A stretch of 26,460 bases of DNA. Source: Gemmatimonadota bacterium. GTDB taxonomy: Bacteria; Gemmatimonadota; Gemmatimonadetes; Longimicrobiales; RSA9. The position numbers and the translations under genes were made by a program. Numbering within the stretch: position 1 is the stretch's first letter; each line of letters opens with the position of its first letter. Below the pieces are notes generated by a model, which had not been told where the DNA came from, searched no databases, and saw only the letters and a program-made list of their open reading frames with translations. This document shows, piece by piece, positions 1 through 26,460 of the stretch. Location of the stretch: NCBI GenBank assembly GCA_040905425.1, contig JBBDRO010000070.1, positions 1 to 26,460 of the forward strand. Direction: 5' to 3'.

Positions 1-144
1 TGTCCACGACTTCGGTGTCCGCCTCCGCCGCGGCGCTGTCCACGACTTCGGTGTCAGCCTCCGCCGCGGCGCTCTCCACGGTGTCGATGCCAGACTCCGC
101 TTCGGCGCCCTCCTCCGCGTCGGCGTCAGGCTGCGTCCCGGCGC
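1..144. repeat. 36-bp tandem repeat encoding a 12-aa acidic unit (SAAAEADTEVVD)
   Basis: 1-36 and 37-72 differ at one base; 73-108 and 109-144 are progressively degenerate copies. Confidence 0.85.
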
Positions 145-475
145 CGTCCTCCGCCGCGGCTGATACCGCCTCGGCCATGCTGCCCGCCACGTAACGCTGG
201 CCGGGGTGCTTGGGCTGATCGGGATAGAGGAAGGACAGGGTGCCGGAGCCCACCAGCGGCCGGATCGCGTCCCCCACGTACGCTTCACTCCGATTCAGGA
301 GCGCAGCCAGTTCCTTTACGGAGAGTGGTGCCCGCTGGCACAGCTCCGCCACGAGCGCGGTGAAGATCTCGGGGTCGAGTCTCCGCCGCTCCCTCGCGGG
401 CCGCGCCACACGCTGCAGCTCTGGCCAGATGAGCGCCAGATTGTAGTCGGTTCCGTCCAAGAGCGTTTGTTCCAT
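1..475 (-). CDS. Partial gene (runs off left edge): N-terminal winged-helix domain resembling the Fic/RecG-C terminal wHTH, followed by acidic Ala-rich repeats
   Basis: Not in the ORF track. Manual translation from ATG at 475: MEQTLLDGTDYNLALIWPELQRVARPARERRRLDPEIFTALVAELCQRAPLSVKELAALLNRSEAYVGDAIRPLVGSGTLSFLYPDQPKHPGQRY..., open to base 1. LSVKELAALLNRS is HTH-like and YPDQPKHPGQRY resembles the Fic-like_C wing motif. Confidence 0.75.
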   Translation of the reverse strand, partial: MEQTLLDGTDYNLALIWPELQRVARPARERRRLDPEIFTALVAELCQRAPLSVKELAALLNRSEAYVGDAIRPLVGSGTLSFLYPDQPKHPGQRYVAGSMAEAVSAAAEDGAGTQPDADAEEGAEAESGIDTVESAAAEADTEVVDSAAAEADTEVVD

Positions 476-678
476 GGCTCAGGTTCGAACGATACACTTC
501 AAACCTACACGCAGCCAGGCCTCCCCGCGTGGCTTCGCGCATTACGAAATCGCAATGGGGAGGCATTGTGACCGAACGATGGTCGCGCATCCGCCCAGTC
601 CACACGACGAGATGACGGGGGCGCAGCGCCTTGTGACGGCTGCGGATTCCCGCACGCTCATGGGAATCCCGACACGGA

Positions 679-724
679 TCGCGGTGTTCCCCCGATGGCG
701 CCGAACGCGGTTCGGTAGCAATGT
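679..724 (+). promoter_or_regulatory. Candidate activator box plus weak sigma70 promoter of usp
   Basis: Imperfect palindrome TCGCGGTGTTCCCCCGA (679-695) abuts TGGCGC(696-701)-17bp-CAATGT(719-724). Confidence 0.35.
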
Positions 725-783
725 TGCGTGGAGGCCGGGCAGTCGACACGCGTGCCCCGCAGCCCACGATCCGGAGGCAGACC

Positions 784-1722
784 ATGCATGGTTCGGTCCT
801 GGTGCCGCTCGACGGTTCACCGTTCAGCGAGCAGGCATTGCCGCTCGCGGCTGATCTGGCGCGTGCCCGCCGGGTCCCGTTGCACCTGGTGCATGTTCAT
901 ACGCCGGTGCTCGGGGCCAGCGTGCCCGAGGCTTTCCCTGTGGTGGATCCCACCGTGGACACGGATGCCCGGGCGCGCGAGGAGGATCACCTGCGGCGGC
1001 TGGCGGAGCGCATGCAGGAGCGGGCTGGGGTGGTGGTGGACGCCACGGTCCTGGACGGGCCGGTAGTGAGTGTGCTCAACGACTTCGCGGTAGAAGCGGC
1101 AGCCGGCCTGGTGGTCATGACCACGCACGGCCGCAGCGGACTGGGTCGCGCCTGGCTCGGCAGCGTGGCCGACGGCCTGCTGCGCGCCAGCCATCGCCCG
1201 CTATTGCTGCTGCGCCCCGTGGAGGGCAAGCCGCTCGTGGATCAACTGACGCAGATCCGTCACGTCATGGTCCCGCTGGATGGATCGCCCCTGGGGGAGG
1301 CGGCCATAACCGAGGCCGTGACGCTGTCCGGACTGGTCGGGGCACGGATCACGCTGGTCCGTATCATACCACCGGTGCCCTTCCCCGATGCAGCCGCGTT
1401 CGGCGGCGTGCCCACGGACCCGACGGTGGTGGACGCCCAGCGGACGGAAGCCGCGCGCTATCTGGATGACTTGGCCACCTCGCTTCGTCCTGAGGGGGTG
1501 AGCGTGGCCACTGCGGTGAGCGTGTCATGGTCACCCGCGGCGGGCATCCTGGAACTGGCCCGCAACGCGAAAGCGGATCTGATCGCCATGGCCACGCACG
1601 GGCGCGGCGGCTGGCAGCGCGTGGCACTCGGCAGTGTGGCCGACAAGGTGGTGCGCGGGGGGCACACCCCCACGCTGGTGCTGCGGCCCGAACAGAAAGA
1701 GGAGGAGGACCGGCCGGCCTGA
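784..1722 (+). CDS. Universal stress protein with two USP domains
   Basis: Two VPLDGS starts and two M(T/A)THGRxG...LGSVAD ATP-binding motifs; GGAGG precedes ATG 784. Confidence 0.95.
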   Translation: MHGSVLVPLDGSPFSEQALPLAADLARARRVPLHLVHVHTPVLGASVPEAFPVVDPTVDTDARAREEDHLRRLAERMQERAGVVVDATVLDGPVVSVLNDFAVEAAAGLVVMTTHGRSGLGRAWLGSVADGLLRASHRPLLLLRPVEGKPLVDQLTQIRHVMVPLDGSPLGEAAITEAVTLSGLVGARITLVRIIPPVPFPDAAAFGGVPTDPTVVDAQRTEAARYLDDLATSLRPEGVSVATAVSVSWSPAAGILELARNAKADLIAMATHGRGGWQRVALGSVADKVVRGGHTPTLVLRPEQKEEEDRPA

Positions 1723-1732
1723 GCCTGGCGGA

Positions 1733-3598
1733 TCACGATGCGGCGGATGATCCCGATTGCTGCGCGTCCTCGGGCGGAGGCGCCGTGGGCACGGTGAAGG
1801 TGAAGGTGCTTCCCTGGCCCAGCTGGCTCTCCACCCATACGGAGCCGCCGTGTGACTCCACGATCCCCTTCACGATGGAGAGGCCCAGACCCGCGCTTCC
1901 GCGCCGGGAGCGCCCCGCCTGCCAGTAGCGCTCAAAGAGAAACGGCCGCTCCTCATCCGCGATGCCCCGGCCGGTGTCCGCCACGGCCAGCCGCAGCTCC
2001 TGACCTTCCACATGGCCACGCAGTGTGATGGTGCCGCCCGCGGGTGTGAACTTGATGGCGTTGCCCAACAAGTTGGAGAGTACCTGCAGGAGCCGATCAC
2101 GATCCGCCCAGGCGGTACGGTCGGTCACGACGGGCTCGACGCTCAGCTCGATGCCATGTTCCTCCGCCAGCGGGCGCGCCAGCTCCGCCGCTTCCCGGAG
2201 GAGCGCCCCCGGATCCAGACGCTCCTTGTCCAGCCGCACCTCTCCCGCCTCCAGGCGCTTGGCCTCGAGCAGGTCATTGATCAGACGTTCCATCTGCTCG
2301 GCGGACTGGCGGATTCCCTCCAGGTGCGCCCACGCGCCGCTGCCCCGCTCCTCCGCGGGGACCCTGCGCAGGAGCAGGCTGGTGCCGATGCGGATGGCGG
2401 TGAGCGGCTGGCCCAGGTCGTGGGACACGATGGCCAGGACGTCATCCCGCGCGGCCAGCGCCTGCCTGGACTCCTCGTAGAGACGCGCGTTGTCCAGCGC
2501 CAACGCCGCGCGGCGTCCAAGTTCCTCCACCAGCACCATGTCATCCTCGTCAAAGCGCCGATCGCCCGACGAGTACATGCCGATGGCGCCCAGCGTACGG
2601 CCCCGGGCCACCAGTGGAACGATCACCGCCGAGTGGATTCCGGCGGCGGTCAGCATACGCAGGTACGCCTCTTCGGGAACCGAATCCTCCAGGAGTTGGG
2701 GCGGCACCTCGCGGATGAGCTCGGAGGCGGCCGACGCGATGACGCGCAGGACCGGGTTCGGGCCCGAGGGGTCCAGCGGCGTGCGTAGCAGACCCCGGAG
2801 CATGGCTTCGCGTACCGGGTCCGCATGGGCAATCTCGAGCCTGCGCACGCCACCGTGCTCATCCACGACGTAGATCGTGCACCAGTCCGCCAGCTCCGGA
2901 ATCATCACCCGCGTGATGGTCTGCAGCGTGGTCTCCGAATCCAGGGAGGCGGCCAGCCGGGCGCCGGCGCGTGCCAGGATGCGCTGGCCTTCCTCCGCCC
3001 GCCGCCGGAGTGAGATGTCTCGCAGCAGCACGGTGAAGAGCAGCCCATCCTCCAGTTCCACCCTGGAGATGGATGCCTCGGCGGGGAACTCCGTGCCGTC
3101 GCGCCGCAGCCCTGCGATCTCCTGGCGCTCCCCCATGCGGCGCGCGGCCTGGGGAGCGGCGGCAAAGCGGCGCAGGTGCTCCCCATGGCCACCCCGGTAG
3201 CGTTCCGGCAGGAGCTTCTGGAGCGGCTGGCCGCGCATCTCCTCGGCGGTCCAGCCGAAGATGTCCTCCGCGCCCTTGTTGAAGTACACAATGCGCTGCT
3301 CCTGATCCACCGAAATGATGGCGTCGGAGGCAATCTGCACGATCATGCGAAAGCGGGCGTCCGAGGAGGCGGCGCGCGCCACGGCGTCCGCCGCGGAGCG
3401 CCGCCAGGCGCGCACGAAGACGAACCCGCCCGCCAGGGCCCCGAGCGCGGCCACGACCGCCAGGCCCACGGTCGCGGTGGTCGATTCGGCCCTGCCGGCA
3501 AGGAACGCCAGCAGCACGGCGGCAAGGATCGTCAGGGACAGCACCACGGTCTGGAGCGGCCCTGGATCCGTCGTGACCGGTCGGCGGTCTGGTTTCAC
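1733..3598 (-). CDS. Membrane sensor histidine kinase, 2TM-PAS-GAF-HisKA-HATPase
   Basis: PAS (DAIISVD...FN..AE..FG; RRDGTEFP), GAF, H-box SHDLGQPL, N-box QVLSNLLGNAIKF, DTGRG, GLGLSI. GTG start approximate. Confidence 0.93.
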   Translation of the reverse strand: MKPDRRPVTTDPGPLQTVVLSLTILAAVLLAFLAGRAESTTATVGLAVVAALGALAGGFVFVRAWRRSAADAVARAASSDARFRMIVQIASDAIISVDQEQRIVYFNKGAEDIFGWTAEEMRGQPLQKLLPERYRGGHGEHLRRFAAAPQAARRMGERQEIAGLRRDGTEFPAEASISRVELEDGLLFTVLLRDISLRRRAEEGQRILARAGARLAASLDSETTLQTITRVMIPELADWCTIYVVDEHGGVRRLEIAHADPVREAMLRGLLRTPLDPSGPNPVLRVIASAASELIREVPPQLLEDSVPEEAYLRMLTAAGIHSAVIVPLVARGRTLGAIGMYSSGDRRFDEDDMVLVEELGRRAALALDNARLYEESRQALAARDDVLAIVSHDLGQPLTAIRIGTSLLLRRVPAEERGSGAWAHLEGIRQSAEQMERLINDLLEAKRLEAGEVRLDKERLDPGALLREAAELARPLAEEHGIELSVEPVVTDRTAWADRDRLLQVLSNLLGNAIKFTPAGGTITLRGHVEGQELRLAVADTGRGIADEERPFLFERYWQAGRSRRGSAGLGLSIVKGIVESHGGSVWVESQLGQGSTFTFTVPTAPPPEDAQQSGSSAAS

Positions 3599-3688
3599 GA
3601 ATGCTGGGATAGGGGTGATGTGCGTCCTGCCGGGCGGAACGCTAGCAGACCGGCGCGGCGCTCGCCAGGTCGGGGCGCGGCTCCCGGC

Positions 3689-4849
3689 TCACGCCTCGGG
3701 CGTACCGTGGCGCCGCCACACGGGGACTTCGACGCGGACCATGGTCCCACTGTTCGGCTGGCTGTCGATGCTCACGCGGCCGCCCACATAGGCGGCGCGC
3801 TCCTGCATGCCGAAAAGGCCGAGCCCGCCGCCCTCGGCGGAGATGATATTGTCCACGTCGAAGCCTTTGCCGTCATCCTCCACGGTGGCCACCACCATGC
3901 CGTCCACGCGGCGAACGCGCACCGTGGCGTGGGTGGCGTCGGCGTGCCGCACCACGTTGGACAGCGCCTCCTGCACGATGCGGTAGAGCGCCAGCTCCTC
4001 CTCCTTGGAGAGGGCGGCGTTGCCCAGCGTCTGGCCCTGAACGGTCACGGGCAGGCCGGCGCCCTCCGTCATGGTGCGGGCGTAGGACTCTATGGCGGGG
4101 ACCAGCCCCAGTTCGTCCAGCGCGGGTGGGCGCAGGCCCCGGGCGTACCGGCGGATACCCTCCAGTGTGCCCGCGATCTCCTGGCGCACGTCCTCCATGA
4201 GGGTGTCCAGCGGCACGATCTCGGAGCCCGTGCGCGCGATGCGCAGACGGATGAGGATGGCGGCCAGGGACTGTGCCGTGTCATCGTGCAGTTCCCTGGC
4301 AATGCGCTTCCGCTCCTCCTCCTCGGCATTCAGCGCCCGCGCCGCGATCTCGCGCAGGCGGTGACGGTAGGCGCTCAGCCCGTCGAGCATGGCGTTGAAC
4401 AGCCCGATGAGCTGCTCCGTGGGCCGGTCCGCCAGCGGGGATACGGGTGCCCGTGCGTCCCAGTCGCCGTCCTGCACCCGCCGGGCGGCTTCCTCGAGCT
4501 GGGAGAGCGGCACCAGCGCCAGGTGAACGATGAGCCCGTTCACCAGCGCCGTGAGGGCCAGCGCCGCGATGACCACCGAGAGGAACCCCCCCGTAGCGTC
4601 CTCCAGGGCCCCGCGCTGTGCCGCCGGCACCGCCACGGCCAGAGCCAGCGCCACGAGCACCATGTTGGCCAGGACGATCTTCCAGAAGAGCGGTACGCGG
4701 AGGATGGCACCCAGCGCCGTCCATCCCTCGGCCGGATGCGCGTGTGGCTGCTCGAGGCGCACGTCGGGCGGCCGGGGCTGCGAGCCTCTCCCGGTCTCCG
4801 ACCCCACCGGGCGGTCCTCTTCAGCCGGCAGGCCATGCAAGGTTCTCAT
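3689..4849 (-). CDS. NarX/UhpB-type histidine kinase, 2TM-HAMP-HisKA_3-HATPase
   Basis: EEERKRIARELHDDTAQ, LRPPALDELGL, QEALSNVVRHA, DDGKGF, GLFGMQER. Confidence 0.95.
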   Translation of the reverse strand: MRTLHGLPAEEDRPVGSETGRGSQPRPPDVRLEQPHAHPAEGWTALGAILRVPLFWKIVLANMVLVALALAVAVPAAQRGALEDATGGFLSVVIAALALTALVNGLIVHLALVPLSQLEEAARRVQDGDWDARAPVSPLADRPTEQLIGLFNAMLDGLSAYRHRLREIAARALNAEEEERKRIARELHDDTAQSLAAILIRLRIARTGSEIVPLDTLMEDVRQEIAGTLEGIRRYARGLRPPALDELGLVPAIESYARTMTEGAGLPVTVQGQTLGNAALSKEEELALYRIVQEALSNVVRHADATHATVRVRRVDGMVVATVEDDGKGFDVDNIISAEGGGLGLFGMQERAAYVGGRVSIDSQPNSGTMVRVEVPVWRRHGTPEA

Positions 4850-4850
4850 C

Positions 4851-5345
4851 TCACCCTCCCCGTGCCAGGCGCACGGCGGCGATCACCACGATCAGGCCCA
4901 GGAACGCATTGGCGCGTGCCAGCAGGGCCGCTCGCCGGCGCATGCGCGTGGCGGCCGGCGTACCGGGTGCCACCCGGGAGGCCGCCGGGCCGTGGACGAA
5001 GTCATGGATGCCCTGGAAAAGGAGCATCAGCGTGACGGCCACGAGCTTCCACGCCAGCGCCGTGCCCCACGGCGTGCTCCAGAACGCGCCCGAGCTCAGC
5101 ACGTCCCAGCTCAGGAACCCCCGGAACCAGAGGTTCAGCGTGCCCGTCACCACCAGCACGCCGATGGCTACCCACCCCGCGGTGCGAAAGCCCGTGCCCA
5201 ACCGGCGGAAGAGTTCCGCCCTCAGCTCCGGCGGCTCCACGGTGCGCAGTACCGGTGCGCCCACCACGGCCAGGAAGAACATCCCCCCCAGCCAGAACAG
5301 GGCGGCCAGCATGTGGATCGTGACGTTCAGAAAATAGGCAGACAT
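4851..5345 (-). CDS. CopD/DUF4149-like 4-TM membrane protein
   Basis: HMLAALFWLGGMFF N-terminal motif, four hydrophobic helices, KL..V...HDF; ATG 5345 has GGAG upstream. Confidence 0.8.
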   Translation of the reverse strand: MSAYFLNVTIHMLAALFWLGGMFFLAVVGAPVLRTVEPPELRAELFRRLGTGFRTAGWVAIGVLVVTGTLNLWFRGFLSWDVLSSGAFWSTPWGTALAWKLVAVTLMLLFQGIHDFVHGPAASRVAPGTPAATRMRRRAALLARANAFLGLIVVIAAVRLARGG

Positions 5346-5396
5346 GGATGCTCCGCTGCGGCCGGAAGGCCCCGGAAGTAGACGCAAAGACCCACC

Positions 5397-5442
5397 AGCA
5401 TAGCATGCAGGCGGGCCGCGGTCAGTCGGGAAAGAGCCCCGG
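5397..5442 (-). promoter_or_regulatory. Candidate sigma70 promoter of the copD-like/kinase pair with upstream palindromic box
   Basis: Minus strand: CCGGGGCTCTTTCCCGA (5442-5426), then CTGACC(5425-5420)-17bp-TATGCT(5402-5397) with extended TGn. Confidence 0.5.
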
Positions 5443-5472
5443 CGTAGGAGGGGAAACCTTCGGGTCGGAGCG

Positions 5473-6129
5473 CTACTCGGCCTCCAGGAGCCCTGTCTGG
5501 AGGGCGAATCGTACCAGTTCCGAGCGGTGATTGAGCTTCAGCTTCTCCATGATACGGGACCGGTAGGTGTCCACCGTCTTCGGGGAGATGAACAGCTTCT
5601 CACCGATCTCGCGACTGGTGAAGCCCTCTGCCGTGAGCCCCAGGACATCACGCTCCCGCTCCGTGAGCTTCTCCAGCGGATCGTCCTCACTCGGCTCCCC
5701 CCGCACGCGGAAGCCCTGCAACAGCAGCTTGGCGGCGCTCGGGTAGAGGAAGACCTCATCGCGCGAGACGGCCCGGATGGCTCGCGTGAGGTCCTCGTCC
5801 GCGTTGGTCTTGCGCACGTAGCCGCTGCCGCCCGCCTCCAGGACCGCCAGGAGGTACTCTTCCTCGGCGTGCATGGTGAGGACCAGGGTCTTGATGCCCT
5901 TCTGCAGCGCCGCGATCTGGCGGGTGGCTTCCAGCCCGCCCATACCGGGCATGGAAAGGTCCATCACGACCAGGTCGGGGATCAGCTTCTCGGCACGTTC
6001 CACGCCCTCCTCTCCGGTGCTGGCCTCGCCGACGACTTCCATGTCATCCTCGGCGTCCAGGAGCGCGCGCAGACCCGCGCGCAGCAGCGCGTGGTCGTCC
6101 ACCAGCAGGATCTTGATGGGTTTTGCCAT
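5473..6129 (-). CDS. NarL/NreC-type (LuxR family) response regulator
   Basis: LLVDDH, phosphoacceptor MDLSMP, LTMH, LuxR HTH LTERERDVL...ISPKTVDTYRSRIMEKL. Confidence 0.96.
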   Translation of the reverse strand: MAKPIKILLVDDHALLRAGLRALLDAEDDMEVVGEASTGEEGVERAEKLIPDLVVMDLSMPGMGGLEATRQIAALQKGIKTLVLTMHAEEEYLLAVLEAGGSGYVRKTNADEDLTRAIRAVSRDEVFLYPSAAKLLLQGFRVRGEPSEDDPLEKLTERERDVLGLTAEGFTSREIGEKLFISPKTVDTYRSRIMEKLKLNHRSELVRFALQTGLLEAE

Positions 6130-6245
6130 GGCCCAATGCTCTCATGGCGGATGGCGAACGTCAAGAGTGAGGCCCCGGCGGCGGGGATGCCAGGACGGGT
6201 GGAAGCGCCGGAAGGTGATGGGGGACGTCGCTTGCTCGACGATCC

Positions 6246-7991
6246 TTAAGGGACCGCCGCACGCGCCGCATGCGCGCCGTGCCAGAGGCCCGTGAAGAAG
6301 GCGCGCGCGTGGCCGCCGAGCGTGCGGGTCCGGTAGCCGCCCTCCTGCACCACCAGCGTGGGCAGGCCGAGCGCGCCGATGGCCTCCCCATTGGCGCGAA
6401 AGTCCGCGCGCTCCAGCGACCACGTGCCCGTGGGGTCGGCGCGCGCCGGATCCAGGCCGAGCGCCACCACCAGGAAGCGTGGCGCGAACTCCCGTACGGC
6501 CCCCAGGGCCTGGCGCAGCTCCCGCAGATAACGGCTGCCGTCCACGTGCTCCGGCAGCGGGAGATTCAGGTTGCACCCCGCGCCCGAGCCGCTGCCGCGC
6601 TCGTCCCGGAAGCCGCTGAAGTAGGGGTACGCAAAGGCCGGATTGCCGTGGATCGAGACGGTGAAGACGTCATCCCGAGTCCAGAAGATATCCTGCTGCC
6701 CATTGCCGTGATGATAGTCCACGTCCAGCACGGCCACGGGGCCGTGCGCCGCGAGCGCGTGGGCCGCCACCGCCGCCGAATTGAAGTAGCAGAAGCCGCC
6801 GAAGGCGCGCCGCTCCGCGTGGTGCCCCGGCGGGCGCACCAGCGCGTAGGCCAGCCACGCGCCCGCCAGCACGCGGTCGGCCGCCGTGAGGGCGCAGTCC
6901 ACGGCCCCGCGCGCCGCCGCGAAGGCGTTGCCGTTCAGCGGCGTGAAGGTATCGATGCAGTAGTAGCCCGCCTGGATGGCCAGATCCCGCGGCGGCCTGG
7001 CCGCGTTGCGGATGGGGAAGACGTACGGGTAGACGGAATCCGCCGCCGCCAGGCCCTGGCACACCCGCTTCAGGTAACGCACGTAGGCCGGATCGTGCAC
7101 GGCCGTGATGGCGCTCTCCGGGTAGCGCGCCGCCGGCAGACGCTGAAAGAGACCGCTGGCGTCCAGGCTCCGCAGAATGGCGGAAATGCGCACCGGCGCC
7201 TCCACGTAGCCCCGCTCCTTTACGTGGTGAATGGCGTGGCCCTCGTTGACCACCAGGGCAATGGGGCGGGCCGGCGCCTCCACCGGCACCTCCTCCTTAC
7301 GCGTGTAGCGTGGCTCCCGCAGGCGGACGGGATCGTCGCTGATCGATGCCACCACGCGCTGCACGTATTCGGGAGGGCAGACACCCGCGTAGCGGCGTTC
7401 CAGAATGGCCCGCACGATGGCGCGCGCCGTGGCGCGCGGGAGCGGCCTGTCCAGTCCCAGATCGTCGAACAGCAGGTAGGGCGGATTGCTGTCCCCCGGG
7501 CGGAGCGGCGTCTCGTAGGCCGTATTGGCCAGCGGCCGCACCCCGAAGCGCTCGTAGAAGCGCAGCCGGGCGGCGTTCTGACGCCGGGTGTCGGGGTCGG
7601 GTGAGAGGGCGGGGTCATCCGGGAGTGATTCCATGAAGATGCCCACGCAGTCGAGTGCGCGTGCCTCCGCGCGCACCTGCTGGTACAGGGCGCCCCCCAC
7701 GCCGCCGCCGGTCCCGCCGCGGACCGCGGAGATGAAGTCCAGGTAACAGAAGCGCAGATCCGCGGCGTGGCGCAGCAGGGCAAAGCCGCGCACCGTCCCC
7801 TGCCCGTCATCCGCCGCGAAGAGGATGGTGCGGAATTGGGCGGCCAGCGGGTTGCGCAACTGGTCGGGGAGCGCCGCCACGGTCTCCTCCGGCAGCCCCG
7901 GAAACTGCGTGCGCAGGATGTCACGCACCTGGGCCAGGACGGCACGGTCGCGCGGGTGCACGTCATCGTAGATGCGGCGGATGCGGATCAT
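6246..7991 (-). CDS. GNAT acetyltransferase domain fused to Zn-dependent HDAC/acetylpolyamine amidohydrolase domain
   Basis: N-terminal YLDFISAVRGGTGGGVGGALY (acetyl-CoA motif A) and RFYERFG; C-terminal RPPGHHA, GFCYFN, DVDYHHGNG, LGLD, QEGGY. Confidence 0.9.
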   Translation of the reverse strand: MIRIRRIYDDVHPRDRAVLAQVRDILRTQFPGLPEETVAALPDQLRNPLAAQFRTILFAADDGQGTVRGFALLRHAADLRFCYLDFISAVRGGTGGGVGGALYQQVRAEARALDCVGIFMESLPDDPALSPDPDTRRQNAARLRFYERFGVRPLANTAYETPLRPGDSNPPYLLFDDLGLDRPLPRATARAIVRAILERRYAGVCPPEYVQRVVASISDDPVRLREPRYTRKEEVPVEAPARPIALVVNEGHAIHHVKERGYVEAPVRISAILRSLDASGLFQRLPAARYPESAITAVHDPAYVRYLKRVCQGLAAADSVYPYVFPIRNAARPPRDLAIQAGYYCIDTFTPLNGNAFAAARGAVDCALTAADRVLAGAWLAYALVRPPGHHAERRAFGGFCYFNSAAVAAHALAAHGPVAVLDVDYHHGNGQQDIFWTRDDVFTVSIHGNPAFAYPYFSGFRDERGSGSGAGCNLNLPLPEHVDGSRYLRELRQALGAVREFAPRFLVVALGLDPARADPTGTWSLERADFRANGEAIGALGLPTLVVQEGGYRTRTLGGHARAFFTGLWHGAHAARAAVP

Positions 7992-8037
7992 GGCTGAATC
8001 TGGCGGCGGAAATCATGCCTGGCTAGAATCGGCGGAC

Positions 8038-9783
8038 ATGATGGCAACCCTCTCTCCCGTCCAACGCCGGACTCTGCTGGCGGCACTAGTCCTGTGCGCC
8101 GCGCCTGCCGCCCTGCGCGGCCAGGCAGCGGCGGTGGACACGCAGGTGGTGGACACCACGGCCGCCGCCGCGTCAGCTGTGGTGGTGGCGGGGGACACCC
8201 TCGCGCGCATCCACGTCCGCCTGGGTCCGTATGCGGCGGCGGAGCGCGCGGCGGCCATCCAGGGCCGCATCGAGGCGCTGATCCGCGATCCGCTGGCCCG
8301 GGTGGATTCCGTGCGGGTGCGCCCCGACACGCTCACGGGTGCGCTGGACCTGGAAGCGGGCGGCGTGGTGTTGATGAGCGTGACTCCCGCGGATGCCGCC
8401 GCGGCGGGGGCGCCCATCGAGGTCCTGGCGGCGGGCCTGGCCGCCGACTTCGGCCGGACGCTACGCGCCCGCTCGGAGAGTCTCGACCGCCGCGCGCTCC
8501 TGCTGGGGGTGCTCTACAGCATCCTGGCCACCTCGGCGCTGGTGCTGCTGCTCCGCTTCCTGAACGCGTTCTTCCCGAAGTCCTACCGGCTGCTCGGGAT
8601 GTGGCGCACCACGCGCCTGCCCGCCATCCGCTTCCAGGGCCTGGAACTGGTCAGCGCCGAGCGCATCTACACCGTGCTGCTGGCCGGCGCCCGGCTGCTA
8701 CGCGGTGTGCTCACGCTGCTCCTGCTCTACTTCTTCGTGCCGCTGGTGCTCAGTTTCTTCCCGTGGACCCGCGGCATGGCCGACCAGCTCGTGGGCTGGG
8801 TCGTGGGTCCCTTCGTGAGGGTGCTGAACGCCAGCCTGGGCTTCATCCCGGATCTGTTCGCCATCCTGGTCATCGTGGCGGTGACGTGGTGGGTGCTGAA
8901 GCTCATCAGGCTGGTGTTCAACGCGCTGGAGAACGGCACCATCCAGGTGGCCGGCTTCTACGCGGACTGGGCGGGGCCCACCTACGGGATCGTCCGCTTC
9001 CTGGCCGTGGCGCTGGCGCTGGTCTTCATCTGGCCCTATCTGCCCGCCCACGACTCACCGCAGTTCAAGGGCGTGGCGGCGTTCCTGGGCCTGCTCGTCT
9101 CCTTCGGGTCGGCGGGCGCCGTGGGCAATATCGTGGGCGGGCTGGTGATGATCTACATGCGCCCGTTCCAGGTGGGTGACCACGTCAGGATCTCGGATAC
9201 CGTGGGTGACGTGGTGGGCAAGACGCTCCTGGCCACGCGCATCCGCACACCCAAGAACGTGGACATCACCATCCCCAACGCCATGGTGCTGGGCAGCCAC
9301 ATCATCAACTACAGTTCCACGGCGCGCACCGGGGGCGTGATCCTGCACACCACGATCACCATCGGCTACGACGTGCCGTGGCGGAAGGTCCACGAGACCC
9401 TCATTGCCGCGGCGTCCGCCACGGCGGACGTCTGGCCGGCGCCCGAACCCTTCGTGTTGCAGACCAGCCTGGATGACTTCTACGTGGCCTACCAGTTGAA
9501 CGTCTACACGGAACACGCCAGCCGGATGAACCGCCTGTATTCCGCGCTGCACCAGAACATCCAGGACTACTGCGCCGCGGCCGGCATCGAGATCATGTCC
9601 CCGCACTACGGCGCGTTGCGTGACGGCCACCAGAGCACCATTCCCGCGGGGCACCTGCCACCGGACTATCGCGCGCCCGCCTTCCGCGTGAGCGCCGTTC
9701 CCGCGGCGGAGCACGGCACGGCCCGCAAGGAAAAGCCCGCTGCACCGCCGCATGATGACCGCCAGATCGGGCTCTTTTCGTAA
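8038..9783 (+). CDS. Small-conductance mechanosensitive channel (MscS family) with N-terminal exported domain
   Basis: Signal peptide, several TM helices, NIVGGLVMIYMRPFQVGDHV, IPN, IGYDVPW. Start 8038 or 8041. Confidence 0.92.
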   Translation: MMATLSPVQRRTLLAALVLCAAPAALRGQAAAVDTQVVDTTAAAASAVVVAGDTLARIHVRLGPYAAAERAAAIQGRIEALIRDPLARVDSVRVRPDTLTGALDLEAGGVVLMSVTPADAAAAGAPIEVLAAGLAADFGRTLRARSESLDRRALLLGVLYSILATSALVLLLRFLNAFFPKSYRLLGMWRTTRLPAIRFQGLELVSAERIYTVLLAGARLLRGVLTLLLLYFFVPLVLSFFPWTRGMADQLVGWVVGPFVRVLNASLGFIPDLFAILVIVAVTWWVLKLIRLVFNALENGTIQVAGFYADWAGPTYGIVRFLAVALALVFIWPYLPAHDSPQFKGVAAFLGLLVSFGSAGAVGNIVGGLVMIYMRPFQVGDHVRISDTVGDVVGKTLLATRIRTPKNVDITIPNAMVLGSHIINYSSTARTGGVILHTTITIGYDVPWRKVHETLIAAASATADVWPAPEPFVLQTSLDDFYVAYQLNVYTEHASRMNRLYSALHQNIQDYCAAAGIEIMSPHYGALRDGHQSTIPAGHLPPDYRAPAFRVSAVPAAEHGTARKEKPAAPPHDDRQIGLFS

Positions 9784-9813
9784 GCGACGTCCCGCTTCAC
9801 GCTACACGCCCGG

Positions 9814-10998
9814 TCAACGTCCTGCGCGGAGCCGGTACACCACCACCCGGTGATGCCCTGCGGGCGCCTCCTCCACCACGGCCACGCGATTGTCTCGAAT
9901 GGCCGGGCGCACCCGTTCATGGCGCGCGGCCGCGGGTGCGCTGCCCAGGAGGCGGCCCTCCGGCGAGAACACGTCCCAGCCGCGGCCCTGGCCGCCCAGC
10001 GTCTCCACCCACATGCGCCCACGCTCGTCGAAGGCAATGTGCTCCAGCGGCGGCAGGATCTCGTAGTCGCCGCGGCCCGCCGGATCGCAGGATGTGCCCA
10101 TGGGCAGCTCGCCGCGCCAGTCGTCATATTCGGCGTCCAGCCGGGTGCGCATGGAGTCCGGCACGGCGGTGGGCCGATCGGGGCGGCTCACGGTGCGCAT
10201 CGTGTCGCCTGCGGTGTCCAGGAAGGCAATGCGGTAGGCGTCACTCCAGGCGGTGGCCATGAGCCCGCCCGGGGCGGGCACGGCCAGGCGGCGAGGCGCC
10301 AGCGGGTCCGTCCAGAAATGGATGCTGCCGTCGTGCGAGTCGCACTCCAACCCGGTCACCACGGCGCGCTCCGGCGCGGGCGGCGGCACGATGGTGTCGA
10401 AGGGCCCGGCGCTGGTCATCAGGATGTAGCCGAGCGCGCGTTCGGCCCCGCTCGGCACCAGGCTCATCATGGCCACGATGCCGCCGCCCAGGTCGTGGAA
10501 CCAGTCGGCCGTCCCCGTCATGCGCAGCATGGGCCACTGGCCGAGTTGCACGCCGCGCCGGTCGAGCAGGGAGAGGCGGCCGTTGCCCGGGTCCATGACC
10601 ACCAGCGTGTCCCCCAGAAAGGCCATGGCCGGCACGCTGCGGAATTCCCCCGGCCCGCCGCCCTGGCCCCCCAGCGCCCGCACGTGCGCGCCCGCGCTGT
10701 TGAAGACCTGGATCTGGCGGAGTGCGTCGTCGGCCACGTAGACGTTGCCCGTCCGGTCCAGCGCCAGCCAGCGGATGGTGCCGAATTCGTCGGGCGCCGG
10801 ATCGTCTCCCTGCCCGCCCAGGCTACCGATGACCCGCTCCGGTGCCAGCGTCCAGGGCGGGGCGGCGCCCACGTTCACCGCCCGCACCACCCCCGCCACG
10901 GTGTCCACCCGGAAGGTCTCGGCCGCGGGCGCGTCACCCGAACCGGCGCACGCGGCCAGGGCCGGGAGCGCGGTGAGGAGGAAGCAGCATCGTCGCAT
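9814..10998 (-). CDS. 6-bladed beta-propeller (NHL-like) lipoprotein
   Basis: Lipobox LAAC; GNVYVAD, GGQGGGPGEF and FDERGRMWV blade motifs. Confidence 0.85.
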   Translation of the reverse strand: MRRCCFLLTALPALAACAGSGDAPAAETFRVDTVAGVVRAVNVGAAPPWTLAPERVIGSLGGQGDDPAPDEFGTIRWLALDRTGNVYVADDALRQIQVFNSAGAHVRALGGQGGGPGEFRSVPAMAFLGDTLVVMDPGNGRLSLLDRRGVQLGQWPMLRMTGTADWFHDLGGGIVAMMSLVPSGAERALGYILMTSAGPFDTIVPPPAPERAVVTGLECDSHDGSIHFWTDPLAPRRLAVPAPGGLMATAWSDAYRIAFLDTAGDTMRTVSRPDRPTAVPDSMRTRLDAEYDDWRGELPMGTSCDPAGRGDYEILPPLEHIAFDERGRMWVETLGGQGRGWDVFSPEGRLLGSAPAAARHERVRPAIRDNRVAVVEEAPAGHHRVVVYRLRAGR

Positions 10999-11034
10999 AA
11001 CGTTCCGTGGTGGAGGGAAGCCGAGGCCGGGAGC

Positions 11035-11370
11035 TCAGTACAAGCGGCCGCCGAGGGGTACGTCCCGATCGGGTCGGAGGAGGATCACTTCACCGTCCTC
11101 ATCCGGCACGCCCAGGACCAGCACCTCGGACATCATGGGCCCGATCTGGCGCGGCGGAAAGTTCACCACCGCCAGCACCTGGCGACCGGCAAGGCTCTCC
11201 GGCGTGTAGTGGCGGTTGAGCTGCGCGCTGGATTTGCGCGTACCCAGCTCCGCTCCGAAATCGATCCAGAGCTTGATGGACGGTTTGCGTGCCTCGGGAA
11301 AGGGCTCGGCGCGCGTCACCCGGCCCACGCGGATCTCCACGCGTTCAAAATCGCTGTACGAAATGGTCAC
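11035..11370 (-). CDS. csaA: tRNA-binding OB-fold protein / secretion chaperone CsaA
   Basis: VTISYSDFERVEIRVG...FPEARKP...IDFG..G.RKSSAQ...VVNFPPRQIG...SEVLVLG; GTG 11370 with GGAGAG RBS; 111 aa. Confidence 0.93.
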   Translation of the reverse strand: MTISYSDFERVEIRVGRVTRAEPFPEARKPSIKLWIDFGAELGTRKSSAQLNRHYTPESLAGRQVLAVVNFPPRQIGPMMSEVLVLGVPDEDGEVILLRPDRDVPLGGRLY

Positions 11371-11463
11371 GGCAGCTCTCCGTCCGGATGGTAGGGAACG
11401 CGATAAGTTGTTGTGGGTAAACATGTTGCGGATCACACACCCGTTCTCCCGACAGGATAAGGT

Positions 11464-12975
11464 ATGACGCCACGCAGCCACGTTGCCACCCCTCTGCGCG
11501 CTCTTGCGGCGCTCGCCGGCGTGACGTTGCTGGCGGCGTGCTCCGACGGTGTCACGGCGCCGCCGCAGCCGGCCGCCCTCGAAGTGGCGGCGGGTGCGCG
11601 TCAGAGCGCGGCCGTGGGCAGTGCCCTGGCCACCGCTCCCGCCGTGCGGGTCGTGGACGCCGCGGGGCGCGGTGTGGGCGGCGTGGAGGTGGCCTTCAGC
11701 GTGCTGGCGGGCGGCGGCAGCGTGGCGGCCGCCACGGCCGTGACCGACCGCGCCGGTCTGGCCACCGGCGCATGGACGCTGGGCACCACCCCGGGTGTGA
11801 ATGAACTGCGCGCCTCCGCCGCGGGGCTGGGCGCCGTCACCTTCACGGCCGCGGCGGTCCCCGGCGCCGCGGCGCACGTCAGCGCGCGCGCCGGAGACGG
11901 GCTGGCGGCGCTGGCGGGCTCCGTCACCGCCGAGGCGCCCACGGTGGCCGTCACGGACGCCTACGGCAACGCCGTGGCCGGCGTGAGCGTGCGCTTTGCC
12001 GTGCGCTCCGGCGGCGGCCAGGTGAGCGGCGCGAGCGCGGTGACCGACGCCAGCGGTCTGGCGAGTGTCGGTAGCTGGACGCTGGGGCAACCGGGCCTGA
12101 ACGAACTCACGGCCACGGTCACTGGCCTGCCGGCCGTGGTGTTCACCGCCACCGCGCAGCTGGAACAGACCGGGGGTGGCTACGACATCGAGGTGCGTTA
12201 TCTCTCGGCGTCCACGGCGCGGCAGCGCCAGGCCGTGGAGGCCGCCGTGGCCCGCTGGGAGGGCGTCATCGTGGGGGACCTGCCGGACGTACGGCTCCAG
12301 TATGACAACGTCTGCGGCCGCAGCGGACTGGCGGTGGACCAGTGGGTGGATGATCTGCTCGTGTACGTGGACTTCGACACCATCGACGGCGTGGGCAAGA
12401 TTCTGGGCCAGGCGGGCCCGTGCTTCATCCGTGGCGACGGCAGCAAGCTGCCGGTGGCGGGCATCGTCATCCTGGACGGCGCCGATCTGGCCGCCATGCA
12501 GGCGGACGGCTCGCTGGATGACGTGGTACTGCACGAGATCGGTCACGTGCTGGGCATCGGGACGCTCTGGCCCACGCTGAGTCTGCTGGCCGGCGCCGGC
12601 ACCTCCGATCCGTACTTCACCGGCGCGGAGGGACGGCGCGCCTTCGCCAGCGCGGGAGGCTCCAGCTATACGGGCGAGCACGTCCCGGTGGAGAACACGG
12701 GGGGCGCCGGCACGCGGGACGCCCACTGGCGGGAAAACGTGCTCGGCAACGAGCTCATGACCGGTTTCATCTCGGCGTCGGCCAATCCGCTGAGCGGACT
12801 GACCGTGGGCTCGCTCGCCGACCTGGGGTACACGGTGGCCATGAGCGCCGCGGACGGCTTTACCGTGGGTGCCGGCGGCGTGCACGGCTATCAGGCACCC
12901 GGCGCGGAGCACGTCCGGGAGCTGGTGGAGCGGCCGCTGCCCTTCCTGCCGATTCCGGTACCGACCGGCGGCTAG
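11464..12975 (+). CDS. Lipoprotein: two Ig-like repeats plus leishmanolysin-like (M8) zinc metallopeptidase
   Basis: Lipobox LAAC; two ~100-aa repeats (V.V.D..G..V.GV.V.F.V..GGG.V...TD..G.A..G.WTLG); HEIGHVLG, AHW, ELMTG. Confidence 0.9.
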   Translation: MTPRSHVATPLRALAALAGVTLLAACSDGVTAPPQPAALEVAAGARQSAAVGSALATAPAVRVVDAAGRGVGGVEVAFSVLAGGGSVAAATAVTDRAGLATGAWTLGTTPGVNELRASAAGLGAVTFTAAAVPGAAAHVSARAGDGLAALAGSVTAEAPTVAVTDAYGNAVAGVSVRFAVRSGGGQVSGASAVTDASGLASVGSWTLGQPGLNELTATVTGLPAVVFTATAQLEQTGGGYDIEVRYLSASTARQRQAVEAAVARWEGVIVGDLPDVRLQYDNVCGRSGLAVDQWVDDLLVYVDFDTIDGVGKILGQAGPCFIRGDGSKLPVAGIVILDGADLAAMQADGSLDDVVLHEIGHVLGIGTLWPTLSLLAGAGTSDPYFTGAEGRRAFASAGGSSYTGEHVPVENTGGAGTRDAHWRENVLGNELMTGFISASANPLSGLTVGSLADLGYTVAMSAADGFTVGAGGVHGYQAPGAEHVRELVERPLPFLPIPVPTGG

Positions 12976-13086
12976 GCCAGAAACAGGTGGTGCATTCCGC
13001 GCCGCGGTTTTAACTTTGTGGATGTGAGACGGGGGCGCCCGACCGGGCACCACCCGCTCCATCTGCTCCTCCAAATCCAACCGGCG

Positions 13087-15231
13087 ATGAAGCTGATGGC
13101 AGACTCGATGCGTGCCCCCCGCATGGGGGTTCTAATCTCTCTGGTGCTTGGGAGCGTGCTGCTGGCCTCCTGCAAGGACGCCACCAAGCCGCCCGTCCCC
13201 ACGGAGCTCGAGAGGGTGGCCGGGGATGGCCAGAGTGCCACGGTGAATACCGCCGTCACCACGCCGCCGGCCGTGCGCGTACTGGACGAGCTCGGCAACC
13301 CCATGGCCGGAGAGACGGTGACGTTCACCGTGGTGGCGGGGGGTGGCAGCGTTGCGGGCGCCTCCGCCACGACGGACGCCACCGGCCTGGCCACGGCGGG
13401 CGCCTGGACGCTCGGCACCGCCAAGGGCGCCAACCGGCTGCGGGCCAGTTCGGGTTCGCTCAACGTGGAGTTCGAGGCCATGGGCACGGCGGCGGGCCCC
13501 GCCGACCTGGCCAGGGTGACGGGTGACGGCCAGGTTGCCCCGGTGGTGAGTGCGGTGAGCGTCAAGCCGTCCGTGCGTGTGGTGGATGAGTTCGGCAACC
13601 CGGTGGAGGGTCGCCGCGTCACCTTCGCGCCGGCCCAGAGCAGCGGCAGCGTAACGGGCGCCACGCCCAACACGGACGCCACCGGAACGGCCACCGTGGG
13701 CAACTGGACGCTCGGCTCGCAGGCGGGCACGCAGACGCTGCGCGCCACCGTGACCGGGCTGCCCGAGGTGGAGTTTACCGCCACCGCCGAACCGGGCGTT
13801 GCCACCAAGGTCATCGTGGCTTCCGGTGATGCCCAGACGGGCGCGGTGGGCAGCGCCGTGGCGGCGCCCACCGCGCGCGTGGCGGATCAGTATGGCAACG
13901 GCCGGCCCGGCCACACGGTGACCTTCACCGTGACCGGCGGCGGGGGCTCCGTAAGCGGCGCCACGGGCACCAGCGGGCCGGACGGGACCGTCACCGTGGG
14001 CGGCTGGACGCTGGGCACCCTGCCCGGGGCGAACACGCTGAGCGCCAGCGCACCCGGCCTGACACCCGTCACCTTCGCGGCCACCGCCGAGCCCGGCCCG
14101 CCCGCCAGCCTGGTCGTGGCCGCCGGGGACGCCCAGACGGCCGACCCGGGCGCGGAGGTGCCCGTGCGGCCCGCCGTGCGCGTCAATGACATTTACGGCA
14201 ACGCCGTGCCCCAGGCCACGGTCACCTTCGCGGTGGCGAGCGGCGGCGGCAGCGTGAGTGGCGCCACGCAGGTGACGGACTTCACCGGCGTGGCCACCGC
14301 CGGCGGCTGGACCCTCGGCCCGAACCCGGGCCAGAACACCCTCACGGCCACGGTCTCGGGGCTGGCGCCGCTCACCTTTACGGCCACCGCCTCCACCGGG
14401 GCCGGGGGCGGCAGCGGCAGCTACTCCATCACCATCCGCTACATCAATGCGGGCACGACGGCCCAGCAGGCGGCGGTGGCCGCGGCGGTGGCGCGCTGGG
14501 AGGAAGTGATCACGGGGGACCAGGCCGATGTCCAGGTTACCGTTTCCAACGTCTGTGGCATCACCGGCCTCAACGTGGACGAGGTGGTGGATGACGTCCT
14601 CATCTACGTGGACTTCGCGGAGATCGACGGCGTGGGCAAGGTCCTGGGACAGGCCGGACCATGCCGGATCCGCAGCTCCAACGCGCTCACCACCGTGGGC
14701 ATTGTCATGCTGGACGGCGCCGATCTGGCCGGCATGGAGACCAACGGCACGCTGGAGGACGTGATCCTGCACGAGATCGGCCACGTGCTGGGCATCGGCA
14801 CGCTCTGGGAGACGCTGGGTCTGCTGGCCGCCAAGGTGACCAGCACCGAGCCGAACAACCTGCCTGCCTTCACCGGGGCAGCCGCGATCGCCGCCTTTGA
14901 CGGCTCGGGCGGCCAGACCCACACGGGCGCCAAGGTTCCCGTGGAGAACACCGGCGGCGCGGGCACCGCCAACTCGCACTGGCGCGAGACCGTCATGACC
15001 AACGAGCTGATGACCGGCTTCATTGCCGCTGGCAACAATCCCCTCAGCCTGATCACGGTCATGTCCCTGCAGGATATCGGCTACGTGATCAATGCGGCCG
15101 TAGCGGACAGCTACACCGTGACCAACCCGGTGCGCGCCCAAGGGGACGTCGAGCAGCTGCTGCAGCTGAAGGAGTTGCCGCTGCCGTTCGCGCCGAAGGT
15201 GGACTACGACGGTCCGGTCATCCGCCGCTGA
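13087..15231 (+). CDS. Lipoprotein: four Ig-like repeats plus leishmanolysin-like (M8) zinc metallopeptidase
   Basis: Lipobox LASC; four WTLG repeats; HEIGHVLG, SHW, ELMTG. Start uncertain (13087-13123). Confidence 0.9.
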   Translation: MKLMADSMRAPRMGVLISLVLGSVLLASCKDATKPPVPTELERVAGDGQSATVNTAVTTPPAVRVLDELGNPMAGETVTFTVVAGGGSVAGASATTDATGLATAGAWTLGTAKGANRLRASSGSLNVEFEAMGTAAGPADLARVTGDGQVAPVVSAVSVKPSVRVVDEFGNPVEGRRVTFAPAQSSGSVTGATPNTDATGTATVGNWTLGSQAGTQTLRATVTGLPEVEFTATAEPGVATKVIVASGDAQTGAVGSAVAAPTARVADQYGNGRPGHTVTFTVTGGGGSVSGATGTSGPDGTVTVGGWTLGTLPGANTLSASAPGLTPVTFAATAEPGPPASLVVAAGDAQTADPGAEVPVRPAVRVNDIYGNAVPQATVTFAVASGGGSVSGATQVTDFTGVATAGGWTLGPNPGQNTLTATVSGLAPLTFTATASTGAGGGSGSYSITIRYINAGTTAQQAAVAAAVARWEEVITGDQADVQVTVSNVCGITGLNVDEVVDDVLIYVDFAEIDGVGKVLGQAGPCRIRSSNALTTVGIVMLDGADLAGMETNGTLEDVILHEIGHVLGIGTLWETLGLLAAKVTSTEPNNLPAFTGAAAIAAFDGSGGQTHTGAKVPVENTGGAGTANSHWRETVMTNELMTGFIAAGNNPLSLITVMSLQDIGYVINAAVADSYTVTNPVRAQGDVEQLLQLKELPLPFAPKVDYDGPVIRR

Positions 15232-15634
15232 GGCGCGCTGCCTCGTAGCGCACTCGCACCTCCCGGAAGGTGGTGTCCCGCTTCAGCACCGTGAGTTCCG
15301 CGGGGTAGCGGACGACCAGGCGGCGGGCGTCTGCCCACGTCACGGAGAGCACTGTGGTGTCCGGCGTGCCGGCGGCCTGGAAGAGATTGCCGATGTCCTC
15401 CGAAACGCGGGCGCCCGCGAAGACCACCGAGAGGTTGGTGGAGGTGGCCTCCTCATCACAGATGCGGCCGAAGAGGACCGCGTCGTAGGCACCGTCGGGA
15501 GCGGGACGACGCAGCAGTTCCGTGTTCTCGCAGCGGCGGCCGGCCACTGCGCAGGCGGCGAGCAGGGGCAGCAGCAGCGCCAGCGCCGCGACGCTCGCAC
15601 GGACGGTCGGGCGGATGGTAGGTGGTCGGGTCAT
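15218..15634 (-). CDS. Hypothetical lipoprotein
   Basis: Lipobox LAAC, Cys pair (CEN, RIC), beta-rich; 3-nt gap to upstream gene. Confidence 0.75.
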   Translation of the reverse strand: MTRPPTIRPTVRASVAALALLLPLLAACAVAGRRCENTELLRRPAPDGAYDAVLFGRICDEEATSTNLSVVFAGARVSEDIGNLFQAAGTPDTTVLSVTWADARRLVVRYPAELTVLKRDTTFREVRVRYEAARLSGG

Positions 15635-15637
15635 CCT

Positions 15638-16339
15638 TCAGCTTCGTGGCCCCGGGCGGATGCGCTGGAAGTACGCGGCGTGGGGGCCCTGGTAGCCGCC
15701 GCGCAGTTCCTCGAACCAGGCCGGCGCCGTGACCTCGCCGGCGCCCCGGCGGGCGGTGAGCGGGTTGTGACGCTCGAAGCGCCGATCCAGCAGTACCACG
15801 TGTTCCAGCAGCACCAGGAGCGCCGTGCGCAGGTGCCCGTCCCCGAAGTTCAGCGGGTTGCCGGGCAGGTCGGCCGGGCGGTAGCGCCGGTCCTGGCCAG
15901 CCGCCGACTCCACCAGCACCGGCGCCGCGCGGCCCAGGTCATCCAGGCGTAGCTGCTCCACGAAGCGGGCCGGGCGGGGCCGCAGCACGGCGTCCCGGAA
16001 TTCCTCCACGTCCCGGAGCAGGCGTTGGCGGCGGCGTGACATCTCGCGTTCGCCCACCAGCTCCCCGACGCGCTGCTCGAGCGGCCGCGTGCGCCATTCC
16101 GCTTCGGGCACACGCACCCGGCCGGGAATGCCGTGCTCGGCCTGCACCTCGTTGGCGCGCGCCTCGAGCGCGCTGCACGCCCAGATGAACGCGCCCAGTC
16201 GGCGGCGCAGACGCTCCCAGCGCAGCACCTCCTCCGGTCCCGCCATGGCGTCATCCCCGAGCGCGTCCCAGTCGGCCACGGCGCAGGTCAGAAACACCTG
16301 CGCGGGGGAGAGCGCGTCCTCGTGCTGCCGGGGGCTCAT
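15638..16339 (-). CDS. Hypothetical helical protein, possibly degenerate HEPN fold
   Basis: Translationally coupled (ATGA overlap 16336-16339). AFIWACSALEARANE ... LRDVEEFRDAVLRPRP resembles HEPN helices. Confidence 0.65.
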   Translation of the reverse strand: MSPRQHEDALSPAQVFLTCAVADWDALGDDAMAGPEEVLRWERLRRRLGAFIWACSALEARANEVQAEHGIPGRVRVPEAEWRTRPLEQRVGELVGEREMSRRRQRLLRDVEEFRDAVLRPRPARFVEQLRLDDLGRAAPVLVESAAGQDRRYRPADLPGNPLNFGDGHLRTALLVLLEHVVLLDRRFERHNPLTARRGAGEVTAPAWFEELRGGYQGPHAAYFQRIRPGPRS

Positions 16340-16623
16340 CGGTCCTCCCCGTCCCGGTCCACACGCCTGGCTGTCCGGCCCACGGCCCGCTCGAGCAGGA
16401 GACCGGCCACCACCTCGAAGAGGCCGAAAAGCGCCACCCAGTCACGCATGGGCGCCTCCATGAAGGCGTAGGCCACGCCGATGAGGAGCAGGCCGGACGC
16501 CGTGGCGAAGCGCGCGGCCCAGCCCGGCGAGCGGATGCCCCGAGCGCCCTCACGCACCAGCAGCACCACGATCACCAGGGCCAGGGCAAAGAGGAGGCCG
16601 CCCGCTATCCTGATCAGGTTCAC
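16336..16623 (-). CDS. Small 3-TM membrane protein
   Basis: Three hydrophobic stretches; GTG start with GGAG upstream; coupled to neighbours. Confidence 0.75.
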   Translation of the reverse strand: MNLIRIAGGLLFALALVIVVLLVREGARGIRSPGWAARFATASGLLLIGVAYAFMEAPMRDWVALFGLFEVVAGLLLERAVGRTARRVDRDGEDR

Positions 16624-16654
16624 CTGTGCACTCCAGGTCGGAGGTGTTGTTGGT

Positions 16655-17407
16655 TCAGTCGGCCGCGCCCGGCCACGCGGCGGCCACGAGCCGTGGGAGC
16701 AGTGCGCCGGCGGCGCCCGCCAGGTGGAGGGCGCCGGGGGGCGCGGCGGCCGGATCCGGGTTCACCACAAGCACCGTGGCGCCAGCCCGCTCGGCCAGCG
16801 GGATCAGGCCCGCCGCTGGATACACCAGCGCAGAGGTCCCCACGGAGAGCAGCACCTGGCACCGGCCGGCCGCCGCGCTGGCCGCGTGCAGCGTCTCCAT
16901 CGGCAGTGGCTCGCCGAACCATACCACGTCGGGGCGGAGCGGCGCCCCGCAGGCGGGGCAGGGCGGAGGCCCCTCCCCCTCCGCCGACTCCTCAAAGTGG
17001 CGGATGATACGGCCTTCCGCCGAGCAGCGCACGCGGGTGATGTCCCCGTGCAGCTCCAGCACACCCGTGCTCCCCGCGCGCCGGTGCAGCCCGTCCACGT
17101 TCTGCGTGACCAGCGTGAAGTGTGGCAGCTGGCGCTGCATGGCGGCCATGGCATGATGGGCCGGGTTGGGCTCGGCGCGCGCCACCAGCGCGCGGCGCCA
17201 GGCGTACCAGCTCCACACCAGGGCGGGATCGCGCGCGAACGCCTCCGGCGTGGCCAGTTCCTCGGCGCGATAGCGGGACCAGAGTCCCGTCTGCGCGTCC
17301 CGGAACGTGGGGATGCCGCTTTCCGCCGACACGCCGGCGCCGCTCAGGGCCACCACGCGCCGGGCGGTGCGCAGGAGATCGGCCGCGGCGGCCAGGACGG
17401 CCTCCAT
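16655..17407 (-). CDS. cobB: NAD-dependent protein deacylase (class III sirtuin)
   Basis: GAGVSAESGIPTFR, TQNVDGLH, HG, RPDVVWFGE, GTSALVYPA; WYAWRR has the Tyr/Arg pair typical of desuccinylases. Confidence 0.95.
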   Translation of the reverse strand: MEAVLAAAADLLRTARRVVALSGAGVSAESGIPTFRDAQTGLWSRYRAEELATPEAFARDPALVWSWYAWRRALVARAEPNPAHHAMAAMQRQLPHFTLVTQNVDGLHRRAGSTGVLELHGDITRVRCSAEGRIIRHFEESAEGEGPPPCPACGAPLRPDVVWFGEPLPMETLHAASAAAGRCQVLLSVGTSALVYPAAGLIPLAERAGATVLVVNPDPAAAPPGALHLAGAAGALLPRLVAAAWPGAAD

Positions 17408-17410
17408 GGT

Positions 17411-18559
17411 TCAGCCCACCTCCCCCACCATGAGCCGTACCCGGATCCCGCCGTTCACGGTCTCGAGCCGCGGCTCCAGCGGTATGCCCACCTGCGCCTC
17501 CAGGCGCGCGTCCGTGGAGAGGAAGGCCAGCCGCCAGCCGGGCGCACGGGCACGGGCCCAGTGGCCGAGCCCGGCGTAGAGGTCCCGGAGCGCCCGCACG
17601 TCTCCCACGCGTACGCCGTAGGGCGGGTTCACCACGATCCAGCCACGTCCGGGCGGCGGCTCGGCGGCGGAGAGCGCCGCCATGCTCAGCGCCACCTGGT
17701 GCTCGACGCCCGCCCGGGCGGCGTTCGCGCGGGATGCAGCCACGCCGCCTTCGTCCCGGTCCGAACCCACGATGGCGGCGGGCGGCTCGGCCACGATCTC
17801 CGCCCGGGCCCGCTCCACCTCCCGGGTCCAGGCGTGCAGGTCGGCTCCGGGCCAGCCGAGGCAGGCGTACGCCCGGGGCGTGCGGTCCGCGGCGGCCAGG
17901 CCGGGCGCGATACGGCGTGCCATGAGCGCCGCCTCGATGGGCAGCGTCCCCGAGCCGCACATGGGATCCAGAAGGGGCGCGGCGGGCGTCCAGCCGGAGG
18001 CCAGCAGCATGGCGGCGCCCAGGGTCTCGCGGAGCGGCGCACGGGCCACGGCCTGCCGATAGCCGCGGCGGTGCAGTAGCGCGCCCGACGCGTCGGCGCT
18101 CACCGTGCAGCGATCCCGGTGGAGGCGCACCACGAAGAGCTGGGCCGCGGCGCCCTCCTCCTCCTCCGTGGATCCACCCACCGGTTCGGCGCCCGTGGCT
18201 TCGTGGATGGCGCGGTGCAGCCGTTCCGCCACCGCGCCCTGGTGGTAGAGGCGGGATTTCCGGCAGCTGACGCGCAGGTCCACGCGCGCCCCCGGGGGCA
18301 CGAACTCCGCCCACGGCACCCGAGCCCCATGACGCTCCAGCTCATGGAAGGTGCGGGCCTTGAAGTCCGCGACGCGCACCAGGACGCGGCTGGCCGTGCG
18401 CAGGCGCAGGTTGGCCGCGTAGAGCGTGGCCGCGTCCGCCGGGAAAGCCACGCCGCCCGCCTGCTCCTCCGGCGCCACGCCGAGCGCGCTCAGCTCCGCC
18501 GCGGCCAGCCGCTCGAGACCCGGCGCGGTGACGGCGAAGCATGCCAACTCCTGGCTCAC
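17411..18559 (-). CDS. THUMP-domain RNA methyltransferase (RlmL/UPF0020-like)
   Basis: GLE..AAEL, LRTASRVL, LHRRGYR, APLRETL, DPMCGSGT, NPPYG; GTG start overlaps tag stop (GTGA). Confidence 0.92.
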   Translation of the reverse strand: MSQELACFAVTAPGLERLAAAELSALGVAPEEQAGGVAFPADAATLYAANLRLRTASRVLVRVADFKARTFHELERHGARVPWAEFVPPGARVDLRVSCRKSRLYHQGAVAERLHRAIHEATGAEPVGGSTEEEEGAAAQLFVVRLHRDRCTVSADASGALLHRRGYRQAVARAPLRETLGAAMLLASGWTPAAPLLDPMCGSGTLPIEAALMARRIAPGLAAADRTPRAYACLGWPGADLHAWTREVERARAEIVAEPPAAIVGSDRDEGGVAASRANAARAGVEHQVALSMAALSAAEPPPGRGWIVVNPPYGVRVGDVRALRDLYAGLGHWARARAPGWRLAFLSTDARLEAQVGIPLEPRLETVNGGIRVRLMVGEVG

Positions 18560-19107
18560 GGCTCGCTCCCGCCTGGGGTGCTCAGCCACGGCGGCCCCGC
18601 GGCCACGACCACCTCGTAGATCGGGCAGTCGGGCGTGTGCGCGCCAGGCAGGTACCCCGTGCTGAGCAGGAATTCGCCCACGATCTCGCCGCCGGTGAAG
18701 CGGAAGGTCCGCTTGAACAGCTTCACCCACTCCGGCCTCGTCAGCGGGTGGTGCGTGTCCAGCCACGCAGCAAAGGAGCCGTGCTCCGCGCGCAGCTCCC
18801 GCACGGTGGCCGCGTTGTCAATGACGGCATCCACCTTCAGGCGATTGCGCACGATCCCCGCGTCCTGGAGCAGGCGCGCCCGGTCGCGCTCACCGAAGGC
18901 GGCCACGCGGTCCAGGTCGAAGTCCGCGAAGGCGGCGCGGAAGTTCTCCCGCTTCTTCAGGATGGTGAGCCAGGAGAGTCCCGCCTGCATGATCTCCAGG
19001 GTGAGCCGCTCGAAGAGCACGCTGTCTTCCCGCTGCGGGAAGCCGTACTCGGTGTCGTGGTACGGACCGTGGTAGGGGTGGCCGGGCGCGGCGGTGCAGT
19101 AGCTCAC
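18556..19107 (-). CDS. tag: DNA-3-methyladenine glycosylase I
   Basis: YHDTEYG, LEIMQAGLSW.TILKKR, GIVRNRLK, F.FTG, H...C; GTG 19107 with AAGGA RBS. Confidence 0.95.
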   Translation of the reverse strand: MSYCTAAPGHPYHGPYHDTEYGFPQREDSVLFERLTLEIMQAGLSWLTILKKRENFRAAFADFDLDRVAAFGERDRARLLQDAGIVRNRLKVDAVIDNAATVRELRAEHGSFAAWLDTHHPLTRPEWVKLFKRTFRFTGGEIVGEFLLSTGYLPGAHTPDCPIYEVVVAAGPPWLSTPGGSEP

Positions 19108-19182
19108 CGTCCTTGCGTGCCCCCGGCGCAGGCCCCGCACAGCATCCCGATGCCCACCGCGAACGCGGCGGCGCCGGGCGGC

Positions 19183-20844
19183 CTACATCCGCTCATACAC
19201 CACCCGGCCGCCCACCACCGTAAGGTCCACGCGCGCGTCCGGGATGCGGTCCGGAGCCACCTCCAGGATGTTGCCGGAGAGCACCACCAGGTCGGCCAGC
19301 TTGCCGCGCTCCAGCGTGCCCAGCTCCGCTTCCATGAACGCGCCGTACGCGTTGGCGGCGGTGTAGGCGCGCAGCGCCTCCGCCACGGTGATCTTCTGCT
19401 CCGGGACCCAGCCGTCGGGATTGGCGCCGTCGATGGTGGCGCGCGTCACGGCGGCGTGGATGCCGAGCAGCGGATCCATGGGCGCCACCGTCCAGTCACT
19501 GCCGAACATGAGGCCGGCGCCCGCGTCCAGCAGGGAGCGGAAGGCGTAGGTGCCCTGCACGCGCTCGGGGCCGATGCGGTTGCCCGCCCAGCGGCCGTCG
19601 TCCACCGCGTGGTAGGGCTGCATGGAGGGCAGGACGCCCAGCTCCGCGAAGCGCGCGATGGCGGCCGGCGTGAGGTGCTGCGCATGCTCGATGCGGAAGC
19701 GACGGTCGCGCGCCCCGTTCCGCGCGGCCACATCGGCGTAGGTCTCCAGCAGCCAATCGTTCGCGCGGTCGCCGATGGCGTGCACGACCACCTGCAGCCC
19801 GGCGGCGTCCGCGGCCGCGATCTGCCGGGCCAGCTCGGTGGTGTCACTCACCGTGAAGCCGCGTGTGGAGGGGTCGTCAGTGTAGGGTTCGTAGAACCAG
19901 GCGGTGGTGGAGCCCAGCGACCCGTCCACGAAGCCCTTGAGGCCGCCCCAGCGCAGCATGGCGTCCCCCCTGCCGCTGGCCTCCACCTCGGCACGCAGCC
20001 GCTCCCAGGTGGCCAGCGGCACGTAGGAGGCCACGCGCATGCGCAGCTCACCCGCCTCCCGGGCGCGCCGGTACGTGGCCAGGTCGGCCCAGCCGCCCAT
20101 GTCCTGCACCAGCGTCACACCCACCGAGAGCGCGTGCTCCTGCGCCCGCGCGAAGGCGGCGTCCCGCTCCGCCTCAGACGGCTCGGGCATGTGCGGGTAG
20201 ACCAGGCCCATGGCCTCATCCTTGAGCACGCCGGCGGGCGCCCCCGCGGCGTCCCGTACGATGAGCCCGCCCGCCGGGTCGGGCGTCCCCGCGGTGACGC
20301 CCGCCAGCTCCAGCGCCCGCGTGTTGGCCAGCGCCATGTGGCCGTCCAGGCGATTCACGAAGACCGGGTTGTCGGGTGTGAGCGAGTCGATCCACGCGCG
20401 CTGCGGCAGCGGCGAGCCCTCCCACAGCTCGTGGTCCCAGTCCCCGCCGGTGAGCCACTGGCCCGGCTCCAATCCCGCCACGAAGGCGCCGATGCGGCGC
20501 GCGAATTCCTCCGGCGTGGCGGCGTCCCGCAGGTCCACGCTGGCAAGCTGGAAGCCGCCGCTCATGAAGTGCGCGTGGTCGTCGATGAAGCCTGGCGTGA
20601 CCAGCCGCCCGCCGAGTTCCACGACCCGGGTGTCAGGGCCCATGTAGCGGGCCACGTCGGCCGCGGAGCCCACCATCACGATGCGGCCGTCGGAGACGGC
20701 CAGCGCTTCGGCGGGCGCAGCCAGCGGCACGCCGGTCCAGACCACGCCGCCGGTAAGCACCAGGTCGGCGGCCTCGGGACCGGAGTCGGCGCAGGCCGCG
20801 AACGGGAGGGTGGTGAGCAGAAGGAGGAGAAGGCGTCGTCGCAT
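19183..20844 (-). CDS. YtcJ-like amidohydrolase (Amidohydro_3), predicted lipoprotein
   Basis: PGFIDDHAH, DGH, K.FVDGSLG, HAIGD, RIEHAQ, GSDW, GKLADLVVL; lipobox FAAC. Confidence 0.93.
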   Translation of the reverse strand: MRRRLLLLLLTTLPFAACADSGPEAADLVLTGGVVWTGVPLAAPAEALAVSDGRIVMVGSAADVARYMGPDTRVVELGGRLVTPGFIDDHAHFMSGGFQLASVDLRDAATPEEFARRIGAFVAGLEPGQWLTGGDWDHELWEGSPLPQRAWIDSLTPDNPVFVNRLDGHMALANTRALELAGVTAGTPDPAGGLIVRDAAGAPAGVLKDEAMGLVYPHMPEPSEAERDAAFARAQEHALSVGVTLVQDMGGWADLATYRRAREAGELRMRVASYVPLATWERLRAEVEASGRGDAMLRWGGLKGFVDGSLGSTTAWFYEPYTDDPSTRGFTVSDTTELARQIAAADAAGLQVVVHAIGDRANDWLLETYADVAARNGARDRRFRIEHAQHLTPAAIARFAELGVLPSMQPYHAVDDGRWAGNRIGPERVQGTYAFRSLLDAGAGLMFGSDWTVAPMDPLLGIHAAVTRATIDGANPDGWVPEQKITVAEALRAYTAANAYGAFMEAELGTLERGKLADLVVLSGNILEVAPDRIPDARVDLTVVGGRVVYERM

Positions 20845-20923
20845 GGTGCCTCTGAAGTGAAGGACGTAATGGGGAGGATAGCGCCCGCGCCCGGCGGCCG
20901 GCCAGCGCAGCGCAACATGACCC

Positions 20924-20952
20924 TTGCGCTAAACAGTTAACCCATGTAATGT
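20924..20952 (+). promoter_or_regulatory. Sigma70-like promoter
   Basis: TTGCGC(20924-29)-17bp-TAATGT(20947-52) in a strikingly AT-rich patch; predicted TSS about 20958-20960. Confidence 0.6.
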
Positions 20953-20958
20953 AATTAC

Positions 20959-21344
20959 TGGATCAAGGAAAAGGATCCGGTCGGCCACCCTGACGCGCCG
21001 ACTGCCTCGTTCCCGGTCCGCCTCCACGGTGCTACGGCCCGACGCCGGGGCCTGGTGGAGGCCGCCAGTGGTGCCGCTCTCGCGGGCGGGTCCAATAGGG
21101 GATGCCGGCCGGATCCGACCACTACGGCGCTCCGCGTATGCCGACGGGTGGCTGCGGAGTTGCCTGGCCCCCGTCGCGCCACGTGCCGCCGCGGCCGGCG
21201 GGTGGTCACGGGCGCCGTCGGGCCCCGAGCCCGGCGGTGGCCCACCCGCTTCACCGGCGTCCGGGAGCATCCGGCCCGCGCGGCCTCTCACGCGGGTCCG
21301 GGGCATGCTTCCGGGCGCTGGGCCGCGCTCCCGAAATCGGGAGG
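20959..21344 (+). ncRNA. Unassigned highly structured RNA (long leader or ncRNA), about 390 nt
   Basis: Stems read by eye: 20973-85/21104-16; 21020-27/21055-62; 21126-36/21153-64; 21198-205/21242-49; 21215-23/21229-37; 21254-70/21305-21 (17 bp); 21328-33/21338-43. The non-Watson-Crick pairs are G-U on the + strand. Confidence 0.6.
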
Positions 21345-21353
21345 ATGGGTGTC

Positions 21354-21431
21354 ATGGCATTCGTGCTCTTCATCGTGATCTGCTTCCTGATGTGCGGCGG
21401 GGAATGGCTGTGGAAGCACCGCCCGCATTGA
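21354..21431 (+). CDS. 25-aa single-TM small protein MAFVLFIVICFLMCGGEWLWKHRPH
   Basis: GGGAGG SD at 21339-44, 9 nt before ATG; high GC3 codons; hydrophobic helix plus Trp/basic tail. Confidence 0.65.
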   Translation: MAFVLFIVICFLMCGGEWLWKHRPH

Positions 21432-21482
21432 GCCCCGTTCCAGCGCCTGACCAGCCCAGCGGCAGCACCAGCACCAAAGACC

Positions 21483-21520
21483 GCGCCCCGGCGCCCGTCC
21501 GAAGACCGGCGCCGGGGCGC
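21483..21520 (-). terminator. Intrinsic-terminator-like hairpin between convergent genes
   Basis: 13-bp perfect stem GCGCCCCGGCGCC/GGCGCCGGGGCGC; cUUCGg loop and GGTCTTT tail on the minus strand; may act in both directions. Confidence 0.75.
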
Positions 21521-21542
21521 GTTGCGTGTGCGGCTCAGCGGC

Positions 21543-24380
21543 TCAGCGCTGATCCATCCACACGTCCTCGATCACCGCCACCGAGCGGGACTGCTCCTGC
21601 CCGTTGACGCTCAGCGTGACCACGTAGCTGCCGGCGTCCACCTCGGGACCGCGCTGCGGTCCACGGCGTCCCGACTGCTCCTCCTCCTCCTCCGGATCCT
21701 CGCGCAGGTCCCACTGCACGCGGTTCAGCCCGGTGGTGGTCTGCACCTCGATGGTGCGGATCACATCGGGGCTGCCCGCCTCCCGGATGGTGAGCGTGGC
21801 CTGCCCGCGCGGAGCCGACCCCAGATAGAAGCTCAGGAACGCGCCATCGGGCGCGCCGCGGCCGACCCAGCCCTTGTTGCCCGTCACGGGCCGGCTGTAG
21901 CGCGGGTCCGACCGCCACAGCACCGCTTCGCGCGGCTGGAAGAGATGCACGTCACTGGCGAGCACCGCGGGCGTCATCTGCTGCAGTGACGTGATGTCAT
22001 CCATGATCTGGACGCTGTAGGAGTGTGTGGCCAGCACCAGATCATTGTCCCGCGGATGGACCAGCACGTCATCCACGCGCCCGGTGGCCAGGCCGGGCAT
22101 GAACTGCTCCCAGCTCTGCCCCTGGTTCAGCGAGACGAAGAAGCCGTTCTCCGTGCCCAGGTAGAGCAGGTTGGGATTGCGCGCGTCCTGGCGCACGGTG
22201 TTCACGTTGCCGAAGGCGGGCAGGTTGGAGGTGATGTTGGTCCAGCTCTGCCCGTAGTCGTGCGTCACGTAGACGTAGGGCCGCATGTCATTGTCCAGCG
22301 CCCCATCGAGCGATGCGAACGCCACCGCGGGATCGAAGTGGGACGCCTCCACGCGCGACACGTAGTACTCCATGGTGCCGCCGGGCATGTTCTGGCCCAC
22401 CTCGGTGAAGGTCTCACCGCCGTTGCGGCTCACCTGGATGTTGCCGTCGTCGGTGCCCACCCAGAGGAGGCCCGGGATGACGGCCGACTCGGACACGCTG
22501 ACGCTGGTGCCCCAGACGTTCACCCCGTCGTTGCGGGACAGGATGCACGGCTGGCCCGGCGGGGTGCGCCCGCACCGGCCCAGGTCGTAGGGCGTGCCCA
22601 TGATGTCGAGCGCGCGGATGTCCACGCCCTTCGTCAGCTCCGGGCTCATGCGGTACGTCTCACCCCGGTCGTGGGAGGTGAACAGGTGGTTGCCGCCCAC
22701 GTGGATGGTGCGCGGGTCGTGGGGCGAGAGCATGAACGGCGTGCTCCAGTTCCACTGGATGCGCGTGTTCGCGGACGGCGTCGGCACGATGTTGCCAAGG
22801 TTCTCACCGTTGTTGCTCGGTGTGCGCGGCCGGATGCTGCCGCCGCCGTCACCGTCCAGATGGATGCGGCGCACGTTGCCGTTCTGGGACTCGGAGTAAA
22901 TGATGGTGTAGTCGGTGGGGTCCACGGCCGTGTAGAAGCCGTCGCCGCCGCCCACGCGGTACCAGTCCTGGGGCAGGATGCCGCCGCTCCGCACGGAGCT
23001 GGGGCCGCACCAGCTGCCGTTGTCCTGCAGCCCGGTGCACACGTAGTAGGGCCGGCGCATGTCCACCGAGGCGTGGTAGGGCTGGCCCACCGACCAGCCG
23101 CGCAGGGACTCCCACGCCTCACCACCGTCATAGGTGACGTCCACCGAGCCGTCGTTGCCGTACATGACGTGGTCCCCATCGGTCGGATCCACCCAGATGG
23201 CGTGGTGGTCCACGTGGCCCAGGCCGCGCATGGTCTGGAAGGTCCGGCCGCCGTCGGTGGACTTGTAGGCCTGCACGCCGCCGGTGTAGACGATCTCCGG
23301 GTTCTGCGTGTGCACGCGGAGCTGGCTGAAGTACATGGGCCGCACGTTGTGGTTGCTGCGGAACTCCCAGTTCTGCCCGCCGTCCGTCGAGCGCCAGACG
23401 CCGTCGGCGTTGGGATCCGTCACGTCCTGGCCCGCATCTTCCGCCTCCTCGCGCCGCTCCCGCTCAGCCTCCCACTCGGCCTCCGTCATGGGGGGCGAGC
23501 GGTCCGCCGCTACCTCGATCTGCGCATAGATCACATTGGGGTTGGAGAGGGACCAGTCCAGGGCAACGCGCCCCATGGTGCCACCCGGCAGCCCGTTGCC
23601 GGACAGGCGGGTCCAGTGCTCTCCGCCGTCCGTGGAGCGCCAGATGCCGCTGCCCGGTCCACCGCCCACGAAGCAGCACGACGTGCGCCGCCGCTGGTAG
23701 GTGGCCGCGTAGAGGTTGTTCGGATTCGACGGGTCGATGATCAGCTCCGTGGCGCCCGTGTTCTCATCCACGTAGAGCGTCCTGTCCCACGTGCGGCCGC
23801 CATTGCTGCTCTTGTAGACGCCACGTTCCGGCGAGGGACCGAAGAGCGCGCCGTTGGCCGCCACCCAGACCACGTCCGGGTTGGTGGGATGCACGCGGAT
23901 GCGGGCAATGGTCTGCGTACCCTCGAGCCCCATGTGCTGGAAGCTCTCGCCGCCGTCGGTGGTCTTGTAAACGCCGTAGCCGTAGGAGGAGCTCTGCCGG
24001 TTGTTGGCCTCACCGGTGCCCACGTACACCACGTTCGGATTGGACGGCGCGATAGCCATGTCCCCGATGGAGGCCGTCTCGTATTCGCCGAAGACGTTCT
24101 CGAACGTGATGCCATTGTTGCTGGTCTTCCACACCCCCGCGGTGGAGAAGCCCACGTAGTAGGTGTAGGGGTCGGCCGGGTTCACTTCGATGTCGTCGAC
24201 CCGGCCGCCCTGCTGGATCGGGCCGATCTCCCGCCATTGGAAACCCTGCAGCAGCGGGCTGGTGGGTGCGTTGATCACCTGGTTCTGACCACCCTGGGCC
24301 AGAGCGGGGGCGGGCACGGCCAGGAGGAGCGCCATTAGCGCAGCGCCGAGCTTGAAGCGCTGCTTACCGAGCAGGCTCAT
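21543..24380 (-). CDS. Secreted VPS10/sortilin-like BNR (Asp-box) repeat protein (GH74-like fold)
   Basis: ATG 24380 with AAGGAGA RBS, signal peptide ending ALA-Q, WREIGP...GR, repeated S/T-x-D/N-GG-x-x-W/F, GGDGF, GTDDG; 945 aa. Confidence 0.92.
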   Translation of the reverse strand: MSLLGKQRFKLGAALMALLLAVPAPALAQGGQNQVINAPTSPLLQGFQWREIGPIQQGGRVDDIEVNPADPYTYYVGFSTAGVWKTSNNGITFENVFGEYETASIGDMAIAPSNPNVVYVGTGEANNRQSSSYGYGVYKTTDGGESFQHMGLEGTQTIARIRVHPTNPDVVWVAANGALFGPSPERGVYKSSNGGRTWDRTLYVDENTGATELIIDPSNPNNLYAATYQRRRTSCCFVGGGPGSGIWRSTDGGEHWTRLSGNGLPGGTMGRVALDWSLSNPNVIYAQIEVAADRSPPMTEAEWEAERERREEAEDAGQDVTDPNADGVWRSTDGGQNWEFRSNHNVRPMYFSQLRVHTQNPEIVYTGGVQAYKSTDGGRTFQTMRGLGHVDHHAIWVDPTDGDHVMYGNDGSVDVTYDGGEAWESLRGWSVGQPYHASVDMRRPYYVCTGLQDNGSWCGPSSVRSGGILPQDWYRVGGGDGFYTAVDPTDYTIIYSESQNGNVRRIHLDGDGGGSIRPRTPSNNGENLGNIVPTPSANTRIQWNWSTPFMLSPHDPRTIHVGGNHLFTSHDRGETYRMSPELTKGVDIRALDIMGTPYDLGRCGRTPPGQPCILSRNDGVNVWGTSVSVSESAVIPGLLWVGTDDGNIQVSRNGGETFTEVGQNMPGGTMEYYVSRVEASHFDPAVAFASLDGALDNDMRPYVYVTHDYGQSWTNITSNLPAFGNVNTVRQDARNPNLLYLGTENGFFVSLNQGQSWEQFMPGLATGRVDDVLVHPRDNDLVLATHSYSVQIMDDITSLQQMTPAVLASDVHLFQPREAVLWRSDPRYSRPVTGNKGWVGRGAPDGAFLSFYLGSAPRGQATLTIREAGSPDVIRTIEVQTTTGLNRVQWDLREDPEEEEEQSGRRGPQRGPEVDAGSYVVTLSVNGQEQSRSVAVIEDVWMDQR

Positions 24381-24437
24381 GAGGGTCTCCTTGTGACGGG
24401 AACTGCGGGGCCGGTTCATTCCGGCGCCGGTATGGAA

Positions 24438-24490
24438 ATCTGTATACATAGATATTCTGCCAATCTTCCCCGCCCCTGCGCCCCGGTCAA
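24438..24490 (-). promoter_or_regulatory. Promoter with downstream palindromic operator (GntR/FadR-like)
   Basis: TTGACC(24490-85)-17bp-AAGATT(24467-62); TGTATACA palindrome at 24441-48 within ATCTGTATACATAGAT. Confidence 0.55.
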
Positions 24491-24625
24491 GAAAAACCGG
24501 AGGAAGCGCGATGGATCGGGCCCATGAAAGGGGCGCGGCACGAGCGCCCGGGCACGATGGGCGGGGCCACGGTAAGCGCGCCGAACGCGGCCGCGCGACC
24601 GCGTGCACCGCGGCCGCACCCGGTC

Positions 24626-26062
24626 CTAGGACGCGCCCGTAAGCACCTCCAGCATGCGGTTGATCGCCCCCGTGTTGCCCACCCACCGCGCCACGATGAC
24701 CAGGTCGCGCGTGGGATCCACGTAGATGACGTTGTTGCCGGCGCCCAGGTGATAGAACGCCTCGGGCGGACCGGCGCTGAAGCGCGGCCGCTCGCCGCCG
24801 TTCAGGAAGAAATTCATAAAGCCGTAGGTGGCGTTGGCGGGCCCGGGCGTGCGCGCCATGGCCAGCCACGCCTCCGAGAGCAGCCGCTGGCCGTCCCACA
24901 TGCCGTTGCGCGCCGTGAGCAGGCCGAAGCGCGCCATGTCCCGCGCGCTGATAAACATGCCGCCGCCCCAGTGGGAGCCACCGCTCACCGATTGCATGAG
25001 TTGTCCGTCGATGACCACCCAGGAGTTGTCGTAGCCGGTCCAGCGCCAGGTGGGGCTGGCGCCTATGGGGTCCATGAGGTGCTCGCGCAGCACCTGGGGC
25101 AGCGGCCGCCGCCACACGTTCAAGGCCGCCAGCGCCACCAGGTTTACGCGCGTGTCATTGTACTCGAAGCGGGTGCCGGGCTCGCGCCGCTCGCGCGCGC
25201 GGTCCGCCTCCAGGTCGCGCGCCGGCCGGTCCGCCCAGTCCGGCTTGCCCCAGAGCGTGCCCTGCCAGTCGCTGGTCTGGCGCAGCAGGTCGTCCCAGCG
25301 GATGCGGGCGTTGTGCTCCGAGCTGAACGGTTCCAGCACCTCGAAAGCGTCGTAAGCCGCGCCCTCCATCGGCGTGCGAACGCTGTCCTCCGGACCCACG
25401 CCCATCCACGATGCCGGCACCGTGACCCCCGCCACGGGCGCGCCGCCCCCCGGCCCGCCTGGCGCCCCCTTGAGCGCCACCACGGGCGCCATGTACGGCG
25501 CCACGGGGTCCATCACCTCCCGGATCAGCCCGCGGTCGTACGCCAGCCCCACCGTGCTCGAGAGGAAGCTCTTGGCCACGCTGAAGGTCTGGTCCACCCG
25601 GTCGGGCTCCCCCCACTCGGCAACGATGTAGCCGTCCTTGATGATGAGCCCGCTGGCCGGCCCCCGGTCCTTGAAGGGGCCGATGGCCTCGCCGAAGGGC
25701 TCGCGCCCGAAGGAGCGCATGTGCTGCTCCAGCAGATCACGCGGGGCGTTCGACTCGGCTGCTATGGCCAGCGCCACCGCCGAATCGACAGCCGCCTGCG
25801 TGAAGCCCACCTGCGCCGGCGCGCGCGCTTCCCAGGCGCTGCGGGGCGGGTAATAGGCGCCCTGAGCGGCCAGCGGGGTGGCGGCGGCGCCCGCGGCTGC
25901 GGCAAGCACCGTGGTCAGGACGGCGGCCCGGAAGGCGGTCCGGAAGGGGGTCCGGATGGCGGTCAGGACGGCGGTCAGGACGGCGGTCAGGACGGCGGTC
26001 CGGACGGCGGTCGCCATGGCGGTCAGCGCCGGAGCGGGTGTCCTTCGGGTGGCGTTCAGCAT
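24626..26062 (-). CDS. Secreted serine hydrolase, beta-lactamase (AmpC-like) family
   Basis: SVAK (SxxK), LL.QTS, FEYND, ISARDMARFG, HLGAG; ATG 26062 with GGAG upstream; signal ends LAA-Q. Confidence 0.88.
   Translation of the reverse strand: MLNATRRTPAPALTAMATAVRTAVLTAVLTAVLTAIRTPFRTAFRAAVLTTVLAAAAGAAATPLAAQGAYYPPRSAWEARAPAQVGFTQAAVDSAVALAIAAESNAPRDLLEQHMRSFGREPFGEAIGPFKDRGPASGLIIKDGYIVAEWGEPDRVDQTFSVAKSFLSSTVGLAYDRGLIREVMDPVAPYMAPVVALKGAPGGPGGGAPVAGVTVPASWMGVGPEDSVRTPMEGAAYDAFEVLEPFSSEHNARIRWDDLLRQTSDWQGTLWGKPDWADRPARDLEADRARERREPGTRFEYNDTRVNLVALAALNVWRRPLPQVLREHLMDPIGASPTWRWTGYDNSWVVIDGQLMQSVSGGSHWGGGMFISARDMARFGLLTARNGMWDGQRLLSEAWLAMARTPGPANATYGFMNFFLNGGERPRFSAGPPEAFYHLGAGNNVIYVDPTRDLVIVARWVGNTGAINRMLEVLTGAS
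25910..26029. repeat. 12-bp tandem repeat, about 10 units, inside the signal-peptide region
   Basis: GGCGGTCAGGAC three times exactly (25958-25993) with variant flanking units; encodes TAVL/TAVR-type tetrapeptides. Confidence 0.9.
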
Positions 26063-26158
26063 ACGCACGGGCGGTCTCCGCGTGGGCCGGGTGCTGGTTC
26101 GGGAGGGGGCGGGCAAATGAACGTGATCGGGGCGTTGGGGCAAGTGGGTGGGGGTGGG

Positions 26159-26318
26159 GGGTCAGGGCGTCGCGACGGGTCGGGGTGCCGCGGCCAGTCG
26201 AGGCGCCACCGCGGGTTGGGGTGGGGGCGCCGGCGCGCGTTGACGTGGGCCGGCGGGTCGGCGGGCGTCGAGGCGGGCCGGCGTGTCGAGGCAGGCCGGC
26301 GCGTCGAGGCGGGCCGGC
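26159..26318. repeat. 18-bp-period G-rich minisatellite
   Basis: GCGTCGAGGCGGGCCGGC-type unit three times (26265-26318), plus four degenerate units 26159-26230. Confidence 0.75.
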
Positions 26319-26355
26319 GATTCTCATCAAACCCGCACGCAGGACCCATCCGAAT

Positions 26356-26454
26356 CGCGCGTTCGGCTTTGACCGCAATTATTGCCGCCAAACGTGCAAC
26401 CGTCCGGCGGCGCGCCGCGCGATCGGCTTTAGCAGCGATTATTGCTACGAAACG
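26356..26454. repeat. Two 39-bp palindromic direct repeats with 60-bp period, at the window edge
   Basis: 26356-94 vs 26416-54 match at 31/39; each contains a 25-nt imperfect palindrome TTT...GC(A/G)AT-T-ATTGC...AAA. Confidence 0.7.
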
Positions 26455-26460
26455 CCCACG

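Follow-up and report, generated by a model that had tools for sequence, protein, structure and literature searches.

What is encoded in the unannotated-looking interval that begins at position 20924 of the window, the whole 26,460-nt stretch analyzed here from a Gemmatimonadota bacterium? The original prediction had read the interval as a hidden transcription unit in which a folded leader and a locked Shine–Dalgarno (SD) sequence control a 25-residue membrane peptide, either type I toxin-like or under the control of a novel riboregulator. Our analysis supports a + strand unit composed of a promoter, a long structured non-coding leader, a small hydrophobic ORF and a terminator hairpin. The explanation that we favor, with somewhat better than even confidence and from sequence data, is that this locus would be transcribed as an independent + strand unit for a 25-residue single-pass membrane protein, and that the window copy is an orphan paralog of a small protein that usually heads a HybA–HybB fusion gene.

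The small gene lies at 21354-21431 (+) and encodes 25 residues (MAFVLFIVICFLMCGGEWLWKHRPH), comprising a single hydrophobic helix that carries Cys10 and Cys14, followed by the tail EWLWKHRPH. Starting from a second in-frame ATG, at 21345, would give a protein of 28 residues; the family alignment begins at the ATG at 21354, and one public protein (P0011) uses the upstream ATG. P0011 and a second public protein, P0012, carry the GGEWLW motif of window-type peptides. A profile built from 11 peptides of other genomes retrieves the window ORF at E 4.3e-6 as rank 2 of the 76,283 frames of its own genome, behind only a 36-aa paralog on contig C15 of the same genome (the C15 paralog, E 1.4e-6), and the next frame after both has an E value of 0.12. 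In comparison with the syntenic ortholog, L074, the ORF differs by three synonymous codons and a single Leu>Ala replacement, while the other two + frames over the same stretch show synonymous to non-synonymous counts of 0:4 and 0:3. The codon score of the ORF is +13.6 bits and its GC3 is 0.88. Judged by its sequence, 21354-21431 is a genuine small-protein gene, and the hydrophobic ORF with a Trp/basic tail that had been predicted is borne out. Searches of the peptide against Pfam yielded nothing above chance (best E 0.11, to unrelated families), and those against NCBIfam yielded no matches.

The peptide belongs to a family of 45 representative proteins of 28-85 aa (E<=1e-3) found among 1.84 billion proteins, where clusters are defined at 50% identity. 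The conservation that the earlier reading left to be checked is therefore present, with 45 representative clusters and a profile from other genomes that recovers the window ORF. The N-terminal helix is conserved across the 45 clusters, and the consensus reads MGYVLFILIAFxMLGxE followed by a His/Arg-rich tail; the family sequences listed share this motif and His-rich tails, with one to five His residues that often form HxH. The tail of the window copy is the shortest in the family. Among the genomes searched, the family is found in just one Longimicrobiales (Gemmatimonadota) family, in which 12 of the 73 genomes carry 14 copies at E<1e-5 and one further divergent copy, located through its leader, brings the count to 15; three genomes carry two copies each. 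Weak profile matches inside long ORFs of G013, G010 and G051 (E 0.0036-0.0089) and matches outside the Longimicrobiales family (E>0.003) were not counted as members, and the match in G016 is at chance level (E 0.83). With the peptide of a relative, the ESM Atlas returned only unnamed clusters with scores of 0.80 or below. Our literature search, which was of incomplete coverage, found nothing on this family.

The gene neighborhoods suggest a partner. Eleven of the 15 copies, including the C15 paralog, sit 48-153 nt upstream of a gene for a Tat-signal HybA–HybB fusion; the other four, among them the window copy, are without the enzyme gene, so this position is typical of the family and does not define it. 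Conversely, the peptide is present upstream of 11 of the 13 fused hybAB genes with readable upstream DNA. The fusion joins a 4Fe-4S module to an NrfD-type quinone module and is 691-738 aa long in the nine complete genes. In the C15 locus it scores above the NCBIfam thresholds of two models, with 279.6 bits for HybA (cut-off 263) and 455.6 bits for the HybB-type Ni/Fe-hydrogenase cytochrome b subunit (cut-off 450), and there and in 10 other loci the gene after the peptide is recognized by the NCBIfam HybA/HybB cut-offs and by Pfam Fer4_11 and NrfD. A MarR-type regulator gene is adjacent to most family members. The search for the [NiFe]-hydrogenase large subunit (PF00374) gave no matches in this genome, which has 96.7% completeness, so we do not class the peptide as a hydrogenase subunit. 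The link between the peptide and HybAB is suggested by gene order, and the window copy itself has no such neighbor: its ORF is followed by the terminator hairpin and then a convergent gene. Stand-alone copies with their own promoter and terminator also occur elsewhere (G073:C12:19289 and G072:C119). The G072:C119 copy precedes an outer-membrane efflux gene, and in G047 the gene that follows the peptide is a Cation_efflux gene with CusB-type and RND genes next to it; together with the His-rich tails, these two efflux neighborhoods hint at metal handling.

The putative promoter at 20924-20952 (+) consists of a −35 element TTGCGC (20924-20929), a 17-nt spacer and a −10 element TAATGT (20947-20952), with a predicted transcription start at ~20959-20961. 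These hexamers are as first described, but they match the consensus at only six of 12 positions, and a sigma-70 consensus scan of 20700-21700 called no promoters and no terminators. With the generic scan silent, support for the promoter comes from the conservation of its layout across loci. The window copy follows the family arrangement (TTGCGN, a 16-17 nt spacer and a TAAT-type −10), and the same layout is found 192-207 nt upstream of the ATG in eight of the 13 other peptide loci scanned, the fourteenth locus of the scan being the window copy itself. The pattern CTTGCGN-N16/17-TA[AC]TNT, which was defined after the loci had been seen, occurs three times genome-wide (both strands, 4.12 Mb), and two of these occurrences lie upstream of the two peptide genes. 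Both hexamers are unchanged in L074. Since the family promoter is retained, the window copy is probably co-regulated with the C15 paralog.

At the other end of the unit, the strong downstream hairpin that had been noticed was confirmed as a 17-bp G+C-rich hairpin at 21482-21521, which is kept identical in L074. It is common to the small gene (+) and to a convergent Sortilin/BNR gene (−, stop 21543), has predicted energies of −40.2 kcal/mol on the + strand and −43.6 kcal/mol on the − strand, and is likely a bidirectional terminator; its U-tract is too weak for the terminator scan. The intervening stretch (21432-21481) is the least conserved in comparison with L074, at 62% across 21440-21479 with indels.

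Between the promoter and the ORF runs a GC-rich 5′ leader of ~393 nt (20960-21353, +), which is ~230 nt longer than the leaders of other family members and carries no coding signal. No frame has a positive codon-usage log-likelihood across 20960-21320, and none shows more synonymous than non-synonymous differences from L074, the best being 3:3, compared with 43:23 in the true frame of a control gene. The L074 leader also contains frame-breaking indels at 21091/21122. Four candidate reading frames were rejected for negative codon scores and mostly non-synonymous differences: a 109-aa in-frame extension from 21102, a 97-aa version that is open in both orthologs, and the − strand ORFs at 20929-21306 and 20955-21254. 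Pfam gave no match to the ORFs at 21102-21431, 21029-21607 and 20929-21306.

The non-coding leader is 93.8% identical to that of L074 over 20961-21327, and within it a block at 21138-21323 has three differences in 186 nt (98.4% identical), two of which (21226-21227) fall in the loop of a hairpin. For comparison, identity at third codon positions in the flanking genes is 84-86% (~15% divergence). These values, which derive from the sole ortholog known, support strong purifying selection on the leader, with the block conserved far beyond neutral sites. A comparison with the 4227 families of Rfam placed the leader in none of them at gathering score, the sole weak match (Scr3202, E 9.7) sitting on the terminator hairpin, outside the leader. 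DNA searches with the leader gave short GC-rich matches in its own genome, the best elsewhere being 58 nt at 77%, and nothing beyond such matches in 41 related genomes. Most of the additional length by which this leader exceeds the other family leaders comes from the block, which is absent from the C15 paralog locus.

Folding predictions favor the + strand. The whole leader (20961-21356) has a z score of −3.61 on the + strand, where none of 100 shuffles folds as well, and −1.81 on the − strand (5/100); for the 3′ domain (21125-21356) the values are −3.96 (1/200 shuffles) and −2.09 (5/200), respectively. Each of the four leader hairpins tested is favored on the + strand (−36.6 versus −28.9, −54.9 versus −45.3, −17.0 versus −13.1 and −28.9 versus −27.4 kcal/mol) because of G-U pairs. 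Two long hairpins among these lie in the conserved block: one at 21199-21248 (+) with 19 bp and −36.6 kcal/mol, and one at 21254-21321 (+) with 28 bp and −54.9 kcal/mol. G-U pairs occur in both, each loses 8-10 kcal/mol of stability on the − strand, and they are the only hairpins that recur in the centroid structures of both orthologs.

The ortholog tempers this picture. Its leader as a whole is no more stably folded than shuffled sequences (z −0.89 on the + strand, 19/100; −1.38 on the − strand), and its 3′ domain reaches a z score of −2.01 (11/200 shuffles); the folding excess of the window leader is not conserved in L074. The proposal of a ~390-nt structured leader thus stands as far as a conserved, non-coding and, in the window, well-folded sequence is concerned, but folding beyond shuffled controls holds for one ortholog of the two. 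Likewise, where four folded domains with + strand G-U pairs had been proposed, the strand preference is upheld and two hairpins recur, the remainder coming from single-sequence prediction.

In MFE and centroid predictions, the 5′ leader domain (20973-21118, +) is closed by a 13-bp helix, GGAUCCGGUCGGC (20973-20985) with GCCGGCCGGAUCC (21106-21118), around an inner hairpin at 21020-21062. The C>U change at 20982 in L074 preserves a G-U pair, whereas 21059 A>C, a change that L074 shares with a soil-metagenome contig, disrupts a pair of the inner hairpin, as would 21056 T>C in that low-depth contig; the predicted L074 fold of this domain differs from that of the window. The sequencing runs compared with the locus were four DNA runs, used as contigs, which yielded a few variants; no RNA run was listed for it. 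Measured against the MFE of the window sequence, nine of the 26 L074 differences disrupt predicted pairs, and changes at paired sites keep the pair seven times on the + strand, always through G-U, and twice on the − strand. The wobble-compatible changes sit in the leader outside the conserved block.

Directly before the ORF, the hairpin CUCCCG-AAAU-CGGGAG (CTCCCG-AAAT-CGGGAG in the DNA) spans 21328-21343 and, counted to the end of the SD sequence, 21328-21344 (+). It has a predicted energy of −10.8 kcal/mol and holds most of the GGAGG at 21340-21344, which lies 9 nt before the AUG at 21354. The ribosome-binding site (RBS) is paired in the predicted ensemble, and opening it would cost 17.5 kcal/mol in the window and 11.0 kcal/mol in L074, compared with a median of 12.2 (5-95% range 5.2-19.6) for 120 other genes of this genome, a comparison in which the window figure was computed with a longer upstream context than the background genes. 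The modeled RBS is thus occluded, yet not exceptionally so. L074 carries five changes in 21324-21342 that turn GGGAGG into GGGTGG and introduce a U-U mismatch into the SD stem, and the SD region is the least conserved part of the leader in this comparison. Of the proposed SD lock, the hairpin itself remains; its opening energy is no outlier and its stem is mismatched in the ortholog.

The relatives use a different leader RNA. Its motif, captured in a covariance model (R1), is built from the boxes CCGGUCCGGCA / GGCCUCUCCGGGCC / UGCCGGACCGG / GGUCCGGAGAGGCC and is pseudoknot-capable. The model finds 11 places in 10 of the 73 genomes, all of them adjoining a peptide start; 10 of the 11 are training sequences and the eleventh belongs to the divergent peptide copy. 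With filters off and E up to 10, R1 has no + strand match in 20960-21353, in the L074 leader or in the C15 leader. The idea that the 5′ domain of the window is a diverged R1 motif was dropped because the covariance model does not match the window. As an anecdotal observation, GGAUCCGGUCGGCC resembles the first box of the motif.

In the explanation that we favor, the window copy would have lost the downstream enzyme gene and retained the family promoter, and its leader would be selected as + strand RNA. Acting in cis on the small gene, the leader would set translation initiation, mRNA stability or both; its helices of 19 and 28 bp would make suitable substrates for a double-strand RNase or sites for a protein to bind. 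The peptide may assist or regulate inner-membrane proteins as their partner, and it might bind metal through its His tail and, in this copy, through Cys10/Cys14.

A novel riboregulator is possible, and one form of it would be a ligand-sensing riboswitch in which the leader, or just its block at 21138-21323, binds a metal ion or redox-related metabolite as an aptamer and switches translation. We consider this unlikely, although several observations are in keeping with it: the strong sequence conservation of a non-coding leader that no known RNA family accounts for, the + strand folding and the paired RBS, and the metal theme suggested by a His-rich family with metal-efflux genes next to two copies. 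There is also precedent in the small proteins of Clostridioides difficile that are regulated by c-di-GMP riboswitches, where a structured leader likewise precedes a very small membrane-associated protein (PMC13724677); the window leader differs from that case in lying outside Rfam's 4227 families. The architecture of the block argues against an aptamer, as it consists mostly of near-perfect 19- and 28-bp helices and not of several helices that meet in a junction with conserved unpaired bases. Moreover, no part of the leader is less conserved than the SD hairpin, the expected expression platform; the leader motif of the other family members has no match to the window, the DNA search did not find the block in 41 related genomes, and no curated class was matched at the Rfam gathering score.

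Two further readings of the block strike us as improbable, each somewhat more so than the riboswitch and to the same degree. The first takes 21138-21323 as a new, large cis-acting riboregulator, a metal/redox sensor or a processing switch, that gates a neofunctionalised micro-protein acting in trans on membrane metal/redox homeostasis, independently of the HybAB module with which its ancestors worked. The peptide would then have gained the Cys-x3-Cys pair in its helix and kept the His-x2-His tail. Alternatively, the block could be a separate element unrelated to the ORF, either a small RNA on one of the strands or a palindromic DNA site. Such independence would fit with a block that is far better conserved than the flanking SD region and 5′ domain, that supplies most of the extra leader length and that is missing from the C15 paralog. 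However, apart from the family promoter at 20924-20952 there is no AT-rich, promoter-like DNA upstream, and the block would therefore be co-transcribed with the ORF. Its hairpins also depend on G-U pairing, which only the + strand offers, and it has no second copy in the genome, where the 58-nt match is the closest.

A type I toxin–antitoxin system, in which a membrane-depolarising peptide is silenced by the folded leader and an undetected antisense RNA, is highly unlikely. Type I toxin mRNAs such as tisB, hok, zorO, aapA and timP have a long folded 5′ UTR, a paired SD sequence and a small hydrophobic ORF. The window copy resembles them in each respect, with its long structured leader, its paired SD and AUG, and a small hydrophobic peptide with an aromatic, Trp/basic tail; the three genomes with two copies and the four of 15 copies without the enzyme gene would also suit this reading. 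Nevertheless, 11 of the 15 copies form the first cistron of a hybAB-type gene behind the same promoter type, an arrangement that is not that of the hok, tisB, zor and aapA loci. The helix is strongly conserved across the 45 clusters, sequestration of the SD is neither exceptional nor conserved, and the stretch directly 3′ of the ORF is the least conserved. Database searches connect the peptide with no toxin family, as Pfam stays at chance level (best E 0.11) and Rfam and NCBIfam give zero matches. Nor did the sequence reveal an antitoxin RNA: 20960-21560 holds no − strand promoter-like site, even at 7/12 matches, and no conserved antisense element was found, the sole − strand site in the scan of 20850-21560 being one at 20904 that faces an amidohydrolase gene. 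The toxin-like half of the original prediction is therefore unsupported. Least probable of all, and disfavored, is a decaying remnant, left from the duplication of an operon head and now neither expressed nor of use: the lost hybAB, the shortest tail in the family and an SD that varies between orthologs would fit, but two lineages with 7-11% divergence in the flanking genes both keep the ORF intact, its changes are mostly synonymous, the promoter hexamers are identical and conservation of the leader block far exceeds that of neutral sites.

For the orphan paralog of an operon-heading small protein, the closest counterparts are the small single-pass accessory proteins of membrane complexes: CydX of cytochrome bd, KdpF of Kdp, AcrZ of AcrB, and MgtS. 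Like these, the peptide has fewer than 50 residues, one hydrophobic helix and a short charged cytoplasmic tail, and most genes of its family open an operon that continues with a gene for a membrane redox or transport protein. It differs in having no sequence relation to them and in a partner that is read from gene order, and the window copy differs further in being detached from the partner gene and preceded by a ~390-nt leader. The HybA/HybB module of hydrogenase 2 and other NrfC/NrfD-type modules are described in PMC8076601; the partner gene is alike in passing both the HybA and HybB cut-offs, while here the subunits are fused and no [NiFe] large subunit is detected in the genome. The literature on HybA/HybB-type modules that was accessible to us, a partial sample that leaves absence unproven, describes no small leading ORF.

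Annotation routinely overlooks small membrane proteins, and outside model bacteria few have been described. The present analysis delineates a small membrane-protein family of the poorly studied Longimicrobiales whose putative partner is a fused HybA–HybB quinone module. If the leader proves to be a sensor or a processing switch, it would constitute a new RNA regulatory element, and were the riboregulator reading true, the relatives' motif would mean that one small protein has been recruited under two unrelated RNA control devices. If the leader is neither, a solid small-gene annotation and a corrected toxin guess still stand. For the family as a whole, the window copy suggests that a promoter–leader–peptide operon head can be duplicated and retained as a free-standing unit.

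The small unit occupies a 698-nt gap between two minus-strand genes of a 4.12-Mb genome of 70% G+C (order Longimicrobiales, phylum Gemmatimonadota): an Amidohydro_3 gene (19183–20844), whose start faces the gap, and a Sortilin/BNR-repeat gene with its stop at 21543. Promoter-like hexamers on the plus strand (−35 TTGCGC at 20924–20929 and −10 TAATGT at 20947–20952, with a 17-nt spacer) precede a plus-strand leader of ~390 nt upstream of the ATG at 21354, with a G+C content of 75–85%, above that of the flanking genes. The Shine-Dalgarno (SD) hairpin, CTCCCG-AAAT-CGGGAG (21328–21343, plus strand), contains GGAGG 9 nt before this ATG, where the plus-strand small ORF, MAFVLFIVICFLMCGGEWLWKHRPH, begins; 3′ of the ORF lies a 17-bp hairpin, called the terminator hairpin (21482–21521). 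The original prediction listed each of these elements, and all were found at most one base from where it placed them. Elsewhere in the window, genes for a LuxR-type response regulator and two histidine kinases adjoin that of a CopD-like membrane protein (4854–6129), and 11464–15228 holds two genes for leishmanolysin-like (M8) peptidases with Big_1 domains.

Judged by its sequence, the small ORF represents a genuine gene that has been conserved. It uses codons as the genome does (+13.6 bits across 25 codons, GC3 0.88), and short ORFs related to it turned up in a six-frame search of 73 genomes from the taxonomic family of the source genome. A profile search gave 14 copies at E<1e-5 in 12 of the 73 genomes, with three weaker matches within long ORFs left out of the count; two of the 14 belong to the source genome, namely the window copy and a paralog on a second contig (C15:45640–45747). 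A divergent 15th copy (G072:C32) was found via the leader motif described below, and no convincing match lay beyond the taxonomic family among 401 genomes sampled across the phylum. When the profile was built exclusively from 11 peptides of other genomes, the C15 and window ORFs ranked first and second of 76,283 frames in the source genome, with E values of 1.4e-6 and 4.3e-6 (next-best frame, 0.12). Among 1.84 billion representative proteins, 45 matched the family profile at E≤1e-3. They are mostly of 28–40 aa and have in common the motif M-G-Y-[VA]-L-F-x-x-I-A-F-x-M-L-G-x-E as well as His/Arg-rich tails, often with HxH; neither Pfam nor NCBIfam holds a model for them. The metagenome contig L074 carries a syntenic ortholog of the locus, and its ORF differs at five nucleotides: three codons change synonymously, and a single substitution, Leu-to-Ala, falls where family members vary. 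In the remaining two plus-strand frames, the ratio of synonymous to non-synonymous changes is 0:4 and 0:3. In relatives' peptide genes, the A-ending codons GGA, GTA, ATA and GCA, presumed rare at ~70% G+C, recur at codons 2–9; the window copy is mostly without them.

Eleven of the 15 copies lie 48–153 nt upstream of a gene that starts with a twin-arginine signal. On C15 this gene (45588–43498, minus strand; L078:199–2289) encodes 696 aa and passes the NCBIfam curated cut-offs for both HybA and the HybB-type cytochrome b subunit; it also bears Pfam Fer4_11 and NrfD, and is thus a fused HybA-HybB module. About 14 of the 73 genomes have a fused hybAB ortholog, and the peptide is present at 11 of the 13 with readable upstream DNA; of the other two, G024 lacks it and G009 instead carries another ORF, of 77 aa. 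The large subunit of [NiFe]-hydrogenase was not detected in the source genome (96.7% complete) and was found in four relatives. Upstream of the peptide-hybAB operons, and always with them, lie a gene of the MarR family and a small, conserved gene of no known function (G000:C15:46197–47316, in L078, in the source genome; L010:81–1191 in relatives). The small gene encodes ~55–100 aa with the motif ALYE.EVLPEN...LYAVMDDL and has no Pfam or NCBIfam match, and the MarR-family protein of G004 carries a Cys-rich C-terminal extension.

Four copies, including that of the window, have no hybAB downstream. One (G073:C12:19289) sits directly 3′ of a hybAB gene with its own promoter, short leader and terminator; another (G072:C119) precedes a terminator, beyond which lies an outer-membrane efflux gene; in G047 (L092:3615–5000, G047:C7), the MarR and small-gene cassette and the peptide are followed by a Cation_efflux (CDF) gene, not hybAB. 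Close to this last copy are an OmpA-family gene, a molybdate-transporter-like MFS gene, and CusB-type and RND efflux genes. Three genomes (the source, G072 and G073) hold two copies each, one hybAB-linked and the other free-standing. The His-rich tails and the two efflux contexts suggest that the peptide may bind metal, and the operon linkage and strongly conserved helix argue for a putative partner-binding accessory or regulatory protein.

The promoter hexamers are weak relative to consensus (6/12), yet identical in L074, and a generic sigma-70 and terminator scan called nothing in 20700–21700. The C15 paralog and seven further peptide loci have the same layout, placed 192–207 nt upstream of the ATG compared with 430 nt in the window, so the window leader is ~230 nt longer than usual; most of the excess is a conserved block (21138–21323). 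A strict version of the pattern has three hits over the two genome strands, two of them at peptide loci; since it was written after the loci were seen, this count serves as an illustration and not as a clean test. The predicted sigma70-like promoter gains from the retention of its hexamers in L074 and their sharing among peptide loci, and loses by its consensus score and the generic scan. Short inverted repeats lie between and over the hexamers (GTAAT-GTA-ATTAC at 20930–20960 in the window; TTAAC-N3-GTTAA in several relatives) and could be a candidate operator, for example for the neighboring MarR protein.

L074 keeps the three genes of the locus in unchanged order, with 92.5% identity in the amidohydrolase gene (85.8% at third codon positions) and 88.5% in the BNR gene (84.4%). 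The leader is 93.8% identical overall, and within 21138–21323 only 3 of 186 sites differ, two of them in a hairpin loop; the least conserved stretch is the 50 nt 3′ of the stop codon, which has indels and where identity drops to 62% over one 40-nt segment. Codon scoring found no positive frame between 20960 and 21320. An in-frame upstream extension of the ORF, open in both orthologs, was rejected, as its changes are all non-synonymous. Because of this, because no frame on either strand has more synonymous than non-synonymous changes (3:3 at best, compared with 43:23 for a control gene in its true frame), and because the L074 leader carries two single-base indels, we conclude that the leader is non-coding. 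By comparison with this one ortholog, its nucleotide sequence is under strong purifying selection.

Folding of the window leader exceeds that of shuffled sequences on the plus strand (z −3.61, 0/100; minus strand, −1.81), as does that of its 3′ domain (−3.96 and −2.09, respectively), whereas the L074 leader is no more stable than its shuffles (z −0.89, 19/100; 3′ domain, −2.01). G-U pairs give each of four leader hairpins greater stability on the plus strand. Two in the conserved block, 21199–21248 and 21254–21321, are predicted to be robust and plus-strand-specific (−36.6 versus −28.9 and −54.9 versus −45.3 kcal/mol). Set against the minimum-free-energy fold of the window sequence alone, 10 of the 26 differences of L074 fall at unpaired sites on the plus strand, 7 keep a pair (always through G-U) and 9 break one; the minus-strand figures are 11, 2 and 13. 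The 5′ domain is predicted to fold differently in L074, and 21059 A>C, shared by L074 and a low-depth soil-metagenome contig, breaks the predicted hairpin 21020–21062. Five changes fall in the SD hairpin region, where GGGAGG becomes GGGTGG; opening the 21 nt from SD to AUG would cost 17.5 kcal/mol for the window copy and 11.0 for L074; 120 other genes in the genome have a median of 12.2 and a 5–95% range of 5.2–19.6. The two long hairpins stand, whereas L074 does not clearly uphold the four-domain scheme and the SD lock originally predicted. Rfam gave no match at gathering score in the whole window; in 20800–21600 its sole match was at chance level (E 9.7) and fell on the terminator hairpin, and no family in Rfam matches the leader.

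Four genera have a different ~130-nt leader upstream of the peptide-hybAB operon, with four conserved boxes followed by a strong SD. Box 1 pairs with 3 (11 bp) and box 2 with 4 (9 bp or more) in an interleaved arrangement that would allow a pseudoknot or mutually exclusive helices; standard pairs fill 97% of cells, and both sides change in just two pairs, a weak covariation. The motif matched no Rfam family. Its covariance model found 11 places in 10 of the 73 genomes, all beside a peptide start (for example, L060:1352–1484 in G004), and no match in the window, L074 or C15 leaders, which makes the window leader a separate invention. A conserved hairpin-rich spacer, GGCCTGACCGGGAGCCGATCC.GGTCC...AACGGCAGGGCC, lies between peptide stop and hybAB start in G004 (L060:1620–1670) and at the corresponding position in other genomes from its genus, and may be a second control element.

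Among alternative explanations, a leader that senses a ligand as a riboswitch is possible but unlikely, and a separate RNA or DNA element, independent of the peptide, is slightly more doubtful. The type I toxin originally proposed is improbable: 11 of 15 copies precede a Tat-signal gene, the peptide is strongly conserved and matches no family, and neither an antisense promoter nor a conserved antisense element was found. A decaying remnant is very improbable.

We somewhat favor the reading that the window copy is an orphan paralog of a small membrane protein that heads operons. The family promoter would drive it, and the selected plus-strand leader would act in cis on its translation or stability. 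Cys10 and Cys14 of the window peptide, one helical turn apart and otherwise found only in L074, suggest that the role of this copy may have shifted.

Follow-up and report, generated by a model that had tools for sequence, protein, structure and literature searches.

What is encoded in the gap between two minus-strand genes of this Gemmatimonadota contig? In the window, by which we mean the whole 26,460-nt stretch of DNA analysed here, the genes on both sides of the gap lie on the minus strand, and the convergent one, encoding a Sortilin/BNR-like protein, stops at 21543. A preliminary description had read the gap as a hidden plus-strand unit, in which a promoter and a long structured leader with a sequestered SD precede a small membrane peptide and a strong hairpin, and had likened it to a type I toxin or a riboregulator. 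All of these sequence features were located on the plus strand where they had been described, and the unit is composed as proposed. Jointly, the conserved peptide, the constrained leader and the strand-specific fold exceed chance. We conclude that the intergenic gap contains a real, unannotated plus-strand gene, which encodes a membrane peptide of 25 residues and is preceded by a conserved, folded leader of unusual length.

Layout of the plus-strand unit

The unit opens with a promoter-like element composed of a -35 hexamer, TTGCGC (20924‒20929), a 17-nt spacer and a -10 hexamer, TAATGT (20947‒20952), which had been taken for a sigma70-like promoter. Although the element is weak against the E. 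coli consensus, which it matches at about 6 of 12 positions counted by hand, its arrangement recurs: the pattern TTGnnn-N16-17-TAnnn lies upstream of the peptide gene, oriented toward it, in 12 of the 17 loci of the peptide family described below. In 10 relatives, the element lies 192‒207 nt upstream of the ATG. The distance is 430 nt in the window and in L172, the syntenic orthologue of the whole unit, where 35 of the 39 promoter positions are identical and both hexamers are intact. A generic sigma-70 promoter scan of 20700‒21700 called no promoter on either strand, including the element at 20924‒20952. The sequence would place the transcription start at ~20959.

A structured leader (5′ UTR), non-coding by its flat GC content by phase, extends over 20959‒21337, ~380 nt to the SD. 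The SD, GGGAGG (21339‒21344), is located 9 nt ahead of the ATG, in the 3′ arm of the hairpin CTCCCG-AAAT-CGGGAG (21328‒21343, or 21328‒21344 with the end of the SD). The gene for the 25-residue peptide, MAFVLFIVICFLMCGGEWLWKHRPH, starts with the ATG at 21354 and ends at 21431 (stop codon TGA, 21429‒21431). It is followed by a short 3′ UTR (21432‒21482), poorly conserved in L172, and by a GC-rich hairpin at ~21483‒21520, where the strong downstream hairpin of the preliminary description was indeed present. The plus strand has no T-run here, and a weak T-run (TCTTTGGT) is found on the minus strand only. A terminator scan of 20700‒21700 called no site, either at the downstream hairpin or in the leader interior. 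In L172, the stem is the same except for its first base, and both flanks are variable. The hairpin is probably a terminator common to the plus-strand unit and the convergent Sortilin/BNR-like gene.

The neighbouring genes encode an amidohydrolase, the Sortilin/BNR-like protein and a methyladenine glycosylase. A tRNA/tmRNA search of the window found none. Near-identical strains in DNA sequencing runs differ by one base each at 20890 and 21024.

A small membrane peptide family linked to HybA-HybB fusion genes

Residues 1‒16 of the peptide are almost wholly hydrophobic and precede a C-terminal tail with Trp and basic residues, and a single membrane helix is predicted. The GC content of the peptide gene by codon position (0.52/0.36/0.88) resembles that of the flanking genes. 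An in-frame ATG at 21345, immediately next to the SD, was rejected as the start, since it finds no support in the alignment of the family. The peptide family comprises 17 sequences, found in 13 of the 73 genomes of one bacterial family, apparently Longimicrobiales, and in one metagenome contig, with one or two copies per genome. Pairwise differences across the family number 953/638/1186 by codon position, being most frequent at the third and least frequent at the second, and change within the family is mostly conservative or synonymous. In L172 the frame is intact, with three synonymous codon changes and one replacement (L12A). By its coding signature and conservation, the ORF is a real gene, and the hydrophobic ORF with a Trp/basic tail turns out to encode a conserved peptide under protein-level selection.

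The peptide founds an undescribed small-protein family that has been missed by gene callers. In Pfam, none of the 17 members had a match with E under 0.028, and no two members matched the same family. Three peptides were compared with NCBIfam and gave 0 families, and no peptide matched the toxin families in Pfam or NCBIfam. Searching the ESM Atlas with the peptide gave a best score of 0.80 to unnamed clusters and no lead. A degenerate DNA pattern scan of the genome contigs proved unspecific, with at least 119 stretches; among the 80 loci screened, L124 was the only true family member. L066, from Binataceae, was discarded as a look-alike with an unrelated context and without an SD.

At 11 of the 17 loci, the peptide gene opens a two-gene operon as its first cistron, lying 50‒150 nt upstream of a gene (hereafter hybAB) for a Tat-signal HybA-HybB fusion protein, in which a 4Fe-4S ferredoxin is joined to a quinone-interacting membrane domain of the NrfD type, and the peptide is present at 11 of the 13 fused hybAB loci having upstream DNA. 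The fusion protein scores above the NCBIfam cut-offs, with 279.6 bits for HybA (263 required) and 455.6 bits for HybB (450 required), and matches Fer4_11 and NrfD in Pfam. A [NiFe] hydrogenase large subunit was not found in the window's own genome, which is 96.7% complete. Since the remaining six loci are stand-alone, the peptide may also have a function of its own.

The conserved operon linkage with complex genes holds for the peptide family but not for the window copy, whose neighbours are unrelated to hybAB. The same genome contains a second, hybAB-linked peptide locus on contig 15, and the partner gene is located there, away from the window. The window copy is an orphan paralogue. Since it has no adjacent hybAB, any action on HybAB would be in trans. 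Its peptide is the shortest of the family (25 residues versus 31‒38). A search of the literature on Longimicrobium small proteins and NrfD found nothing relevant.

A constrained and strand-specific leader

The leader amounts to ~395 nt of GC-rich sequence ahead of a 25-codon ORF. On the plus strand, 20960‒21330 has an MFE of -231.3 kcal/mol versus -211.1 ± 6.4 kcal/mol for shuffles (z -3.16), and 0 of 100 shuffles were as good. The minus strand of the same interval reaches -209.6 kcal/mol (z -1.17), with 12 of 100 shuffles as good, and z -1.73 when the downstream hairpin is included; the plus strand thus beats its shuffles and the minus strand does not. Four to five domains, with 14 G-U among 139 pairs, make up the MFE structure, in agreement with the four consecutive folded domains with plus-strand G-U pairs proposed earlier. 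Domain 1 is a multibranch structure closed by GGATCCGGTCGGC (20973‒20985) and GCCGGCCGGATCC (21105‒21117), and is followed by a hairpin at ~21126‒21164 and long hairpins at ~21190‒21250 and ~21255‒21327. Alternatively to its pairing with 20973‒20985, the segment 21104‒21114 can pair with 21269‒21279. The SD hairpin has a folding energy of -10.8 kcal/mol, and the SD bases 21339‒21343 are predicted to be unpaired with a probability of ≤0.04, which bears out the description of GGGAGG as buried. A coding role of the leader was rejected: its GC content is flat across codon phases (0.73/0.79/0.77), its five overlapping ORFs have no Pfam match, and the long leader ORFs are broken in L172, which has gained sequence after 21091 and lost sequence at 21122.

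The orthologous unit in L172 is 92% identical to that of the window. The leader (20959‒21337) is identical at 352 of 379 positions (7% differ), whereas the third codon positions of the flanking genes differ at 12‒15%. Its most constrained core (21139‒21323), comprising two long hairpins, has 3 differences in 185 nt (1.6%), two of which, at 21226‒21227, fall in a hairpin apical loop. The longest identical run of the 3.6-kb window/L172 alignment is 21228‒21323 (96 nt), and the conservation of the core equals that of the best-conserved coding stretches in this alignment. The least conserved segment is the 3′ UTR stretch 21432‒21542, which is ~80% identical (90 of 112 columns) and carries a 6-nt deletion. 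By this single pairwise comparison of the window with L172, the leader is under constraint; with the family conservation and codon-position pattern of the peptide, both parts of the unit appear to be under selection.

Within the leader, conservation is lowest at the SD hairpin, where four changes in L172 turn one pair into a wobble, break another and weaken the SD to GGGTGG. At predicted paired leader positions, 17 substitutions were found, of which 9 keep the pair, all via G-U wobble, and 8 break it. Since eight pairs are broken and none of the 17 substitutions forms a double compensatory change, the detailed leader fold is not validated.

No known RNA family was recognized in the leader. The Rfam (15) search of the window gave 0 matches at the gathering score. 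With E loosened to 10 over 20800‒21600, no plus-strand family reached even E of 1, and the sole match was on the minus strand, where the terminator hairpin resembles a Streptomyces sRNA terminator stem (17 bits versus a gathering score of 52). In 41 related genomes, DNA homology to the gap did not go beyond short GC-rich stretches, the longest being about 70 nt, and in blastn of the leader against paralogous leaders the likeness was confined to the coding part. A covariance model (R2) built on the core segment 21186‒21327 hit a single one of the 73 family genomes, namely that of the window itself, and neither BLAST nor the covariance model detected a leader homologue in the 72 other family genomes. 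The window-type leader is known from two close lineages, the window and the single 92%-identical orthologue L172. In the literature, no work linking Longimicrobi- taxa with a riboswitch or RNA motif was found among the matches listed. Like riboswitches and cis-regulatory leaders in Rfam 15, the window has a long, conserved and structured 5′ leader with a sequestered SD. Unlike the riboswitches, its leader matches no family and is limited in distribution to these two lineages.

The peptide-hybAB operons of the relatives have a conserved pseudoknotted leader motif just before the SD, which is absent from Rfam and consists of a helix P1 (CCGGTCCGGCA / TGCCGGACCGG) and a crossing helix P2 (GGCCTCTCCGGGCC / GGTCCGGAGAGGCC). 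An Rfam search of seven relatives' loci gave nothing at the gathering or loose threshold. The covariance model of this motif (R1) recognizes a member locus at 117.5 bits but matches neither the window nor L172 nor L035, the paralogue in the window's own genome; with filters off, it reaches no more than 0.7 bits (E 0.78) in the window. Like the relatives' motif, the window leader follows a promoter of this kind and precedes the peptide gene, and its start, ATCCGGTCGGCCA, resembles the relatives' ATCCGGTCCGGCA. A P1-like pairing, seen by eye and in a pairing scan, has its partner ~110‒120 nt downstream. Unlike that motif, the window leader does not have the second helix and is about 230 nt longer. 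Since the relatives' pseudoknotted leader occupies the same place, leader-based control seems to be a family habit.

Proposed function of the orphan peptide and its leader

It seems likely, if only by a little, that the window unit is a monocistronic orphan gene for an NrfD-module accessory peptide, and that a structured 5′ UTR particular to its lineage gates the translation of this peptide. From the conserved promoter-like element, a plus-strand transcript of ~560 nt, with both ends predicted, would be made. Its first ~395 nt would be the highly paired non-coding leader, and its sole reading frame would be that of the 25-residue peptide, which may insert in the membrane as a single helix. By analogy, the peptide may bind to a HybAB-like protein and would then be a small accessory or modulating subunit of the HybAB electron-transfer module, as CydX, CcoQ and KdpF are of theirs. 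The leader seems to have a regulatory role and may gate peptide synthesis mainly by the SD hairpin inside the large folded 5′ UTR. This gating would set translation and perhaps mRNA stability too.

Small membrane proteins such as KdpF, AcrZ, CydX, CioY, CcoQ and PetN are accessory subunits of respiratory and transport complexes, with CydX and CioY belonging to cytochrome bd, CcoQ to the cbb3 oxidase, KdpF to KdpABC and PetN to b6f, according to the available text of PMC12648545. For NrfD-type modules, no such small subunit is mentioned in the available part of the NrfD review (PMC8076601). Like CydX, CioY, CcoQ, KdpF and PetN, the members of the peptide family are single hydrophobic helices (25‒38 residues), poorly annotated and without a Pfam family, and are encoded in an operon with a membrane complex, here the HybA-HybB fusion. 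Unlike these subunits, the peptide has no sequence similarity to any of them, its partner would be an NrfD-type FeS module, and the window copy lies apart from the complex genes, behind its ~395-nt leader.

The type I toxin mRNAs hok, tisB, zorO, aapA and timP encode a small hydrophobic peptide behind a long folded 5′ UTR with the SD in a hairpin, and the cis antitoxin of such systems often sits in the 3′ UTR of the toxin mRNA. The window resembles them in this general layout, down to the aromatic/basic tail of the peptide, and the preliminary description had accordingly thought of a type I system. In such a system, a depolarising peptide would be made from an mRNA kept inert by the leader and the locked SD, opposed by an antisense RNA antitoxin so far unseen. 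The six stand-alone loci, which have their own promoter-like element and terminator, and the separation of the window copy from hybAB would suit this idea, which we nevertheless consider very unlikely. Unlike the known toxin mRNAs, the window yielded no antitoxin RNA candidate, although a weak or trans-encoded one may exist; the generic scan called no promoter-like site for an antisense RNA on the minus strand of 20700‒21700, and conservation is lowest in the 3′ UTR. The peptide family is linked to a respiratory-type gene behind a common promoter, is held vertically in one bacterial family at low copy number, and has no Pfam, NCBIfam or toxin-family match. Operon linkage, low copy number and confinement to a single family are unlike addiction or stress modules. 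The phyla from which type I systems have been reported so far, Proteobacteria, Firmicutes and Tenericutes in the available text of PMC12390103, exclude the Gemmatimonadota host. Among the matches listed in the literature search, no work linked Gemmatimonad- taxa with a type I toxin or small membrane protein. A long folded leader, a locked SD and a small hydrophobic ORF are insufficient as a layout to call a type I toxin.

Three further explanations were weighed against the same evidence. The leader may itself be the main product, either a lineage-specific riboregulator that senses a ligand or protein or a processed sRNA, with the peptide as the secondary part of a dual-function transcript. The coding-like conservation of the core and its record identical run, the strand-specific fold, the alternative pairings of 21104‒21114 and the different conserved leader at the same place in relatives all point this way, as does a length disproportionate to 25 codons (leaders of relatives are ~160‒170 nt, and those of stand-alone copies ~50‒80 nt). 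We regard this explanation as unlikely: the leader has no Rfam match, no homologue in the other family genomes and no internal terminator-like site called, one orthologue provides no covariation, and the peptide is clearly selected as a protein. It is highly improbable that the unit is a decaying duplicate, in which a promoter-peptide cassette copied recently from the hybAB locus has no function and the leader is filler DNA. The missing partner gene, the shortest peptide of the family and a leader without relatives elsewhere would be expected of such a copy, but the whole unit is kept in L172 with mostly synonymous change, and its leader is more conserved than the neighbours' third codon positions, the local benchmark of drift being the unconstrained 3′ UTR. 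Scarcely probable at all is a structure serving the minus strand, where the gap would be a read-through spacer, an extended 5′ UTR belonging to the amidohydrolase gene or a 3′ UTR of the Sortilin/BNR-like gene, with an incidental plus-strand ORF. Such a role would agree with the orientation of both flanking genes, the T-rich tail of the hairpin and the AT-rich block 20920‒20975, which could also house an amidohydrolase promoter. However, the minus strand folds like its shuffles, the 14 G-U pairs of the plus-strand fold become A-C mismatches on it, the promoter-like block keeps its orientation to the peptide across the family, and the peptide is conserved as a protein.

Rather doubtful, too, is a bolder proposal, in which the leader belongs to a novel class of sensing RNAs that respond to a ligand, metal, redox state or protein, and switches the synthesis of an NrfD-module peptide, or in which the orphan is the first known type I-like toxin of Gemmatimonadota. 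If the sensing-RNA reading is true, this would be a small-protein gene family whose RNA sensors were swapped in evolution. The two unrelated conserved leaders, that of the window lineage and the pseudoknotted one of the relatives, are candidate new cis-regulatory RNAs; to our knowledge, there has been almost no RNA biology in Gemmatimonadota so far. Should the peptide serve a stand-alone HybA-HybB-type module as a subunit or modulator, as the favored accessory-peptide explanation holds, it would be a new component of the poorly understood quinone-linked electron-transfer proteins in Gemmatimonadota.

The plus-strand unit and its peptide gene

The 698-nt intergenic gap at 20845-21542 lies between two minus-strand genes, an amidohydrolase gene (19183-20844; Pfam Amidohydro_3, E = 5e-109) and a Sortilin/BNR-like gene with its stop at 21543. 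All plus-strand features listed in the preliminary description are present in the sequence. A promoter-like element, TTGCGC (20924-20929) and TAATGT (20947-20952) separated by a 17-nt spacer, lies in a patch with a GC content of 0.55, the only AT-rich one of the region. It is followed by a GC-rich leader of ~380 nt, the hairpin CTCCCG-AAAT-CGGGAG (21328-21343) with the Shine-Dalgarno sequence (SD) GGGAGG on its 3' arm, a 25-codon ORF, MAFVLFIVICFLMCGGEWLWKHRPH (ATG at 21354, stop at 21429-21431), and a 13-bp GC hairpin (~21483-21520). Generic scans of the gap region called no sigma-70 promoter and no intrinsic terminator, and neither tRNA nor tmRNA was found at the locus. The Rfam search proposed in the preliminary description assigned the unit to no family: there was no match at gathering score across the whole window, nor on the plus strand of 20800-21600 with E values up to 10. 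The longest ORF of the neighboring Sortilin/BNR-like gene (21543-25115, minus strand, 1190 aa) begins in a Pro/Arg-rich stretch and runs into the next gene (24626-26143, beta-lactamase family); its real start probably lies close to the signal-peptide-like MSLLGKQRFKLGAALMALLLAVPAPALA. The DNA sequencing runs compared with the window represent near-identical strains.

The GC contents of the three codon positions in the ORF (0.52/0.36/0.88) resemble those of the flanking genes (0.92-0.93 at third and near 0.5 at second positions), whereas the leader is flat (0.73/0.79/0.77). A peptide search followed by a profile search over 73 genomes of the same bacterial family revealed true relatives in 13 of them. 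Three hits inside long frames (G013, G003 and G004 contig 15) were excluded, and a divergent copy in G072 contig 32, upstream of a HybA-HybB fusion gene (hybAB), was added by eye. Together with L172, the syntenic orthologue from a metagenome contig, the alignment holds 17 sequences, with the consensus MGYVLFIVIAF.MLG.ERL and a basic, often His-rich tail. Pairwise differences at codon positions 1/2/3 number 953/638/1186. No convincing relative outside this bacterial family was found among 401 genomes sampled across the class, where the leftover hits (E = 0.002-0.009) lie in frames of 81-353 aa, and none of the members has a match to a Pfam or NCBIfam family. Since one member has the same sequence as a peptide of 'Candidatus Longimicrobiales bacterium', the peptide family apparently belongs to that order of Gemmatimonadota. 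The hidden small-peptide ORF of the preliminary description is thus upheld by its coding GC signature, its 17-sequence family and the excess of third-position changes, and we are confident that it is a real gene, encoding a small hydrophobic protein. A similar 25-aa ORF, MAYVLFMLVLVYFYICWWEWRHKDD, in a Candidatus Binataceae MAG (L066:1501-1578) has an unrelated context and lacks an SD; it is probably a chance look-alike and was rejected as a family member.

Association with hybAB and promoter placement

In 11 of the 17 loci, a spacing of 50-150 nt separates the end of the peptide gene from a downstream gene for a ~695-aa protein with a twin-arginine signal, the N-terminal half of which matches HybA and the C-terminal half HybB. 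The peptide is found upstream in 11 of the 13 fused hybAB loci having upstream DNA. No small membrane ORF was seen upstream of hybAB in G024 (L183), and in G009 contig 27 (L184, upstream of 1501) another membrane ORF of ~77 aa (MKRMVEAGLCWG…) replaces the peptide. On contig 15 of the window's own genome, a promoter-like element, a ~165-nt leader and a 36-aa peptide paralogue (G000:C15:45667-45747, minus strand) directly precede hybAB (L037:7499-9589, minus strand; 696 aa, Tat signal), and a MarR-like gene lies on the opposite strand. This fusion matches NCBIfam NF008134 (279.6 bits, cut-off 263) and NF008133 (455.6 bits, cut-off 450) as well as Pfam Fer4_11 and NrfD. A [NiFe] hydrogenase large subunit was not detected in this 96.7%-complete genome, and the fusion is therefore considered an FeS/quinone module that stands alone and does not belong to a hydrogenase. 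In two genomes, the fusion carries a C-terminal CxxCH haem-c extension (L177:1501-4620 in G072; L181:4-2529, minus strand, in G088), which suggests a quinone-to-cytochrome c electron-transfer module.

The remaining six loci stand alone. Two are those of the window and L172, G073 and G072 each contribute a second locus, and the last two belong to G047 and G048. The second G073 gene (L052:1501-1602; contig 12, ~19289-19390) lies ~150 nt downstream of hybAB with its own AT-rich promoter-like block, short leader and clear terminator (stem and TTTTGT), so that stand-alone copies arise repeatedly. Upstream of the peptide operon, a MarR-like regulator gene is present in L039 (1159-1770, minus strand) and L040. 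A conserved ORF of ~55 aa, to which no family was assigned, lies upstream in L035, L047, L049, L183 and others (in L039 on the plus strand, ending at ~2270-2440), with the signature …ALYELxVLPxxExGALVGxYAVxDDLxxAxxRTExxDxxRSA. The window locus has neither of these genes.

A TTGnnn-N16-17-TAnnn element is located at -192 to -207 from the peptide ATG in 10 relatives and at -430 in the window and L172, always oriented towards the peptide. The common position is the strongest argument for taking the block as the plus-strand unit's promoter, or as its promoter and operator combined. By the same spacing, the window leader is ~230 nt longer than usual.

Leader RNAs of the relatives and the window

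A motif of two crossing helices recurs in a ~150-nt leader directly before the SD at 11 loci from five genera, and this motif has no Rfam match. Helix P1 (CCGGTCCGGCA / TGCCGGACCGG) forms 9-13 uninterrupted pairs and P2 (GGCCTCTCCGGGCC / GGTCCGGAGAGGCC) 11-16 pairs in all 11 sequences; P2 ends a few bases from the SD, and a local hairpin competing with it has only 4-8 pairs. Read by hand, P2 exchanges T-A for C-G and G-T for G-C, the latter breaking the local hairpin, and the outer P1 pairs show covariation in G073a and the second G072 locus. The motif occupies 1341-1506 in L028, L041, L042, L043, L045 and L046 and 487-652 in L047 on the plus strand, L027:1603-1768, L044:1588-1753 and L048:1585-1750 on the minus strand, and a stretch upstream of 1282 in L177. 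We regard it as a well-supported RNA distinct from the window leader and as a candidate new cis-regulatory RNA. An additional conserved block (…CCGAACGGCAGGGCC) follows the ORF in the g5 genomes and is a potential pairing partner for the same CCTGCCGG element. The window leader resembles the motif in a similar initial element with a partner ~120 nt downstream, but the motif's covariance model matched neither the window, L172 nor the own-genome paralogue, and membership was rejected.

The preliminary description had staked its structured leader on a comparison with dinucleotide shuffles, which the plus-strand leader (20960-21330) outperforms: -231.3 kcal/mol vs -211.1 ± 6.4 for 100 shuffles (z = -3.16), none of which folded as well. 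The reverse complement reaches -209.6 kcal/mol (z = -1.17; 12 of 100 shuffles equally good). Extending the fold to the ORF and terminal hairpin gives z = -3.28 on the plus and -1.73 on the minus strand. G-U pairs make up 14 of the 139 pairs in the plus-strand minimum free energy fold. The SD hairpin alone contributes -10.8 kcal/mol. In the full transcript, no SD base has a probability above 0.04 of being unpaired; since the mean over the whole leader is only 0.28, this occlusion is not exceptional in such GC-rich RNA. Segment 21104-21114, GCCGGCCGGAT, is able to pair with the 5' element at 20973-20985 or, alternatively, with ATCCGGCCCGC at 21269-21279 within the last long hairpin. This gives a possible alternative fold, but complementarity of this kind is frequent at such a high GC content.

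L172 is 92% identical to the window over 3.6 kb with synteny kept. Identity is 93.8% in the amidohydrolase CDS, 90.1% in the Sortilin/BNR-like CDS, 35/39 in the promoter block, 352/379 (92.9%) in the leader, 88/94 in the SD and ORF, and 90/112 in the 3' UTR, which has a 6-nt deletion. The flanking genes differ at 61/496 and 72/479 third codon positions (12-15%). The leader core (21139-21323) shows only 3 differences in 185 nt, two of them in the apical loop of a predicted hairpin, vs ~15 expected at the alignment-wide rate of ~8% (Poisson P ~ 3e-4, uncorrected for the choice of stretch), and no identical run anywhere in the alignment is longer than 21228-21323. Of 28 leader substitutions, 11 fall at unpaired positions; among the others, 9 preserve predicted pairing, each time through a wobble, and 8 disrupt it, with no double compensatory change. 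The SD hairpin has four changes, giving GGGTGG as the SD in L172. In the ORF, three codons have changed synonymously and one, in a variable column, gives the replacement L12A; the final 43 nt of the ORF are invariant. Long ORFs overlapping the leader were dismissed: L172 has an insertion after 21091 and a deletion at 21122, and Pfam gave no match. BLAST found no leader relative in 41 related genomes or in paralogous loci, nor did a covariance model of the core among the 73 family genomes. Judged from these comparisons, the window leader is constrained yet lineage-specific.

Competing explanations and proposed role

The locus layout fits a type I toxin, as the preliminary description had proposed, but the family lives mostly in operons with a narrow, vertical distribution, no antisense candidate was found at the locus and the 3' UTR drifts. 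In addition, according to PMC12390103, type I systems have so far been reported only from three phyla other than Gemmatimonadota. We therefore consider the toxin reading very unlikely. A decaying duplicate is contradicted by the orthologue L172 and is hardly to be expected, while a minus-strand function of the gap, against which both fold statistics and promoter orientation speak, is highly improbable. The leader itself could be the main product, as a sensing or processed RNA; this is compatible with its constraint, though we find it unlikely.

We somewhat favor a small accessory membrane protein of an NrfD-type module, with translation gated by the leader. The unit would be transcribed from ~20959 to the hairpin at ~21520, and the leader would limit and condition translation of the peptide. 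The peptide would insert as a single helix, with its basic tail cytoplasmic by the positive-inside rule, and may be an accessory or modulating subunit acting on the HybAB-like protein of contig 15, a role that would parallel those of KdpF, AcrZ, CydX, CioY, CcoQ and PetN (PMC12648545). For the window's orphan copy, the HybAB link is somewhat less likely than not. In the window unit, a small-protein gene missing from the annotation follows a conserved leader of unusual length, and its peptide would belong to a known kind, the small accessory membrane proteins whose mRNAs are regulated.
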